A stretch of 64,000 nucleotides of DNA from Nitrospirota bacterium (GCA_963818475.1 CAWFSF010000006.1:2016001-2080000); one strand, 5' to 3'; counted from the first letter of the stretch, positions 1-64,000 are shown. A program made the numbers and translations. Notes: a model not told the origin generated them from the sequence alone.

Positions 1-1508
1 ATGGCGACTTCGGTCCCGTCCAGGAGCAGTTCCGCCTTGCCGATTTCAAGCAGTTTCAATTCCTGGTCCATGGGAACGCCGTACCCCGTTCCGCGCGGGT
101 AGCGCACGGCCGTCGGGCCGGGATATGCGATCGCGGTCTTGATCATATGCTGCAGTTCGTTCTCGTCCTTCGGCGCCATCAGGACCATATTCGGCACATG
201 GCGCAGGTAGGCGATGTCGAACACGCCATGGTGCGTGGGCCCGTCCTCGCCCACCAGTCCGGCGCGGTCAAGCGCCAGCGTCACCGGAAGGTTCTGGAGG
301 CAGAGATCGTGCACGATCTGGTCGTAGGCCCGCTGCGTGAAGGTGGAGTAGATGGCCGCCACCGGATGCAGCCCCTCGACCGCAAGGCCGCAGGCGAACG
401 TGATGCCGTGCGACTCCGCAATGCCTACATCGAAGAACCGGTCCGGGAACTGCTCCGAGAATTTATCGAGCCCCGTGCCTTCAGGCATGGCTGCGGAGAT
501 CGCCACGATCTTTTCATTGTCCGCCGCAAGCTTGATCATGGTCTGGCCGAAGACATCGGTATAACTGAGCACCGCTGTCTTTTTGCTCGTTTTGCCGGTC
601 GCGAGATCAAAAGGCGGCGTGCCGTGGTACTGCGACGGGCTGCATTCGGCAAACTCGCAGCCTTTGCCTTTTTTCGTGATCACATGGATAAGCACAGGCC
701 AGGTGAAGTCTTTGATATTGTTGAAGGTCTGAAGCAGATGCTCGATGTTATGCCCGTCGATGGGACCGACATACTGGAACCCCAGGTCTTCGAACAGCAT
801 GCCCGGCACCATGAGGCCCTTGATGGATTCCTCGGTCCTTTTGGCAAGGTTGAACATGGCTTCCCCGACCCGGGGGATCCCCTGAAGAAAATGCTTGGTC
901 TCCCGGCGGAATTTCGTATAGATATTTCCGGTCATCAGCCTGCTGAGATAGGATGAAAGGGCTCCCACGTTCGGCGATATGGACATTTCGTTGTCGTTCA
1001 GGATCACGACCAGGTTCTTCTTCAGATGCCCTGCCTGGTTCATTCCTTCGAAGGCAAGGCCGGCGGAAATGGAACCGTCGCCGATCACGGCGATGACGCG
1101 GTATTCTTCGCCCTTGATGTCCCGTGCCGCCGCCATACCGAGTGCCGCTGATATCGACGTGCTCGCGTGGCCCACATCGAAGTGGTCGCAGGGGCTTTCT
1201 TCGCGTTTGGGGAAACCGCTCATGCCCCCATGCTGCCGCAGCGTCGAGAACTGGGCGCGCCGTCCTGTCAGGATCTTGTGCGCATAGGCCTGATGGCCCA
1301 CGTCCCAGACGATGCGGTCCTTCGGCGTGTCAAAGGCATAGTGCAAGGCGATGGTCAGGTCCACCACGCCGAGGCTGGAAGCCAGGTGGCCGCCGGTCCG
1401 GGACACGACGTTGATGATCTCCTCCCGCACCTCGCCCGCGAGCGTCGGCAGTTCCTCCTGCGAAAGCGTCCTCAGGTCTTGTGCGCTGTTGATGTCATCG
1501 AGAATCAT
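1..1508 (-). CDS. dxs: 1-deoxy-D-xylulose-5-phosphate synthase (3' end runs off the window)
   Basis: Manual minus-strand translation: [12 protein letters not shown]...[19 protein letters not shown]...[16 protein letters not shown]...IGDGS...[14 protein letters not shown]...[15 protein letters not shown]; follows ispA. Confidence 0.97.
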
Positions 1509-1624
1509 GGTAACCTCGTTCCAGGCAAATCCAAATCCGAATATCTAAATACGAGATAAATTTCAAAGTTCAGAATTTCGCAATTGTACTTTAGAGCTTC
1601 TGTGCTTCGCATTTGAATTTGCTT

Positions 1625-2515
1625 TTAATTCACTCTCTGTACAATATATTTCGCCAATTCCCTGAGCGGGTCGGCCTTGCGGTCGAAATCCTTGAGCAGA
1701 TGAACGGCCTTGTCTGCGACTTCCACGGCCCTGCGACGCGACTCTTCCAGTCCGTAGAAGCTCGGGAAGGTCTTTTTGCCTTTTTTGAGATCGCTGCCCA
1801 CGTCCTTGCCGATCTCTTCCTGGGTGCCGGTGAGGTCCAGGATGTCGTCTGCGATCTGGAACGCGAGGCCAACCATCTCACCGTAACGGGAGAGCGCCGC
1901 GAACTGGCGTTTCCCCGCCCGGGCATAGAGCGCGCCGATGCGCACGGACGACCGGATCAGTGCGCCGGTCTTGTGTGTGTGGATGTATTCCAGCGTGGGA
2001 AAATCCACTTCTTTGCCTTCGGACTGGATGTCAACCACCTGGCCGCCCACCATGCCGAAGACGCCTGACGCGGTCGAGAGCTCTTTGATGATCGCCAGCA
2101 TTCTGCCTGCAGGCACTGTTTTCAAGCGCCGGGGATCGGACAGGACCTCGAAGGCCATGTTCAGAAGGCCGTCTCCTGCAAGAATGGCAATGGCCTCTCC
2201 GTACACCTTGTGGCAGGTAGGCCTGCCGCGGCGGAGATCGTCGTCATCCATGGCAGGAAGGTCGTCGTGGATCAGGGAATAGGTATGGATCAGTTCGAGC
2301 GATCCGGCAATGGGAAGCAGGTCGGCGATAGGCACACCCAGCGCTTCAGCGGAAGCAAGGGCCAGTATCGGCCGCACCCGCTTGCCGCCGGCAAAGAGGC
2401 TGTAGCGCATCGCTTCATGCACGACAGGCGGGAACGTTTTCGCAGGCGGCACCAGTTTTTCAAGCGATCTGTCGACGACGACCTTTTTTTTCTGAAGATA
2501 GGCTTTTATATCCAT
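1625..2515 (-). CDS. ispA: farnesyl diphosphate synthase (polyprenyl synthase)
   Basis: GGKRVRP, SLIHDDLPAMDDDDLRRGRPT, FQIADDILD motifs; start taken at MDIKAY. Confidence 0.95.
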   Translation of the reverse strand: MDIKAYLQKKKVVVDRSLEKLVPPAKTFPPVVHEAMRYSLFAGGKRVRPILALASAEALGVPIADLLPIAGSLELIHTYSLIHDDLPAMDDDDLRRGRPTCHKVYGEAIAILAGDGLLNMAFEVLSDPRRLKTVPAGRMLAIIKELSTASGVFGMVGGQVVDIQSEGKEVDFPTLEYIHTHKTGALIRSSVRIGALYARAGKRQFAALSRYGEMVGLAFQIADDILDLTGTQEEIGKDVGSDLKKGKKTFPSFYGLEESRRRAVEVADKAVHLLKDFDRKADPLRELAKYIVQRVN

Positions 2516-2528
2516 GACCGCGGTGGTG

Positions 2529-2759
2529 TTACTCCTCTTCCTCGTTAAAAGGCTGTGCAACTACGTTCCCCGCCTCATCCTTCAGCAGGATCTCTACGCG
2601 GCGCTCGGCATCCTCCAGCCGGCGGTTGCAGATGCGGGAAAGCTTGATCCCTTCTTCGAAAAGCTTCAGCGACTGTTCCAAAGGAAGGTCCCCCTGCTCA
2701 AGCTCCTTCACGATCTTTTCGAGACGCTCCAGAGAAGTTTCAAACTTCTTTTCCGCCAT
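2529..2759 (-). CDS. xseB: exodeoxyribonuclease VII small subunit
   Basis: FETSLERLEKIVKELEQGDLPLEQSLKLFEEG; xseB-ispA-dxs synteny. Confidence 0.95.
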   Translation of the reverse strand: MAEKKFETSLERLEKIVKELEQGDLPLEQSLKLFEEGIKLSRICNRRLEDAERRVEILLKDEAGNVVAQPFNEEEE

Positions 2760-2950
2760 GGGGGTTTTTCTCCAAACTCAGGTTCGGCAACGCTTTTATT
2801 ATATACGGACAACCACAGGAAAATCAAGGCGAAATACGACATTCTGAGCAAAAAAGCGATCTTTCATCTATGATTTTCTCTTCCGGAAGGAGATTACGTC
2901 ACGGTGAGGGCAAAAATAAGAACCCGATGTCGCAGGTAAAGACAGGACCG

Positions 2951-4375
2951 TTACGTCAGGTATTTCTTCAGATCGATGTGGGAAACGTAGGGATCGATGG
3001 TGCCGGCGATGGCGCGTTTGAACTTTCCATCAACGGTCTCAAGAAGGCTGACATCGGCGCTCATTTCTTTTTCTGAGCCATCGAACCTGGTCAGGAGCAG
3101 CACCCGGGGACGCATCAGGTCCCGGGTCTGATGCATGACCAGCCCCACTTCGCCGGTGTCGAGTTTGAGGACCGTTCCGACGGGGAAAATCCCCATCATG
3201 TTGACAAAGGCCTTTACCAGAACCGGGTTGAATGACGTACCGCGCTTCTTCCACAGAATACGGATGGCCTGGTCGGGCGGCGTCTGGATGCTGTAGTACA
3301 CCCTTGCGGCGGTGATGGCATCATAGGCATCGGCAAGAGAAACGATCTGCGAGAACAGATGCTGACGGACCCCGATGGCGGGATACCCCCGATCTCCATG
3401 CTGATGATGCTCGAACGCCGCCACCATGGCCATCTTGGTCACGCCCGGGGTGTCGGCAAGGACCAGAGCCCCCTCAATGGGATGGCGTTTAAGCAGTTCC
3501 CACTCCGCGTCGGTAAGCTTGCCCGGCTTATTGATGATCTCATTGGGGACACTCGCCTTGCCCATATCATGCAGCAGCCCGGCAAGACCGAGGGCCGCGA
3601 CCTGAGGTTTCTCGAAACGCAGGAACGTGCCGAGCGAGGAGGCAAGGAGCGACGTGTTCACCGAGTGGGCAAAGGTGTACTCATCATACATCTTAAGATT
3701 CGTCAGCCCGATGTAGGTGTCCCGGTTCTCCAAAATGTTGTCCACCATGGTTTGAACGGTCGTGTTTATTTTGCGTATATTGATCTTTTTGTCAAGCTGC
3801 TGGGATTCTATCATCTCCTTCATGGTCTCGATAGCGTCCATGAAGACCTCTGTAGCCCTCTTTTTCCCTTCCTTGATCACGCGTCCGATCTTTTTATCTA
3901 CGATCAGAACGCGGCGCAGAACGATATGGGCGATCTGCGCCTTGGGAATGAGGTCGTCAACGCCGCCTTCCGCGGTAAAGGCCGCGGCGTCCTTGTTCAT
4001 CAGATCGGCAAACGCCGTGATCTCATTCGTGGTAAGGCCCGTTTTAAAGACGATCCCGCCGATATCGCGGCCCGAGAACAACTCCATGAGCACCGTAAGG
4101 CTCTCGTCGAGGGGGACCGAATCCTTTTCAAAAAACAATTCCCCTCCCACGAGATAGAAGGGGGCCTCGTTCCGGTCCACCAGCAGTTCGTTGATCTTGA
4201 GCAGGAACTTGTCTGCGGACGCAAGGACAAAGGGATGCGAGGCCGGATAGAGGGTCGAGTTCCTGAGCACGGCAGCAAGCAGCTGAAACGCTGACTTGGC
4301 GGTGTTGATCAGCTGTTGCCTGGCAAAGAAGGACTGTCTCGATTCGCCCTGCCTATCGTTTTTCTCTTCCGGCAT
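2951..4375 (-). CDS. HD-GYP domain cyclic dinucleotide phosphodiesterase with unannotated N-terminal domain
   Basis: HSVN, LLHDMGK, HPIEG, HHQHGDRGYP, ADAYDAITAARVY; start MPEEK overlaps the end of the upstream HEAT gene. Confidence 0.88.
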   Translation of the reverse strand: MPEEKNDRQGESRQSFFARQQLINTAKSAFQLLAAVLRNSTLYPASHPFVLASADKFLLKINELLVDRNEAPFYLVGGELFFEKDSVPLDESLTVLMELFSGRDIGGIVFKTGLTTNEITAFADLMNKDAAAFTAEGGVDDLIPKAQIAHIVLRRVLIVDKKIGRVIKEGKKRATEVFMDAIETMKEMIESQQLDKKINIRKINTTVQTMVDNILENRDTYIGLTNLKMYDEYTFAHSVNTSLLASSLGTFLRFEKPQVAALGLAGLLHDMGKASVPNEIINKPGKLTDAEWELLKRHPIEGALVLADTPGVTKMAMVAAFEHHQHGDRGYPAIGVRQHLFSQIVSLADAYDAITAARVYYSIQTPPDQAIRILWKKRGTSFNPVLVKAFVNMMGIFPVGTVLKLDTGEVGLVMHQTRDLMRPRVLLLTRFDGSEKEMSADVSLLETVDGKFKRAIAGTIDPYVSHIDLKKYLT

Positions 4376-6449
4376 CGGCCAGTCTCCTGTTGATCGCTGC
4401 AATGGCGCCACGCGCCGCGTCCCTGAGCTCTTCCTGGAGCTTTCGCGGTTTCCACCAGCGGATCTTTGTGTAGCGCGCCAGGAACTCCGCCGACTCCCTG
4501 CCGCCGATCGCCCCGAGAACCGCGATCGCTTCGAGCGCATGCTCCTGCTCCCGCTGTTTGAGCTTGCGCAGCTCCGCATAGTCCATCACGTAGCGCGCCT
4601 CCGTGTCTCCCAGCCCCTGAAGCTTGCCGATGCCCCGGAGCGCAGCGACCTGGATGCCCTCGTCCTTGTCCTTGAGGTACCGCGCCAGTATGCCGGCCGC
4701 TTTTCGTCCTCCGATGTTGAGCAGCGCGTGGATATTTTCTTCGCGGATCCGCACGTCCTTATGGTCCGCCACTTTGTGCAGGTATGCAATGGCCTGATCC
4801 GTCCCGGTATCTCCCAGGATCCGCACCGCGTTCCGCACCACATACCAGCGCCGGTCGGACAACTGCTCGCCGAGCAGTGCTACCTGGTTCTTGCCCAGGT
4901 CCTTCAGAAGTTCGATAAGGAACAGCCGTGCATCGCGATCCATCTCCTCGGCCAGAAGGTCCAGCAGCAGCGATGTTCCTGCCCGGTCAAGGGTCTTCAG
5001 ATAGATATATGCTGCATTATATTCCGCCGACCCTGGCGGGTGCGCCCGCATTTCAGCGATCATGTCGGTGACAGCGGACTTGGAAGCCGTCTTTTTGAGG
5101 GCCTCGGCCATGCGAGGCTTGAAAGCAGGGTCCACCGTGGAATGCAAAGCCCTGATAATGACCGCGGCAAGTTCATACTCCTTTTTCTTCTGGAGATAGC
5201 CGAGCAGTTCCTCCAGTTGCCGGATTACACCTGAAAAAAGCTTTATCTCATTCTGCTCCGACGCGGTCCCGTGGGGATTCTTTACGAGGGGGATCAGGAA
5301 GATAAGTGTGCGCACCGCTGCCTGGATGATGTCCGACTCCATGCCGACGCCGCTCATCGCCTTGAGCGCCTCCATTTCTTCCTGCGTATAGGCCGTCAGG
5401 TCCGGCGCGATCTTGCCGGTGATATCCTCGGAGATCGGCGTGACCACGAAGGCTGAGGGATCGGGCGCGGCAGCGGGCGGTGCGCTCTTTTTTCCCGATG
5501 TTTTTTTCAGCAACGTTGCCACATGCTGCACATTCCAGTCATGGGAGAAACGACCCGCCTGGACCTCCTGCAGCGCATTGGGGACCTGCTCTACAGCATC
5601 GATAACATGATCGCTGGCGAGCTCGGTGTCAAGGTCTGCATATAGTTTGCCGGCAACGAAACCCTCCCGAACGTGCCCTTCCAGGGAAAGGACCGACTGT
5701 GCCAGACTCTCGAACAGCGTGTCGCTCTGATCAGGATGGTCCTGCCTGATCTTCTGTCCCGCCTCCTGATAGAGCGAATAGAGCCGGTCTTCCACACTCT
5801 CGTGCTCCCCGCGCGTCTGCCTGGCAAGCTCAAGCATGCTGGCGCCGAAACCTTTCGGGTCGACCATCAGGTTCCCCAGGACCAGCGTGCGGCCGGCGAA
5901 GAGGGACGCGTTCTTTTCTCGTGACGCTTTACCGGCATCGGCGGATGACTCGGCAGACGGCTTGCGGTCCCATCCTTGTTCTGCTTTGGTCGTAATGACG
6001 TCGTCAAGCCCTGATTCAACGACCTTTATATGCGTCGCTCCATATTCCCAGAGAATTGACGAGATCCCGCTCTTCACGGCCATTTCCTCCGGCGAGAGGG
6101 CAAGGGCCTTCAAGAGGACCATCAGCTCCCCTTCGACGATCCCCTCGCTGAAGACTATCTCCCTGACCTCCTTCGCGAACAGGTCCTGCGCAATGGCCTT
6201 GTTGAGCGCAGCGTCCTTGCCAAAGGGCGTGGCGAGATAGGTAAAAAAGGTCTTGTTGACGCCCACACGGTATTCAGGCGTGGTCGCGAGAAAACGGGCC
6301 AGGAGCTCATACGATTTTGATACAGATTGAGCATAGATGGGATTGTTGGGGGGATAGAGCTTTACCACCCTGATCGCCGTGATCAGGCTTCGCATGACTT
6401 CCTGGACCTCGGGTGAAAGCGCTTCTTGTTGACTTGCTTCTTTTACCAT
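4353..6449 (-). CDS. HEAT-repeat protein with N-terminal LYP-x-x-N-P domain
   Basis: C-terminal helical repeats DRRWYVVRNAVRILG, HKDVRIREENIHALLNIG, DKDEGIQVAALRGIG. Confidence 0.8.
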   Translation of the reverse strand: MVKEASQQEALSPEVQEVMRSLITAIRVVKLYPPNNPIYAQSVSKSYELLARFLATTPEYRVGVNKTFFTYLATPFGKDAALNKAIAQDLFAKEVREIVFSEGIVEGELMVLLKALALSPEEMAVKSGISSILWEYGATHIKVVESGLDDVITTKAEQGWDRKPSAESSADAGKASREKNASLFAGRTLVLGNLMVDPKGFGASMLELARQTRGEHESVEDRLYSLYQEAGQKIRQDHPDQSDTLFESLAQSVLSLEGHVREGFVAGKLYADLDTELASDHVIDAVEQVPNALQEVQAGRFSHDWNVQHVATLLKKTSGKKSAPPAAAPDPSAFVVTPISEDITGKIAPDLTAYTQEEMEALKAMSGVGMESDIIQAAVRTLIFLIPLVKNPHGTASEQNEIKLFSGVIRQLEELLGYLQKKKEYELAAVIIRALHSTVDPAFKPRMAEALKKTASKSAVTDMIAEMRAHPPGSAEYNAAYIYLKTLDRAGTSLLLDLLAEEMDRDARLFLIELLKDLGKNQVALLGEQLSDRRWYVVRNAVRILGDTGTDQAIAYLHKVADHKDVRIREENIHALLNIGGRKAAGILARYLKDKDEGIQVAALRGIGKLQGLGDTEARYVMDYAELRKLKQREQEHALEAIAVLGAIGGRESAEFLARYTKIRWWKPRKLQEELRDAARGAIAAINRRLADAGREKR

Positions 6450-6542
6450 GGTTTAGAGTACCACAACAGGAGAGGAGTGTCAAAAGCGGAAATCTATTTC
6501 ACGGCGACTTATGATGCCAACGCGAATGCCGCGCATGGACGA

Positions 6543-7733
6543 TCAGGTGATCTTTTCGACGCGGGAGACCACCTCTCCCTGATGAAGTCTGGTGCTCAGC
6601 AGGTCTCCGGGGCTGACCGCTGAAGCGTTCTTCAGGATCATACCGGAAGGGAGCGCCGTCGTAATGCTGTACCCCCGGGAGAGGATGCTGAGCGGGTTCA
6701 AATGGTCGAGCGCGGACATCAAGGACAGAAGCCGGGCTCGGTCCCTGCGAAGGTGATGGTTCAGTCCCGGGGCAAGCCTGCCGGTCAGTTCATCAACGCG
6801 TTGCGTGTACTGCTCGAGCATCCTTCGCGGGTCACGGAGCACCCGCAGGCATTCGCGGAGCGAGGAGCGGCCCTGTTCTATCTGCTGACGCATGCTCCGC
6901 ATGAGCCCGGTTTCAAGCGATCCAATAAGCTCGCGGAACCGGTGTTCGCTCTCCACCACCATCTCGGCCGCAGCAGAGGGCGTAGGGGCGCGCAGATCTG
7001 CGACAAAGTCCGATATCGTATAGTCCGTTTCGTGGCCCACGGCTGAGATGACCGGGACCTTCGAGGCATGGATCGCGCGCGCCACCGACTCTTCATTAAA
7101 GGCCCAGAGGTCCTCAAGAGAGCCGCCGCCGCGGCCCGTGATCACGACATCGACGTTCCCTTCACGGTTGAAATACCGCAGTGCCTCCACAATGGAAGGA
7201 GCGGCCTCCGCCCCCTGCACGGGAACGGGATAGATGATGATATGCATCCTCGGATGGCGGCGTTTGATGACCCGCAGCATGTCGCGGATGGCGGCGCCGG
7301 TCGGTGAGGTGATGATGCCGATGCGCTGCGGCAGGAGCGGAAGTCCTTTTTTGCGCTCCAGGTCGAATAGGCCTTCCTTCTCAAGCTTTGCCTTGAGCTG
7401 TTCGAAGGCCAGTTGCAGCGCGCCGAGCCCCTTCGGTTCGATGTATTCGAGGATGAGCTGGTATTCTCCCCGCGGCTCGTACACGCCCACCCTTCCGCGG
7501 CAGACCACCTGCATTCCGTGTTGAAGCGTGAATTTGAGGAAACGCTGCGACGATCGGAACAGGACGGCACGGATCTGGCTTTGCTGGTCCTTTAAGGTGA
7601 AATAGGAGTGTCCCGACTGGGGGATGCTGAGGTTCGAGATCTCCCCTTCGACCCATACATCGGGGAAGGCCCCTTCAAGAAGGTTCTTGATCTGCGCGGT
7701 AAGCTGCGTGACGGTGATGATGTGGCTTTTCAT
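6543..7733 (-). CDS. xseA: exodeoxyribonuclease VII large subunit
   Basis: VWVEGEISN...SGHSYFTLKD, ITSPTGAAIRD, RGGGSLEDLWAFN, SAVGHETD, RAPTPSAAAE. Confidence 0.97.
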   Translation of the reverse strand: MKSHIITVTQLTAQIKNLLEGAFPDVWVEGEISNLSIPQSGHSYFTLKDQQSQIRAVLFRSSQRFLKFTLQHGMQVVCRGRVGVYEPRGEYQLILEYIEPKGLGALQLAFEQLKAKLEKEGLFDLERKKGLPLLPQRIGIITSPTGAAIRDMLRVIKRRHPRMHIIIYPVPVQGAEAAPSIVEALRYFNREGNVDVVITGRGGGSLEDLWAFNEESVARAIHASKVPVISAVGHETDYTISDFVADLRAPTPSAAAEMVVESEHRFRELIGSLETGLMRSMRQQIEQGRSSLRECLRVLRDPRRMLEQYTQRVDELTGRLAPGLNHHLRRDRARLLSLMSALDHLNPLSILSRGYSITTALPSGMILKNASAVSPGDLLSTRLHQGEVVSRVEKIT

Positions 7734-7820
7734 AGTGTGGATTTCGGGAGCCGACTCCAAATTCAAAACGCATTATGAAAGTTATTAACATTACTTTGAA
7801 ACTGCTTAGATCAAAAGATT

Positions 7821-7900
7821 ATCCGCAGATTACGCAAATTTCGCAGATAAAAAAACCTGAATTGTTTTTAAAATCTGCGTCCATCTGCGAAATCTGCGGA
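7821..7900. repeat. intergenic palindromic repeat built from 9-mer CGCAGATTA/AATCTGCG units
   Basis: ccgcagattacgcaaatttcgcagat ... atctgcgtccatctgcgaaatctgcgg forms a long imperfect inverted repeat. Confidence 0.7.
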
Positions 7901-7911
7901 CAAAAGGGTTT

Positions 7912-8691
7912 CTATGACTTTACATGGATCCGTTCTATGGAGCTCGCTTTTCCCGTTGTTTCATCGATCGTGATCAGCACCGCGTTCAGGTGGACCGGCC
8001 CCTTGGGGATCTCGAACCGGTGGGGTGTCTGGTACAGGAACCGCGCGATCGCCTGTTCCTTCCGCACCCCGATGACCGACTCGGTCGGCCCGGTCATTCC
8101 CACATCGGTAATAAAGGCCGTTCCGTTGGTCAGGATGCGCTCGTCAGCGGTCTGAACATGGGTATGGGTGCCGACGAGAGCGCTGGCCTTGCCGTCGAGA
8201 TGCCAGGCGAGGGCGATCTTTTCAGACGTGGCCTCCGCATGGAAATCGATGATCACGACAGGCGTTTCTTTTTTCAACCGCTCGATCTCGCGCTCGGCGT
8301 ACCGGAAGGGATCTTCCAGGTTGGACATAAAAACACGCCCTTCAAGGTTCAGGACCGCCGCCTTGCCTGCTCCGGGCGTGGAAACAACAACACTCCCCAC
8401 CCCGGGATTCCCTGAAGGATAGTTGGCAGGCCTGATGAGACGGTCCTGTTTGTTGAGATAGGGTTCTATCTCCTTCTTGTCCCAGACATGATTGCCCGAG
8501 GTAAGGACATCGATCCCCATGAAGAACAGCTCATCAGCGATATCTGAGGTTATGCCGAACCCGCCGGCAGAGTTCTCGCCGTTGGCGATGACCAGGTCCG
8601 GACGGTGCGCATCCATGAGCCCGCGGAGCTGGGCCCGCACCATCTTCCGGCCCGGCTCGCCGATGATATCGCCGATGAAAAGTACTTTCAA
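7912..8691 (-). CDS. ymdB: YmdB-family metallophosphoesterase
   Basis: LFIGDIIG, NGENSAGG, TSGNHVWD, DFHAEATSEK, GTHTHV, TDVGMTG; TTG start after GGAGG; follows rny. Confidence 0.93.
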   Translation of the reverse strand: MKVLFIGDIIGEPGRKMVRAQLRGLMDAHRPDLVIANGENSAGGFGITSDIADELFFMGIDVLTSGNHVWDKKEIEPYLNKQDRLIRPANYPSGNPGVGSVVVSTPGAGKAAVLNLEGRVFMSNLEDPFRYAEREIERLKKETPVVIIDFHAEATSEKIALAWHLDGKASALVGTHTHVQTADERILTNGTAFITDVGMTGPTESVIGVRKEQAIARFLYQTPHRFEIPKGPVHLNAVLITIDETTGKASSIERIHVKS

Positions 8692-8798
8692 GAGACCTCC
8701 TGATGCACGATGCATGATGCACGATGAATGATAGAAACGATGCCGGATCAGGCTTTCATCCTGCATCCGGCATCATGTATCCTGAATCGGTTTTGTTC

Positions 8799-10355
8799 CT
8801 ACTTGGCGTATTCCACGTACCTGCTCTCGCGGACCACGGTCACCTTGATCTGGCCGGGGTAGGACATCTCGGCCTCGATCTTCTTGGCAATATCGCGCGA
8901 AAGCTGGGCCGAGTGGGCATCCGAGAGGTCTTCGGGCTTCACGATGATGCGGATCTCGCGGCCGGCCTGGATGGCGTAGGACTTTTCCACGCCCTTGAAG
9001 GAATTGGCCGCGGTCTCGAGCTGCTCAAGCCGCTTGAGGTAGCTTTCGAGTGTCTCGCGCCGGACACCGGGCCTTCCTGCCGACAGTGCGTCCGCTGCAG
9101 CCACCAGCACTGATTCGACACAGTTCGGTTCGCCGTCGCCGTGATGGGTCATGATGGCATTGATGACCTTGGGATTTTCGCCGTACTTCTTGGCCAGGTC
9201 CCCGCCGATCTGCGGATGGGTGCCTTCCACCTCGTGGTCGATCGCTTTTCCGAGGTCATGGAGCAGGCCGGCCCGCCGCGCCAGCTTCTGGTCAACGCCA
9301 CACTCGGCCGCCATGATGCCTGCAAAGTAGGCGACTTCGCGCGAGTGCATGAGCACGTTCTGGCCGTAGCTCGTCCGGAACCTGAGCCTCCCCAGGAGCT
9401 TGATGATCTCGGGATGGATGTTGTGGAGTCCAAGGTCGAAGGCCGCCTTTTCTCCCTCGTCCTTCATGGTGATGTCCAGGTCCTTCTTGACCTTCTCGGC
9501 GATCTCCTCGATCCGCGCAGGGTGAATGCGGCCGTCCAGGATCAGACGCTCGATCGTGAGCTTCGCGATCTCTCTGCGGAGCGGGTCATAGCAGGAAAGG
9601 ATCACCGCCTCGGGCGTATCGTCGATGATAAGGTCGATGCCGGTGGCCGCCTCGAGCGCACGGATGTTCCGTCCCTCGCGGCCGATGATCCTGCCTTTCA
9701 TTTCATCGTTCGGCAGGTTCACCACCGACACGGTGGCCTCGGCGACATAGTCGCTTGCGTACCGTTGGATGGCCAGGCTGATGATGTTCTTGGACTTTTT
9801 GTCCGCCTCTTCCTTGGCTTCGTCCTCGATGCGCTTGATGCTCTTGGCAGCCTCGTACTTTGCCTCGTCCTCCATGGTCATCATGAGCTGGCGCTTCGCT
9901 TCTTCAGCCGTCATGCTGGCGATCTTTTCGAGCTGCTCACGCTGTTCGCGGAGCCCCTTGTCAAAACGTTCTTCCTTCTCGATGGCGACCTTTTCCCGCG
10001 CCGCAAGCTCGCGTTCGCGCCGGATGGTCTCAGCCTCCCGCTTGTCAACGAGGTCGATCTTCTTTTCCAGGTTCTCTTCCTTCTGGGTCAGCCGCCGTTC
10101 CTGGTTCTGAAGCTCCTGCCGCTTGTCGCGGTTCTCTTTTTCGAACTCGGAGCGCGCCTGATACAGTTTGTCCTTGACCTCGAGCACGGCTTCCTTGCGT
10201 TTGGTCTCTGCCTCGCGTTCTGCGTTCGCGATAATGCGGGACGACTCGGCCTCCGCATCCTTGATCTTTCCTGCTGCAACCCTTCCCTTGATCATGAGTC
10301 CTATGCCGAATCCTCCGGCAAGTCCTGCGATCAATATGGCAATATACTCGATCAT
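8799..10355 (-). CDS. rny: ribonuclease Y
   Basis: N-terminal TM, coiled coil, KH motif [16 protein letters not shown] motif [15 protein letters not shown]. Confidence 0.98.
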
Positions 10356-11692
10356 GCTCGTTCCTCCTGGTGTCTCTTCTTCAGCCCGGCAAGGCGTTCT
10401 TTGATCCGCTTCTCTTCGCCCTGCTCGGTAGGCCGGTAATATTCCCGCATCTGCGGGAGGTAATCCTGCGCCACATAGTGGCCAGGGTGATCATGGGGAT
10501 ACTGGTATCCTTTGCCCCTGCCGAGCCGTGCTGCCCCCCGGTAGTGAGCGTCCTTCAGGTGGTCGGGCACCGGCAGCAGGGCGCCGTCTTCGATGTCCTT
10601 CATCGCCTGATTGATGGCAAGATAGGAGGCGTTGCTCTTCGGCGCCGCGGCAACGTAGACCGCTGCCTGGGCCAGCGGCAGCCGTCCCTCGGGCATGCCG
10701 ATCCGCTCCAGCGCCTGGCAGGCGGAGGTGGCGACAAAGAGCGCCCGCGGGTCGGCGTTCCCGACATCTTCGCTTGCAGCGATCATGATCCTGCGCGCAA
10801 TGAACAGCGGGTCCTCGCCGGCGTGCAGCATCTTGGCCATCCAGTAGAGCGTTGCGTCGGGATCGCTCCCCCGCATGCTTTTAATGAAAGCGGAGATGGT
10901 GTCGTAGTGCTCGTCCTCGTCATAGGCGAGCGCTTTTTGCTGGATGGACTCTTCGGCGGTCTGGAGATCGTACAGGACCGTCCCGTCCGGGCCCGGCGCG
11001 GTGGAAAGCACACCCAGTTCGAGAGCGTTGAGCGCGCGGCGGGCGTCGCCGTTCGCCCGGGCGACCAGCAGAGCCAGGGCTTCAGGCGTCAGGTTCACGG
11101 ACAGTTTCCCCAGTCCCCGCTCCGCATCGCCAAGGGCGCGCGTGATGACGGTCTGAATATCCTCGTCCTTCAGGGGTTTGAATTCGAAGATCTGGGAGCG
11201 GGAGGAAAGTGCCGGGATGATCGCGAAAAAAGGATTTGCCGTTGACGCGCCGATGAGCGTGATAATTCCCCGTTCCACATCGGGCAGAAGCGCGTCCTGC
11301 TGGACACGCGTGAACCGGTGGATCTCGTCGATAAAAAGGATCGTACGCCTGCTGCTTTGGCTGTGCTCAAGCGAGGCTTCCTGGGTCACCCGCCGAATGT
11401 CTGCGACGCCTGCGGTAACGGCATTGAGGGACACGAAGCGGGCAAGGCTGCGCTCTGCGATCAAATGGGCAAGCGCGGTCTTGCCTGACCCGGGAGGACC
11501 ATAGAGGATGAGCGACATGAAACGGTCGGCTTCGATGGCCCTGCGCAGAAGTCTGCCCTGACCGAGAATATGGTCCTGCCCCACGTACTCGGAAAGGTCG
11601 CGGGGACGCATCCTCCAGGCAAGCGGTGCCTTTGACTGCTCGAGATCAGCCGCGAGGGGCTCTATCTTTTTTGTGAGGTTCTTGAGGCCCAC
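10352..11692 (-). CDS. rarA: replication-associated recombination protein A (AAA+ ATPase)
   Basis: [53 protein letters not shown]. Confidence 0.96.
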
Positions 11693-11723
11693 CGTGCTGT
11701 TTCAGGAGGGCTTACGCGGGCAA

Positions 11724-12054
11724 GTGATAGCAGCGGATGGAGAACCGGATCGTCGTGCCAGATCAGGATTGTACGGGATATGGGATATGAGCAGGCAAAG
11801 GAGAAATGACATGACCATTCCGTCGAGAGACACCCTTCTGCTGGGGGTCTGTTGTTGCCCCTCCAGGAGCGTTGCCTGTCAGGACAGCCTTTGCGTAACT
11901 ATATGTATGTATTGGTGATCCCACGTTTCGTAATATCGTTTCCTTGAACTGGCATGCGATCTGGTGCAGTGTTGAAATGTCATCGCGGCCGCAACGTAAC
12001 GGATTTACTCCGATACCTTGCCTTCCGCTTGATCCGCTGATGCGTTACTATCAC
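11724..12054 (-). ncRNA. candidate large rod-like structured RNA (unassigned)
   Basis: At least five nested complementary segments across an ORF-poor interval (see findings); strand inferred from G-U pairs. Confidence 0.45.
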
Positions 12055-12123
12055 AAGCGCCGGAGCCTTCCTTACTTACCGGTCCTTTCAGGCGCTGATT
12101 AACACTTAAGAAACCTTTTAAAA

Positions 12124-12296
12124 CCCCCGCTTTTGCCGTGCAGATTAACTTGATTCCTGGTCGTAACCAGGTGGGCGCCCTGTCGGCTCGATCAGGCTTC
12201 CCAGTCTTGTCTGGGCATGCTCACACGTTCCGAGGTAAGCTCCCGTTTTATTCATTTCACGAGGAACAAGTTTACCTATCACGCGCAAAGCAGGGG
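12124..12296 (-). ncRNA. ssrS: 6S RNA
   Basis: ~175 nt downstream of zapA (conserved synteny); ends pair CCCCTGCTTTGC-GCGTG / CACG-GCAAAAGCGGGG; central GGGAGC...GCGCCCAC arm; own sigma70-type promoter. Confidence 0.88.
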
Positions 12297-12319
12297 AATT
12301 GATATTTCTGCCTGTTATT

Positions 12320-12348
12320 TATATACCAGAATAGAAAAAAAATGGCAA
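12320..12348 (-). promoter_or_regulatory. sigma70-type promoter of 6S RNA
   Basis: TTGCCA-17 nt-TATATA with extended TG on the minus strand, just upstream of the 6S gene. Confidence 0.7.
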
Positions 12349-12459
12349 GAATAAAATAATACGCGGTTTTACGGCAAGCACAATAATACCTTTTTAATTC
12401 AACAAGTTACTCGTAATAAGGAAGAAGGATTACCCTGAAAATACCCCGATCCTGAGCGG

Positions 12460-12744
12460 TTACTTATCTTCTTCACCATCGCCGGTAAATTCCAGCAATC
12501 GCCTCGCCGACCGTTCAGTGGATTCTTCCAGGGCCCGGTACTGTTGTCGCAGGTGAAAGAGTTCGTCCGAGATGGTAAGAGCAGCCAGGATCGCGACCCG
12601 ATGAGCATCTGATGTACCGGTACCCTTCTGCACCTCTCTCATTTTAGCATCGCAAAAAGCGGCCAGTTCCCGGATGTAGGCATGGTCCTCCATCCCCTTG
12701 ATGCTGTATACCTGACCGAGTATTTCAACCTGTACGCTTTGCAT
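12460..12744 (-). CDS. zapA: cell division protein ZapA
   Basis: VQVEILGQVYSI...D.KMREV...RVAILAALTISDEL; upstream of 6S. Confidence 0.88.
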   Translation of the reverse strand: MQSVQVEILGQVYSIKGMEDHAYIRELAAFCDAKMREVQKGTGTSDAHRVAILAALTISDELFHLRQQYRALEESTERSARRLLEFTGDGEEDK

Positions 12745-12754
12745 ACTATTCACC

Positions 12755-12886
12755 AAAATTCCAATTTCCAAATAACAAATCCCAAATAATAACCAAATTC
12801 AAAACTTCAATTGCCGAAACGTTTGGAAATTGATGCTTAGCGCTTGGCATTTATTTGTGATTTGCTATTTGTGATTTGGTGTTTGC
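12755..12886. repeat. heptamer-built palindromic intergenic repeat
   Basis: AAATTCC/AAATAAC/AAATCCC units, central AAACGTTT, then GATTTGG/TATTTGT units; similar copies at 50425-50558 and 58285-58386. Confidence 0.75.
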
Positions 12887-12888
12887 TC

Positions 12889-13795
12889 TTACAACAGCGC
12901 GTCCACAAATTCCTTCGGTTCGAACTCACGCAGATCCTCAATGGCTTCGCCGATGCCGACGAACTTGACCGGGATCCCCAGTTCTTTCGTGATGGCAAAG
13001 ACAATGCCGCCCTTCGACGTCCCGTCGAGCTTCGTAAGCACGATGCCGGTGACGCCGATCGCTTCATGGAACATCCTTGCCTGGACCAGGGCGTTCTGGC
13101 CCGTATTGCCGTCCAGGACCAGCAGTGTCTCATGGGGCGCTCCCGGCAGCTCGCGCGATACGATGCGTTTCACTTTTTTGAGCTCCTCCATGAGGTTCGA
13201 TTTCGTATGCAGCCTGCCGGCCGTGTCGATCATGAGCACATCCACGGCCCTGGCCTTGGCAGCAGTAACGGCATCGAACACGACCGCGCTCGGATCGGCG
13301 CCCTCTTGATGCTTGATCACCGGAATGCCCGCCCGCTCTCCCCAAATGGACAACTGCTCGGACGCCGCGGCCCTGAAGGTATCTCCTGCGGCCAGCATCA
13401 CCTGTTTGCCCTGTGATTGCAGCCGGTGCGCCAGCTTGCCGATCGTGGTGGTCTTGCCCGTGCCGTTCACGCCGATCACGAGGACCACCGACGGTGAGGC
13501 AGTAAGCGACGAACTTCGACGATGTCGATGAGAGGATCTCAAGGAGAAGATGTTTGAGACGCGCCCGCACCTGGTCCGGCGTTGAAAGCTCCTGGCGTTT
13601 GAACCGCTCGGTCAGGTCCTTCAACACAAAGGCGGCGGTTTCAACCCCCACGTCGGATGCGATCAACGCTTCTTCAAGTTCATCGAGGAAAGTCTCGTCG
13701 ATCTTCTGGCCGAGAATAAGCGTACCGAGCTTATCAGCAATATTCTTTCTGGTCTTTGCCAATCCATCGCTCAGACTTTTAAATACACCCAGCAT
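12889..13795 (-). CDS. ftsY: SRP receptor FtsY (one apparent frameshift near 13510)
   Basis: N-part [11 protein letters not shown] in one frame; [35 protein letters not shown] in the next. Confidence 0.93.
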
Positions 13796-13833
13796 AAGAA
13801 CCCCTTACAATAAAAAGAATGACCTCGGTACCG

Positions 13834-14919
13834 TCACAGGTCAAGCGGCAGTTTTTCCGACGGCACCGCCGCGCTTCGTCCTGCACGCTGTTCATTCCGC
13901 GTTCCCGAAATACCAACGGCTTTATCGTTTCCCGGCGCCTCATCCTGTTCTGTCAGTTGAGAATCCGCTTCAGCATAGCCTGCCTTGCGGTACAGATAGC
14001 GGTCGTGCATTTTGTTAAAACCGGTCCATCCGCCCTCAACGATATTTTCTTTCTGCAGCGTGGCCTGAAAATTATTGATCTTGGCCGAAAGGTCATCAAG
14101 ATAATGAATGACCACCGCTTCCTGGATCTTGGGCCGCTTGGGCGAGCCGAACTCGTACTCGCCGTGGTGCGAGAGCATGATGTGCTTCAGCAGCATCGTA
14201 AGCTCCGCCGGAAACCCGGGGATCGTGCTGATCTTTTCGACCAGCATCTCATAGCCCAGCGAGATATGGCCGATAAGCCTTCCTTCGGTCGTATATTCTA
14301 TCGATTTCCGCACTGCCAGCTCGCGGACCTTGCCGATATCATGCAAAAAGGCGCCGGCGGTCAGCAGGTCGCCGTCGATGGACGGAAAATGCTTTGCCAC
14401 GTCGCGCGACAGGGAGATCAGTTCCAGGAGATGCTCCAGCAGCCCGCCGATGAAATTATGATGCAGCGCCTTTGCCGCCGGCGTGCGCCTGAGCAGGTCC
14501 ATGAAGGCCTGGTCGTTCAGAAAGGAGTTCATGAGCTGCTTCAAATGAGGATTGGTGATGCCGGCTGCCGCGGCTTGAAGCTCCGCCACCATCTCATCGA
14601 TGTTGCGTTTTGAGGCCAGCAGAAAATTGGCGATGTCGACACGGGAATCGTCGACCTTCTCCAGGGTCTTCATCTTGATCTGCATCGAGCCCTGGTAGTT
14701 CGCTGCGATGCCCTTGATGCGGACAAAATCCTCGCGTTCGAACCTGCCGGCGACCTCATCGGCATTGTCCCACAACCTGCCGTCGATCTCGCCGGTCTTG
14801 TCGGAAAGCTTGATCGAAAGGTAGGTCACTCCATTTTTGGCGGTTGAAACCTGTTTTGACGTTGCCAGGTAAATCTCTTCCACCCAGTCGCCTTCTTTGA
14901 GAGATGCTATCGTCTGCAT
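13834..14919 (-). CDS. yhaM: YhaM/Cbf1-family 3'-5' exoribonuclease (OB fold + HD)
   Basis: OB-fold LSDKTGEIDGRLW; PAAKALHHNFIGGLLEH, LHDIGK, LIGHI, SHHGEYEFGSP. Confidence 0.88.
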   Translation of the reverse strand: MQTIASLKEGDWVEEIYLATSKQVSTAKNGVTYLSIKLSDKTGEIDGRLWDNADEVAGRFEREDFVRIKGIAANYQGSMQIKMKTLEKVDDSRVDIANFLLASKRNIDEMVAELQAAAAGITNPHLKQLMNSFLNDQAFMDLLRRTPAAKALHHNFIGGLLEHLLELISLSRDVAKHFPSIDGDLLTAGAFLHDIGKVRELAVRKSIEYTTEGRLIGHISLGYEMLVEKISTIPGFPAELTMLLKHIMLSHHGEYEFGSPKRPKIQEAVVIHYLDDLSAKINNFQATLQKENIVEGGWTGFNKMHDRYLYRKAGYAEADSQLTEQDEAPGNDKAVGISGTRNEQRAGRSAAVPSEKLPLDL

Positions 14920-15209
14920 GTGTTCCTTTCTCGTTGCTCCTGTGGGCGATAATAAACCATCCCCCCGGCGATGTCAAACAGAAAGCGGCCAAACTGGCGG
15001 CGGAGACGGAGTTTTGCAGGAAAACAACCGATGCAGATGCATCTCCATCATGCACAAGGATGCAATCCAAAATCTTTTACTTTTTCAATGAGGAAGAGCT
15101 CCGAGCCATTTCCACAGAGAAGAGAAACCGGCCACAATGCCTGGCCGGCTTACATTGCTGAACATTCCTCGGTGAGATGGATAATGCGGGAGTTACGTGC
15201 GAGGATCGA

Positions 15210-15452
15210 TCATTTTTTTCTGACATACGCCTTATACTCGCCGTTCTCGCTGGTGATCCCGAGAAATTCATTTCCTGTCATTTTGCACCAGGCAGGCATA
15301 TCTTTTACGATCCCGTCGTCATCGGACAGCACCTCAAGGACCTGTCCCGACTGCATTTCCTTGATCTTGTTCGATGTCTTGAAGATCGGCATGGGGCAGG
15401 CAAGGCCCACGCAATCGATGCTAAAATCCGGTTTAGTGTCTTTACTCTCCAT
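15210..15452 (-). CDS. tusA: TusA-family sulfurtransferase
   Basis: IDCVGLACPMPI (CPxP motif), VLSDD, DMPAWC. Confidence 0.88.
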   Translation of the reverse strand: MESKDTKPDFSIDCVGLACPMPIFKTSNKIKEMQSGQVLEVLSDDDGIVKDMPAWCKMTGNEFLGITSENGEYKAYVRKK

Positions 15453-15530
15453 CGGAATCCTCATTCAGACGCAACGCAGGTTGCCCACGGTATTCAAATC
15501 CGCAATCCGAAATCCGCAATCCGCAATGAA

Positions 15531-15959
15531 TCATTCCATCTCGTGCTCGTGTCCTGCGTCAGCGGAGAGCGTTACCGGCGAAGACTTGCCCTGCTTCTTG
15601 TAGTAATCGTCGAGCGCGGACTTGAGCGCCTCTTCAGCCAGCACCGAGCAGTGCATCTTCACCTTCGGCAGGCCGCCCAGAGCCTCGGCAACTGCGGCAT
15701 TCGATATCTTGAGCGCTTCATCGATCGATTTGCCCTTCACCAGGTCCGTGACCATGCTGCTCGTGGCGATGGCCGCGCCGCAACCGAAGGTCTTGAACTT
15801 GGCGTCGGTGATGATGTTGTTCTCCACCTTGATGTACAGGCGCATCACGTCGCCGCATACCGGATTGCCGACCGTGCCAACGCCGTCAGCGTTCTCGATC
15901 TCCCCCACGTTGTGAGGCTGTGCAAAATGCTCCATCACTTTTGAACTGTACTGTTCCAT
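15531..15959 (-). CDS. iscU: Fe-S scaffold IscU/NifU N-terminal type
   Basis: GNPVCGDVM, FKTFGCGAAIA, LPKVKMHCSVLA. Confidence 0.95.
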   Translation of the reverse strand: MEQYSSKVMEHFAQPHNVGEIENADGVGTVGNPVCGDVMRLYIKVENNIITDAKFKTFGCGAAIATSSMVTDLVKGKSIDEALKISNAAVAEALGGLPKVKMHCSVLAEEALKSALDDYYKKQGKSSPVTLSADAGHEHEME

Positions 15960-15969
15960 ATCTTCCTCC

Positions 15970-17154
15970 TCAGCGAGCCTTTTCTTGTTTGATCATATCT
16001 TCATAAAGAGGCGACATCTCCCGGAGCCGCTGAACGATGGGAGGCAGCGCTTGTATGACGTAATCGATATCTTCCGTGGTATTGCCCATGCCGAGCGACA
16101 TGAGCAGCGTTCCGTTGGCGACCGCTGCGTCCGTACCGATGCAGGTCAGCACGTGCGATGACTTGAGCGACCGCGACGTACAGGCGGAACCGCTCGAAAC
16201 CGAGATCCCCTGCATGTTCAGGAAGAGCAGCATGGACTCCCCTTCCACATACCACATGGACATGTTCAGGTTCTGCGGCAGCCGCTTCGTGGGATGGCCG
16301 TTGATCACCACATGGTCGATCTTCTCCACCAGGCCTTTCTGTAGACGGTCGCGAAGCGTGGTCAGCGTGGTCATCCGGTTCGGAAGGTCGGCCATGGCAA
16401 GCTCACAAGCCTTGCCCAGCCCCACGATGCCGGGCACATTCTCGGTGCCGGAACGCCTGCCGTCTTCCTGGATCCCGCCTTCGATCTGCGGCTTGATCCG
16501 CACGCCTTTTCGCACATAGAGCGCGCCCACGCCTTTGGGGCCGTAGAACTGGTGGCCCGAGAGCGAAAGCGCGTCAACGCCCAGGGACGATACGTTCACC
16601 GGGATCCAGCCCACGGTCGCCACCGCATCCGTATGGAACAGAACGCCCTTTTCTTTGGTGATCTTCGATATCTCTTCGATCGGCTCGATGCTGCCGATCT
16701 CGTTGTTCGCATGCATGATCGAGACAAGGACCGTTTCCTTCGTGATCGCCTTGGCAACATCCGCGGGGTCCACGATCCCGTACTGGTCCGTCGGCAGTGC
16801 CGTGACCGTAAATCCGGACTTTTCGAGCGTCTTGACCGGATGGAGCACGGAGAAATGCTCGATCTGGGACACGATGATATGCTTGCCCTTCTGGCTGTTC
16901 GCCTGGGCAAGGCCTTTGAGCGCAAAGTTATTGGATTCCGCACCGGAGGAGGTAAAGAATATCTCTTCAGGCTTTGCGCCGATGAGGGCCGCGGTCTTTG
17001 CCCGCGCATCTTCAACAGCGTTCTTGGCTTCCCGTCCGATGTCGTGCAGGTTCGAGGGGTTGCCGAACTTGAGCGTGAAATAGGGCATCATTTCTTCTAC
17101 CACTTTGGGATGGGTAGGCGTCGTGGCTGCGTGGTCCAGATATACTTTTCTCAT
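15970..17154 (-). CDS. iscS: cysteine desulfurase
   Basis: YLDHAATTP, FGNPS, HANNEIG, HTDAV, RSGTENV, SSGSACTS. Confidence 0.95.
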   Translation of the reverse strand: MRKVYLDHAATTPTHPKVVEEMMPYFTLKFGNPSNLHDIGREAKNAVEDARAKTAALIGAKPEEIFFTSSGAESNNFALKGLAQANSQKGKHIIVSQIEHFSVLHPVKTLEKSGFTVTALPTDQYGIVDPADVAKAITKETVLVSIMHANNEIGSIEPIEEISKITKEKGVLFHTDAVATVGWIPVNVSSLGVDALSLSGHQFYGPKGVGALYVRKGVRIKPQIEGGIQEDGRRSGTENVPGIVGLGKACELAMADLPNRMTTLTTLRDRLQKGLVEKIDHVVINGHPTKRLPQNLNMSMWYVEGESMLLFLNMQGISVSSGSACTSRSLKSSHVLTCIGTDAAVANGTLLMSLGMGNTTEDIDYVIQALPPIVQRLREMSPLYEDMIKQEKAR

Positions 17155-17156
17155 GA

Positions 17157-17632
17157 TCAACATGCCCCCTTTCCTGCGACAGCGAGCTTTCTTTTCGGCT
17201 TCAGAAGCTCAGGTTCGCTTTTCCGGCTCTCTTGCAGCAGGTCCTCAAAACTGATGCTGTCAAGCGCTTCTTCTATTTTGGCACCGACCTTTGTCCAGAC
17301 CATGCGGGCGACACAGTCGTCTGCCTGCAGGCAGTCATCGCAGACTCGCCGGGCTCCAGACAGTGCGACAAGGCTATGGGACCCTCAAGGGCCCGGACAA
17401 TATCGCCGATCGTCAGCTCCACAGGCTTCCGCGCGAGCAGGTAGCCTCCTGCCGGGCCGCGCACGCTCTCGATCAGTCCCGCCTTCCCGAGCTTATGCAG
17501 GATCTGCTCAAGGTAGGAAAGCGATATGCCCTGGCGTTCGGCGATCTCCTTGATGGTGATCGGCCCCTTGCCGTGCCGGGCTATCTCGTATACTGCCCGG
17601 ACGCCGTATTTCCCTTTAGTGGACAGTTTCAT
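17157..17632 (-). CDS. iscR: Rrf2-family regulator IscR (apparent frameshift near 17340)
   Basis: ISLSYLEQIL...SVRGPAGGYLL; second frame gives DDCLQADDCVARMVW...LDSISFEDL, completing the three-Cys cluster motif. Confidence 0.88.
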
Positions 17633-17716
17633 AGGACACCCTCACTGGCTGCAGGAAAACCAGTCCGATAAATACAGGACTGGTTCCGTCCTCAGTAGCT
17701 TCATGCTTAACATATC

Positions 17717-17741
17717 AAACCTGACTATTTCTGTCAAGTAT
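17717..17741 (-). promoter_or_regulatory. type-1 IscR operator overlapping the isc promoter -35
   Basis: Minus strand ATACTTGACAGAAATAGTCAGGTTT resembles the type-1 consensus ATASYYGACTRwwwYAGTCRRSTAT. Confidence 0.75.
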
Positions 17742-17785
17742 ATTGTTTCATGTTCGTGATTTCCGAATTATGCTATACTCCCGGC

Positions 17786-18604
17786 ATGTTACAGACCAAT
17801 CCCCATAACCCCATCACGAGCAAAGACAACGCTACCATCAAGCATCTGCACGCCCTTTCGGAATCCAAGCAGAGAAAAAAGGAACAGGCCTTCCTGATCG
17901 AAGGCGTCAAAATGGTCGAGGAAGCGCTTCGGGACAACCTGGGCGTCAAGATGGTTGTTGCCTCCCCTTCCCTGATGCAGCACCATGGCAAGGGTGTGCT
18001 GAAACTCGCCGAGAACCGGTCCGTTGAAGTGCTCTGGATCTCAGAGCGCTTAATGGACACGATCGCTGAAAGCAAAACTCCCCAGCCGGTCATGGCGGTG
18101 GTGACGATGAAGATATCCTCCGAGCAAGGCCTGCTGGCGAATGACGCAGGCCTCATTGTCATGGCCCATCAGCTTCAGGACCCGGGGAACCTCGGGACCA
18201 TCATCAGGACCGCAGAGGCAGTAGGCGCATCCGGCGTGGCGATCACGTCGAACACCGTGGACCCTTTTAACCCCAAAGCCATCCGGGCGTCCATGGGCAG
18301 CATCCTGCGCGTGCCGATCGTTCATAGTGGAGATGCGTCGGCGTTCATCAAGACCTGCAAAGAGAAGGGCTTTCAGACAGTGGCGACAGTTCTGACCGGA
18401 AGGACAACCCACTTCGATATCGACCTTAAGAAACCAACGGTGATGGTCCTCGGACAGGAAGGCGCCGGACTGCCGCAGGACATCATGGCGGACATCGATC
18501 AGCAGGTCCGCATTCCCATGGCATCAACGATCGACTCGCTGAATGTGGCGACTGCGGCGGCAGTGATCTTATATGAGGCGTTCAGGCAGAGGATGGTGCG
18601 GTAG
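17786..18604 (+). CDS. TrmH/SpoU-family RNA methyltransferase
   Basis: LIEG, QDPGNLGTIIRTA, RASMGS, LGQEGAGL, IPM...SLNVATA. Confidence 0.92.
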   Translation: MLQTNPHNPITSKDNATIKHLHALSESKQRKKEQAFLIEGVKMVEEALRDNLGVKMVVASPSLMQHHGKGVLKLAENRSVEVLWISERLMDTIAESKTPQPVMAVVTMKISSEQGLLANDAGLIVMAHQLQDPGNLGTIIRTAEAVGASGVAITSNTVDPFNPKAIRASMGSILRVPIVHSGDASAFIKTCKEKGFQTVATVLTGRTTHFDIDLKKPTVMVLGQEGAGLPQDIMADIDQQVRIPMASTIDSLNVATAAAVILYEAFRQRMVR

Positions 18605-18716
18605 TCTCGGTGCCTCGGTGCAAGTTTCTTCCTGAAGTCGTTGATGTTGCCATTTCCTGAAACATATAAAGCATCAAATCGTAATTGTCAGTACCTGCCC
18701 TTAAAACGCATTCTCG

Positions 18717-18745
18717 TTGACATCGGTATGAATCAGGAATATATT
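18717..18745 (+). promoter_or_regulatory. sigma70-type promoter pointing into the accessory island
   Basis: TTGACA-17 nt-TATATT. Confidence 0.65.
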
Positions 18746-18792
18746 TGTCTGAAATTGTCTGAAATCAGTATATTGTGCACGCCAGCAGTTAA
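18745..18792 (+). other. attI-like site 1 (interrupted by the IS-like element)
   Basis: Tandem TTGTCTGAAA repeats, then AGTATA-N15-GTT; the reconstructed empty site reads GTTAAAC (GTTRRRY). Confidence 0.4.
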
Positions 18793-19835
18793 TGATAAAA
18801 ATTTGAGAGAAAATTGGGTGACACTTTTCCGTTGATCGTAACTGTAATAAGCCCTTTCATCCTCAGCCAGGCCTCGACGGCGATCCGCCAGGCCGCTTGC
18901 GGGTGAACACCTCCTTTACTGCATAGTATATCATCCTGCAAGTTTGTCATCCAAGCATAGGCATCCCTCCTTTCCCATTTGGTAACCGTTCTTTTGTTCG
19001 TGAAGTACACTTGGCAGGCGTTGCTGCCGTGTAGGCAAGGACGAGGTTGGTGGTTGAGGTCATGTTCAACCGTCGATGCATACGCTTCCATGTGTTCGCG
19101 CTGGCAGCTGGTCTTATACGCGAGCTTTGCAGCAAGCCCGTTTTTCAGCTCGGTTTGCGCCTCTTCGATCGCCCCGTTGTAAGGTGGATAATGGACCGGG
19201 CTGTTCAAGGGCAGGACGAAGTAGTCCTCGAGCACGGCATTGATCGCCGCATGGTTCAGATTGCCGCCATTGTCCCGTTTGAGGAATAGGGGCGCCCCGA
19301 AGCGGTCGAAGGTCGCCGCGAGATAGCCGGATATCTCTTCGCCGCAGGGAACGTCTCCTGTCATGGGTGTGAACTTGTAGCGGGACGCAAGGTCCTGCAT
19401 ATGGTTCAGGTACACTTTGGCTCCGGCCGCATCTCGTCCGTCGTATTCGCAGGGGTCCATGGACCATGCGACGTTCGGCACGTTCCAGCTGATCCGCCGC
19501 AGATTCTGACGGTGTAACGTATTGAGATCATGCCGTGCCATTTCTATCATGCGCTGCAGCTCACGCCTTGATACGGAGGATGCGTAGCGACCGTAGAGTG
19601 CGCCCGTGCCCTGCGTCCGGTCTTGCCCGTGAGACAACCCTGCTATATCCAGTCCAAGTTTCTCAAGATCCGGCGGCTTGACCTTGGGAGGCCCCGGCTG
19701 CCGCACGAGAGGCGTGGCGTTCTTCTGCCTTCGACGCCACCGTATAAAGCTCGGGTAGGGCAGCCTCACGGCGCTGCAGATCGCCTGGTAGGACATACAG
19801 GTCTTCTCCCTCATCTGATCAATAACAGCAAGCAT
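18789..19835 (-). CDS. rve/DDE transposase, OrfB-like
   Basis: WSMD...LKRDNG-(35)-IEEAQTELK: DD(35)E with K at +7; the stop codon lies in the flanking target DNA. Confidence 0.85.
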   Translation of the reverse strand: MLAVIDQMREKTCMSYQAICSAVRLPYPSFIRWRRRQKNATPLVRQPGPPKVKPPDLEKLGLDIAGLSHGQDRTQGTGALYGRYASSVSRRELQRMIEMARHDLNTLHRQNLRRISWNVPNVAWSMDPCEYDGRDAAGAKVYLNHMQDLASRYKFTPMTGDVPCGEEISGYLAATFDRFGAPLFLKRDNGGNLNHAAINAVLEDYFVLPLNSPVHYPPYNGAIEEAQTELKNGLAAKLAYKTSCQREHMEAYASTVEHDLNHQPRPCLHGSNACQVYFTNKRTVTKWERRDAYAWMTNLQDDILCSKGGVHPQAAWRIAVEAWLRMKGLITVTINGKVSPNFLSNFYH

Positions 19836-19840
19836 ACGGG

Positions 19841-20218
19841 TTATGGTTTCTTCCTTTGCTTTCGTTTTTTTTCCTCGGACATGCCTTTCTTTGTTTTGGC
19901 GTTATGCAGCTCATAGGCATGCAGCATGTCCCGCACTTCCACGGTCTTCTCAGCGACAAAGAGCTTGTTCTGAAGCTCGATGATCTCGTCTTGCAAACGC
20001 TGCTTCTCCTCGTCCTGCGGTATACTCGGCCTTCCCGGGGTCTTGTCCTCCAGAGCCTCCGTCATCGCCTGTAATGCCCGTTTCTCCCACTCATAGTAGG
20101 TCTTCCGGGACACGCCGAGTCTCCGCGCGCCTTCCTCGGCTGTGATCTGGCCGCTCCTGACCGCAAAGATCACCGCGGCTCGTTTTAGGGCAAGCTCTTT
20201 GTCTGCTGAGTCGCTCAT
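19841..20218 (-). CDS. HTH + coiled-coil protein, OrfA-like
   Basis: TAEEGARRLGVSRKTYYEWE HTH; A8 slippery run near the 3' end with an open -1 frame into the downstream DDE ORF. Confidence 0.82.
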   Translation of the reverse strand: MSDSADKELALKRAAVIFAVRSGQITAEEGARRLGVSRKTYYEWEKRALQAMTEALEDKTPGRPSIPQDEEKQRLQDEIIELQNKLFVAEKTVEVRDMLHAYELHNAKTKKGMSEEKKRKQRKKP

Positions 20219-20235
20219 ACGCACCGGCCTTTCCG

Positions 20236-20646
20236 TTACGGGTTATCAGCCTTGCGTCCCGCTGTCTGCGGGGCTTCGCCGGAGGGCTTCTGATCCTTTG
20301 ACGGCGCCTCCGCTTTCCTTGCTTCCTGCGCCTTCGACAGCGTCTTTTCCAGCCGGATCGAGGCCGGAAGCGTCAGGCGCTTTTTCTCCAGCATTGACTG
20401 GAGGCGCGGGGAGAGCGCCGGCCCCTTGTCCAGTCTCACCCGGGGTTCCAGCGCCTGAAGCATCCCCTCCATCGCCCGCTTCTGCCACTGCGCCAGCACC
20501 ATCCACGGTATCCCCAGCTCCCGGCATATCTCCGCCGGCCTCCGACGCTCCGTCCACACCGCCAGCACCGCCCGGCATTTCTCCATCGCCCCGTGGTTCG
20601 TCGGTTGCCGCTTCTTCTCGCTTTTTATCTTCTCCGCCTTCTCCAT
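20236..20646 (-). CDS. HTH protein overlapping the C-terminal tail of the upstream transposase
   Basis: PAEICRELGIPWMVLAQWQKRAMEGMLQALE aligns with the OrfA-like protein; own SD AAGGAG. Confidence 0.72.
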   Translation of the reverse strand: MEKAEKIKSEKKRQPTNHGAMEKCRAVLAVWTERRRPAEICRELGIPWMVLAQWQKRAMEGMLQALEPRVRLDKGPALSPRLQSMLEKKRLTLPASIRLEKTLSKAQEARKAEAPSKDQKPSGEAPQTAGRKADNP

Positions 20647-21808
20647 GGCCGGCTCCTTCTTCGTTTAGATTGTAGACTACTTCCTGCGTGGTGTCATCTT
20701 CCTCGTCGTCAACCGACAGCCGCAGTTTGCCCTTTTCTGCCCGCAGCACCACTGACTGACCCTCCATGCGGCCCACCATGTAGAACGGCAGACGCGGTTT
20801 GCCCCGGAGCGCCATCTCCAGGAGGTTCTCCTGGATGCCTTGCTCGATTGTCTGCTTAAGCTCGCTCTGGATCTCGAAGTACCGGTCCGCGGGGCACAGG
20901 CCGCCGATACCCTGGTGCGGCCGTTTGTGGTTGTAGTATTTCACCCACTGCCGTATCCGTTCCGCCGCGTCCTCGAAGCTCGCGAACTGAGCCCGGCTCA
21001 GGAACTCCAGGTAGATGGTTTTCCAGAACCGCTCGATCTTGCCCAGCGTCATCGGGTGGTGAGGCCGCGATTTGATGTGGTGGATCTTGTCTTTCTTGAG
21101 CTCCGCTTCGAAACGGCTCTTCCCGTGCCAGCTCGTATACTGTCGCCCATTGTCCGTAAGCATCTCTTTCGGCGGGTTGTACTCGGCGGCCGCCCGCCGG
21201 TATATCTCGATAACGTTTTGCCCTGTCTGGCTTCTGAAAAGCTCGAGCCCGGTTACATAGCGGGAGTAATCGTCGATGTAGCCGATCAGGTACGCATAGT
21301 GGCCGCCAAGGCGGAACGTGAAGATATCCGTCTGCCAAAGCTGGTTCGGCGCTGTTCGTTCGAAAAACCGGGGACGGGTGATGTTGTGCTGCCGCTTCTT
21401 GGGTGGGGCGGTTATCAGGGATGATTCGTGAAGTGTCTTTCTGACGGTCTCGGGGCTGGCGGAAAGGAAGAATGCTCTCTTTAAAACCTGTGATATGCGC
21501 TTGATGCCGAAGGGAGGGTTGGCTTTTTTGAGTTCGACGATTTTCTGCTTCACCGGGGAGGGAAGGCTGCGGCCCTTGCCCCGGTAGTGCGTGGCGAGTC
21601 CGGCTTCACCGTCAGCACGATAAGCGCGCACCCAACGCCCTACCGTCCCACTGCTCAACCCGGATTCCTGAAGAATCACCGAAACCGGGATGCTCTCTTC
21701 TACAAATTTCTTGACTACTTGAAGCTTGAAATCGGATCCATACCTCTTGCTTCGCTTCGGGAACTTCCTTTTCCTCTCGCCTTGCTGTATACTCTTTTCT
21801 GGTTTCAT
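20246..21808 (-). CDS. HTH-HTH-rve transposase (IS481/IS3-like) with long acidic Gly-rich tail
   Basis: YGSDFKLQVV HTH, PNQLWQTD, GYIDDYSRY, MLTDNGRQY, GKIERFWKT, YNHKRPHQGIGG. Confidence 0.9.
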   Translation of the reverse strand: MKPEKSIQQGERKRKFPKRSKRYGSDFKLQVVKKFVEESIPVSVILQESGLSSGTVGRWVRAYRADGEAGLATHYRGKGRSLPSPVKQKIVELKKANPPFGIKRISQVLKRAFFLSASPETVRKTLHESSLITAPPKKRQHNITRPRFFERTAPNQLWQTDIFTFRLGGHYAYLIGYIDDYSRYVTGLELFRSQTGQNVIEIYRRAAAEYNPPKEMLTDNGRQYTSWHGKSRFEAELKKDKIHHIKSRPHHPMTLGKIERFWKTIYLEFLSRAQFASFEDAAERIRQWVKYYNHKRPHQGIGGLCPADRYFEIQSELKQTIEQGIQENLLEMALRGKPRLPFYMVGRMEGQSVVLRAEKGKLRLSVDDEEDDTTQEVVYNLNEEGAGHGEGGEDKKREEAATDEPRGDGEMPGGAGGVDGASEAGGDMPGAGDTVDGAGAVAEAGDGGDASGAGTPGETGQGAGALPAPPVNAGEKAPDASGLDPAGKDAVEGAGSKESGGAVKGSEALRRSPADSGTQG

Positions 21809-21885
21809 GATGACACTCCTTTCAAAACCTAACTTTGGAGTGTCACCCTATTTCCTTAAATTCTGGTTATCATAAACTGGTCGCT

Positions 21886-22707
21886 AGGACACTGTTTACG
21901 CCTTGGATGCCACAACCATTGATTTGTGCCTGTCGTTGTTTCCCTGGGCGCCGTTTCGTTCTACCAAGGCGGCTGTTAAACTGCATACACTGCTTGATTT
22001 GCGTGGCAACATCCCAGCATTCATTCACATCTCGGACGGCAAGACCCATGAGGTCAATGTGCTGGATATGCTGATTGCCGAAGCGGGTGCGTTCTATGTG
22101 ATGGATCGCGGTTATCTGGACTTCAGCCGGTTGTTTGCTTTGCATCAGGCAGGTGCATTCTTTGTGACGCGTGCCAAGCGGGGAATGAATGCATATCGCG
22201 TGTATTCGATGCCGGCTGACCGGGACACAGGTGTAATTTGTGACCAACGCATTATGTTGGATGGGTTCTATATCGCGCAGGATTATCCTGAGCAATTGCG
22301 GCGTATCCGCTTTAAAGACCCGGAATCCGGTAAAACGCTCGTGTTCCTGACTAACAATACGGCGCTGCCCGCATTGACCATAGCCGCGCTGTATAAAGGG
22401 CGCTGGCAGGTCGAGCTGTTCTTTAAATGGATCAAACAGCATCTGCGCATCAAGCGATTTATCGGCACAAGCGAAAATGCGGTTAAAACGCAAATCTGGT
22501 GCGCAGTCGCAACTTATGTGCTGATCGCTATTGCTAAGCGGGAGCTTCATTTGGGCTCATCTCTCTATACGTTGCTACAGATTATTTCAGTGTCTGTCTT
22601 TGAGAAAACACTGTTATCTCAAGCATTCTCAGGCACTTTGTTATTTCAGGAGCAGTATGATACTGCTAATCAACTGAACTTATTCAATATTTAACCGGAC
22701 ACTACTG
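21886..22707 (+). mobile_element. 5'-truncated IS4-family element
   Basis: TVYALDATTIDLCLSLFPWA...VMDRGY...LYKGRWQVELFFKWIKQ (YREK); right IR TAACCGGACACTACTG at 22692-22707; N-terminus and left IR absent. Confidence 0.88.
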
Positions 22708-22734
22708 AGATAGAGATAGATAAAATTAGCTAAA

Positions 22735-22762
22735 AGTATAGGTTTTGTGACGCACGTTAAGA
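22735..22762 (+). other. attI-like site 2
   Basis: AGTATA-N15-GTTAAGA directly upstream of the first attC; same spacing as site 1. Confidence 0.45.
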
Positions 22763-22778
22763 CTTGACAACACAGCTA

Positions 22779-22826
22779 TACCAACCAGCGCGTCGAGTCC
22801 GCCGCTACGCGGCTCACGCGCGCGTT
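22779..22826 (+). other. integron attC site, split at its R' core by IS1182
   Basis: TACCAAC-cagcg-CGTCGAGT...GCTCACG-cgcgc-GTT; hairpin with two extrahelical bases; core continues as GTTATGA at 24637. Confidence 0.78.
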
Positions 22827-24636
22827 GAACCTGTAGGAAAAGTCATTTTATGCTATAATGACGCCATCAAAACGCTGTACGGAATCATCAAAACCCCTCA
22901 CCCACGGGAGGCGCATGGCGAAATACAAGATTACGATTATTCCCAAGGCAAATTCATCCCGATCAGCTTCGACAAACAGATCCTTCACGGCACCTTCGAA
23001 CACACGCTCCATTATCTCATCGACAACGACCTCGACCTTTCCGCCTTTGATCTCCAGTACAAGAACGATGAGACCGGCGCTCCGGCCTACGATCCCCGGA
23101 TTCTCTTAAAGATCGTCCTCTACGCCTATTCCAAAGGAATCACCTCAAGCAGAAAGATCGCCGATTGCTGCAACGATAACGTCATCTTCATGGCCCTTTC
23201 CGCCGACACCCGGCCGCACTTCACGACCATCGCCGACTTCATCTCCTCCCATGACCAGGAAACGATGTAAGCTCTTCCTCGAAGTCCTCCTGATCTGCGA
23301 CCAGATGGGCCTGATCGGCAAAGAGATGTTCGCCGTAGACGGCTGCAAGCTCCCCTCGAACGCCTCGAAGGAGTGGAGCGGAACCAAGGAGGAACTCGAA
23401 CATAAAAAAGCGAAGATGGAGAAGGCCATCCGGGAGATGATCGCGCAAGCACAAGGAACGAGACATAGCTCGAGACCGACAAGGCGGTCATCGAGAAGGA
23501 AGAACAGTACATTTCAACGCTCAAGGCGAAGATCAAGAAGATCAAGACCTGGCTTGCTGAAAACGACGACAAGCCCGGCAGCAAGGGCAAGCCCCGGAAG
23601 AGCAACATAACCGACAACGAAAGCGCCACCATGAAGACCTCGCACGGCGTGGTCCAGGGCTACAACGGCGTGGCGATGGTGGACAGCAAGCACCAGGTAG
23701 TGGTCCATGCGGAAGCGACCGGAGATTCCGAATCCGCAATACTGAAACCCATGGTCGAAGGAACGCGAGAGAACTTCGAGGACAATCGGCAAGGAAAAGA
23801 ACATCTTCAAAAAGACCAAACTGACCACCGACGCCGGCTTTCACTCCGAAAAGAACGTGGAGATGGTAATTGAGGACGGCATCGATGCATACATCGCCGA
23901 CAACAAGTTTCGTCACCGCGATCCCCGGTTTGCGGATGCGGACAAACATAAGGAACGGTTCAACAAAGAAATGGCCAAAAAATTCGACCGGCCGATCATT
24001 TTTCAGCCGAGAGATTTCACGGTTAGCCCTGACAAAAGCTTTTGCACCTGCCCTGCCGGGAAACGGATGTACCGTCACGGGAATGTACCGTTTCACGGAT
24101 TACAGGTTGTCAGGTTCAAAGGAGCGAAACGCGATTGCATCCCTTGTCAACTTAGAGAGAAGTGCTTGAAGAAACCCGACCGGACTGAAGTTCGACAGTT
24201 CGCGCACTTTACCGGAAGGACCGAGAACAAGGAGAAGACGTTTACTCAGAAGATGCGGGAGAAGATAGACTCGGTCGCCGGCAAGCTGATCTACGGACGA
24301 AGAATGGCGACGGTCGAACCCGTCTTTGCCAATGTCCGGAGCAGCCTTGGCCTGGATCGCTTCAGTCTCCGAGGGAAAAAGAAGGTGAGCATTCAGTGGC
24401 GGCTCTATTGCGTCGTGCACAATCTATTGAAGGTGCATCGATACGGGTTTGGATTCGCGGGTAGTTGAGGTAAAGGGAAGCCGAAAGGGAATGAAAAATG
24501 CGGTAGCGAGAACAAATCAGCTCTCCTAAACCGATAAATCAGCAGAATCGATAAAAACTTCCCCGCACCAGGATACACAAAGAACCATATAACGGGGAAC
24601 AGGCAAGCTATTCAAACTGGCTTTTTCTACAGACTC
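22827..24636 (+). mobile_element. IS1182-family insertion sequence (transposase 22915-24468, several frameshifts)
   Basis: GAPAYDPRILLKIVLYAYSKGITSSRKI, AVDGCKLPSNASK, RRMATVEPVFANV; TIRs GAACCTGTAGGAAAAGTC / GGCTTTTTCTACAGACTC; GTT duplicated. Confidence 0.92.
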
Positions 24637-24658
24637 GTTATGACTAAAAGGAGATTTC

Positions 24659-25414
24659 GTGCCAGCACCTGAAACAATAATAAAAAGCTGCTTGTGTATA
24701 TCAGATGTAAGTTGCTACGAAATTGTTAAAGACTTTTCAGGCCCGATTATTGCCGTAGCGGTGGCATTCTTCAGTGTGAAATACGCTTTTAAGCAAATAG
24801 CTGCACAGCACAAAAACACACTCAAGGCTCAGATTGAAGAACAGAAAAGAAATACTCGCATAGAACTATTTAAAGAGGTATGCGGACTAATGGAACAATC
24901 TGATTCGATCATTCGTGAGGTGAATTCATATTGTATGAGGAAAAAATATTCCAATATCGAGATGAAGTCGGATATCAATCATCTAGAATACTTGGATATT
25001 ATGAGCAAGTTTGGCCAAGCACTTATAGCGGTAATAATCAAAGTCGAATCACATGAGATTGTAAATCTAATGCTATTTCGTGTTTTCAGGTTTTCACTTC
25101 AGTCAATACACCATGACTTACTAACAATTCAGTTTGCTGAAGATAGGTTTTACGTACTTGAACGCATACTAGAGCTAACCAGTGATGCTCAAATGTACTT
25201 TAGTGATTTTCAAGTGTGCCTTCAAAATATGGCGTACGGTGAAGTATTTGAATCTGAAGTTCCCAAAAGAGAACCAGCTGATAAGAGATATAAAGTAATA
25301 ACCAACGACCCCGAAAACCTTAAAGAACTTCACAATTACTTCCGGAGTGAAACTGATTGGGGTAAAAACGGTATAAAGTATGAGGAAGAAGCTAAGGAGC
25401 GATTTCCCTCATAA
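24659..25414 (+). CDS. integron cassette gene, hypothetical protein with N-terminal TM segment
   Basis: AT-rich ORF between GTTATGA and the complementary TCATAAC, which contains its stop; SD AAAGGAG. Confidence 0.8.
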   Translation: MPAPETIIKSCLCISDVSCYEIVKDFSGPIIAVAVAFFSVKYAFKQIAAQHKNTLKAQIEEQKRNTRIELFKEVCGLMEQSDSIIREVNSYCMRKKYSNIEMKSDINHLEYLDIMSKFGQALIAVIIKVESHEIVNLMLFRVFRFSLQSIHHDLLTIQFAEDRFYVLERILELTSDAQMYFSDFQVCLQNMAYGEVFESEVPKREPADKRYKVITNDPENLKELHNYFRSETDWGKNGIKYEEEAKERFPS

Positions 25415-25464
25415 CAAGTAAAGACAGCCGACGCAAAAAGACGAGACTGCTTTAAGCGTTCACG
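25409..25464 (+). other. integron attC site
   Basis: TCATAAC-aagta-AAGACAGC...ACTGCTT-taagc-GTTCACG, 56 bp, canonical box spacing. Confidence 0.75.
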
Positions 25465-25594
25465 TGCAAGTTTCAACCGGTAATCGTTAATTCTTCTGAC
25501 TAATCGGAATCCACAGTCATAGGCGAACTCCGCGTTCTGGCAGAGGGTGGTGCGGTAACATGTTACTACGGACATCATTACATCCGTCCCTGCG

Positions 25595-25769
25595 GTAACT
25601 ATTCAGGTGGCTTGAAATCATAGAAAACAAGGGCGTTCCTTGATCTGCCATAATCGCACCATTTCGTCATTCCCGAACGCTTTAATCGGGAATCCAGAGA
25701 TTTTCAACGTCACTGAATCCCCGATAGGGTCATTCGGGGATGACGGATATTAGTTACCTGAATAGTTAC
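25595..25769. mobile_element. MITE with 14-bp TIRs and internal REP-like double hairpin
   Basis: GTAACTATTCAGGT / ACCTGAATAGTTAC; 8-bp direct repeat TCCCTGCG on both sides; internal GTCATTCCCG...CGGGAATCCAG...CGGGGATGAC. Confidence 0.85.
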
Positions 25770-25795
25770 TCCCTGCGTAACAATGTTTTATCGAG

Positions 25796-25991
25796 CTACT
25801 TCCTATAGTATCGCAACATGCAGCGGCAGTAGTCCGCATCGCAGTTCGGTAATGGCAGCTCCGGGACCTCGTTCCCTGTAAACTCAATGCGGCATTTACA
25901 GGCATCACTACCTTCGTCATCCCCATCATTAGACAGCACAACTTCAGTTTCATAAACATCTTGAGCATTGACACTGATTTACGTATTTGTT
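25796..25991 (-). pseudogene. degenerate partial copy of the 3' end of the 26788-27315 gene
   Basis: Near-identical to 26788-26999 apart from a short internal deletion and substitutions. Confidence 0.85.
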
Positions 25992-26017
25992 AGTAAATCG
26001 TATGTAAAAGCCCTGCT

Positions 26018-26046
26018 TGACAATGAGGTCACATTGATATACTATG
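26018..26046 (+). promoter_or_regulatory. TA promoter/operator, probably leaderless
   Basis: TTGACA-17-TACTAT ending a few nt before the ATG; GGTCA...TGACC inverted repeat over the -10. Confidence 0.65.
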
Positions 26047-26051
26047 ACCAC

Positions 26052-26345
26052 ATGCAGACAAAAACCATAGGAATTCGTGAAATGAAAGCCCATCTGAGCG
26101 GCTACCTACAGGATGTGAAACGGGGCGAGGAGCTGCTTATCTCGGAACGGGGCAAGGCCATCGCCCGCATAGTACCGGTAGGCGCTCCGGCAGAGGAAAG
26201 CAAACTGCATTCCGCGCTCGTCAAATTGGCGCTCTCGGGCGCAATCATCCTCCCGCCATCCTACAAACCGCCGCGCCTGCCGAAATTCAGGAAAAAAGTA
26301 AAGGGCTCTCCCTTCTCCCAAGCGATCAGCGAGGACCGGCGATGA
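26052..26345 (+). CDS. Phd/YefM-family antitoxin
   Basis: IGIREMKAHLSGYLQDVKRGEELLISERGKAIARIVP. Confidence 0.9.
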   Translation: MQTKTIGIREMKAHLSGYLQDVKRGEELLISERGKAIARIVPVGAPAEESKLHSALVKLALSGAIILPPSYKPPRLPKFRKKVKGSPFSQAISEDRR

Positions 26346-26767
26346 TGCTCTATGTCGACACCTCCGCACTCATCAAACGGTACGTGGAGGAGGACGGATC
26401 AGATCGCGTCAATGCCCTCTGGAACGGGGCAACGGGGATTGCAACATCGGTTGTCGCCTTCGCGGAAATGATCGCAGCGCTGAACCGTAAAAGGCGGGAA
26501 GGCGTGTTATCAGCCGCTGAGTACACCAGAACGGCAACTGCCTTTAAGAGCGATTATCGCCGCGTCATTCTAGTGCCCGTCAGCGCAGGCCTGAACGAAC
26601 GCATTGAAACGCTAGCGCGGAAACACGCACTGAGAGGCTTTGATGCGATTCACCTTGCATCGGCGCTCGTGATTAGGAACAGTGGGAAAGTTGAAACGGG
26701 TTTCGCATGCTACGACCGCATGCTGAATGAAGCGGCAGGGAAAGAAGGGTTTCAGGCGATCCTATAA
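26342..26767 (+). CDS. vapC: VapC PIN-domain toxin
   Basis: YVDTSALIKRYVEE, LRGFDAIHLASA, ACYD; overlaps the antitoxin stop. Confidence 0.9.
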   Translation: MMLYVDTSALIKRYVEEDGSDRVNALWNGATGIATSVVAFAEMIAALNRKRREGVLSAAEYTRTATAFKSDYRRVILVPVSAGLNERIETLARKHALRGFDAIHLASALVIRNSGKVETGFACYDRMLNEAAGKEGFQAIL

Positions 26768-26787
26768 ACTTACCTCAGTTTCGGGTT

Positions 26788-27315
26788 TTACTTCTTATGG
26801 TATCGCAACATGCAGCGGCAATAGTCCGCATCGCAATTCGGTAATGGCAACTCCGGGACCTCGTTAAACCGAAAACGCTTTCCCTGTAAACTCAATGCGG
26901 CATTACAGGCATCGCTACCTTCGTCATCCCCATCATTAGACAGCACAACTTCAGCTTCATAAACATCTTGCGCATTTTGCACTGATTTACGTATTTGTTC
27001 GTGTTGATAAAATATGCTTTCGGCATGAAGTATACGTTGAGTAACCAGGAAGGCAGCCCCCAATATGTCTTCTTTGCCATGATCCGACAAGGAATGGTAA
27101 TATTTACTGCTAACTTTTGAATTTGCCCTCAACCCAAGTTTCTCTATTTCGTCTCCGGACAGAAGTTCACCCGAAGTCCGTATCTTTCGATCAATTGATC
27201 CGTAGCTTGCTTCTCTATTGTTCAATATAATTTCCAATATCCAATCGAATGAATCCTGCTTAAATAAGCCTGACTGTTCGATCAGCCGTCTTGGGTCTGG
27301 CTTTGTCATTTGCAA
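26788..27315 (-). CDS. hypothetical protein with C-terminal Cys motif
   Basis: AT-rich 175-aa ORF ending C...PELPLPNCDADYCRC. Confidence 0.65.
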   Translation of the reverse strand: MQMTKPDPRRLIEQSGLFKQDSFDWILEIILNNREASYGSIDRKIRTSGELLSGDEIEKLGLRANSKVSSKYYHSLSDHGKEDILGAAFLVTQRILHAESIFYQHEQIRKSVQNAQDVYEAEVVLSNDGDDEGSDACNAALSLQGKRFRFNEVPELPLPNCDADYCRCMLRYHKK

Positions 27316-27387
27316 GTTTCCTTATCATTGAAGTACATCGTCATATATTGAGTTTATCATGTGATCCCCCGGCAGGCAAGGACCTAA

Positions 27388-27521
27388 CAGGCTGTTGAAA
27401 AAAGCATTTTTTAAAGTGTCATCCTGAACGAAGTGAAGGATCTGAAGCAGTTGTAAAACCGAGATTCTTCGCTACGCTCAGAATGACAAATAGTTGGTAT
27501 TTCGTTTTTTCCAACAACCTG
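27388..27521. mobile_element. MITE with IS5/IS1182-like ends and internal REP-like double hairpin
   Basis: CAGGCTGTTGAAAAAA / TTTTTCCAACAACCTG; CTAA direct repeats; internal GTCATCCTGAACGAAGTGAAGGATCT...AGATTCTTCGCTACGCTCAGAATGAC. Confidence 0.82.
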
Positions 27522-27661
27522 CTAATAGCCAGGCTTGATTTGTTGACTTATTTGCATTTCAACCCACTTAACACCACTTCATCCCTTTCGCTTGACTTTC
27601 GCCATTTATGCTGCAATAATAGATTCACGTTGAGGCACTAGTGAGTCATAAGGAGGCACCC

Positions 27662-27934
27662 ATGAAACAGATTACCATACGGAGCATTCCCGAAGAAGTA
27701 AGGAAGACCGTTCAGCGGGAGGCCGCGCAGAAAGGCCTTAGCCTGAACAAGGCGTTCATTTCACTCCTTGAACGGGCGGTGAGCGGCAAGTCTCCGGAAA
27801 AGAAAAAAAAGATCCTCTATCATGACCTCGATCACTTTTCCGGGCTTTGGTCGCGGGAGGAAGCTGCGGAATTCGATAAGAACGTAAAATCCCAGCGAAA
27901 GGTGGATGCTGAGCTATGGAAAAGCACAAAGTAA
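27662..27934 (+). CDS. ribbon-helix-helix-type antitoxin
   Basis: MKQITIRSIPEEVRKTVQREAAQKGLSLN; overlaps the PIN toxin start. Confidence 0.8.
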   Translation: MKQITIRSIPEEVRKTVQREAAQKGLSLNKAFISLLERAVSGKSPEKKKKILYHDLDHFSGLWSREEAAEFDKNVKSQRKVDAELWKSTK

Positions 27935-28320
27935 TGCTCGATACGTCCGCTTATTCGGCTTTTCTCCGGGGGAATGGTGAGATTAAACGGGCACTCCAGG
28001 AAGCGGATGAAATTTATCTGAATGCGATCGTACTTGGCGAACTTTATTCTGGTTTCGCCCAGGGAAGCAGGGAGAAGAAAAACAGGGAGATCCTCAGGGA
28101 TTTTCTTTCATCGCCGCGAATTCAGATCGCCGGACTCGATGAGGAAACTGCTGAACGGTATGCGGCGATCATCACCTATCTCCGGTCGAAAGGGACGCCG
28201 ATACCAACGAATGACCTCTGGATCGCTGCTACGGCTATGCAGTACGGACTTAAGCTGCTAACCACCGATGGCCACTATCGCTCCGTTCCGCAGATCATCG
28301 TTGAATGCTTCAACGTGTGA
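27916..28320 (+). CDS. vapC: VapC PIN-domain toxin
   Basis: MLDTSAY, VLGELYSGF, GTPIPTNDLWIAATA, LLTTDGHY. Confidence 0.92.
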   Translation: MEKHKVMLDTSAYSAFLRGNGEIKRALQEADEIYLNAIVLGELYSGFAQGSREKKNREILRDFLSSPRIQIAGLDEETAERYAAIITYLRSKGTPIPTNDLWIAATAMQYGLKLLTTDGHYRSVPQIIVECFNV

Positions 28321-28324
28321 ACTT

Positions 28325-28807
28325 CTACTTCTTAAACTTCTTCCTCAACTTCTCCACCACGAGCGACGGCACAAGGCTCGAAACATCGCCGCCGTAGCTT
28401 GCCGCTTCCTTTACGATCGTCGAAGTGATGAACGAATATTCCTCGTTCGGCATGAGAAAGACGGTCTCAATATCACTGTCCAGCCTCCGGTTCATGAGCG
28501 CCATCTGCATCTCATATTCGAAGTCTGAAACCGCCCGCAGCCCGCGAATGATCCCCACGGCTTTTTTCTGCCTCACATAATCCACCAGCAGGCCGTCGAA
28601 TCCTTCGATCACGACATTCTTTCGCTTTGCCGTCACCCGTCTAAGCATAGCTATGCGCTCTTCGAGAGAAAAAAGCGGTATTTTCTTCGGGTTCTCCGCC
28701 ACCGCCACGATCACCACATCGAAGATCCTGCGGCTTCGATCAACCAGATCGATATGTCCGTTCGTGACGGGGTCGAAGGTTCCGGGATAAACAGCGATGC
28801 GTTTCAT
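28325..28807 (-). CDS. coaD: pantetheine-phosphate adenylyltransferase
   Basis: YPGTFDPVTNGH, RGLRAVSDFEYE. Confidence 0.97.
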   Translation of the reverse strand: MKRIAVYPGTFDPVTNGHIDLVDRSRRIFDVVIVAVAENPKKIPLFSLEERIAMLRRVTAKRKNVVIEGFDGLLVDYVRQKKAVGIIRGLRAVSDFEYEMQMALMNRRLDSDIETVFLMPNEEYSFITSTIVKEAASYGGDVSSLVPSLVVEKLRKKFKK

Positions 28808-28919
28808 GGGAGCTCCTTTATGATGAACTCGTATAGATCATATCTACCCCAGAGGCAGGAGAGCGCGAGACTGAAATCCTCTTACGAAAGGCAGAGTTAT
28901 CAGAATCCGTGGCTTCAGA

Positions 28920-29507
28920 TCATACCGCATCTGCTGCATCCTCCTGACTTCTGACTTCTGTCTCCTGACTCCCGAATGTATAAAACGCCAGCACCGTGTC
29001 ACCGTACACCGCTTCACGCGAAAGCATGAGCTCTCCTGCCTGTTTTGGCGACGGCTGTTTTTTAAAATGCTCGGCAATGACGATCGCATCAGGCTTCAGG
29101 ATCCCGGACTCGGCGATAAGGTTGAGCACGGGCTCCTGTTCGAGCGTATAGGGCGGGTCGAGAAAAACAATATCAAACTGTTCCGATACTTTTTTCAGAT
29201 ATTTCTCCGCCTTCGCTCCGACGATCTCCGTCCGCTTGCTGAAACCGATCAGTTCGATGTTCTTTTTAATAACGTGCAGCGAGTCCCGCGCATCGTCTAC
29301 GAACACGACCCGATCCGCCCCGCGGCTGAGCGCCTCGATGCCGATCCCGCCGGCGCCGGCAAAAAGATCGAGGAACGAGGACTTGTTCACTTTCTCGCCG
29401 AGAATATTGAACAGCGCCTGTTTCACCTTGTCCGAAGTCGGCCGGACCTTTGAACCTGCCGGAACCTTGAGATTCCTGCCTTTGCTTGTGCCGCCAGTGA
29501 TCCTCAT
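28920..29507 (-). CDS. rsmD: 16S rRNA m2G966 methyltransferase
   Basis: RPTSDKVKQALFNIL, LDLFAGAGGIGIEALSRGA, FLDPPY; rsmD-coaD synteny. Confidence 0.94.
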   Translation of the reverse strand: MRITGGTSKGRNLKVPAGSKVRPTSDKVKQALFNILGEKVNKSSFLDLFAGAGGIGIEALSRGADRVVFVDDARDSLHVIKKNIELIGFSKRTEIVGAKAEKYLKKVSEQFDIVFLDPPYTLEQEPVLNLIAESGILKPDAIVIAEHFKKQPSPKQAGELMLSREAVYGDTVLAFYTFGSQETEVRSQEDAADAV

Positions 29508-29583
29508 AGGTCACGTTTCTCTTCCCAAGGAGTAGTAACTCCTTGCGCAAAATTGAGTTTTTCCATAAGTCACCCTTTCTCAT

Positions 29584-29617
29584 CCTCTCCCTCCGGGGAG
29601 AGGGTCTGGGTGAGGGG
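29584..29617. repeat. REP-like palindrome
   Basis: CCTCTCCCTCCGGGGAGAGGGTCTGGGTGAGGGG. Confidence 0.55.
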
Positions 29618-29725
29618 CTGAAGTCAAGCCCATTAGAACAGCATAGGTGAACCGATGCTACAGAAAACAGCTTGTTTAGTCAAGCCTTTCTTGACACTGC
29701 AGGCCTATGCGTATATACTTTTTTC

Positions 29726-31078
29726 ATGATAAAGAATAAACCTTCACGAAGAACAGTCCCTGGACTTGCAGTTCTTTTCCTCTCGCTCGCATCAATGATC
29801 ATCGGCCTGATCGGAATTGCAGTGGGGGCGGCGGAAAAAGCAGCGCCTCCTCCTGCTCCCAAAACGGTCCATGTCCTCACGATCGACGCTGCGATCACCC
29901 CCGTTGTTGCCGAATACATCGAAAAGGCCGTAGACCGCGCTGCTGCAGCCAATGCTGAAGCGCTCATCATCCAGCTGAACACTCCCGGCGGACGCGTTGA
30001 CACCATGCAGCAGATCGTCATGAAGATGCTCTCCGCAAACGTTCCGGTCGTGGTCTACGTTGCGCCGCAGGGCGGCCGGGCTGCATCGGCAGGGGTATTC
30101 ATCACGCTGGCTGCCAACATCGCTGTCATGGCGCCCAGCACGCATATCGGCGCTGCCCATCCGGTGACCATGGCGGGAAAGATGGACGATGTTCAGGAGG
30201 CAAAAGCTGTGAACGACCTTGCCGCCATGGTTCGGGGGCTCGCTGAAAAGCGCGGCAAGAATGCCAAATGGGCTGAGGAGGCCGTACGGAAAAGCGTATC
30301 CATTACCGAGACCGAGGCGCTCAAGCTCAAGGTGATCGACCTGATCGCGCCGGATATGCCGTCGCTCCTTAAGGCCATACACGGAAAAACCGTTGATCTG
30401 GCGCTCGGCAAGAGGGTTCTCGATACAGAACAACGCTCAGGTCAAGGAGATCAAGATGGGGTTCCGGTTCAAACTTCTTGATCTCATCAGCGACCCCAAC
30501 ATTGCCTATATCCTGCTGATCCTCGGGTTCTACGGCCTCTACTTCGAGCTTTCAAACCCCGGCGCCATTTTCCCGGGCGTTGCCGGCGCCATCAGCCTTA
30601 TCCTGGCCTTTTATGCGCTCTCTAACCTGCCGATCAATTATGCCGGTCTCATGCTGATCATCCTCGCCATCGCGCTGTTCATTGCCGAGGCATTCATCAC
30701 GAGCCACGGCGTCCTCGGCGTCGGCGGCACCATCGCCATGGCGATCGGTTCGGTCATGCTGATCGATTCCCCGTTACCCTATATGCGCATATCCTGGGCC
30801 GTCATCATCCCGGTTGTTGCACTTTCATCCCTCCTGTTCATTATCACGGTGTCATTAGCCGTGCGGGTCCAGCGTGAAAAAGCCGGATACCGGAAAAGAA
30901 GGCATGCTCGGACTTGAGGGGGAAGCAAAGACCGACGTTCATGCACGTGGCCAGGTGTTTGTGCGCGGAGAATACTGGAACGCCTGGAGCGATGAGCCGA
31001 TCCAAAAAGGCGAACGGGTGACAGGTCTTGTCTGTCACGGGGCTCAGAGTCAAAGTTAAGAAAGCTTCCCGGCCATAG
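29726..31078 (+). CDS. nfeD: NfeD-family membrane-bound serine protease (frameshifted)
   Basis: LNTPGG, RAASAG, IGAAHPV; membrane domain FELSNPG...SHGVLG; C-terminal GQVFVRGEYWNA, spread over several frames. Confidence 0.88.
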
Positions 31079-31181
31079 AGATGCGCGTATATACCGCTTG
31101 ACTGAAACGATCTGCTCCAATGAAGAACGGCAGAACAACGAAAAATCATGACACGAAAGAAATAACAAGGAGGTTCACGAT

Positions 31182-31960
31182 ATGGAAGCACTAGGACTGG
31201 GATTAGCGTTTGCGAGTATTATTATTGCCTGGTTTCTGTTCAACACGATCAAGATCCTCAAGCAGTACGAGCGGGGAGTGATCTTCACGCTCGGCAAAGT
31301 TGCCCAGGAAGGCGGCGTAAAAGGACCGGGAATGATCATTCTCATCCCCGGGATACAGAAGATGGTGCGGGTGAGCCTCCGCACGGTCACCATGGATGTG
31401 CCGGCACAGGACGTGATCACCAGGGACAACGTGACCGTCAAGGTGAATGCCGTGGTCTACTTCCGGGTCATCGATCCGAAAAAGGCGGTCGTCGAGGTCG
31501 AGGACTTCTACTATGCCACGTCGCTCATCTCGCAGACCACGCTCCGCAGCATCCTGGGCCAGAACCAGTTCGACGATCTGCTTTCGAACCGGGAATCCAT
31601 CAACGCAGAACTGCAGAAGGTGATCGACCAGCAGACCGAGCCCTGGGGCGTCAAGGTGACGACCGTGGAAGTGAGGAACGTGGACCTCCCGGCTGAGATG
31701 CAGCGCGCCATCGCGATCCAGGCGCAGGCAGAGCGCGAACGGCGCGCCAAGATCATCCATGCCGAAGGCGAGCTCCAGGCATCGGCGAAACTGGGAGAAG
31801 CGGCAGCGGTCATCAGCAAGAACCCGATCGCGCTTCAGCTCAGGTATCTGCAGACGCTCACCGAGATCGGCACCGAGAAGAACACGACCATCGTTTTCCC
31901 GCTTCCGATCGACTTTGTATCGGCATTTCCAAGAACATGGTGGAAAAGAAGGAATCCTGA
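31182..31960 (+). CDS. SPFH/stomatin-family protein
   Basis: [44 protein letters not shown]; NfeD partner; true stop probably 31958-31960 after a late indel. Confidence 0.9.
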
Positions 31961-31987
31961 AGAAAAACAGCACGCAGCAGAAAAAAC

Positions 31988-32023
31988 AAAAGGGGACAGA
32001 GCATATGCTCTGTCCCCTTTTTT
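31988..32023. terminator. bidirectional intrinsic terminator
   Basis: AAAAGGGGACAGAGC-ATAT-GCTCTGTCCCCTTTTTT between convergent genes. Confidence 0.85.
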
Positions 32024-32041
32024 AATGAATGGTGGTTCCGG

Positions 32042-32227
32042 TTAGATCTCGGTGACCGTAATGGCCTGCGGCGGGCAATTCTCCACGCAGGTCAGGCAGT
32101 TGATACATTCGGACATATTCACCGGCTCGGACTTGTCGCCCTCCAGCTTGAATACGGACTGCGGGCAAACGTTGACGCAGGTGCCGCAGCCATCGCACTT
32201 GTTCTTGTCCACTGTTACCATGTACAT
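32042..32227 (-). CDS. 2[4Fe-4S] ferredoxin
   Basis: [12 protein letters not shown] and [12 protein letters not shown]; own promoter TTGATT-17-TATTAT at 32274-32302. Confidence 0.92.
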
Positions 32228-32324
32228 GGGCCTTGTTCCTCCTTCAGTAAAAGTATGATGCCAACAGGGGGACATAATACCTGCCTGGCTGACTAAAATC
32301 AATAGATAAATGCTCGCAAAGATC

Positions 32325-32356
32325 AAAAAAAGGCTCATCCCGGTCCGGGATGAGCC
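32325..32356 (-). terminator. intrinsic terminator after dsrP
   Basis: GGCTCATCCCGG/CCGGGATGAGCC stem followed by a U run on the minus strand. Confidence 0.75.
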
Positions 32357-32383
32357 CTGCTGTTTTCATCTGCATGATTCCTA

Positions 32384-33564
32384 TTAATGTTCTATTTCTA
32401 CGCCTGCAGTCTCTTCCCTGACCGTAATGGCGATCTTGTAGAGCAGGGACAGGACCAGGAATCCGATGGCCCAGATTCCCATAGTGATCATGGCCTCCGG
32501 CAGCGTCGGCCAGTAGGTGTGCACTTCCTCAAAGGGATTCGGCACGAAACCGCCGATGATCAGTCCGAAACCCTTGTCGATCCAGAGCGAGATGAAGAGC
32601 ATGACACAGGCCAGGGCCAGCAGTACCTTCATTCTTCCGTATCGCCGGGACCCAGAGCATGGACAGAGAGACAAGCGCAAAGACCGTTGAGGTCCACATG
32701 AGCGGAACGAGTTCAGTATGGCCTTCAAGCCCCGTATACAGATACACGAAGGAATGCGCATGGCCCGGGAATGCCGCTGTAGAACGCCGTAAAGAACTCC
32801 AGTCCCAGGAAAAATACATTCGCGAACATGGCATAGGCCACGATCTTGCCGACTGCCTGGATGGCTTCCTTGCCCGCATCGAACTTGCTGATCTTGCGAA
32901 CGATCAGGGCGAGGATGATCAGCAAGCGCCGGACCGCCGGCAAATGCCGAGGCCAGGAACCGCGCTGCCATGATGGCGCTGAGCCAGAAGTGACGTCCCG
33001 GGATACCGGCATACAGAAATGCCGTGACCGTGTGAATGCTGATCGCCCAGGGAATCGAGAGATAGATGAAGGGCTTGATCCACTTCGGCGGGGCAATGCC
33101 CTTCCGGTCCGAACCAAGGGTCACCCAGCCGACCAGAAGATTGATGAACAGGTAGCCGTTCAGCACCACCGTGTCCCAGAACACCATCGCGAGTCGGCGT
33201 GGGATGCAGGAATATGTTCATGATCCTCATGGGCTGGCCCATGTCCGCCATGATGAACAGAATGCACATGATGACCGCCGAAATCGCGAGAAACTCGCCG
33301 AGGATCACGATCTTGCCGAACGTTCTTGTAATCGTGCAGGTAGTGCGGAATGACCAGCATCACGGCCGAGGCCGCAACACCGACCAGGAACGTGAACTGG
33401 CCGATGTACAGGCCCCACGATACATCCCGGTGAAGGCCGGTGAGTCCCAGACCCGTAGGTAAACTGCTGGTAAGTAATAGTACACCCCGCACCAGTGACA
33501 GGGCACCGAGAAACATGAGCCATGCCCAGTATTTTTTACTTCCTACTAGTGCTTTCTCAAGCAT
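32384..33564 (-). CDS. dsrP: DsrP, NrfD/PsrC-type membrane subunit (frameshifted)
   Basis: [59 protein letters not shown]. Confidence 0.92.
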
Positions 33565-33576
33565 GCTCGCTCCCTC

Positions 33577-34404
33577 CTATCGAGATAGTAAATGGCCGGG
33601 CCGGTGCCCAGGTCGGGTTTGCGCCGGATCGTGTAGCTGGTTCGTCACGATCTTCCTGACCTCGGAGTTCTGGTCTTCCATGTCTCCGAAGAGCAGGCCG
33701 CCCTTGGGCGCCGCCTCAACGCAGGCTGGAAGTTTCCCCACCGCAAGCCGCTCGGTACAGAACGTGCATTTTTCCACCACGCCTTTTGTCCGCGTCGGGT
33801 ATTCCTTGTTCACATTCTTGATGAACGGCTCCCCGTTCGGATTTTTGCCGCGGGGATCTCTCCAGTTGAAGCTCCGCGCCCCATAGGGACATGCGGCCAT
33901 GCAGAACCGGCATCCGATGCAGCGATGCATCATCCTGCATCGTGATCCCGTCGGGCAGCTTGAACGTTGCCTTGGTCGGACAGACCCGGACACAGGGCGG
34001 GTTGTCGCAGTGGTTGCATAGTACGAAGAACGGCATCTCCTTGATGTGCTCGCTCATGTACTTGATTGTCCTGACCCGGGAAGGCGCGCTCGTACGCCGC
34101 CTTCCAGATCCACTTGATCTCGTCCTTCCTGTTGACGGACCCGTCAGGTTCCGGAAATCGGGTACATTGTGAGTCTGATGGCAGGCCGAAATGACCTTCT
34201 TAACGTCTTCGTCGGTCGTGAACTTGCTCATGTCCACGACCATGGCCCAGCGCTTCGCAGTCAGGGCCTCCTTGTTCGGTCCACCTCTGACGGATCCAGG
34301 CCCGGCGACCAGACGTTGTGCGTGGCTGATGCCACCGATGCTCCGAAGCCCAGGATGGAGGAAATGCCGGCAATTTTCAGGAATTGTCTTCTATCCATGC
34401 TCAT
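33577..34404 (-). CDS. dsrO: DsrO periplasmic Fe-S subunit (frameshifted)
   Basis: Tat-like MDRRQFLK; [47 protein letters not shown]. Confidence 0.9.
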
Positions 34405-34407
34405 GAT

Positions 34408-34832
34408 TTAACCTCCTCCTTCTCCTCGGCTGGATATGGCAGTCCCAGCAATACGGCTTGACCGACATATAGTTGTGGCATTCGTCGCAGAACTTCTTCT
34501 TGTTGGAATGGCACGTCATGCATCCGTTCTGAAGGCTCATGTTGAATCGTTTATGGCTCGCATTGCTCGATATATCCGCGATTGTCGTCGCGGACCACCG
34601 AATCCCGCCAGTTGTTCAGAAGCTGCATGTGCTCGGTCCGCATGAACTCCTTGGACTCCACGCACTCCTTCTTGCCGTTCAGTTTGCGACCCATTCCTGG
34701 ATCGCCGGAGTGTCCGTCTTCGGCTCAGGCTTCGCATTCACCTTCCCGATGTTGAAATAGAACGGGAAAGCCGCAAATGCCACGAAAGACGACGAGCCCG
34801 ATGAATATTTTTCCGCCGTCATAGAGTTTCAT
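34408..34832 (-). CDS. dsrJ: DsrJ triheme cytochrome c (frameshifted)
   Basis: Manual translation: MKLYDGGKIFIGL...FMRTEHMQLLNNWRDSVVR...CMTCH...FCDECHNY...PYCWDCH. Confidence 0.9.
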
Positions 34833-36457
34833 TAGGCTTTTTCCTCCTTCACTTGGACTGACGGAAGCGGTTCGCCGCGCAGATCGGTCGTTCTTTCCTT
34901 CTCGCCCGTCATGATCAGGGCGTTTGCCACGAGTTCATGGAGACCGCAGACACCCACACCGGGCACCCAGTATTCCATCAGGGCCTTGAGCGTTGCGCGG
35001 TCAATGGCGCAGACGTTGCCGAGCATATTCACGCCGTGGTGCTCGTGCACGAACTTGACCGCGTTCGCCCGGGGGAATCCGCCCTTCATCCGGAGATCCA
35101 TGTCTTCCGAGGCGTTCAGGCCGGTGCCGCTGCCGCAGCAGAAGGTCTTTTCGCGGATGGTGTCCTCGGGCATCTCGATGAAAGTTATTGCACCACGCTC
35201 TTGAGCACGTAGCGGGGCTCCTCGAGCAGGCCCATGCCGCGGGCAGTGTTACAGGAGTCGTGCCAGGTGACGTTGCAGGTGATCGTTCCGCTTCGGATCG
35301 AGCTTCAGCTTGTTGTTCTTGATCAGGTCGGCCGTGAATTCCGCGACGTGGACCATCTTCATCGATTTCGCGTTCTCGAACACCGTGCCCGGTGATCGGG
35401 GATTTCGGGACTTCGAGGAAATCGGCCGGACCGTTCCAGGTGTCCATGTACTGGGAGAGCACCCGCCACATGTGGCCGCACTCTCCGCCGAGGATCCATT
35501 TCACGCCGAGACGCTTGGCCTCGGCGTAGATCTTGGAATTGAGCCGTTTGCCCATCTCGTTCGAGGTGAAGAACCCGAAGTTGCCGCCCTCTGAAGCATA
35601 GGTGCTCCAGGTATAGTCGAGCCCCAGCTCCTCGAACAGCATCATGTAGCCCATGGCCGTGTAGGTGCCCGGGATCGGCGAAGAGGTCGCCCGAGGGCGT
35701 CACGAACAGGATCTCGGCGCCCTTGCGGTTGAAGGTGGGTTTGATCCTTTTGCCGGTGATGGTCTCGATATCGTCCAGCATATATTCGAGGTTGCCGACG
35801 ATCGTGTGGGGCTCGAGACCCAGGTGGTTGCCCTTCATGTAGCAGTTCGAGACCGGCCCCGCGATCCACTCGATGTTCAGACCGAGCAGATTGAGAAGCT
35901 CGCGGCCGATGATCGTGATCTCCGCCTGGTCGATGCCGTAGGGGCAGAAGACCGAGCAGCGGCGGCACTCGGTGCACTGGTAGAAGTAGTACCACCACTC
36001 CTTCAGCACATCGAGCGTCAGTTCGCGGGCTCCCGCCATCTTGCCGAAGATCTTGCCGGCCAGGGTGTATTCTTTTCGGTAGACCGAACGGATGCAGCTC
36101 GGCCCTGAGCACCGGCATGTTCTTGGGGTCGCCGGTGCCGATGAAGAAATGGCACTTGTCCGCGCAGGCGCCGCAGCGCACGCAGATGTCCATGAACAGC
36201 CGGAAGGACCGGTACTTTTCGAGGCGCTCCGCGATCCCGTCGAGCAGGATCTGCTTCCAGTTCTCGGGCAGTTTCCAGTCCGCGTCCGCCGGCCGCCAGT
36301 CCCGGGGGTTCGGGAAGCCGACGATCTCAAGGCTTTTCGGCTTCGAGCCATGGCAGAACATGCCCTCTTTGAACACCACGGGCGTATCCATCCAGCCCGT
36401 CTTCGGCGGCGTGTAATCTATCTTTGACAGTTCTTCTGGTTTCGGAAGTTTCGCCAT
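34832..36457 (-). CDS. dsrK: DsrK HdrD-like catalytic subunit (frameshifted)
   Basis: CVRCGACADKCHF, CTECRRCSVFCPYGID, GECGHMWR, HDSCN, TFCCGSG, CAID. Confidence 0.93.
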
Positions 36458-36459
36458 GA

Positions 36460-37464
36460 TTACTCCTTTTCTACCGGCAGGCCGGCGTCTTTCATTTTGT
36501 CCCTGAAATCATTCTCGTACTCTTCATAGGTATGAACATGGACGGGATAGTTCCAGGGATTGATGTGCCTCTTCTAGCGGCTGTTGTTCGCCAGGTTGCG
36601 GGTCGGGCTCATGAAGACACCGGCCATGTGCACCAGCTTGCTGAAGGGGAAATAGGCGAACAGCGTGCAGATGAGGAACAGATGGATGTAGAAGATCGGG
36701 CCGATTGCCCGCCGCGGGGGTTATCGGGCTGAAGCTGACCAGCGCTCATGGCCAGCATCTTCACGCTCACGATGTCTGTTTTGTGAAAGTATCGCATCAG
36801 GACGCCGGTGATGCCGATGCCGAGGATCAGGAAGAGCGGGAAGTAATCGGCGATAAGGGATATGTAGCGGACCTGCGGTAGTGCCGATCCTTCTGATGAA
36901 TAGATAGGTCACGGCGGCCAGGAGGACCAGATCGGTCATATACAGGAGCGGTGTGCCGATCTGGAGAAAGCTGTCCAGCCCCTCAACGATCTGGACCGGG
37001 AACGGCAGCGTCTCGGTGAAGAACCGAAGATGCCTGATCAAGATGATCAAGAAGGAGTAGTGAAACGCCAAGCCCGCCAGCCCAGAGCCACTTTGCTTCG
37101 CCGTAGGCAAGTCTGGTTGTCTTCCTCCAGTTCTGCGTTTTCAGGTTCCGGAAAAGCGAACGGAAGAAAAAGACTTCGAGCGCCATCCTGCCGAGCACAC
37201 CAAGCATGGTGGAAGGGTTTTCCAGTTTGCTCTGCTTGATCCAGGGAAGCGATTTCTGCTGTCCGCAGGTCGTCGGGATGCGGAACGGCACCGGAGAACT
37301 TCCCCATTTCAGAATACGGACGATCATGAAAATGATGAACGTGGCAACCGCTGCATAGGGAATGACCACTCCGAAGAGAAATGCATATTCTGCCATCGCC
37401 ACTCCCGCATAGGCAACCAGTACAAGCAGCAAGTACTGCGATGAAAGATAGTAATGACTTTCAT
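36460..37464 (-). CDS. dsrM: DsrM NarI-like cytochrome b (frameshifted)
   Basis: SPVPFRIPTTCGQQKSLPWIK, AFHYSFLIILIRHLRFF, FPFSKLVHMAGVFMSPTRNL. Confidence 0.92.
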
Positions 37465-37519
37465 TTCGTTACCTCTTTTCGTTTAGGTTAACCGCGTTCG
37501 CCTGCAGAGAACGATAAAG

Positions 37520-38039
37520 CTACTCCTGAAACTCGGTGATAATTTTGGCCTGCTGGAGCAGCCTGAAGGTCGCTCGCCCGGCTTCTTTGGCCTTGATGTC
37601 GTAAATTCCTTCGCGACAGTGCATGTAGAGATCGAAGGCAAAAAGAGCAAGATCGTCGACGGCAGATTCCAAGTGCCACCAGTTCCTCGCAAAGCTTCCG
37701 GTCCTGCAGCATCTCGGTTCCCAGCGCAGCGCGCACGATATTCTTGAGCTGGAAGATGAACGCGACGCGCCTGCGCCGGAGTAAAATTCTGCACCGCGCG
37801 GATCCTGATCATGCTGTCAAGAAAAGACGAAACCGTATCCGGAAGCATGCCCTCCAGCAAGAGCATCGAACAGGGCCTCAACGCCTTCGGCATAGTGTAT
37901 AGCCCACCGGGTTGGCGAACTGGGCATCCTGCTTCCGGAGAGAACTGCGCGTGCCTTCCGGATAGGTCTCGACCAACGCCTCGAACCATTGTTTAACGAT
38001 CGCGGACTTCTTTTCCTGAAGAATATTCTTAAGGCTCAT
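37520..38039 (-). CDS. dsrT: DsrT (RsbRD N-terminal domain) (frameshifted)
   Basis: KQWFEALVETYP...FANPVG...MIRIRAVQNFTP...AFDLYMHCREGIYDIK; directly upstream of dsrM. Confidence 0.88.
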
Positions 38040-38075
38040 TGCATTCACCTTCCCGGCTGCAGGTCGGGTCCGTGA

Positions 38076-38490
38076 CTAGAAGAACAGCAGGTGCTTCACC
38101 GAATCCATTTCCTTCTGGATCTCTGCAAAGGAAACAAATTTCGTCTTCGAGGTCGGCGCCCATATCTTCGGCATTGGTGATCATCTGGTCTTCCTTCAGG
38201 CCGAGCCGCTCCATGTCTTCTTTGCAGACCCAGACAGGAAGATCGATCATCAGGCAGCTCTTGATATGGTTTTCCGTGCTGGTCACACCATAGACCTTCA
38301 TCGCCTGCTGGTCCTTTACTGCGTTCAGCACACCGTCACCCACAAAGACGATGGTCGGGACCACGGAGTCGCCGTCATCCATGTAGATCTCCGCGGTCTG
38401 GCTTGCAATGGCATGGGTGAGCGCAAGACGGGGATTCTCGCTCTTATACGGCGGCCTTTGCACAACGAACAATAAATTTACGGCACCCAT
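38076..38490 (-). CDS. DsrF-like (DsrE-family) protein
   Basis: LFVVQRPPY, FVGDGVL, VCKEDMERLGL; a late frameshift gives ...EMDSVKHLLFF*. Confidence 0.72.
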
Positions 38491-38850
38491 TTACTCACCT
38501 CCGATATGAAGCAGCCTGTCGGTCTTGACGGTCTTTGCCAGGTACCAGTCCATGCTGGCACGCTTCATGCCCTCGGGCACGTCTTCCTTGTGATAGCCGC
38601 GGGCCTCGGCACATGCCTCGCACACGGTGATCTCCATGCCCTTGCCCATCAGTTCCTTCATGAGCTTTTCATTATGCGAGTAATCTTTGAACGCCTTCTG
38701 TCCCTTTTTGGCCATCATCACGGCATTACCGGAAAGCCACATATTCACCTTGTGGCCCTTGGCAATTCCGGCCTCGGCAAGCTTGAATGCAAAATCAAGC
38801 GACATCGAGCCGACCAGGGACGGGAACACTCCCAATGTTAATTCTCCCAT
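38491..38850 (-). CDS. DsrE-like sulfurtransferase
   Basis: KGHKVNMWLSGNAV, ITVCEACAEARG carrying the family active-site Cys. Confidence 0.78.
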   Translation of the reverse strand: MGELTLGVFPSLVGSMSLDFAFKLAEAGIAKGHKVNMWLSGNAVMMAKKGQKAFKDYSHNEKLMKELMGKGMEITVCEACAEARGYHKEDVPEGMKRASMDWYLAKTVKTDRLLHIGGE

Positions 38851-38945
38851 GCTATCCTCCTTAACGTTCTATGATCGGACGAGCGACAGCAAGAATGCTT
38901 TGCATGCCTGCGATCAACGCAATCGTCCTTCATGAATTTAGAGTC

Positions 38946-39247
38946 CTACAACCAGGCAGTCTTCTCATAGTCGTTCATAATGAGATCGACGATATCGCCG
39001 TAGCTGATGACCTTCACCTTGGAGTTCACCTGTCGCCGCTGTAAAACCTCTGGTGGTCAGATCGTCCGCCAAAACGTAAAAGCTTGCGCCAGCCTTGGAC
39101 AGCACCGGCGAATCCTTGCCGTTCTTCTTTGACCACTGCATGATAGATGCCATTGCCCACGAGGATCACGCCCATTTTGTCGGCCTTCATTCTCTCGAAG
39201 GTGTCTTCGGTCCTTCTCCAGTCGCTTAAAAATACTGCTAGTTTCAT
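38946..39247 (-). CDS. DsrH/TusB-like protein (frameshifted)
   Basis: VILVGNGIYHA...FYVLADDLTTRGF...VISYGDIVDLI resembles the DsrH/TusB pattern. Confidence 0.72.
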
Positions 39248-39278
39248 CGTTTCACCTCCCTGAGAGCACTGTTTTAAT

Positions 39279-39314
39279 AAAAAAACAGGGGATTAGTTAT
39301 TCAACTATCCCCTT
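39279..39314 (-). terminator. intrinsic terminator inside the dsr cluster
   Basis: Minus strand AGGGGATAGTTG...AACTAATCCCCTG followed by a U run. Confidence 0.6.
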
Positions 39315-39342
39315 TGTTCGTGATGCATGTTCTCTACCGTCA

Positions 39343-39526
39343 TTATAGTCTCTTGACCGTGATGGCCTGCTGCGGACAGTTCTCAACGCAGGTCAGGCAG
39401 TTGATGCACTCGGACATGTTCACCGGGTCCGCCTTGCCGCCTTCGACCTTGAACACCGACTGGGGACATACATTGGCGCAGGTGCCGTCACCATCGCACT
39501 TGCCTTATCAATTGTTACCATATCAT
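39343..39526 (-). CDS. ferredoxin paralog with CxxDxxC first cluster motif (frameshifted at the ends)
   Basis: Manual translation [49 protein letters not shown]. Confidence 0.85.
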
Positions 39527-39718
39527 GGTGATCTGTTCCTCCTCATCAGGATTAGCCTCATCAACCGCCTGCATTCTTCCGACATCTCCCGCACAACGCC
39601 TGCTCTGCCGACAGCCATACTCCCATCAGCAGGAAGAGCGCGATATGCTGAGGGAACTCCCTCAGCATACCACCGCTCTGGTATCTGACAGATCAGGGGA
39701 ACGCCGCAACGAAAGGAA

Positions 39719-40054
39719 CTATACGCAGCCGGTCGGCTTCGGAAGGCCGGCGATCTTGCAGGCCTGCTTTGCCGGTCCGCCCGGATAGAGCTCATAGAGG
39801 TACTTGGTGTTGCCCTTCTCGGGCCCAAGCTTCTTGCCGATCTCTTTCACGAGGATCTTGATCATCGGCGCGATCTGATACTGCTTGTAGTAGTCGCGCA
39901 GGAAGTTCACCACTTCCCAGTGCTGCTCGCTCATATCGATGCCTTCGACCTGTGCGAAATAGTTCGCTACATCCATGTTCCAGTCGTCCAGATTCGCCAA
40001 AAATCCGTCTTCATCCACTTCGATCGTCTTGCCCTTTACGTCTATCGTTGCCAT
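39719..40054 (-). CDS. dsrC: DsrC sulfur carrier
   Basis: C-terminal PAKQACKIAGLPKPTGCV with both conserved Cys. Confidence 0.97.
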   Translation of the reverse strand: MATIDVKGKTIEVDEDGFLANLDDWNMDVANYFAQVEGIDMSEQHWEVVNFLRDYYKQYQIAPMIKILVKEIGKKLGPEKGNTKYLYELYPGGPAKQACKIAGLPKPTGCV

Positions 40055-40149
40055 TGTTCATTCCCCTTTCGTTAATGTAATCGGGCGCCACGCGCCACTC
40101 GGTTGTTGATATGTTCTGTGTAGATACGCTGTCCGATTGATCCGGCCAG

Positions 40150-40514
40150 TTACTTTTTTATCACCTTGAGGATATACAGCCTGCCATGCCCGATCCATCA
40201 CGCTCTTGGGGACTCCGGAAGACCGATGGGTCCCCAGATCATAACTCAGGATCTCGTCTTCGTAATCTTCGCCCGGATACCAGCGTCTGTCAGGTCTCGG
40301 CCCAGTTCCTCCGCCGCCAGCTGCAAGGCTCTGCATCATCACTTCTCCAACATTCTTGCTCGTGGGATCCACAATGATAAAGAGCATTGCAACCGTTACA
40401 GCGGCCGCTGAGCACAGTCTCTGTCGCGCTTAAACGCTTTTCTGTTGGCCGCGGCAGTGCTCCTTTGCAAAACGGGCACGTTGGTTCAATGCTTTCCCGT
40501 CTTCCCGTTCTCAA
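40150..40514 (-). CDS. hypothetical Cys-rich (zinc-ribbon-like) protein (frameshifted)
   Basis: PTCPFCKG...GRCNGCNA...DPTSKNVGEVMMQSL...GEDYEDEILSYD joined across frames. Confidence 0.6.
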
Positions 40515-40529
40515 AATATGACCTGCCTT

Positions 40530-41938
40530 CTATGCGGGCTGCTTATGCTTACGGTATTCCAACGCCTTTCTGACCATGGCCTTCGCCCACTGGGGTGTAC
40601 CGAGTGCATGAAGATGGGTATACGCCGCCAGCACATTTTTATAGACCAGGCCGTCACCCGTTCCGTTGATGCCGCCGCCTCGCGTTACATGATATGCCAT
40701 TGGCGACAGGCTGGTCAAGATTCACGATCCTCGAATAGTGAAATTCGTGGCCTCTTATGATCACGCCCTTGTCAAGGAAACGTGTTCTCGGCAACCGTTT
40801 CGAGTACCGTATAGCCATGCGCCTGCGGTTTTTTTTCAAGAACAAAATCAGCCGGCAGCACCGCGGTCATGGGATAGATCTCGTTTCGCCGACCGTGAGG
40901 CTCCTGCCAAGATAGATCAGGCCACCGCACTCTGCATAGATGGGCAATCCCTTCTCAGCCGCAGCCTTTACCGACCGGCAGAAACTTTCGTTCGCTGCCA
41001 GCTCTGCGGCCTGCGTCTCGGGAAATCCGCCGCCAATATAGAGGGCGTCGAGATCGGGAAGTGACCGCATCGGTCAATGCGTTGATCCGAACTGAATCCG
41101 GGCACCTTGCTGCTCGAGCGCTTCCAGATTATCAGGGTAGTAGAACTGAAAAGCAGAATCCCGAATGACCCCGATGACCGGCTGATCAGTCTTCCGGTCG
41201 CTTCCGGCAGGGTGAAACTTCTGCCGGAGCATCGATCGCCTGTGATGCTGCTTGCAATATCCCAAAGCGTGCCCAGGTCCAGATATCGCTCGGCAACTGC
41301 CGCTGATGCCTGTATGGCCTGCTCCACGTCGGGATGCTCTTGAAAGGGCGTGAGCCCCATATGCCGCTCGGGGAATTCGCCCTTCCGCTGCCGGGGCACA
41401 GCACCGACAACCGGAATACCGCTGCTCTGTTCAATGGCCTTCCGGATCACCGTTTCATGCCTGCCCGGTGAAACATTGTTTAGAATCACGCCCCCGATCT
41501 CAACCTCGGGATCATAGTCTCGGCAGCCGAGAACCACTGCAGCGACCGTACTCGATGCCTTCGTGCAATCAACGATCAACACAACCGGCGTTCGCAAGCA
41601 ATGTGGAGAGACGTGCCGTACTGTACGTTCCAGACTCATCGACACCGTCGATAGAGACCACGATTGCCTTCGATAACTGCTGCGTCGCACCCGGCGGCAT
41701 GACCGACGAAAGACCGAACGAGCGGTTCACGATCCATCATAAAAAGGTCGAGATTGTAGCACGGCCTTCCTGCTGCAGCTCCGAGCCACCCGGCATCGAT
41801 GAAATCCGGGCCTTTTTTAAATACCGCAATGCTTCTGCCCAGCTTCCGCCAGGCAGCAACAATGCCGAGCGTCAGAAGGTCGTTTTACCCGACCCTCCGC
41901 GCGTGGCTGAAATTACCAGCCTCGGCATCAATCGGCAT
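40530..41938 (-). CDS. dsrN: DsrN, CbiA-like siroheme amidase (multiple frameshifts)
   Basis: [72 protein letters not shown]. Confidence 0.88.
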
Positions 41939-42175
41939 TACGATTGCGGATTAGCCGAACCTTCCGTGTGCGGGATCTCAACGGCTGTTCCGCCAAAATA
42001 CGAATACACCAGCTTGCCGCCGTCGATCAGCACGCGAAGCGCCGCTTTGATCTTCAGCCTGGGTCGCACCTTCCGCCTCCATGGCATTGCTGATGTCCTT
42101 GGGCTTCAGCTTCTTTTTTCCCTGACTTTTTTCTACCAGGGCGTATACTTTTTTTTGCAGTTCTTCAGCGTCCAT
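41938..42175 (-). CDS. dsrD: DsrD (frameshifted)
   Basis: ~78 aa after dsrB: KSQGKKKLKPKDI...IKAALRVLIDGGKLVYSYFGG. Confidence 0.82.
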
Positions 42176-42260
42176 ATGCTCACCCCTCCGAATTAGTTTG
42201 TTCACGTCATCATAAAACCGGCCCCGGTCCGCGACCGGGGCCGTGCATGACATTATACGA

Positions 42261-43335
42261 CTATTCCCACTTGAAGGTCGGGGTCATTCTGAACGTCTCA
42301 CGTGCAAAGGTGAAATCGTCGATATGCTGATAGGTGAACGGTATACCGGTCATCTTGAAGAAGCGCTCCCAGCCGATCCGCTCGATCCACTCGTCCAAAG
42401 CGCTCATGCTTCTTGGCATCCTTGGCGTAGACCTCTACCAGGTGCTTCACGGCCTTGACGACTTCCGGCCAGCGCGGCGGATTGTTCGGAAGGAACGGGA
42501 TGGCCAGCCGCGACATGCGTGCCGGACCGCGTGCGTTCGAAACCTTGCCGCCCACATAGATGGAGATACCGTCGCCAGTGCGCATCGGCGAGCGGGAGGG
42601 ACGGGCACATGGTGTAGCAGTTGCCGCAGTACATGCAGCGCTCTTCCTTGATCTTCACGGACTTCGCCGCCGGATTCGGGCGATAGCGCCGGTCGGGCAG
42701 GAAGCGATGGTCGTGGGGATCTCGCACTGGTTCGCGATGGTCGCCTCGTTCACCTTCGGCGGCTTGCGGTGAATACCGAGGATGGCGATGTCGGAGCAGT
42801 GCACCGCACCGCACATGTTGAGGCAGCAGGCAAGCGCGATGCGGACGCGTGCCGGCAGGGTCTTGGTGGTGAAGTATTCATGCAGCTCATCCATGACGGC
42901 CTTCACAACACCCGAGGCGTCCGTTGCCGGTGTGTGGCAGTGGATCCAGCCCTGGGTATGCACTACGTTGCTGATACCGTAGCCGATGCCGCCGACCAGA
43001 TGACCACGCTTCTTGAGCTCGGCCTGGAGCGGATCGACCTGTGCTTTGTCCGGGAAGAACTCGATGTTGTTCCGCGTCGTGAAACGAAGATGGCCGCCGG
43101 AGAACTTGTCGGCAAGTTCGCATATCTCGCGGATAAAATCAGAGCTCACGAGACGGGGCGATGCCATGCGCACGGTATACAGCTCGTCGCCGGTCTCGGA
43201 AACGTGCTTCATGGTGCCGTGGTTGATCTGTTCGTGATACTTCCATTTCCCGTAGTTCTTCGCGATCACGGGCGGCAGGAATTTGCTAAAGTGAGGAGCT
43301 CCAATATCTGTTATTCTCTTAGGTTTATCAGCCAT
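42261..43335 (-). CDS. dsrB: dissimilatory sulfite reductase beta subunit (frameshifted)
   Basis: [66 protein letters not shown]. Confidence 0.97.
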
Positions 43336-43355
43336 TTTAAGTTATCCTCCTTGAG

Positions 43356-44536
43356 TTATTTCACGTCGTCTGCTGACCAGAATACGTACGGGTTCGATCT
43401 TGGGGCTTTCACCATCTGCGGCACGGGCGGCAGACCAGTTGATTCGAGCATGGATCTCATGCCAAGACGGTCAACAAGTTCGCCGATACGTTCGCGGTTC
43501 TTGCCATGGTCATCCCACCATTCCCAGAGCTTGCGGATAAGGTCCTCAAGGTTGTCGTACGGTGCTTCAAGCTTCATGAAAGGAACGATGACCCAGCTCA
43601 TGAGGGCACCGGTCACGATCGGGGCTTTGCCGCCGAGCATGATGGTTGCACCTTTTTCTTTGCCCGGGCGAAGCGCCTTCGGCATCTGATTGATGCAGTG
43701 CATGCAGCGGTTGCAATCCTTGTCATTGATCTTGAGCACAGCAGCCGTCGAAGCTCATGCACTTGGTCGGGCACATTTCGACGATTTCGGTCTTGATATC
43801 CATTTTTGAAGCATAGTTCTTTACTTCTGCTGCATCGATACGGATGGTGTCTCTCCAGGTGCCGATGATGGACATGTCAGCGCGGGCGATCGGCAGCGAC
43901 GCAGTCGTTGGCGCAGCCGGAAACCTTGATCTTGAACTTGTAGGGGAACGCGGGACGATGGAGCTCATCCTGGAACTTGTGGGTGAGCGTATCGCAGATC
44001 TCCATCGAGTCGATGTTCGCGAACTCGCAGCGGGACATACCTGCGCAGCAGCTCGGGGTGCGGAGGCAGGAGCCGGAACCGCCGAGATCCCAGCCCTTTG
44101 CCGTTGTTTCAGCAAAGATGGACTCAAGCTTGTCGGTCTGCGTACCGAGGAGGACCAGGTCGCCCGTGGAGCCGTGGAAGTTGGTCAGGCCGCTGCCGTA
44201 TTTGTCCCAGATGTCCATGAGATCGCGAAGAGCGCTCGTTGTATAGTAGAAACCGGCAGGCTGGTTGATACGGACGGTGTGGAAATGAGCGACACCCGGA
44301 TATTCTTCGGGAAGATCGCAGTAACGGCCGATAACGCCGCCGCCGTAACCAAGGACGCCGACGATGCCGCCGTGCTTCCAGTGGGTCACCTTGTCACGAT
44401 AGGAACGCTCAAGGATATTGAGCAGGTCTTGCGCGGTGTTGCTCTTCTTTGCGGACTTCTTGATCTCTTTTACGAAACTCGGCCATGCGCCTTTTTCCAG
44501 TTCATCAAGCATCGGTGTCTTTGCATCTTTGCTCAT
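43356..44536 (-). CDS. dsrA: dissimilatory sulfite reductase alpha subunit (frameshifted)
   Basis: [77 protein letters not shown]. Confidence 0.98.
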
Positions 44537-44774
44537 GTAGGAAATCCTCCTTGGATAGAATTATCACACTGAAGCTAACTGCCTTGCTGCGATATAGTCT
44601 TGTACCTTACGAGAGTCGAGAACGGCCGCTACCCCTGGCAATGCAGGGGAGATAGAAACACGGGTCGTTCAGAATGATATAGGCCGCGTGGTCCCCCTTT
44701 CTAAATATTTTTTTTCAGTTTGGCGGGCACGTCTGGTGAGTCATTGATTACAAAAAAAACATGAAAGACGTATG

Positions 44775-44803
44775 ATTGTATGTGTACTACCCGTTTTAGT
44801 CAA
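44775..44803 (-). promoter_or_regulatory. sigma70-type promoter of the dsr operon
   Basis: TTGACT-17 nt-TACAAT with upstream AT tract; implies a ~230-nt leader. Confidence 0.7.
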
Positions 44804-45238
44804 ATAAAAAAAACTAATTAAAGCATAACTTAAAATAATTACACTGCGTACCGAAAATACAAAACAAAGTAATAATTACAGTAGGTTACAACAAATGCTA
44901 TCAGTAACTACAGGAGCAGACTGATAATGCAATATAGCTGCCATTTGGCAATATGCTCATTGAATCAACAATCCACTTAATAATCAAAATATTGCATTAA
45001 TAGCGTTCTGAAATATCAGGTTTAATTTTGGTAATCATACCATACAAATTATTAAAATTTGTATAATATTTTGTTTTTCCAGAATATTTTAAAAAGCCTT
45101 TTTTGGCATAATTGCCATATGCATTACTATTGATTGAGGAATGATGATCCGATATCAGATCATGTCGGACAACATAAGTCAACATATTGATTAAATGGTC
45201 TTTACAAACAAAAAGCACTTCTCCAGCCTGTATCTTTA

Positions 45239-45856
45239 TCATGCTACATACCATAATATGGCAATATAATGACTGATACTCCCGGCAAGCACGAAAATAT
45301 GAAATATGCCGTGGCCATTATGGATTTTTTTGTCAAAAACGTAAAAAATGACACCAACAGTATAAAACAAGCCACCTGCAACCAACCACACCATGCCCCA
45401 GACAGGCAACACTTTCATAAGCGGACGGACTGCAATAACGACGACCCAGCCCATGACAAGGTAGATCACTACTGAAAGTATGCGGTGCCCTGTTTGCAGC
45501 GCCAGTTCCTGGATGATGCCTACTGTCGCGAGCCCCCATACGATGCCGAAAATCGTCCACCCCCAAGTACCCCCCATGGTTACCAACGTGAACGGGGTAT
45601 AGGTACCGGCAATCAACAAGTAGATAGCCGTGTGGTCTATCTTTTGGAATAGGACCTTCGCTTTACCGCGAAGACTGTGGTAGAGCGTGGAAAAAAGATA
45701 AAGAGCGAACAGGGTAATACCATAGATACTGAAACTGACGATCCTCCAGGGATCACCCTTCAGACTGGCGGATACGACGAGAACAGCGAGCCCGACAAGC
45801 GCCAGCGTTGCTCCGATCAAATGGGTGATGCTGTTGAACTTCTCATCACGATACAT
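45239..45856 (-). CDS. hemolysin III / PAQR-family membrane protein
   Basis: NSITHLIG, STLYHS, DHTAIYLLIAGTYTPF, YLVMGW, HGIFHIFVLAGS. Confidence 0.93.
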   Translation of the reverse strand: MYRDEKFNSITHLIGATLALVGLAVLVVSASLKGDPWRIVSFSIYGITLFALYLFSTLYHSLRGKAKVLFQKIDHTAIYLLIAGTYTPFTLVTMGGTWGWTIFGIVWGLATVGIIQELALQTGHRILSVVIYLVMGWVVVIAVRPLMKVLPVWGMVWLVAGGLFYTVGVIFYVFDKKIHNGHGIFHIFVLAGSISHYIAILWYVA

Positions 45857-46140
45857 ATGATCACACACTCAGAGAGTTCACCGTGAAAACGAGCTGACGA
45901 GCAAAGCCGCACAAGAACAAAGAAAATATAGCAGAAATCTTGCTATTTAGGTCATTTTATTTGGTGACTCAGGTTGTCCCTGTCAATTCTTTGTTGTTTT
46001 TCGTTCAGTGGCTAAAGTTCTTTTCAGTCAAAAAAAGCACGGATGTCAGCCAAACATCCTCCGACCGATTGAATGAGAGACAACCACCAATAAAAAAAGG
46101 AGAGGCCTTTGAGACCTCTCCTGAAATTGCATTAACGTAT

Positions 46141-48120
46141 TTATACGACTTCGCCATGCGGCGTAGCAAAGGTCCCGCGGCGTGCGGCCATATCCATGAG
46201 CACGCGTTCCGTGCCAAATGCACCCTGTTCGTATTTGCGGATCTTCAGCTTTTCTCTCGCCGTGTCGATGAGCTTCAGCGCGAGTTCAAGGATCTTGCCA
46301 GGGTCTTCCTCGAAATAGAAGCCTGCCGTCACCATATCCCACCACTTGTTTTCCATGATATCGGTAAGCGTTTTGCTTGCGCTGACCGGCGATCCGGCGC
46401 CAAAGATGATCGGTACACCGGATGCTGCAAAGTAGGTGCCGATGGCGATGGCCTTTTCGCTCATCCACTCCGGACCGATACCGACCGCAGGAAGACCGCC
46501 GATGTCGTCGCCGAGACCGCCCGCTTCAGCGATATGAGATGCGATGGTCAGGATACGCGAGTTGTCAACGCAGGAACCGAGATGAAGCACCGGAGGAATG
46601 CCGATGGCCTCACAGACCTCACGAAGACCGGGGCCGGCGTTTTCAAGAGCCATCTCAGGCGTCATGTAGCCTGCCTTGGCCGAAGCATGGGCCGAGCATC
46701 CGGTCTGGACCACGAGCACGTCGTTCTTAATGAGCTCGCGGGTAAGAAAATTATGAATGCTGTCCTGGCTAATGCGGGGGTTGTTGCACCCCGCCAGGCC
46801 GACAACGCCGCGGATACGGCCCGCAATGATGGCATCGTTCAGCGGCCGATAGGAACCCCGGTACTGTCCGCCCTGCATGTATTCAATATATTCATCAGAG
46901 AACCCGGCGATCATGTCCGCGGGCTTGACGTTGGCGTGAGCAACATCTTCCTTTTTGCGGTTCGGGAAATTATCGATCGCGAGACGAACGACTTGTTTGG
47001 CCTGATCCAGGGCATGGTGCTCATCATATTCAATATGCACCGCATCTTTCATTTTGCCCTTATTCGTCGTCGTAACGATCTTGGTGTGGTATTTTTTTGA
47101 AAGCTCACCGATTGCAGGCATGATGCACTGCACGTCCACCACCATGGCCTCTACCATACCGGTTATGATGCCGAGTTCCTGCTGCAGGAATCCGCCGGCG
47201 GTGTCGATGCCGTGGCGGACAAGGATCTCGTTCGCGGTGCAGCACATGCCCACGAGGTTAACCCCTTTGGCACCCTTGGACTTTGCATATGCGGTGATCT
47301 CCGGGTCCTCCACCGCAACAACCAGCATTTCGGCGAACGACGGTTCGTGACCGTGAACCACGAGGTTCACATGGTCTTCCTTGAACACATCAAGGCTGGC
47401 CCGGGCCTTGAGCGGTCTGGGAGTGCCGAAGAGGATGTCCGAAATATCCGTCCCCATCATGGAACCGCCCCACCCGTCCGCGAGCGACGCGCGCATGGCG
47501 CCGAGCATGATATTGTTCACTTCCTGGTCCACACCCATGGTCGTGCGGTGCATCATTTCCACGACTTCACGGTCGATCGCGCGCGGCGCGATGCCGAGCT
47601 TCTTCCAGATCTCCTGACGCTTTTTGGGCGCCCGGGACAGGTAGGCGAGCTCTCCCCGCTGCTGACCGAACTGTTCGAGAAATTTCAGCGCCACCTTCTC
47701 GGCAACTTCGTTCACCTGTTTACCCTCTACATCGATGCCAAGGTAACCGGCAACGCGGTTCAGTTTGCGAACGTCCTTGATCTTGAAATCCTTGGCTTCA
47801 CCACGCGCTACGGCAAGAAGCGTGTTCGCCAGGTCTCTGGCGTGATCGGAATGCGCCGCAGTGCCCGCGGCGACCATACGGGCAAAATTCCTCGCGGTCA
47901 CGACCGGCAGCGATGCGCCGCATACACCCATGGCCTCGTCTTCCTTGCCAACCAACCGGCAGGGTCCCATGTGGCACATCTTGCAACAGGCGCCTTGGTG
48001 ACCGATGGGGCATGGTTTCAGCTTTTCAGCCCGTTCAAATGAAGTCTCATACTTTTTCAGTCCGGCAACTTTGAGCAGTGCCTGGGCACCGGGATCAACG
48101 GATTTTAGTTCTTCTTTCAT
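46141..48120 (-). CDS. cooS: anaerobic Ni-containing carbon monoxide dehydrogenase catalytic subunit
   Basis: CPIGHQGACCKMCHMGPC; C-cluster ligand motifs HGHEP, MCCTANE, DVQC, GCNNP, TGCS, GSCVDNSR. Confidence 0.96.
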   Translation of the reverse strand: MKEELKSVDPGAQALLKVAGLKKYETSFERAEKLKPCPIGHQGACCKMCHMGPCRLVGKEDEAMGVCGASLPVVTARNFARMVAAGTAAHSDHARDLANTLLAVARGEAKDFKIKDVRKLNRVAGYLGIDVEGKQVNEVAEKVALKFLEQFGQQRGELAYLSRAPKKRQEIWKKLGIAPRAIDREVVEMMHRTTMGVDQEVNNIMLGAMRASLADGWGGSMMGTDISDILFGTPRPLKARASLDVFKEDHVNLVVHGHEPSFAEMLVVAVEDPEITAYAKSKGAKGVNLVGMCCTANEILVRHGIDTAGGFLQQELGIITGMVEAMVVDVQCIMPAIGELSKKYHTKIVTTTNKGKMKDAVHIEYDEHHALDQAKQVVRLAIDNFPNRKKEDVAHANVKPADMIAGFSDEYIEYMQGGQYRGSYRPLNDAIIAGRIRGVVGLAGCNNPRISQDSIHNFLTRELIKNDVLVVQTGCSAHASAKAGYMTPEMALENAGPGLREVCEAIGIPPVLHLGSCVDNSRILTIASHIAEAGGLGDDIGGLPAVGIGPEWMSEKAIAIGTYFAASGVPIIFGAGSPVSASKTLTDIMENKWWDMVTAGFYFEEDPGKILELALKLIDTAREKLKIRKYEQGAFGTERVLMDMAARRGTFATPHGEVV

Positions 48121-48246
48121 GAGTGTGGTAAACTCCTTTCACATGGAGGGAACGGTCCCTCGTACAAAGCTTATGTATTATACGAAAATACACTTAAAAA
48201 ACCAGACTAAGTTCGTCTACAACGGTTCCGCGCCTGTGCCATGCAT

Positions 48247-50406
48247 TTATTTCTGCAGGACCGGCTGCTTGACTTCCATGACCGTGACCACGGCCGATCT
48301 GGAGAGCAGACCCTGGTTCATGGCCAGAAGAAGTATTGTCGTGGATATGCCATAGGGCTTTCCTGCTGCTGCTTTGACAGGCATTAACGCTCCAGCTGCG
48401 ATCTTGCCGGTTTTTGCCTTCTTTACGAGCGAAGAAACGTCCTTTGCACTGATCGCTTTGGTCTTACTCACCGCCGCCGATATTACTTCGGCGATCTCAG
48501 CGCCGTCCTTCGCATCACCGGCAGCAGACTGCGCCTGGGCAAAAACCTTCTGCTGGCCATAGGTGGTGATGATCGTGCCTTGTTTTTCGTAAAGGGCGGT
48601 CATTGGAAGCACCAGATCGGCCTTCTCGGTAAGTGCGTTCGCATGGCTCGCCTGAACGATCAGCGTGCCTGCCTTAAAATCACTATCCGGCACGTTGCCG
48701 GCAACGAACAGTACACCCATTCCGGACTTCATTGAGCCGTAGTTCTTTCCTGTTTTCTTGATCGCGGAAAAGCCCGGGCCCAGATCGGAAAGGCAACCCA
48801 TCTGCATGACACCAAGCGCATTCGCCTCGAGCATAAGCGGCATGACGCCGGCATTCTTCAGATTTGCGAGGTTCAGGGCCTGGAGCGATGCATCTTCGCT
48901 GGCCGAAATACCGGTGCCGAAGATGACCACGGGCTGCTTGGCTGCTGCATAGGCTTTTGCTGCCTCAACGATCTTTTCAACAGGTACGCCGCTGACCGAG
49001 GAGGCTTCGTCCGCAGCCACAAGATCTTTTTTGAGTGCTTCAACTTCTTTCGGTTTGGTGGTCAGACCCTCGGCCAGGGCCGCAGACATAACACCGGCCA
49101 GAAGCGCCGTATCCGTCCCCGGCTTCAGTTCAAGATGAATAGCATTCACATGGGTGGTAAGCCCGATCTTATCGGGGTTCACAACGATGATCTTTGCTCC
49201 TGCCTGCGCCCTGCGGCGGATCATGACGTCGATCTCCTGGAGCGACTGGCCTTTCTGCGACGGATCAGCGCCGATCACCACAACACAGTCGGCGGCTGCA
49301 AGGTCAGCTTTGGAGGCAATGGCAATGCCGTTATCACCGTAGACGGCACGCAGCGCAGCGATCGCGCCGCCCGCGTAGGCCGCTGCCGGCGTGCTGATGT
49401 TGGGGCTCCCGACAACATCGCGGGCCAGCAGCTCGAGCGCTGCAGCCTCTTCATTGGTAAGTGAACCTGCAACGATGAATCCGGCGCTGTCTCCGGCCTT
49501 CTTGAGCGCATCAGCCGCGATCTTCGATGCATCTTCCCAGGTTGTGGGAACCAGTTTGTTGCCCTGTTTTTTCATCGGCGCGGTGATCCGGTTCACTGAC
49601 GCAAGCGCATCGAAGCCGAAACGGCCGATGGCGCAGATATAACCATTGCTTTCTTTGGTGTTCACTTTAACGATACGGCCGTCCTTCTTGCTCACCACGA
49701 CGCTGCAGCCCGAAGCGCAGGCAGTGCAGACCGATTCGGACTTATCGAGGTCCCACTCCCGGCCATGCTGCCAGCGGTCGCGTTCCATGATCGTGTTCAC
49801 CGGGCAGGCTTCGACACAGGAACCGCAGAAGGTGCAGCCCGACTCATGGAGCGGTTTGTCCTGGGCCGTCGATACCTTGGTCGTGATGCCGCGGCCCATG
49901 AAATCAAGCACGTTCGTACCCTGCTCCTTGCAGACCCGTACGCACCGACCGCACAGGATGCAGTAGTTGTTGTCGATCGTGATGAAGGGGCTTTTATCGT
50001 TCAGCTCATAATTAAAACTCTTGCGGCCGAAGGATGACTCCCGGATGCCGAGATCGGCAGCATAGCGCTGCAGGTCGCAGTCGCCGGCCTTGGGGCAGGT
50101 CATGCAATCGAGGGGATGGAAGGAAAGCACCAGGTCGGTCACGAACTTCCTGATTTCCTCGACCTTGGGGGTCTTGGTCTGGACCTTCATGCCTTCCTTG
50201 GTCCTGGTCGTGCAGCCGGTGACGGGCGTCCTCATGCCCTCGATCTCGACCATGCACATACGACAGGCGCCCACGCCGCGCAGTTCCTTGATATGGCACA
50301 GGTTCGGGATGTGCACCCCTACGGTCGCGGCCGCATCAACAAGGGTCATACCCTCGGGAACAGAAACGGCCTTGCCGTCAAATTCCATATTTATCATCTT
50401 CATCAT
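48247..50406 (-). CDS. NuoG/HydA-like multi-Fe-S subunit with molybdopterin-oxidoreductase fold
   Basis: 2Fe-2S (GACRMC), HPLDCMTCPKAGDC, CILCGRCVRVC, CTFCGSCVEACP, CTACASGC...C; no H-cluster motifs and no obvious Mo-ligand Cys. Confidence 0.85.
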   Translation of the reverse strand: MMKMINMEFDGKAVSVPEGMTLVDAAATVGVHIPNLCHIKELRGVGACRMCMVEIEGMRTPVTGCTTRTKEGMKVQTKTPKVEEIRKFVTDLVLSFHPLDCMTCPKAGDCDLQRYAADLGIRESSFGRKSFNYELNDKSPFITIDNNYCILCGRCVRVCKEQGTNVLDFMGRGITTKVSTAQDKPLHESGCTFCGSCVEACPVNTIMERDRWQHGREWDLDKSESVCTACASGCSVVVSKKDGRIVKVNTKESNGYICAIGRFGFDALASVNRITAPMKKQGNKLVPTTWEDASKIAADALKKAGDSAGFIVAGSLTNEEAAALELLARDVVGSPNISTPAAAYAGGAIAALRAVYGDNGIAIASKADLAAADCVVVIGADPSQKGQSLQEIDVMIRRRAQAGAKIIVVNPDKIGLTTHVNAIHLELKPGTDTALLAGVMSAALAEGLTTKPKEVEALKKDLVAADEASSVSGVPVEKIVEAAKAYAAAKQPVVIFGTGISASEDASLQALNLANLKNAGVMPLMLEANALGVMQMGCLSDLGPGFSAIKKTGKNYGSMKSGMGVLFVAGNVPDSDFKAGTLIVQASHANALTEKADLVLPMTALYEKQGTIITTYGQQKVFAQAQSAAGDAKDGAEIAEVISAAVSKTKAISAKDVSSLVKKAKTGKIAAGALMPVKAAAGKPYGISTTILLLAMNQGLLSRSAVVTVMEVKQPVLQK

Positions 50407-50424
50407 AGCATCCTCCGTGTAAAG

Positions 50425-50558
50425 CAAATTCCAAAATTCAAATTACAAATCCCAAATACTATCCAAATCTCAAAATCCAATGACTGGTCTAAACGTTTGG
50501 GGCTTGATACTTGGTCATTGGTGCTTATTTGTAATTTGGTGCTTGGGATTTGGTGCTT
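50425..50558. repeat. heptamer-built palindromic intergenic repeat
   Basis: AAATTCC/AAATTAC/AAATCCC units, central AAACGTTT, TTGGTGC/TTGGGAT units. Confidence 0.75.
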
Positions 50559-50561
50559 GTT

Positions 50562-51168
50562 TTAAACAGGGCATGTCCCGACCACATGCCGTACCGGCTT
50601 CGCGGGCTCTTCCTCGACCGTCGGGGCGGCTTCGTAAATATAGACCGCACCCTCGGGACAGACCTTTATACATTCGCCGCAATGGGTGCAGCGTTTCTGC
50701 CTGATGCGGTAGGGCGTGAAACCCGTTTTATAGGGTTGTTTCTTCTGGCCCTCAATGGCGAAGTCCTTGCACACTTCACGGCACTTGTCGCACATGGTGC
50801 AGCGGTTCGCATCGATGTTGTAGGAAACGAGGGCGGCGCATTCATTGATCGTACAGACCCCCTGGACATGACGTTCAAGCAAGCGCGGCATGGTCGTTCA
50901 GAAAGGCGGCCAGAATGTCGGCGTGGTCTTTGCCCTTCTTGCACATGCCGCCGTCCTTCACATCAACAGCGATCCGTTTGAGCTGTGCGATATGTTTTGT
51001 CACGCCCTTGCCGGCCTGGATCGTCTCGAAGATCTTTATGGCGTCGTAGATGCCGAGTTTGCAGGGATGGCATTTGGAGCACATGCCGTCCTTGGAGTCG
51101 TCGTTGTAGAATTTCTCAAGCTTGATTCTCGTCAGGTTGACCGGGCACTTACTTTCTTGCTGCGACAT
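50562..51168 (-). CDS. Fe-S protein resembling the isolated C-terminal part of NuoF/HydB (frameshift near 50880)
   Basis: MCSKCHPCKLG...GMCKKG...ERHVQGVCTINEC...CTMCDKCREVC...CTHCGECIKVCP. Confidence 0.8.
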
Positions 51169-53050
51169 GGGCCCCTCCTTTTTCCACGACAATGGCCCTA
51201 GTGGGACAGACGGTGTAGCAGGCCTTGCACTTGGTGCAGTAGTCCTGGTCGATGAAGAACTTGTCCCGCAGTCTCGACCACCGCGTCGAAAGCGCAGGCA
51301 GTCTTGCACATGCCGCAGAGGATGCAGTGTTCGGGAAGGATGCGGAAGGTCCCGAGTCCCTGACAGCGTTTGGCCCGGCAGAACTTGTCGTTCACATGCT
51401 CTTCATATTCTTCGCGGAAATACTTGATCGTGGAAAGCACCGGGTTCGGGGCGCTGTTGCCGAGGCCGCAGAGCGATCCGGCCACGACCATCTTGCCCAT
51501 TTTCTCAAGCAGCTCGATATCGCCTTTTTCACCCTGTCCTGACGTGATTTTGTCCAGCAGTTCGTACATCTGCCACGTGCCGATCCTGCAGGGCGGGCAC
51601 TTGCCGCAGGACTCGCTCTTGGTAAAGGACAGGAAGTACTTGGCCACGTCCACCATGCAGTCGTCCTCGTCCAGCACCACCATGCCGCCGGAGCCCATGA
51701 TCGAGCCCACCGTCGCCAGGGTGTCGAAGTCGACCTGCATGTCGAGGAACTGGGCAGGGATGCAGCCGCCCGACGGTCCGCCGGTCTGGACCGCCTTGAA
51801 CTGCCTTGTCCGGGTTCAGCATGCCGCCGCCGATGTCGAAGATGATCTCGCGGAGCGTGATGCCCATGGGGACCTCGATGAGGCCCGTGTTCTTGATCTT
51901 GCCGGTCAGGGCGAAGACCTTGGTGCCCTTCGATTTCTCGGTGCCGATCGAGGTATAGTAGTCAAGCCCCTTGGTGAAGATCGTCGGGATGTTGGCAAAG
52001 GTCTCGACGTTGTTCAGGTTCGTGGGCATGTTCCAGAGGCCGCCGGCCGCTTCGGAGAGCCGCGGAGGACGGGGACGCGGCATGCCGCGTTCGCCTTCGA
52101 TGGAGGCAACAAGAGCTGTTGATTCGCCGCAGACAAAGGCGCCTGCGCCTTCCTTGATCTCCATGGTCGAAATCGAGGCCGCTGCCCAGGATGTTCTTGC
52201 CCAGAAGCCCCATCGCCTCGGCCTGTTTGATGGCAATGCCGAGGTTCTTCACGGCAAGGGGATACTCGTGCCGCACGTAGATATAACCGAATTGCGCGCC
52301 GATAGCGAAGGCATTGATGATCATGCCTTCCATGACGGAATGGGGATCGCCTTCCATGAGCGCGCGGTCCATGAACGCGCCCGGATCGCCTTCGTCGCCA
52401 TTGCAGACCACGGCCTTGATCTTGGCGCCCGATTTCTTGGTATGCTCCCACTTGAGCCCTGCCGGGAAGCCTGCGCCACCGCGACCGCGCACGCCCGACT
52501 TCTTGACGATGTCGATGACCTCGTCGGGCTTCATCTCGGTCAGCACCTTGGCCAGGCCGGCATAACCATCCTCGCGGATGGAGTCGTAGATGTTGCAAGG
52601 GTCGACGATGCCGTTCTTATGAAGCGCCAGGCGTTTCTGTTTTTTGTAGAACGGGATGTCCTGCATGGCCACATTGGGCTCAGCAAGCGGGACCTCGCGG
52701 TAGAGCTGCTTTCGGTACGGCACGCCCTGCAGTACAGATCCGGAGAACAGGGCAGGAATATCAGCCACCTTCACCTTCTGATAAAAGGTCTCCTGCGGTT
52801 CCTGAACAACGACCGGGCCGCGCTGACAGAACCCCTGGCAGCCGGTCTTGACGATCTCGAGGTTCTCACCCTTTGCCGCGGCTTCTTCCTCGAACTTCTT
52901 GACAAGCTTGTTCGAACCCGAGGCCTGGCATGCCGTGCCGCAGCAGACCCGGACCCGGTGAGTGTCCTTCTCTTTACGCTCGTTCTGCAGTTTGGTGCGA
53001 AGGGCCGCGAGCTCGGCAACGCTGTTTAGCCGCTTAAACGTGAGTTCCAT
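51149..53050 (-). CDS. HydB/NuoF-like FMN/NADH-binding subunit (frameshifted)
   Basis: CCGTAC...[55 protein letters not shown], two C-terminal 4Fe-4S motifs. Confidence 0.92.
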
Positions 53051-53524
53051 GTTCACTCCTCGCCATCGCAATGATATCATCCACCATCTTCGGCGTAAGC
53101 TCGCCGTAGAGGTCCTGGTCATTCACCGTGGCTACCGGTGCCAAGGCGCAGCAGCCCACGCAGCCCACGGTCTCAAGCGTGACCGAACGGTCAGCCGTGG
53201 TCTCGCCTTGCTTGATGCCCAGCTTGGCTTCCATCTCGGTCAGCACGTCCTTGGCGCCCCGCACATGGCACGCCGTACCCATGCAGACCTTGACGATGTT
53301 CTTGCCCCGCGGTTTGAAATGGAAGTGTTTGTAGAACGAAGCCACGCCATACACGTTGTTAATCGAAAGAGACATGCGGTCCGCAGATCATCGTCATCGC
53401 ATCCTCGGGCAGATAGCCCACCTTCTCCTGCACCCGCTGCAGCACAGCAATGAGCATGCCTCGCTGGCCTTGTGCATCGTCGAGGACAGTATTAACCTTC
53501 TTTCAGATCTTCTTGCTCGAGCAC
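53034..53524 (-). CDS. HydC/NuoE-like 2Fe-2S subunit (frameshifted)
   Basis: LQRVQEKVGYLP, VYGVASFY, VCMGTACHVRGA, GCVGCCALAP. Confidence 0.9.
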
Positions 53525-53902
53525 TGTATCAACCTCCCCTCACCTGCCGTACACTGGTGCATTCGGTACGGTAGATCGGATCCCTGACATAATTTTTGGT
53601 GATGGTACCGCGAAATGCGAATGTGCTACTTTTTGTAACTATTGAGAATATTTGCAATGATTTTTGCGCATTAGGGAGTGTGCATATTAGCAACCACTTG
53701 GTAAAAAATCAAGGGAAAATACTATAAATAAATTTCATATTGAAATTATATTTCTCTATTTATGCGGCTGCTCAATGCTTGAGGACCTCTCGTCCAGTGT
53801 GACGAGGTCCATCGAATACCGCGTTCCCCTGACTGTTTGACACACCCGGATTCGCCTGCTATATTCAACGTACTATCAGCCTGTTGAAAGAGAGGATACA
53901 CG

Positions 53903-55157
53903 ATGAGCATTCTGGCAATGATCCTTGCAGGCGGCAAGGGAGAACGGCTCCACCCCCTCACGATTCACCGGGCAAAACCGGCCGTGCCCTTTGGCGGCAT
54001 TTACCGCATCATTGATTTTACCCTGTCAAACTGCATCAACTCCGGCATCAGGAAGATCGCTGTGCTCCCCCAGTACAAATCCCTCTCCCTGGACAAGCAC
54101 CTCCGCATGGCCTGGAACTTCTTTTCCGGCGAACTGAACGAATTTATCATATCGGTGCCGCCCCAGCAACGCGTGGGTGACAAATGGTACCAGGGAACGG
54201 CCGATGCCATCTACCAGAACATCTATATGATCGAAAAGGATGCTCCGGACCACCTGCTGGTGCTCGCTGGCGACCACATTTACAAGATGGACTACGCGGA
54301 AATGTTCAAGTTCCATAAGGAACACCATGCCGATGCAACGGTCGCGGCCATCGAGATCCCCCGGCAGAGCGCCACCTCCTTCGGCGTCATTGAGGTCGTT
54401 GATGACTTCCGAATAGTAGGATTCGAGGAAAAGCCGCAGGGAACCGAAGCACATCCCGGGCCGCCCGGACACGGCCTTCGCGTCCATGGGCATCTACCTG
54501 TTCAATACGAAGACCCTCCTGGAATATTTGAAATCAGATGCGCTCCAGGATACGTCCCACGATTTCGGCAAGAACATCATCCCCCAGATGATGAAGACGT
54601 CACGCGTCTGCGCCTACAACTTTAAGGATGAGAACAAGAAAGAAGCGAAATACTGGCGCGATGTCGGCACCATCGACGCCTACTGGGAAGCGAACATGGA
54701 CCTGGTGAGCGTCGATCCGCAGTTGAACCTGTATGATGGAGCATGGCCCATCCGCACCTATCAGTCCCAGAATCCTCCGGCCAAGTTCGTCTTTGCCCAG
54801 GAAAAAAAAGGCGGCAGGCTCGGCATCGCGCTCGACTCGATCGTTTCGCATGGGTGCATCGTGAGCGGCGGCCGTGTGCAGAACTCGGTGCTGTCGCCGA
54901 ACGTGCGCGTGAACAGTTACAGCGAGGTACATGAGTCAATTCTCATGGAGAACGTGGACATCGGCAGACATTGCCGCATCCGGAAGGCCATCATTGACAA
55001 GGACGTGATCATCCCGCCGGAGACCGAGATCGGCTATGACCTTGAAGAGGACAGGAAGCGTTACCACGTGACGCCATCGGGCATCGTGGTCATTGCCAAA
55101 GGAACGGAATTGCCGGAGGAGGCGAGAGCATCAGCCATGGCGGAAGAGCGGATATAA
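53903..55157 (+). CDS. glgC: glucose-1-phosphate adenylyltransferase (frameshift near 54440)
   Basis: LAGGKGERL...[48 protein letters not shown]. Confidence 0.95.
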
Positions 55158-55184
55158 AGAAGGAAATCAGCACAAGGACGAATG

Positions 55185-55221
55185 CAAAAAAGGCGGATGG
55201 GCAAACCCATCCGCCTTTTTT
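55185..55221 (+). terminator. intrinsic terminator
   Basis: AAAAAAAGGCGGATGGG-CAAA-CCCATCCGCCTTTTTT. Confidence 0.85.
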
Positions 55222-55528
55222 GTATTCCGACAGGTTGTTTAAAAGCTTCGACACTCCAAAAAATGCACCCTAACGGTGCGACTGCTCATTTTAAAATCAA
55301 TGCGTTACTATTTGGAGCCACAGAACCATATACACAGAATACACAGAGCATAAACATCGCCATAAGCCTTTTATCTGCTACAGCCTCTTTCACGCCAAAT
55401 TCTGGCGACGATACCAGCTAAAACCAGGATAATAACTGATCAATGAGGTTTGATTAATTTCCATTATTGTGATATACAACACAGAGAAAATATCACTCAT
55501 CCGAAAGTACATGCCGGGGGGACAGATC

Positions 55529-56491
55529 ATGGAAAAAGTCTGGGAAATAAAAGATCCCGATCAGTATCTTCATCCTCAGAAAAAGAAGCGCATAACGAGG
55601 GAATTACCCCCTTCAAAAAATCCTGCCAGGGCTTACACCCTTTCACTGTTTTTCTGGGGAGGGGGGCAGAGTTATAACGAGCAACGGGGGAAAGGCCTGC
55701 TGTTTCAATTGTCCTTGATCATTTTTTGCTTAGGCATTGCTCTTTCTCTCATTTACTGGAAACCCCTTCTTGAATTTCTGCACTCCCATGGCCTATCGAA
55801 TGCTGACACTTTCCTCGGGACTGAAGTCCTGTTCTTTTTTATATTGATCTTCTGGATGTACAATGCCGGCGATGCATACCATATGGCGGCAAAAACGGGA
55901 AGAAAACCATTTAGGGGTGTCCACAGTCGTGTGTATCCCTTTCTCTGTTCTTTGCTCATTCCCGGCTGGGGACAGTTCCTGAACGGACAACCGATAAAAG
56001 GAAGTATTTTCTCAGGCTTCTCGATTCTCGGTCTTTTTTCACTCGTATCTATCCCGTCCGTTTTCGTGGCCTGGCCCTTCCTGGAGATATCAGAAACCCG
56101 TTTTGTCGTTGAGGAAATCCTGTTACTCACCGTGCTTTTTGCGCCGCTGATACCGTTCATATGGCTCTTCGGCAGCTATGATGCCCTGAAAGTCAGCCTC
56201 GATGACCTCAAGAAGGAACCGTTCTTCGAAAGGATCAAGTCTGCGAACAACCGCCGCCGAACGCAGGGATGGGTAAGGGGCGTCTTTCCTCAGATCAAGT
56301 CAACCGTCGTACTCGGGCTCGTCCTCATCTTCCTCTTGATCGCCGCTTACCACTATGTACCCGCACTCCTGAACTACTATCAAGATCAGCTGTCAGATAT
56401 TCAGGCAGGAATGCAGAAGCAGGGAATGACAATCCTGCCGGAGCTTATCAACAAGTTGCTTTCACTGATGGCATCAGGGAAATATCTCTAA
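55529..56491 (+). CDS. hypothetical multi-pass membrane protein with two SLL-x-PGWGQ-type repeats
   Basis: LSLFFWGGGQSYN...KG and CSLLIPGWGQFLNGQPIKG repeats, several TM helices. Confidence 0.7.
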   Translation: MEKVWEIKDPDQYLHPQKKKRITRELPPSKNPARAYTLSLFFWGGGQSYNEQRGKGLLFQLSLIIFCLGIALSLIYWKPLLEFLHSHGLSNADTFLGTEVLFFFILIFWMYNAGDAYHMAAKTGRKPFRGVHSRVYPFLCSLLIPGWGQFLNGQPIKGSIFSGFSILGLFSLVSIPSVFVAWPFLEISETRFVVEEILLLTVLFAPLIPFIWLFGSYDALKVSLDDLKKEPFFERIKSANNRRRTQGWVRGVFPQIKSTVVLGLVLIFLLIAAYHYVPALLNYYQDQLSDIQAGMQKQGMTILPELINKLLSLMASGKYL

Positions 56492-56686
56492 CGCTTCCCC
56501 TGGATTCAATCATACAAAATAGATCGGTCCATGGATGAAACGCAGCCCCTGCTGCTGATGGTAACCAACGAGAAGTAACCGTTTTCCACAACCCCAAAAA
56601 CCCGGGGAATAATATCCTCACATCAATGCCGAGCATCTCAGCTTATGGCGCTCACAGGCGACTGAAAACGCAGACGTTGCCGCTGT

Positions 56687-57460
56687 TTATTTCCCCTTAT
56701 ACAGCCCGTCAAATGAATCTTCATCGATAACGCGTGAGATCCCACAGGCAGGACACTCAAGCAGCAGGGTCGGTAAATAGGTTTCTTCATCATACAACGT
56801 ATCATCCTCCCGCTCCTTCTGCGCCTGCGCAACCATTTCCTTGAATTTAGTATAGGTCATGGCACTATAGACGTGATTGCAGGAAGGGTTGCTGCAGGCG
56901 ACATTTGCGAGCAAAAATTCCCCACCGCTCTCTTTGGGAGCAACGAACATGCCGAAGCTTCTCGTCCGGGGGATCTTGGGGGGCACGGGAATGGTTTTCG
57001 GATTTCCGTGCTCGATGACCGTAAGGCATATTTCATATTTCCCGCGCGGCCTGCCCTTTACATAGCATCCGATCTGCAGGGACGGGGCATAGGGAGATCT
57101 CGACTTGAGCGTGCCGTACCAGTCCCCGCCGGGTTCGACCAGCAGGCGCTGTACCAGCACCCGGCCGCCCAGGTATGCGCGCTGGCCCCGGTCCTTCCAT
57201 ACTTTCAGTTCGAACAGTATGTAGGCCCAGAAATGGTCATGGGGCATCGGCTTGGGGCGCTTGTTCTGCGGGAGCAGGCTGAGGACCTGTTCATAGGTGA
57301 AGTGCGTGGATTTGCCGCATTTGTCGCAAGCGAGACGAAAGATATATTTCGGCTCGTAGCGCAGGCGATACTCAAAGCGTGCACGCGCTTCACTCACCGT
57401 AATATGATGAGGAGTATCGCTGCATCCAGGCGTACCGCAGGAAAGACAGGCTTCTGACAT
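56687..57460 (-). CDS. hypothetical protein with two predicted zinc-ribbon modules
   Basis: CGTPGC...CDKC and CSNPSC...CPAC. Confidence 0.65.
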   Translation of the reverse strand: MSEACLSCGTPGCSDTPHHITVSEARARFEYRLRYEPKYIFRLACDKCGKSTHFTYEQVLSLLPQNKRPKPMPHDHFWAYILFELKVWKDRGQRAYLGGRVLVQRLLVEPGGDWYGTLKSRSPYAPSLQIGCYVKGRPRGKYEICLTVIEHGNPKTIPVPPKIPRTRSFGMFVAPKESGGEFLLANVACSNPSCNHVYSAMTYTKFKEMVAQAQKEREDDTLYDEETYLPTLLLECPACGISRVIDEDSFDGLYKGK

Positions 57461-57634
57461 AGGTGAATCGAATCCCTCTATGAACGAATTATTGCAAAAG
57501 TATATTCTCTCTTCGCATTCTTTACAAGAACTTTGACGGTGTAATTTCAGGGTAATAGTGCGATCGCAGGATTTCCGGAGAAACCGGGGCAGGAGAAATG
57601 CGGAGTGCGAAATCATTCTTCATGGCGGACCATA

Positions 57635-58267
57635 TCACAGGACAAACTTCATGATCTCATCCAGCGGTTTCCTGCTTCGTGCAGACGGGTCTTCGTCAGG
57701 CAAGCCGACGGGAAGCAGTGCGGCGATGAACGTTTCCTTTCCATAGCCGAGAAGTTTCCCGAATGCCTCCTGCGCCACGAGCGGCCCGGTCATCCAGCAG
57801 GAGCCGTAGCCGAGAGCATGGACCGCCAGCAGTATATGCTCGATCGCCGCTGAAACGCTCTGGAGCCCGGGCATGGGCCTGAGCCGCTTGATATCCTCCG
57901 GAGCATAGCCCATTCTGGCGAGCAGCAGGTCCGTTCCTGCGTCATACCCTTCCATGCAGACCGCGATCACGATTGGCGCATGCTCGAAAAAAGTGTAGTA
58001 GGTGCTTTTGTACGCCGCAAGCCGCTGCGCCTGTTTCTCGCTCTCGGCATAAGGGATCATCGTATTGACCATCTCACGGACAGCTTCCGCCATCTTCCGC
58101 AGAAGCTCGCGGTCCTTGATCACGATGAACTTCCAGGGCTGTGTATTGTTCGCAGACGGCGCGAGCCTGCCTGCGTCAAGGATCTTCTTGATGTCCTCGT
58201 CCGGCACCGGGGTTTGCTTGAACCGGCGGATGCTTTTTCTTCCCTGGATGGCGTCAAATAGGTCCAT
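57635..58267 (-). CDS. nitroreductase-family protein
   Basis: GRKSIRRF, APSANNTQPWKFIV, LAVHALGYGSCWM. Confidence 0.92.
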   Translation of the reverse strand: MDLFDAIQGRKSIRRFKQTPVPDEDIKKILDAGRLAPSANNTQPWKFIVIKDRELLRKMAEAVREMVNTMIPYAESEKQAQRLAAYKSTYYTFFEHAPIVIAVCMEGYDAGTDLLLARMGYAPEDIKRLRPMPGLQSVSAAIEHILLAVHALGYGSCWMTGPLVAQEAFGKLLGYGKETFIAALLPVGLPDEDPSARSRKPLDEIMKFVL

Positions 58268-58284
58268 AGATTACAGCAAGCTCG

Positions 58285-58386
58285 AAATCACAAGCACTAA
58301 ATAACAAATAAATTCCAGGCTCCAATCGGCAAATTACAAACGTTTCGGAAATTGGCTGTTGGATATTGAGCTTTATTTGGGATTTG
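58285..58386. repeat. heptamer-built palindromic intergenic repeat
   Basis: AAATCAC-AAGCACT-AAATAAC units, central AAACGTTT, TTGGGATTTG. Confidence 0.7.
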
Positions 58387-58392
58387 CAATAG

Positions 58393-59421
58393 TTACACCA
58401 TCTCCGCCAGATCGCGGATCAGTTTCTCCGAATCCTTCCACCCCAGGCACGGGTCGGTGATGGACTTGCCGTACACATTCTCCGTCACCTTCTGGCTGCC
58501 TTCCTCGATGAAGCTCTCGATCATGAAGCCGCGGATCATGTCCTTGAGCAGCGTTGCATGCTGACGGCTCTGCATCACTTCTATGGCGATCCGGGGCTGT
58601 TCCTTGTACTTTTTGTTCGAGTTGGCGTGGTTCGTGTCCACGATGATGGCGGGATTGACAAGACCTCGCTTCTTATAGGCCTCGGCAGCGGTCATCAGGT
58701 CCTCGTAATGATAATTGGGGATGTTCGTGCCGTGATGGTCCACGGCGCCCCGCAGAATAATGTGCGTCAGAGGATTGCCCGAGGTCTTGACCTCCCAGCG
58801 GTTATAGCTGAAGATATGCGCTGCCTGGGAAGCCTGCACGGAATTGAACATTACCTCGAGGTCGCCCGAGGTCGGGTTCTTCATGCCCACAGGAATATCG
58901 AGGCCGCTGCAGGTAAGCCGGTGCGCCTGGTTCTCGACCGAGCGGGCGCCCACGGCAACATAGCTCAGCACATCCTCAAGGTAGGGATAGTTGCCGGGAT
59001 AAAGCATCTCGTCGGCAGCCGGGAGGTGCGATTCCCGGAGTGCCCGGAGATGCATCTTCCTGATGGCGTTCAGGCCTTCGACGATATTCGGTTCTTCCTG
59101 GAGGTTCGGCTGGTGGGCCATCCCCTTGTACCCGATCCCGGTGGTGCGCGGTTTGTTCGTATAGATCCGCGGGATCAAGAGGATTTTGTCCTTTACCTCC
59201 GCCTGGACCTTTGCCAGCCTGCCGATGTAGTCGCACACCGCCTCTTCATCGTGGGCAGAACAGGGGCCGATGATAAGGACGAACTTGCTGCTCTCCCCGG
59301 TAAAGACGGCGCGGATCTCGGCATCACGTTTCTTCTTGATCTCCTGCAGTTCCGGAGAGACCGGCATGGCCGCGATGATGTCTCCGGGATTCGGTATCTC
59401 ACGTGTATAGACGAAGCTCAT
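58393..59421 (-). CDS. 3-deoxy-7-phosphoheptulonate synthase (class I-alpha)
   Basis: IGPCSAH, YTNKPRTTGIGYKG, VGARS, GMKNPTSG, DTNHANS, YGKSITDPCLGW. Confidence 0.95.
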   Translation of the reverse strand: MSFVYTREIPNPGDIIAAMPVSPELQEIKKKRDAEIRAVFTGESSKFVLIIGPCSAHDEEAVCDYIGRLAKVQAEVKDKILLIPRIYTNKPRTTGIGYKGMAHQPNLQEEPNIVEGLNAIRKMHLRALRESHLPAADEMLYPGNYPYLEDVLSYVAVGARSVENQAHRLTCSGLDIPVGMKNPTSGDLEVMFNSVQASQAAHIFSYNRWEVKTSGNPLTHIILRGAVDHHGTNIPNYHYEDLMTAAEAYKKRGLVNPAIIVDTNHANSNKKYKEQPRIAIEVMQSRQHATLLKDMIRGFMIESFIEEGSQKVTENVYGKSITDPCLGWKDSEKLIRDLAEMV

Positions 59422-59590
59422 AGGAATGGTATCCCCTCCCGTTGGTTTCTTTTTCGCTGGCAGTATAAAAGCCGCATCCGGTTAAGTCAAGCCAAAAAGC
59501 GGTTCAGCATCCTACTCTGCGGCTGAGTGCAGAGGTCTCATACAAAAAACTTCTGGTGTTTTTCATAGTAATATTGTATAAAAACATGCC

Positions 59591-60571
59591 ATGGCAAAGA
59601 AACCTGCAAAGAAACCACTAGCGGCTAAAGGACGCTCCGGCGGAAAAGGCGGCAACCTCGACCGATGGATCATCGTCGGTATTATCGTCGCGCTCATCGC
59701 CATCGGGCTTTCCCTCTGGGGGCCGCTGCGCAAGTACCGGCCGAGCATAGAGAAAAAGGCCATCGAGCAAACAAAAAAGATTGAACCGGCAATGCTAAAG
59801 AAGCCGGCAGCAGAAAAAACAACAGAAAAAATTAAGAAAAAAGAGCACAAGGAAACTAGAACTGCCAAAAAACAGGAGAACCTTTTCGTTGTCAGGCCCG
59901 CAGAAAAGACGGCGTTCATCGCGATCGTGATCGACGATCTGGGCCAGGACCTGAGATCAGCGCAGGAGGTCCTTGCCCTGCCCGGCATGGTCACCGTTGC
60001 GGTCATGCCTGGCCTTCCCCATTCGAAGAAAACCGCAGAACTGGCAAGACAGGACAAGCACGAAGTGCTGCTCCACCTGCCCATGGAATACCGGGGCAAG
60101 AACGGAAAGCCTGCCTTGGGCATGCTGCGCTCCACCATGACGCCCATGGATCTTCTGAACGTGATCAGCGAGGACATAGATTCGGTGCCCGGCGCGATCG
60201 GCGTGAACAATCACGAGGGCTCGTCGCTTACGGAGAACCTGGAAGCCATGAAATTCCTGATGGCTGAGCTCAAGGCCCGCGACCTGATGTTCCTCGACAG
60301 CCTTACCAGCGCGAAGAGCGTGGCCTATGCCACGGCCAAAGAGTTCGGCATGAAGGCGGCAAAGCGCGATGTTTTTCTTGATAATGAAAGTGAGAATGCG
60401 GAATACATACGCAATCAGCTGAATGAACTGGCACGTGTTGCGAAAGAAAAAGGCCACGCCATCGGCATCGGGCACCCGCATCCAGCCACGATCAGCGAGC
60501 TCAAAAAATGGCTGGCTGATGCTGAAAAACAGGGCATCACGATCGTACCGGTGTCGAAGCTGATGCAGTGA
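59591..60571 (+). CDS. divergent polysaccharide deacetylase (YibQ-like)
   Basis: AIVIDDLG, LLHLPME, GVNNHEGS, FLDSLT, RDVFLDN, AIGIGHP; N-terminal TM. Confidence 0.9.
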   Translation: MAKKPAKKPLAAKGRSGGKGGNLDRWIIVGIIVALIAIGLSLWGPLRKYRPSIEKKAIEQTKKIEPAMLKKPAAEKTTEKIKKKEHKETRTAKKQENLFVVRPAEKTAFIAIVIDDLGQDLRSAQEVLALPGMVTVAVMPGLPHSKKTAELARQDKHEVLLHLPMEYRGKNGKPALGMLRSTMTPMDLLNVISEDIDSVPGAIGVNNHEGSSLTENLEAMKFLMAELKARDLMFLDSLTSAKSVAYATAKEFGMKAAKRDVFLDNESENAEYIRNQLNELARVAKEKGHAIGIGHPHPATISELKKWLADAEKQGITIVPVSKLMQ

Positions 60572-60700
60572 ATCAGGGGCCGGGAGTCCAGGGTTAAGGG
60601 TACAGAAATGAGGACGACAAGAATTTACAACGAGAGTTTCTTCCCTGAAACCTGACTCCCTGCACCCATTGCACCACCATCAAATCCATCCCTAAAACCT

Positions 60701-61706
60701 ATGCTCACCCTCGGAATAGAAACCTCCTGTGATGAAACCGCTGCTGCGGTGCTCAGGGACGATATCGTCCTCTCCTCCATCGTTGCGTCACAGGTCAAAC
60801 TGCATGAGAAATACGGCGGCGTCGTGCCCGAACTCGCCTCGCGCGAGCATCTGAAGAACATCATGCCCGTGATCCGCGAAGCGCTGACCCAGGCCTCGGT
60901 GCAGCTTGACGACATCGGCCTCGTGGCCGCCACCTACACGCCCGGCCTGATCGGCGCGCTCCTCGTGGGCGTGTCCACGGCCAAGGCGATCGCGTACGCG
61001 CAGAGAGTCCCCTTCATCGGCGTGCACCACGGCGAAGGGTCATATCCTCGCCGCCCACCTCGAATATCCCGGCATCGGCTACCCCTATCTGGCCTTGCTC
61101 GTCTCGGGCGGCCATACAGCCCTCTATCATGTCAAAGGCCTGGGCGACTACCGGCTGCTCGGTCAGACGCGGGACGATGCTGCAGGCGAGGCTTATGACA
61201 AGGTATCAAAACTGCTGAACCTCCCCTACCCCGGCGGCCCCGTGATCGACAAGCTCGCACAGGAGGGGAATCCCCTCGCCGTGAACTTCCCCCGAAGCAG
61301 GCAGGAGGGGTATGACTTCAGTTTCAGCGGGCTGAAGACCGCGGTCAGGAACCATGTCGCTCTTTTTAAGAGCAAGGACAAGGGAATCGACCCGGCCCTG
61401 AACATCAGGGATGTTGCCGCAAGCTTCCAGGCAGCGGTCGTGGACACGCTCGTGGAGAAGACGATGAAAGCCGCAGTCGATACCGGCGTGGACAAGATCG
61501 TGGTTGCTGGCGGGGTCGCAGCAAACAGTTCGCTCCGCAGCAGAATGAAGCAGGAGGCGGAGCAACGCGGCATGACGCTCTACCTCCCGGGCATGAACCT
61601 CTGCATCGATAATGCCGCCATGATCGCCCTCGCCGGATATCTCCACCACAGACGCGGCGAGACCTCAAGCCTGGACCTGAACCCACGCCCGACCATGCCG
61701 CTTTAG
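60701..61706 (+). CDS. tsaD: tRNA threonylcarbamoyltransferase TsaD (frameshift near 61040)
   Basis: [59 protein letters not shown]. Confidence 0.95.
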
Positions 61707-61959
61707 TTGCTGCTTGCTTCGAGACTCCTGCGGAGCCAGCAAATTGGACGTTGCCCTCCTCGAAGCGTTGGGACCAGTCATCAGACTTTTGTCACCAAAA
61801 AGGTTTCTGAAGAAGCAGCATTACCTCTCAGCCGGCAATGATAAAGCATACAAAAATGCTCCTCTTTCCCACATACCTGCTGATGTGTTATACTTATTAC
61901 ATGAGAATAACTTTGGAAGGGAGCAGGCGGTCCATTGCTCCCCCATGAAGGAGGCGGTT

Positions 61960-62271
61960 ATGGCAACCATTAAGAACATAAAAAATAATCTTTGTGATGA
62001 CGTATATAGCGGGCTCTCAGACATGAAGGAAAAACTCGTTGTTTTGCGGAACGATCTCGCACGCACGTACGGCGGTGAGATGAATGTCTTCGGGCTTTTC
62101 GATCGGCACCTCCGCGAGCTTGTCGACCAGGTCGATTGGAAGCTCCAGATACTCTCGCATGCCTGCCCCTATGAGTGGACAGGCTCTGCCGAGTATGAAG
62201 AGAACACCGTTTCAGTAGGTCCTGCCGATAAAACATTGTCCGACTTTTCCGGCGGATATCTCGGCGGGTAA
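61960..62271 (+). CDS. hypothetical helical protein
   Basis: Strong SD AAGGAGG before MATIKNIK; followed by a terminator hairpin. Confidence 0.7.
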   Translation: MATIKNIKNNLCDDVYSGLSDMKEKLVVLRNDLARTYGGEMNVFGLFDRHLRELVDQVDWKLQILSHACPYEWTGSAEYEENTVSVGPADKTLSDFSGGYLGG

Positions 62272-62484
62272 AGGCTTGCAATGTCAGGGAGAGGCCGGCG
62301 GAGATGCATCCCACGGCCTCTTTTTTTTGGCTTGACGCGTGGAACGGCGGTATCTTTATTAAGATCTCTGCCACCATGAAGCAAAAAAAGATGCCGCCCT
62401 TTCGGGAGGCATCTTTCTGTTTAAACACCTAATCATCAACCTCGCGCAGACAATATGCTTCCGCCTGACGATCCGCCGCTCTCG

Positions 62485-62808
62485 TCACGCAGCTTTGAGT
62501 TCCCGTTCAGGGACCTTATCGCGGCCCGTAAGGATCGTCTCGGCTTGCACTATGTACCGCCACGTACACTCCGGATCGCTATCACAATTGTATTTCTCGA
62601 AAATGCGATCGACCACAAAGGCGGAATCAGCGCTCGCAGGGCTGATGAAAAGTTTCTTGATCTGCGCGATTTTTTCCGGCGGGACCGCCAGCATCCCGTG
62701 ATCATCGCGAAGATGAAGCGCCACCAACTCGGCAAGCAGCTCTTCTGTTTGCGCTTTCAAGACTTCGCTGCAATTCGGCATTACACTTGAGCATGGGAAT
62801 TCTTTCAT
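62485..62808 (-). CDS. DUF1059-like small metal-binding protein
   Basis: MKEFPCSSVMPNC...EEL...HLRDDHG pattern; SD GGAGG. Confidence 0.72.
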   Translation of the reverse strand: MKEFPCSSVMPNCSEVLKAQTEELLAELVALHLRDDHGMLAVPPEKIAQIKKLFISPASADSAFVVDRIFEKYNCDSDPECTWRYIVQAETILTGRDKVPERELKAA

Positions 62809-63424
62809 CGTATTTCACCTCCCTTTTACATCTGCTGATGAGAACCGTTTCTATTCAAATTATATCATAGGCCACAAAAAGACCCTTGGGCTTCTTGGCC
62901 ATGCCGCCATGAATCCTGTTTTTACCCCTGAAAAGCCGAATTTCAAAGTTAAATCCTGATAATTGGATATTCTGTTCTTTGGTTTTTTGCAGAAAAACCT
63001 GATACCTTTGTTTTTTTTAAATAGTTCTTGCTTTTTCAATAGAATACTGTATTATGCACCTCGACTGTTTAACATTGTGGCAGGATTTGACTGAAGTACA
63101 TCCACACGTCACCATCTTTCTGCCCTTCATATCATCGATCACTAACCCCCCTTGCTTTCAGCCTCCGCTCTGAAATTGCATCAGCATATATGGTTGGCGA
63201 ACGATGTAGTTATGCCGGTCATATTTGTGCTGGCGCCGTCTTCGCTCTCAGGGACACTTGTGTGCTCCTGCGGCCTGCACGCAAACCTCTTTGACCATCG
63301 GGTCACGGAAAGAAACAGACGCGCGAAATTTCTTTTGCACTGATCGTCACTGGATCGGCGCCTCAGGACTTTTGATTGATGCTTCTTCTTTTTGTGACAA
63401 CCATGGTCGCGTGAAAGGAACACT

Positions 63425-64000
63425 ATGCCTTTTTCAAAACTGCAGCTCAACGAACCGATCCTCAAAGCAATAAAATTGTGCGGCTATACCGCGCCCACGC
63501 CCATTCAGGAGAAGGCCATTCCCGAAGCAATGGCCGGCCATGACCTGATCGCAACGGCCCAGACCGGGACCGGCAAGACCGCGGCCTTTGTGCTGCCGGC
63601 GCTCATGCGATTGAGCGTGCCGTCAGCCTCGACCAAAAGATCAAAAGGCCCCCGCGTGCTCGTGCTCACGCCGACGCGCGAACTGGCGAACCAGATCACC
63701 ACCGCGGTCAGCACCTACGGCAAGTTCATGCGCATCCGGAGCGGCGCCATCCTGGGCGGCATGCCCTACTTCGAGCAGCAGCGCCTTCTGTCGCAGCCGG
63801 TCGACCTCATCGTGGCAACACCGGGACGGCTCATCGACCATCTGGAGCGCGGCCGCATCGATTTCTCGCGCGTTGAGCTCCTGGTCCTTGATGAAGCCGA
63901 CCGCATGCTCGACATGGGATTCAGCGAAGCCGTGGACCAGATCGCGGCAGCAACACCGGAAAATCGTCAGACCCTCATGTTCACCGCGACCATGGACAAC
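63425..64000 (+). CDS. DEAD-box RNA helicase (3' end runs off the window)
   Basis: Manual translation: PTPIQ, AQTGTGKTAAF, LTPTRELA, ATPGRL, LDEADRMLDMGF. Confidence 0.95.
   Translation, partial: MPFSKLQLNEPILKAIKLCGYTAPTPIQEKAIPEAMAGHDLIATAQTGTGKTAAFVLPALMRLSVPSASTKRSKGPRVLVLTPTRELANQITTAVSTYGKFMRIRSGAILGGMPYFEQQRLLSQPVDLIVATPGRLIDHLERGRIDFSRVELLVLDEADRMLDMGFSEAVDQIAAATPENRQTLMFTATMDN

Follow-up and report, generated by a model that had tools for sequence, protein, structure and literature searches.

Why two different DDE transposases should be encoded inside a single pair of insertion sequence (IS) ends, and whether both serve the same element, is the question raised by a locus of a Nitrospirota bacterium (GCA_963818475.1). 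The DNA analysed, referred to as the window, is a stretch of 64,000 nt (CAWFSF010000006.1:2016001-2080000). A preliminary description of it had proposed a single unit in place of two ISs in nested or tandem arrangement, with four tightly packed ORFs on the same strand; these ORFs were found again on the minus strand (Table 1). The segment is probably an intact and recently active copy of a large undescribed IS family in which two transposase modules lie within one pair of ends.

The limits of the element were defined from its copies. The host genome contains two, 100% identical over 3080 bp and with 19 further bases in common on each side. Because the match continues 19 bases beyond each of the ends first proposed (18793-21872, 3,080 bp), these were both 19 bp short and the unit is 18774-21891, i.e. 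3118 bp. The TGT...ACA termini enclose every copy in multi-copy genomes, and other genomes, with 4-9 copies each, have the same termini. One contig of 3114 bp corresponds to exactly one element, and in contigs from four public runs the match to the element begins or ends at 18774 and 21891. The 3.1-kb unit moves as a whole. No joint skipping the element and none abutting both its ends was seen in the contigs of these four runs, and contigs rarely keep such forms. IS3-family elements follow a copy-out-paste-in pathway via a circle with abutted ends; abutted ends of the present element were found in none of 186 loci.

The two ends are alike yet differ in a conserved manner. The inverted repeats of about 33 bp noticed earlier contain real blocks, TGATAA and GGGTGACACT, but these are only the inner parts of repeats of 52 nt on the ORF4 side (44/58 elements) and 53 nt on the ORF1 side (53/58). 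The ORF1-side tip is at least 80% conserved in the family consensus (58 ends), and the tip of the ORF4 side, where the stop codon of ORF4 falls inside the repeat, is unlike it. The TAA first taken for a target duplication is part of the terminal repeat and duplicates no target. At the ORF1 side, the predicted hairpin that pairs the inner repeat block with the ORF1 Shine-Dalgarno sequence forms in 18/18 diverse relatives, with G-C to A-U exchanges. By covering the ribosome-binding site, it could silence read-in transcripts. Sigma-70-like promoter matches also occur in the element, as consensus matches alone.

Table 1. Features of the element, in coordinates of the window
Feature	Coordinates	Strand	Description
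Whole insertion sequence	18774..21891	(-)	3118 bp, TGT...ACA termini; identical genomic copies with common limits
ORF1-side terminal repeat, 53 nt	21839..21891	(-)	TGTCCTA..ACCAG tip, T.ATGA block, inner GGGTGACACT block; inverted repeats I1 + I7
Hairpin, inner repeat block paired with ORF1 Shine-Dalgarno sequence	21809..21847	(-)	-19 kcal/mol, z -4.0
ORF1, 520 aa	20246..21808	(-)	HTH-HTH-rve core (aa 1 to ~385) and tail overlapping ORF2
ORF2, 136 aa	20236..20646	(-)	small HTH protein; own Shine-Dalgarno sequence and ATG
ORF3, 127 aa	19841..20224	(-)	HTH (HTH_28, HTH_Tnp_1), basic tail; orfA-like
A8 run with slippery heptamer A_AAA_AAA in ORF3 frame	19865..19872	(-)	read from sequence
ORF4, 348 aa	18789..19835	(-)	N-terminal helical HTH-like region and divergent rve core; orfB-like
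ORF4-side terminal repeat, 52 nt	18774..18825	(-)	TGTGC tip; T.ATGA and GGGTGACACT blocks as at other end

Genes and reading frames

The ORF call and the Pfam matches of ORF1 (72.9 bits for rve, together with HTH_32 and HTH_28) agree with the HTH-HTH-rve protein described earlier. Its triad D161/D219/E259, with 39 residues between the second D and the E, is present in 112/112 distinct sequences. The tail of ORF1 (20246-20653) is rich in Gly, Glu, Asp and Ala and poorly conserved in sequence. ORF2, for which Pfam returned sub-threshold HTH matches only (19.2 and 18.4 bits), is nested in this C-terminal extension in the +1 frame, an overlap that had been missed; its Shine-Dalgarno sequence and ATG are kept in the 19 relatives examined. 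The ORF1 frame is without stops over ORF2, or over ORF2 and ORF3, in 29/29 relatives and in 67/67 further loci. After synonymous shuffling (2000 shuffles) it stays open in 0-11% of cases for 28/29 relatives and in 75% for the remaining one. As a control, the same relative frame contains 238 stops in the ORF1 core and 249 in ORF4 versus 306 and 312 expected, respectively. These comparisons indicate that the ORF1 frame is held open across ORF2 and, in most lineages, also across part or all of ORF3.

ORF3 is counted here from a GTG; the ATG used in the preliminary description gives 125 aa. It matches HTH_28 with 33.7 bits, and the paralogy claimed for ORF2 and ORF3 is borne out by their alignment (E 2e-7, 32% identity over 72 aa). 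The rve match of ORF4 (24.9 bits) is below the Pfam cut-off of 32.6. The intact DD(35)E motif and the lysine at +7 are found as announced: D127, D188 and E224, with 35 residues between the last two, and K231. D127 is present in 90/91 sequences, the exception being a masked X, and D188 and E224 in 91/91. The alternative that one of the two DDE triads is not conserved is thus contradicted (112/112 for ORF1, 90-91/91 for ORF4), and both catalytic triads are under purifying selection. Profile comparison of ORF4 with ORF1 by hhalign gives a probability of 91.5% (E 8.8e-7). The AlphaFold2 model of ORF4 has a pLDDT of 86.8, and its best PDB matches are retroviral integrases and IstA (8b4h_A, E 2.9e-9). 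ORF4 is distantly paralogous to ORF1 and has a predicted HTH of its own and an intact DDE core. No ATPase domain was identified in the four ORFs with Pfam and NCBIfam, which returned only HTH and rve domains, in agreement with the absence of an ATPase noted earlier.

ORF4 lies in the -1 frame of ORF3 and is open from upstream of the A8 run. An A-run of at least 7, or A6 followed by G/C, is found at the ORF3/ORF4 junction in 29/29 and 64/67 relatives. The frame of ORF4 relative to ORF3 is -1 in 51/67, +1 in 14/67 and the same in 2/67. Conservation of the run in both frame layouts points to an IS3-style recoded fusion, and ORF3 and ORF4 are probably joined into an orfAB-type transposase. In the present element, ribosomes would slip by -1 on A_AAA_AAA, a type of heptamer described as driving -1 frameshifting (PMC4066793). 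In the +1 lineages, the fusion could arise by slippage on A9 of either the ribosome or the RNA polymerase; the use of transcriptional slippage is described for IS3-family elements (PMC6211511, PMC1088944). No stimulatory RNA structure was detected downstream of the slippery site (z +0.6). Since ORF4 has its own ATG, the fusion need not be the sole product. With this recoding site, which had been overlooked, the "ORF3/4" of the preliminary description is most readily understood as a pair of the orfA/orfB kind known from IS3.

In 5 of the 18 "+1" loci, the stop codon of ORF1 shares bases with the listed start of ORF4 as ATGA or GTGA; in another 6, it overlaps an ATG that lies in frame 6-9 nt downstream. 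Translation may be coupled through the ORF1 extension and through the short intergenic gaps or overlaps, which would hold the two enzymes at a fixed ratio. A general read-through fusion of ORF1 with ORF4 was considered as well and is unlikely, because even close relatives differ in the frame that ORF3/ORF4 take with respect to ORF1.

Two DDE proteins in one unit

The conservation of the unit was followed from both of its ends. Starting from ORF4, 48 of 77 loci had more than 2300 nt upstream, and 40/48 carried ORF1, ORF2 and ORF3 in order; in each of the other 8, the copy is truncated or degenerate. Starting from ORF1, 66 of 80 metagenome loci had at least 1200 nt downstream, with ORF4 in 65/66, ORF3 in 65/66 and ORF2 in 64/66. 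The order of the four genes, the single pair of ends and the two DDE triads persist across several phyla, at ORF4 identities as low as about 35%. The preliminary description had called for a check that gene order and terminal repeats are conserved across genomes; the gene order recurs in 40/48 and 65/66 loci, and the termini in multi-copy genomes. No internal IS ends were found within the element, in line with a single unit. Neither an intact ORF4 without ORF1 nor an intact ORF1 without ORF4 was found in the seeded loci, contrary to the alternative that homologues of ORF1 and ORF3/4 usually occur separately.

Both triads are conserved and both genes are always found together in one pair of ends. 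This co-conservation, together with the conserved asymmetry of the ends, suggests a heteromeric transposase made up of the two DDE proteins, which would divide the work between them. Both would then be needed for transposition. Each protein could handle one of the two unlike ends or, alternatively, each could cut one DNA strand, like the two nucleases of Tn7, with ORF2 and ORF3 as end-binding or regulatory subunits. Prediction of a complex between the ORF1 core and ORF4 gave a score of 0.10, the mark being 0.32, which counts neither for nor against such a complex. A more far-reaching proposal, which can only be put forward tentatively, is that of a founding type: two integrase-fold DDE enzymes would act in one transpososome, one per end or per strand, would be kept at a fixed ratio by genes that overlap, are coupled in translation and are recoded, and would join DNA without stagger, making this the first prokaryotic rve element devoid of target-site duplication (TSD).

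A competing explanation is that one DDE protein moves the element and that the other module (ORF3/ORF4 or ORF1) serves to regulate or inhibit, binds the ends as an architectural factor or takes part in a side reaction. IS3-family elements, which use the truncated product OrfA as a regulator, offer a precedent. ORF4 is also very divergent, as its sub-threshold rve match illustrates. A pure regulator, however, needs no triad, whereas both triads are kept in every readable sequence, including lineages only about 35% identical, and the model of the ORF4 core shows a well-formed integrase fold. A single mover is rather unlikely in this light.

Insertion sites

At 56/58 distinct sites, no repeat of 3-50 nt flanks the element, and the other two fit chance; over the 58 sites, adjacent flank repeats equal the re-paired null. 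As read from the flanks, the element inserts without target-site duplication. This distinguishes it from IS481 members, for which duplications of 2-15 bp, mostly 6 bp, are listed, and from the IS3 family, with 3-5 bp (PMC10045372). Joining of the element to its target could proceed without the usual stagger, or the two ends could be joined at separate points.

An ordinary short duplication, of 3-5 bp as in IS3 or mostly 6 bp as in IS481, might instead be made and then lost by recombination between copies, adjacent deletion or decay. IS copies lacking a TSD are described as arising by rearrangement (PMC11708052). Three insertions lie directly next to a truncated gene whose remainder is absent from the far side: an IS4-type transposase in the window, a serine recombinase at locus L007 and a sigma-54 activator at L069. 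For these truncated neighbours, deletion or rearrangement fits as well as blunt insertion. In addition, the left flank of L007 and the right flank of L008 have 6 nt in common, which could be the relic of a 6-bp duplication. However, the 56/58 sites without a repeat include sets of identical, hence recent, copies. Swapping of flanks moreover predicts partners within the same genome, and pairing left with right flanks there gave only 1 match of at least 4 nt in 102 pairings. Secondary loss is accordingly improbable.

Empty sites were sought for several insertions. None was found for the flanks of both copies in their own genome, for the flank of the C1 copy (0/40 relatives), for the flank of L013 in four other genomes, where the matches were another repeat and a tRNA-end fragment, or for the gene beside L007 in 30 relatives, where the best match had 29% identity. 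The left flank of the window copy gave none in relatives either, and the region proved variable: 18.6-28.3 kb of the window forms an island that varies, and a distinct short repeat occupies 18630-18754. As no empty site was found, blunt insertion and insertion with loss of target DNA both fit. Reading frames are continuous across the joined flanks in 4/40 cases versus 4.07 in the re-paired null.

Comparison with known systems

IS481 elements are roughly 1-1.3 kb long and carry a single transposase ORF. Like them, ORF1 is a one-frame HTH-HTH-rve protein, with 219.7 bits on the NCBIfam model transpos_IS481 (NF033577), a borderline score just below the curated cut-off of 224; ORF4 scores 41.4 bits. 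The TGT...ACA termini with terminal inverted repeats are a further likeness, such termini being given for IS481-type elements (PMC10045372). In contrast, the present element is 3118 bp long with four conserved genes including a second DDE protein, and its ORF1 has about 75 aa of additional conserved sequence as well as the long tail overlapping ORF2. The ORF3/ORF4 pair resembles the IS3 family (IS911, IS3, IS150) in its apparent layout, a small HTH gene followed by a DDE gene in the -1 frame at an A_AAA_AAA heptamer, as do the TG...CA ends. It differs by its scores on transpos_IS3 (NF033516; ORF4 34.5 and ORF1 155 bits versus a cut-off of 160), by the second complete transposase gene and second small HTH gene upstream, by the +1 frame of ORF4 in some lineages and by the absence of a 3-5 bp duplication. 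That the modules recall these two layouts, one a single-frame IS481 type and the other a two-frame IS3 type, would suit two independent ISs, nested or tandem, that came together by chance or recently in this genome, but this is extremely improbable given the lack of internal ends, the recurrence of the arrangement in 40/48 and 65/66 loci of several phyla, the overlap or coupling of the genes and the failure to find either module intact alone.

Tn7 employs TnsA and TnsB, two different nucleases that share the work at the transposon ends, and has TGT...ACA tips and unlike left and right ends. Two enzymes, such tips and unlike ends are found here too, as far as the sequence goes. The second enzyme is nevertheless an rve DDE protein and not a restriction-enzyme-like TnsA, the four ORFs include no AAA+ regulator (TnsC) and no target selector, a 5-bp duplication is lacking and Tn7 is five times as large. 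With IS21, Mu, Tn552 and Tn5053, the element shares a multi-gene organization with an rve transposase, and ORF4 has IstA among its best structural matches. In place of their ATPase, the partner is here a second DDE protein, and the IS21 model gives 40 bits versus a cut-off of 160. The Spy transposons, eukaryotic elements related to PIF/Harbinger, are DDE cut-and-paste elements described as inserting without target duplication (PMC4122938, PMC10045372). They differ in their unrelated transposase superfamily, eukaryotic hosts and single transposase module.

To our knowledge, all characterised ISs of the rve superfamily rely on one DDE enzyme, with or without an ATPase, and produce target duplications whose fixed length is determined by the geometry of two identical active sites. 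The present family contrasts with them by its pair of unlike DDE enzymes, its two small DNA-binding paralogues, its unlike ends and its lack of duplication. If both enzymes act, it would provide a natural system in which to study how strand cleavage and end recognition are divided among paralogous integrase-fold subunits, and what determines the stagger of strand transfer. With ORF2 nested entirely in another frame, the element is also a compact example of overlapping genes maintained by selection, and the ORF3/ORF4 junction would be a single recoding site serving two frame layouts.

The family is widespread and apparently undescribed. No described family was matched at the cut-offs of curated models or encountered in the literature on two-DDE or TSD-less rve ISs, ISfinder being outside the scope of the search; within these sources, the earlier impression of an uncharacterised family stands. 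A tblastn search with ORF4 against 72,556 plasmids gave no match. Metagenomes from sediment, soil and groundwater contain the family in abundance. In most cases ORF4 is annotated as "hypothetical protein", so that the element is overlooked by IS annotation and breaks assemblies.

Limits and gene content of the element

Two copies of the element are present in the genome. They are 100% identical across the 3080 bp delimited in the preliminary description (18793-21872) and their flanks have 19 more bases in common at each side, so that the mobile unit is longer, with TGT...ACA tips. In multi-copy genomes (4-9 copies), each copy is delimited by these tips; one contig of 3114 bp is exactly one element, and matching in public-run contigs starts or ends at 18774 and 21891. 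The single mobile unit described earlier is thus real but its limits were misplaced: TGATAA and GGGTGACACT, proposed as parts of the terminal inverted repeats, are repeat blocks, albeit inner ones and not the ends of the element, and the 'TAA duplication' belongs to the terminal repeat itself. A solitary 35-nt remnant of an ORF4-side end of a related element was observed at another place in the genome (G000:C3:172592-172626; positions 6577-6611, minus strand, of the examined stretch L003), immediately 3' of the stop codon of a peptidase-like gene, transposase genes being absent nearby.

Features of the element and of its neighbourhood (window positions)
Feature	Position	Strand	Details
Mobile unit	18774-21891		3118 bp
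Terminal repeat arms	18774-18798 / 21867-21891		
Terminal repeat arms, second pair	18808-18825 / 21839-21856		
ORF1	20246-21808	minus	520 aa
ORF2	20236-20646	minus	136 aa
ORF3	19841-20224	minus	127 aa
ORF4	18789-19835	minus	348 aa
A8 run	19865-19872	minus	A_AAA_AAA in ORF3 frame
Promoter-like site	20669-20697	minus	ATGACA-17-TACAAT, 10/12
Variable island	18604-28330		~9.7 kb
Recurring sequence	18630-18754		~125 nt
Promoter-like site in recurring sequence	18717-18745		TTGACA-17-TATATT
IS4-type transposase fragment	21903-22694	plus	DDE_Tnp_1, 99.7 bits, profile positions 9-200
Transposase-like ORF	22764-23270	plus	

The four ORFs are closely packed on the minus strand (18789-21808), as previously noted. 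In Pfam, ORF1 matches rve (72.9 bits), rve_3, HTH_32 and HTH_28, and ORF3 matches HTH_28 and HTH_Tnp_1, both above cut-off. The HTH matches of ORF2 are sub-threshold only and the rve match of ORF4 (24.9 bits) is below the cut-off of 32.6. The AlphaFold2 model of ORF4 has an integrase fold (pLDDT 86.8), to which the closest PDB structures are those of retroviral integrases and IS21 IstA. The alignment of ORF2 with ORF3 was confirmed: they are paralogues with weak yet significant similarity (E 2e-7). ORF4 and ORF1 are distant paralogues across the HTH and core regions (hhalign probability 91.5%, E 8.8e-7).

Conservation and family relationships

Among 4066 candidates scored, 2086 ORF4 relatives were found at E ≤1e-3. 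Many of the 120 listed are on contigs of ~3.1 kb and their names, where present, are 'hypothetical protein' or 'InsO family'; the ORF4 clusters in the ESM Atlas are also labelled 'hypothetical protein', and ORF4 had no match among 72,556 plasmids. An ORF4-seeded scan of species-representative genomes gave 77 loci, assigned by record titles to Nitrospirota, Thermodesulfobacteriota/Desulfobacterales, Verrucomicrobiota, the PVC group, Elusimicrobia and Chromatiaceae. Synteny was read in the 48 loci whose available DNA upstream of ORF4 exceeds 2300 nt: ORF1, ORF2 and ORF3 precede ORF4 in order in 40, and the remaining eight are truncated or degenerate copies. Conversely, a metagenome search seeded with the ORF1 alignment matched at least 600 stretches, from which 80 loci were kept; in the 66 with at least 1200 nt past the ORF1 core, ORF4 and ORF3 were each found in 65 and ORF2 in 64, among the matches listed. 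The preliminary description had named the usual separation of the two modules as an argument against a single unit. Since neither the ORF1 module nor the ORF3/ORF4 module was found intact alone in either set of loci, this argument does not apply, and the four genes form one unit of conserved order.

Both DDE triads are intact, as had been claimed. The ORF1 triad (D161, D219, E259) is invariant in 112 distinct sequences; in ORF4, D127 is present in 90 of 91 distinct sequences (the remaining one is masked at this position), D188 and E224 in all 91, and K231 (E+7) in 85. Since these residues are kept while ORF4 identity drops to ~35%, purifying selection acts on both triads.

In how it works, the element resembles the IS3/IS481 integrase-fold group, but it fails the tests that define each of the two families: the model cut-offs, the set of genes, the size and the target duplication. 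With the NCBIfam models, ORF1 scores slightly below cut-off for IS481 (219.7 bits against 224) and below it for IS3 (155 against 160), and ORF4 is far below both (41.4 and 34.5 bits, respectively). The absence of an ATPase was verified, in contrast with IS21, Mu and Tn552, and unlike Tn7 the element has no TnsA-like nuclease. No description of the family was found in the literature, ISfinder and paper supplements being outside the scope of the search. Overall, the element is a genuine and intact copy, active in the recent past, of a large two-DDE-module IS family that has apparently not been described; a two-enzyme transposition mechanism is a well-motivated hypothesis for it.

Ends and target sites

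In 58 elements, the ORF1-side end (53 nt) has a strongly conserved tip, TGTcCTAac.ACCAG, and the ORF4-side end (52 nt) a different and looser one, TGTgC; T.ATGA and AAA..GGGTRACACT are common to both. As the tips differ consistently in this consensus, end asymmetry is a family trait.

IS481 members duplicate 2-15 bp of their target and IS3 members 3-5 bp, according to the ranges given in PMC10045372, whereas 56 of 58 distinct insertion sites of this family have no direct repeat of 3-50 nt (≤15% mismatch). The repeats at the other two are 3 nt, and adjacent repeat lengths equal the null from re-paired flanks. Flank swapping between copies cannot explain the missing duplication, because only one of 102 left-by-right flank pairings within multi-copy genomes matched over at least 4 nt. 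That match, 6 nt (CTTATT; ~0.025 expected by chance) between the left flank of L007 and the right flank of L008, two loci of the same genome, could be what remains of a 6-bp duplication that recombination broke up, or a coincidence. The eukaryotic Spy elements include DDE elements known to lack a target duplication (PMC4122938). Target bias is weak and mirrored, with T at -1 in 24/58 sites (A in 5/58) and A at +1 in 27/58 (T in 5/58), besides A-rich -5 and -4 and T at +5. Gene fragments adjoin the element at three sites, and in each case the rest of the gene is missing from its far side; no empty site was found for the element's flanks in its own genome and relatives. Insertion may be blunt or may entail a loss of target DNA.

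Expression signals and neighbouring mobile DNA

For expression, we infer the mechanism from evidence at the sequence level. An A-run is present at the ORF3 3' end in 29/29 representative elements and in 64/67 additional loci. ORF4 of the element is open in the -1 frame relative to ORF3, the IS3-type layout, as in 51/67 loci, and no structured RNA was found 3' of the A8 site. In 14/67 loci, ORF4 is in the +1 frame, preceded by GCG AAA AAA AAA TGA, and ORF3-ORF4 joining would need ribosomal or transcriptional slippage on A9, both of which are reported for IS elements (PMC1088944, PMC6211511, PMC4066793).

ORF2, with its own Shine-Dalgarno sequence and ATG, is wholly inside the ORF1 C-terminal extension and invariably uses the +1 frame; it is fused with ORF3 in four loci. 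The ORF1 frame is stop-free over ORF2, or over ORF2 and ORF3, in 29/29 and 67/67 elements, and is open in only 0-11% of synonymous ORF2/ORF3 shuffles in 28/29; the same relative frame has 238 stops in the ORF1 core and 249 in ORF4. Since the tail shows poor sequence conservation, selection acts mainly to keep it open. The ORF1 stop of this element is 10 nt ahead of the ORF2 stop and 21 nt ahead of the ORF3 start; in '+1' lineages, it usually overlaps the ORF4 start (ATGA or GTGA). These positions suggest that translational coupling would tie second-module output to the first. A hairpin (z -4.0) between the inner repeat block and the ORF1 Shine-Dalgarno sequence is also present in 18/18 relatives, with G-C to A-U exchanges, and is likely a guard against read-in transcription. 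A promoter-like site, by consensus match only, within the final stretch of the ORF1 core and 22 nt 5' of the ORF2 ATG, could give a separate ORF2-ORF4 transcript.

Compared with the same-family genome G024, the element is in an inserted island of mostly mobile-element genes, which begins at the end of a TrmH-like methyltransferase gene and whose far limit is approximate. The IS4-type fragment, devoid of its N-terminal part and of a second copy in the genome, adjoins the ORF1-side end. The transposase-like ORF is similar to the N-terminal portion of a different type of transposase; from 22808 on, the DNA has a 94% identical counterpart on contig C3 (G000:C3:155807-156399), so that a further IS occurs in at least two copies. 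Elsewhere, an unrelated rve-type IS interrupts ORF1 of one family member, and a copy of it directly adjoins the end of another (L037/L041, one genome). Two family copies are tail to tail ~3.4 kb apart on a delta-proteobacterial MAG contig (L058/L059) with another rve-type gene between them, which may be a composite arrangement. The sequence recurring left of the element is found elsewhere in same-genus and same-family genomes, e.g. 89% identical in G003:C8, 5' of a small lipoprotein-like gene; it carries a near-consensus promoter-like site and could represent a regulatory or small-RNA module common to these genomes.

Follow-up and report, generated by a model that had tools for sequence, protein, structure and literature searches.

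A CO dehydrogenase gene linked to a catalytically empty HydABC-like (Bfu-type) module in Nitrospirota: a candidate bifurcating enzyme of the Wood-Ljungdahl pathway

We describe a five-gene string, bfuC(nuoE)-bfuB(nuoF/HydB)-FeS-bfuA(nuoG-like)-cooS, located on the minus strand (53524-46141) of a 64,000-nt stretch of DNA (GCA_963818475.1 CAWFSF010000006.1:2016001-2080000; hereafter the window) from an uncultured sulfate-reducing Nitrospirota bacterium. Comparative sequence analysis supports a functional tie between CooS and a HydABC-like (Bfu-type) module lacking its own catalytic centre. We consider it rather probable that the five products form a soluble CO dehydrogenase complex within the Bfu (HydABC-like) family, belonging to the carbonyl branch of the Wood-Ljungdahl pathway and, by analogy, bifurcating. 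Judged by its sequence, the best reading of the cluster is that Codh-Bfu, an enzyme published as an idea but uncharacterised, occurs here in a Type-3 variant that serves the Wood-Ljungdahl pathway.

A sequence-only reading of the window had described five co-oriented, closely spaced genes from a nuoE-like gene to cooS, and all five were indeed found on the minus strand. Spacing was determined by hand from the open reading frame (ORF) coordinates. bfuC, bfuB and the FeS gene successively overlap by ~20 nt, and gaps of ~155 nt and ~126 nt separate the FeS gene from bfuA and bfuA from cooS, respectively. Its neighbours include glgC and, downstream, an HlyIII-family gene, followed by dsrA- and dsrB-like genes and a DsrN-like CobB gene on the same strand. 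The features are as follows:

53034..53524, minus strand: bfuC, NuoE/HydC-like, with a thioredoxin-like 2Fe-2S domain (PF01257); assembly copy broken by 1-nt insertions at 53500 and 53385
51149..53056, minus strand: bfuB, NuoF/HydB-like; ends placed by hand; broken by 1-nt insertions at 52166, 51802 and 51272
50562..51168, minus strand: FeS subunit gene, with PF10589 and Fer4 domains; broken by a 1-nt insertion at 50880
50425..50560, minus strand: intergenic spacer with a palindromic repeat element, recognized from sequence, hairpin and repeat pattern
48247..50427 (start at 50406 or 50427), minus strand: bfuA, NuoG-like, 719-726 aa, intact, recognized from Pfam matches and invariant cluster motifs
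46141..48120, minus strand: cooS, catalytic subunit of Ni,Fe CO dehydrogenase, 659 aa, intact (TIGR01702, PF03063)
46088..46122 (hairpin 46122-46098), minus strand: terminator-like hairpin and T-run, 19 nt past the cooS stop codon

The spacer holds a palindromic element of 7-nt-periodic ATTTGGN-type repeats whose predicted hairpin has a folding energy of -32.8 kcal/mol (z -2.77). The ATTTGGN-type pattern is enriched in the window (21 matches vs 6.8 expected), and ~25 clusters of such repeats occur in the genome. The spacer also holds a 45-nt stretch found only in the window, being lacking in three relatives. The hairpin that follows cooS is strong and terminator-like, with an 11-bp stem containing 6 G-C pairs, a loop of 3 and a T-run.

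Gene linkage was surveyed across 80 Nitrospirota loci, of which 15 were uninformative (contig ends) and 65 informative. cooS adjoins the module in 65/65 informative loci, in two gene orders: that of the window, bfuC-bfuB-FeS-bfuA-cooS (39/39), and a second order, cooS-bfuC-bfuB-FeS-bfuA (26/26). The same five-gene string was present in 18/18 separately fetched loci of the window's family, which partly overlap the 80. This constant adjacency supports the earlier proposal that CooS is coupled to the centre-less module. Of the 19 second-order loci with room for it, 18 have acsB immediately upstream of cooS, with a CdhD gene preceding acsB. Because the cluster stands directly behind acsB in these related Nitrospirota, a Wood-Ljungdahl role is likelier. 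None of 44 window-order loci has acsB beside cooS or the module, so the link between CooS and acetyl-CoA synthase in the window's family is by orthology only; there, genes for another NuoE/NuoF pair and a selenocysteine FdhA come after acsB. The window genome contains acsB and acsCD, its only acsB being on another contig (C2), and no cooS was found beside either. As noted from the sequence, acsB, cooC and cooF do not adjoin the string: acsB is absent from the window and the scanned neighbours include no CooF- or CooC-type ORF. A search beside both the cooS-module and the acs cluster identified no cooC, the sole candidate being a weak MinD/ParA-like ORF near acsCD.

The cooS product scores 599.6 bits against TIGR01702 (cut-off 478) and also matches PF03063. 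Its C-cluster ligand motifs are retained, with Cys/His positions that are invariant or nearly so among 44 sequences. The conserved residues, which we presume to match the ligands as numbered in C. hydrogenoformans CODH-II, are C37, C45/C46, C49, C54, C67, H258, C294, C332, C445, C475 and C517, together with H90 and K556. The TIGR01702 score and the presence of B-, C- and D-cluster ligands place the protein among the Ni,Fe-CODHs. It is 67% identical to acsB-linked CooS and 47% identical to the only other CooS of the window genome, a D. vulgaris-CODH-like protein, and is the ortholog of the acsB-linked CODH. Both gene orders conserve a C-terminal CooS tail of ~33 aa that the genome's second CooS does not have; PDB matches stop near residue 626, the tail being lacking in solved CODHs.

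BfuA contains a 2Fe-2S domain, a His-ligated 4Fe-4S domain, two 4Fe-4S domains, a Molybdop_Fe4S4-type 4Fe-4S domain and a cofactor-less molybdopterin-oxidoreductase-like domain (Pfam families Fer2_4, NADH-G_4Fe-4S_3 and Fer4). The five Fe-S motifs first seen in the window's copy are all invariant in their Cys/His residues: C37/C48/C51/C65, H97/C101/C104/C110, C149/C152/C155/C201, C159/C191/C194/C197 and C227/C230/C234/C258 for motifs 1 to 5, respectively. The protein was also said to have no H-cluster and no evident Mo ligand. The Fe-hydrogenase H-cluster domain is absent from its Pfam matches, and Tyr/Ala occupy the FdhA selenocysteine column and the position opposite the FdsA Cys; BfuA of the second gene order has a 12-residue deletion at the FdhA Sec column. 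BfuA was rejected as a Mo/W formate dehydrogenase (FdhA, Fdh-Bfu Type 1), having no Sec/Cys ligand and no PF01568 match, and as an [FeFe]-hydrogenase HydA, the hydrogenase-model match being confined to the N-terminal Fe-S part. TIGR01591 matches over profile positions 2-348 of 672 only, and the score against the NuoG model TIGR01973 (343.8) is below the cut-off of 470. BfuA is closest to HydA of the bifurcating NiFe-HydABCSL (7t2r_A), and the match is full-length and includes the His-ligated and fifth cluster motifs. BfuA thus carries at least the 2Fe-2S and 4Fe-4S ferredoxin-type domains of a Bfu protein, and, as in Type 3 Bfu enzymes, keeps A3 (His-ligated) and A5 with no catalytic domain; the assignment of motifs to these names is our reading of passages of PMC9304861.

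The long HydB architecture attributed to the NuoF-like protein, from an N-terminal 2Fe-2S to a C-terminal 2x4Fe-4S domain, is seen in the intact 634-aa BfuB of a relative (G005), which has an N-terminal 2Fe-2S thioredoxin-like domain followed by Complex1_51K, SLBB, NADH_4Fe-4S and C-terminal 2x4Fe-4S domains. The Pfam set (PF01512, PF10531, PF10589 and Fer4) was matched in this ortholog and piecewise in the window. We take these Pfam families to be equivalent to the InterPro entries for the BfuB domain set. According to the sections of PMC9304861 consulted, Bfu family BfuB has IPR011538, IPR019554, IPR019575 and IPR017896; correspondingly, FMN/NADH 51-kDa, SLBB, NuoF 4Fe-4S and C-terminal 4Fe-4S domains were found in BfuB, and the NuoE-type thioredoxin-like 2Fe-2S domain (IPR002023) in BfuC. 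The strings GDPGAFMD and IIFDIGGG are both present in the NuoF-like protein, as reported from the sequence. GDPGAFMD is shared with another HydB-like gene of this genome. The best solved relative of BfuB is 7t2r_B (719.6 bits, residues 34-621 vs 7-594), and the nearest solved relatives of BfuB and the FeS subunit are all bifurcating enzymes. The NuoF equivalog score (461.7) is below its cut-off of 558.65, and one NuoE model is barely exceeded (146.4 vs 141). A respiratory complex I N-module (NuoEFG) was rejected, with NuoG and NuoF below cut-offs and HlyIII, dsrAB and glgC as neighbours.

The FeS subunit duplicates the C-terminal tail of HydB/BfuB as a free-standing protein (an N3-type 4Fe-4S plus a 2x4Fe-4S ferredoxin domain), aligning with residues ~416-596 of HydB/BfuB chains. 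In relatives it is a single-frame ORF of 201-209 aa, and 15 Cys and 1 His are invariant among 51 sequences. With its structural model (pLDDT 79.3) as query, B chains of bifurcating enzymes fill all of the top 10 Foldseek places (TMq 0.48-0.72). The same element is fused to BfuB in a paralogous cluster linked to POR, which marks it as a Bfu subunit.

The closest characterized counterpart is NiFe-HydABCSL of Acetomicrobium mobile (7t2r/7t30), described as the prototype Type 3 Bfu enzyme in PMC9304861. Its HydB aligns end to end with BfuB, its catalytically empty HydA aligns with BfuA over the full length, including the His-ligated and Cx2Cx3C...C motifs, and in both a separate catalytic subunit handles the third substrate. 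However, NiFe small and large subunits take the place of CooS there, and the window cluster has the extra free-standing HydB-tail FeS subunit, comes from Nitrospirota and is known from genes alone. The idea that a Ni-CODH passes electrons to a BfuABC core, CO being the third substrate, has been put forward as Codh-Bfu by Schut et al. 2022 (PMC9304861) and as 'CodhABCSF' (PNAS 2025; PMC12318220); both are uncharacterised. As presented in PMC9304861, Codh-Bfu is a Type 2 enzyme whose BfuA is without clusters A3 and A5, has CooS and CooF-type (poly-ferredoxin) genes between bfuB and bfuA, and is confined to 4 Firmicutes sequences in a survey that left out metagenomic data. In contrast, all five motifs are retained in the window BfuA, the gene set includes a HydB-tail subunit but no CooF, and cooS lies at the end of a string that stands behind acsB in sister lineages. 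Membership in Type 2 Codh-Bfu as so published was rejected on the A3 and A5 motifs, the lack of a CooF-type gene and the position of cooS outside the bfu genes.

Bacterial CODH/ACS (6ytt, 9fzy, 1mjg) resembles the window system in that its CODH subunits match CooS at 604-607 bits and CooS orthologs directly follow acsB in 18/19 loci, but the solved CODH chains are without the ~33-aa tail and the window's family has acsB elsewhere in the genome. Among the CODH/ACS enzymes known so far, free ferredoxin is the electron source. A Ni-CODH is also genetically linked to a pyridine-nucleotide flavoprotein in CooS-CooF-FNOR clusters (PMC6344411), although that protein is an FNOR, as opposed to the NuoF/HydB-type FMN protein here, and NuoE-/NuoG-like subunits are lacking there. 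The paralogous Nitrospirota cluster, bfuC-bfuB-bfuA-porGAB, resembles the predicted Por-Bfu and uses the HydB-tail module, fused to BfuB; its partner is a pyruvate oxidoreductase, and the published Por-Bfu, in the passages of PMC9304861 consulted, comes from Chloroflexi.

The nuoE-like, nuoF-like and Fe-S genes named in the sequence-only reading are present, but not as open reading frames, each being interrupted by one or more of six 1-nt insertions that it did not mention. An alignment with three relatives (G003, G005 and G016) found all six only in the window. Consecutive pieces of bfuB are spread over three frames, splitting Complex1_51K (profile 1-97 and 94-149), and the open part of bfuC matches PF01257 only over profile positions 42-143, whereas the full 162-aa ORF of G005 covers 2-143 (170 bits). 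Were the frameshifts real, the flavoprotein half would be decaying into pseudogenes, and their placement, confined to the first 3 kb while bfuA and cooS (4.1 kb together) are free of them, is in keeping with that. A search for the sequencing reads behind this assembly found no source run, the best candidate sharing 0.23 of the words. We nevertheless hold such decay to be highly improbable. All six are single-base insertions, with no stop codon or deletion, and every broken piece is 82-99% identical in amino acids to its relatives. Metagenome contigs omit 1 base at 53385 and 53496, and metagenome relatives do without the extra base at five of the six sites. The window genome shows frame changes in 54/144 orthologous ORFs that are intact in G005, including dsrA, dsrB, glgC and acsB. 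Over at most 175 kb, 289 indels break a frame, and 222 of these are 1-nt insertions; six per 3 kb is ordinary for this assembly. Because such insertions occur genome-wide and the relatives are intact, the sequence comparison indicates that the six frameshifts are assembly errors, not gene decay. Similarly slight is the likelihood of the role suggested earlier, that the complex oxidises CO to feed the dissimilatory sulfite reduction encoded ~1.6 kb downstream. The dsrA-/dsrB-like and DsrN-like CobB genes do share the strand, and NADH or reduced ferredoxin could ultimately reach sulfate respiration, but the terminator-like hairpin, the HlyIII-family gene and a promoter-like site upstream of dsrA intervene. 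Among 27 window-order loci holding at least 15 kb, only 2, both of the window's own genus, have a dsrA-like gene nearby, and in other lineages the cluster lies within the acs operon. The proposal is not supported by these findings.

Two further alternatives concern the complex itself. It might be non-bifurcating, either a plain CO:NAD+ (or NADH:CO2) oxidoreductase or one whose ferredoxin-type clusters serve only as an internal wire, as neither NAD+ nor ferredoxin needs energetic coupling to be reduced by CO (-520 mV), and non-bifurcating enzymes with NuoEFG-like subunits are known, according to PMC9304861. We consider this unlikely, since BfuB keeps both the N-terminal 2Fe-2S and the C-terminal 2x4Fe-4S, which all bifurcating enzymes have and non-bifurcating homologs lack in the classification of this single paper, and the solved enzymes nearest to BfuB all bifurcate. 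A little less likely still is that the two halves are neighbours and not partners, CooS working with AcsB and free ferredoxin while BfuCB-FeS-BfuA is a separate, co-regulated redox-balancing enzyme with another third partner. The same doubt is voiced for Codh-Bfu in PMC9304861, and a CooF-type adaptor is absent from the window genes and scanned neighbours. The module is also portable, given that a paralogue carrying this FeS element is paired with POR genes. Against this, cooS adjacency survives gene-order rearrangement in every informative locus, the CooS of this clade has a conserved extra C-terminal tail that the stand-alone CooS of the genome does not, and the module needs a partner because its BfuA lacks a catalytic site.

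For the preferred CO dehydrogenase complex, we infer the physical association, the relay order, bifurcation and the in vivo direction. The Ni,Fe C-cluster of CooS would interconvert CO and CO2, and electrons would pass via the B and D clusters to an iron-sulfur relay formed by the three-cluster HydB-tail subunit and/or the five-cluster, catalytically empty BfuA. The relay would lead to the BfuBC flavoprotein core, where electrons would be exchanged with ferredoxin and, at FMN, with NAD(H). On the model of NiFe-HydABCSL, flavin-based bifurcation/confurcation may follow 2 CO + NAD+ + 2 Fd(ox) <-> 2 CO2 + NADH + 2 Fd(red). The standard potential of CO (-520 mV) is below those of NAD and ferredoxin in Table 1 of PMC9304861, so bifurcation is not thermodynamically required and would rest on low in-situ CO. 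The Ni-CODH plus Bfu design is predicted in print and is not known to have been purified. With CooS as the predicted CODH partner of acetyl-CoA synthase, the module would serve CO2 reduction or acetyl-CoA oxidation. It may let NADH and ferredoxin each bear part of the electron cost when CO2 is reduced or, alternatively, harvest NADH and reduced ferredoxin during acetyl-CoA oxidation, and the five-gene module is probably the electron gateway of the acetyl-CoA pathway.

Five genes run in a single direction on the minus strand between window positions 53524 and 46141, and encode members of the HydABC-like flavoprotein/Fe-S (Bfu) family together with CooS:

53524-53034, minus strand: bfuC, NuoE/HydC-like (both ends placed by hand from a three-frame translation)
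53056-51149, minus strand: bfuB, long NuoF/HydB-like (both ends placed by hand from a three-frame translation)
51168-50562, minus strand: small Fe-S gene, encoding the HydB-tail subunit (both ends placed by hand from a three-frame translation)
50406 or 50427 to 48247, minus strand: bfuA, NuoG-like
48120-46141, minus strand: cooS

The bfuC, bfuB and Fe-S genes overlap one another by ~20 nt, while gaps of ~155 nt and ~126 nt precede bfuA and cooS, respectively. A terminator-like hairpin with an 11-bp stem and a T-run is located 19 nt past the cooS stop codon. The spacer between the Fe-S gene and bfuA contains an intergenic palindromic element (50425-50560) of 7-nt-periodic ATTTGGN-type repeats, and similar elements occur at 12754-12879 and 58329-58387, with ~25 such repeat clusters in the window's own genome (G000). 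The spacer element gives a long hairpin (-32.8 kcal/mol, z -2.77) and includes 45 nt that are missing from three relatives, and metagenome contigs stack on it to a depth far exceeding that of its flanks.

The genes and motifs listed in an earlier, sequence-only reading of this region are real, although that reading treated the frames as intact and overlooked frameshifts in three of the five genes. In this assembly, bfuC, bfuB and the Fe-S gene do not form open frames; the coding sequence for the Complex1_51K domain of bfuB is divided between two frames, and in bfuC the 2Fe-2S domain begins only at profile position 42. Alignment of the operon with those of three relatives (G003, G005 and G016; 89.8%, 84.6% and 79.0% nucleotide identity, respectively) revealed six 1-nt coding insertions exclusive to the window (53500, 53385, 52166, 51802, 51272 and 50880), and none in bfuA or cooS. 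Contigs from four public metagenomes, which represent relatives and not the source, omit one base at five of the six sites, the site near 52166 being absent among the matches listed. No public run covering the stretch well was found (best share 0.23).

Either decay of the genes or errors in the assembly could produce such a pattern, and the clustering of the insertions (all six within 3 kb and none across the other 4.1 kb) might be taken as a sign of real decay. That explanation was rejected because 3-kb stretches with at least six events are common in the G000 assembly, a 7-contig bin of 4.66 Mb that is 91% complete and 6% contaminated. To gauge frame integrity, 227 long ORFs were drawn from ~300 kb of G005, a short-read genome from the same genus (bfuB was not included). 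At an identity of at least 65%, 144 of these matched G000, where 54 of the 144 orthologs have at least one frame change (70 events in total, nearly all with a net gain of one base). A DNA-level count over at most 175 kb found 289 frame-breaking indels, including 222 1-nt insertions in G000; duplicates and compensating gap pairs were removed from this count, some alignment artefacts may remain in it, and the resulting rate, 1.65 per kb, is approximate because the aligned length is inflated. The same type of insertion disrupts dsrA, dsrB, glgC and acsB of G000, and within the window the genes resembling dsrA, dsrB and glgC are likewise split (e.g., 43877-44536, 42655-43335 and 53903-55157). Moreover, every piece of bfuC, bfuB and the Fe-S gene has kept 82-99% amino-acid identity to its relatives. 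Based on the genome-wide 1-nt insertions, the equivalent breaks in dsrA, dsrB, glgC and acsB, and the identity kept in all pieces, the six frameshifts are almost certainly assembly errors. Given these assembly-wide single-base insertions, gene calls in the window require frameshift-aware reading.

Among the relatives of this uncultured Nitrospirota bacterium are bin UBA9217 and numerous MAGs from groundwater and sediment. A BfuA ortholog (at least 68% identity) is present in 19 of 24 genomes of the family, and the five-gene order is the same in all 18 family loci retrieved, two of which are truncated at contig ends. A wider conservation scan of species-representative genomes, in partial overlap with these 18 loci, was evaluated for the best 80 of 333 matching stretches, all of which are from Nitrospirota. 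Within these 80, cooS lies directly 3' of bfuA in every informative locus with the window's order (39/39), and directly 5' of bfuC in every informative locus with a second order, which occurs in Thermodesulfovibrionia-labelled MAGs (cooS-bfuC-bfuB-FeS-bfuA; 26/26); the other 15 loci end too early to be informative. No informative locus, in either gene order, has cooS apart from the module; the Ni-CODH gene and a complete BfuBC core are inseparable.

Domain content of the broken window genes is described via their intact orthologs in G005. From its N-terminus, BfuB (634 aa) comprises a thioredoxin-like 2Fe-2S domain, an FMN/NADH domain, an SLBB domain, an N3-type 4Fe-4S domain and, at the C-terminus, a double 4Fe-4S domain. 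Its alignment to 7t2r_B (719.6 bits), the HydB subunit of the bifurcating NiFe-hydrogenase HydABCSL from Acetomicrobium mobile, runs end to end, and its next matches are HydB of bifurcating FeFe-hydrogenases, a tungsten aldehyde oxidoreductase (9mqx) and Nfn/Stn-ABC enzymes. Of GDPGAFMD and IIFDIGGG, the two motifs suggested as bifurcation markers, the first is also found in another HydB-like gene of G000. BfuA has five invariant cluster motifs and a molybdopterin-oxidoreductase-like domain, and a domain search detected no H-cluster domain in it. At the column occupied by selenocysteine in FdhA paralogs from related genomes, BfuA has Tyr/Ala in the window's order and a 12-residue deletion in the second order, and the same region faces the ligand Cys of FdsA in an alignment. 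BfuA also matches, over its full length, the catalytically empty HydA of 7t2r. Judged by its sequence, BfuA is of the NiFe-HydA type and catalytically empty.

The product of the extra Fe-S gene (201-209 aa) is a copy of the last ~170 residues of HydB, comprising the N3-type cluster domain and the double ferredoxin domain (three clusters in all), with 15 Cys and one His invariant among 51 sequences. Its structural model has a pLDDT of 79.3, and the ten best Foldseek matches are all B chains from bifurcating enzymes. A natural fusion is found in six genomes belonging to another Nitrospirota family, where this module is joined to the C-terminus of BfuB as a 900-aa ORF, which argues that it belongs to the Bfu complex. 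Orthologs (E <= 1e-40) were detected in 145 of 401 sampled Nitrospirota genomes, representing 88 of 162 genera; in several families almost every member has one, and in others none was found (e.g., 0/76 in one family).

Several variants of the module occur. The fused form lies in a cluster (locus L139, 5856-13843; also loci L137 and L138) of bfuC, the 900-aa BfuB gene, bfuA and three 2-oxoacid:ferredoxin oxidoreductase genes, a paralogous 'Por-Bfu'-like cluster from which cooS is absent. In the second gene order, BfuB can bear a C-terminal pair of CBS domains (779 aa; locus L117, 4967-7306), and some loci have several extra kb separating the Fe-S gene from bfuC or bfuB. One locus (L029) has two copies of bfuB in tandem. 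Within G000, a further HydB-like gene with the same 12-residue loop is located on contig C6 near 2303396-2305700; it adjoins a gene for a 699-aa NuoG-like paralog with 40% identity to BfuA over the N-terminal half, and the pair probably encodes another HydABC-type enzyme.

CooS scores 599.6 bits with the curated CODH model, above its cut-off of 478, and retains all cluster-ligand positions, following what we take to be their CODH-II numbering. It ends in a C-terminal tail of ~33 residues (window 46141-46240; KYE.G.FG.ERVLMDMAARR ... PH) that is conserved in both gene orders. None of the matched solved CODH chains has this tail, nor does the second CooS of G000; it is a possible docking element. 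The second cooS of G000 (contig C2, 799441-801378; L136, 8441-10378) is an orphan encoding a D. vulgaris-type CODH that matches 6b6v at 776 bits, and its neighbourhood contains no recognisable Fe-S, cooC or flavoprotein gene. No CooC was identified either; an ORF near acsCD is weakly MinD/ParA-like, and the gene at window 40968-41690 was rejected as CooC since it is CobB-like (cobyrinic acid a,c-diamide synthase family) and its position downstream of dsrAB-like genes fits DsrN.

The genomic context of the second gene order points to the acetyl-CoA pathway. Among the best 80 of 333 stretches, acsB is immediately upstream of cooS in 18 of the 19 second-order loci with room for it, preceded by a CdhD gene, and this acsB encodes CODH_A_N, CdhC and ACS_CODH_B_C domains. 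The family of the window also has acsB (28/30 genomes). In G000, acsCD and acsB are on contig C2 with no cooS alongside; the region (349000-368000, locus L135) contains acsCD, acsB, a second NuoE/NuoF pair, FdhA with an in-frame TGA (selenocysteine) and fhs, all heavily frameshifted, and its acsB-to-FdhA spacing and arrangement, judged from coordinates, recur in the family. Window CooS shares 67% identity with acsB-linked CooS versus 47% with the one other CooS of G000. Because its orthologs are acsB-linked, because of this difference in identity, and because acsB of G000 has no cooS of its own, window CooS stands as the leading candidate for the Wood-Ljungdahl CODH, the cooS-bfu genes having shifted away from acsB in the window's family.

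A feed of electrons into sulfite reduction had also been suggested from the closeness of dsrA. Downstream of cooS are the terminator-like hairpin, a gene for an HlyIII-family membrane protein, a promoter-like site, dsrA-like and dsrB-like genes and the CobB/DsrN-like gene. Of 27 window-order loci that span 15 kb or more, only two, both in the window's genus, have a dsrA-like gene close to the cluster. This proximity, local and of recent origin, does not support a dedicated link. Of the original interpretation, a CODH-Bfu complex is plausible, with bifurcation and docking as predictions, and the sulfite connection finds no support; a role in the acetyl-CoA pathway is likely instead.

The Bfu family was defined by Schut et al. 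2022 (PMC9304861), where, in the portions available, Codh-Bfu is predicted as Type 2 from four Firmicutes sequences, with metagenomic data excluded, BfuA lacking clusters A3 and A5, and CODH genes placed between bfuB and bfuA. The window system falls within the family definition and follows the Type 3 pattern, not the published Type 2 Codh-Bfu pattern; unlike published Codh-Bfu, it has a HydB-tail subunit, no CooF and an acs context. A Sporomusa version is named 'CodhABCSF' and, by that paper's own account, is unpurified (PNAS 2025, PMC12318220, in the text available), and NuoE/F/G-like COGs are reported among Wood-Ljungdahl-type Ni-CODH neighbourhoods in the accessible part of Inoue et al. 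2019 (PMC6344411). Papers on these Nitrospirota, in their available text, mention the pathway at marker level only. PMC13056359 does not use the terms NuoE/F/G, HydB, NADH or bifurcat, and the accessible sections of PMC5861303, PMC7325909, PMC11238625, PMC6085454 and PMC11996240 hold nothing relevant. We found no description of this Nitrospirota arrangement in the literature searched, where supplements such as Table S1 of PMC9304861 may list further Codh-type clusters. The system is a variant of the known, still hypothetical Codh-Bfu kind.

In the proposed complex, electrons from CooS would pass through the extra HydB-tail subunit and/or the fifth and His-ligated clusters of BfuA to BfuB, where FMN would couple NAD(H) with ferredoxin. 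With a potential of -520 mV, CO is below both ferredoxin and NAD (Table 1 of PMC9304861), so coupling is sensible only at low CO. Scavenging of low CO is proposed for Codh-Bfu in the same paper, as far as its available text goes, and such coupling may also fit a CODH acting on channelled CO in CODH/ACS. A tentative joint reading, doubtful when taken whole, is that anaerobic Nitrospirota have hard-wired an acetyl-CoA-pathway CODH to a flavin-based bifurcating module. NADH and ferredoxin would each bear half the cost of reducing CO2 to CO, and the reverse would yield both carriers from acetyl-CoA oxidation. The HydB-tail subunit would serve Bfu cores as an adaptor to partners of very low potential, namely CODH here and 2-oxoacid oxidoreductase in the paralogous cluster, and the CooS tail would be the docking element.

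The concept is already in print, and the cluster offers a well-conserved, testable enzyme candidate. Should the complex work as proposed, it would provide a first Type-3 case from outside the Firmicutes for the hypothetical Codh-Bfu enzymes, and its five-gene string would be a defined target for expression and cryo-EM. Wood-Ljungdahl energy bookkeeping would then be altered in widespread sediment and groundwater sulfate reducers, where NADH would replace part of the scarce low-potential ferredoxin needed for CO synthesis or, alternatively, acetyl-CoA oxidation would yield both carriers.
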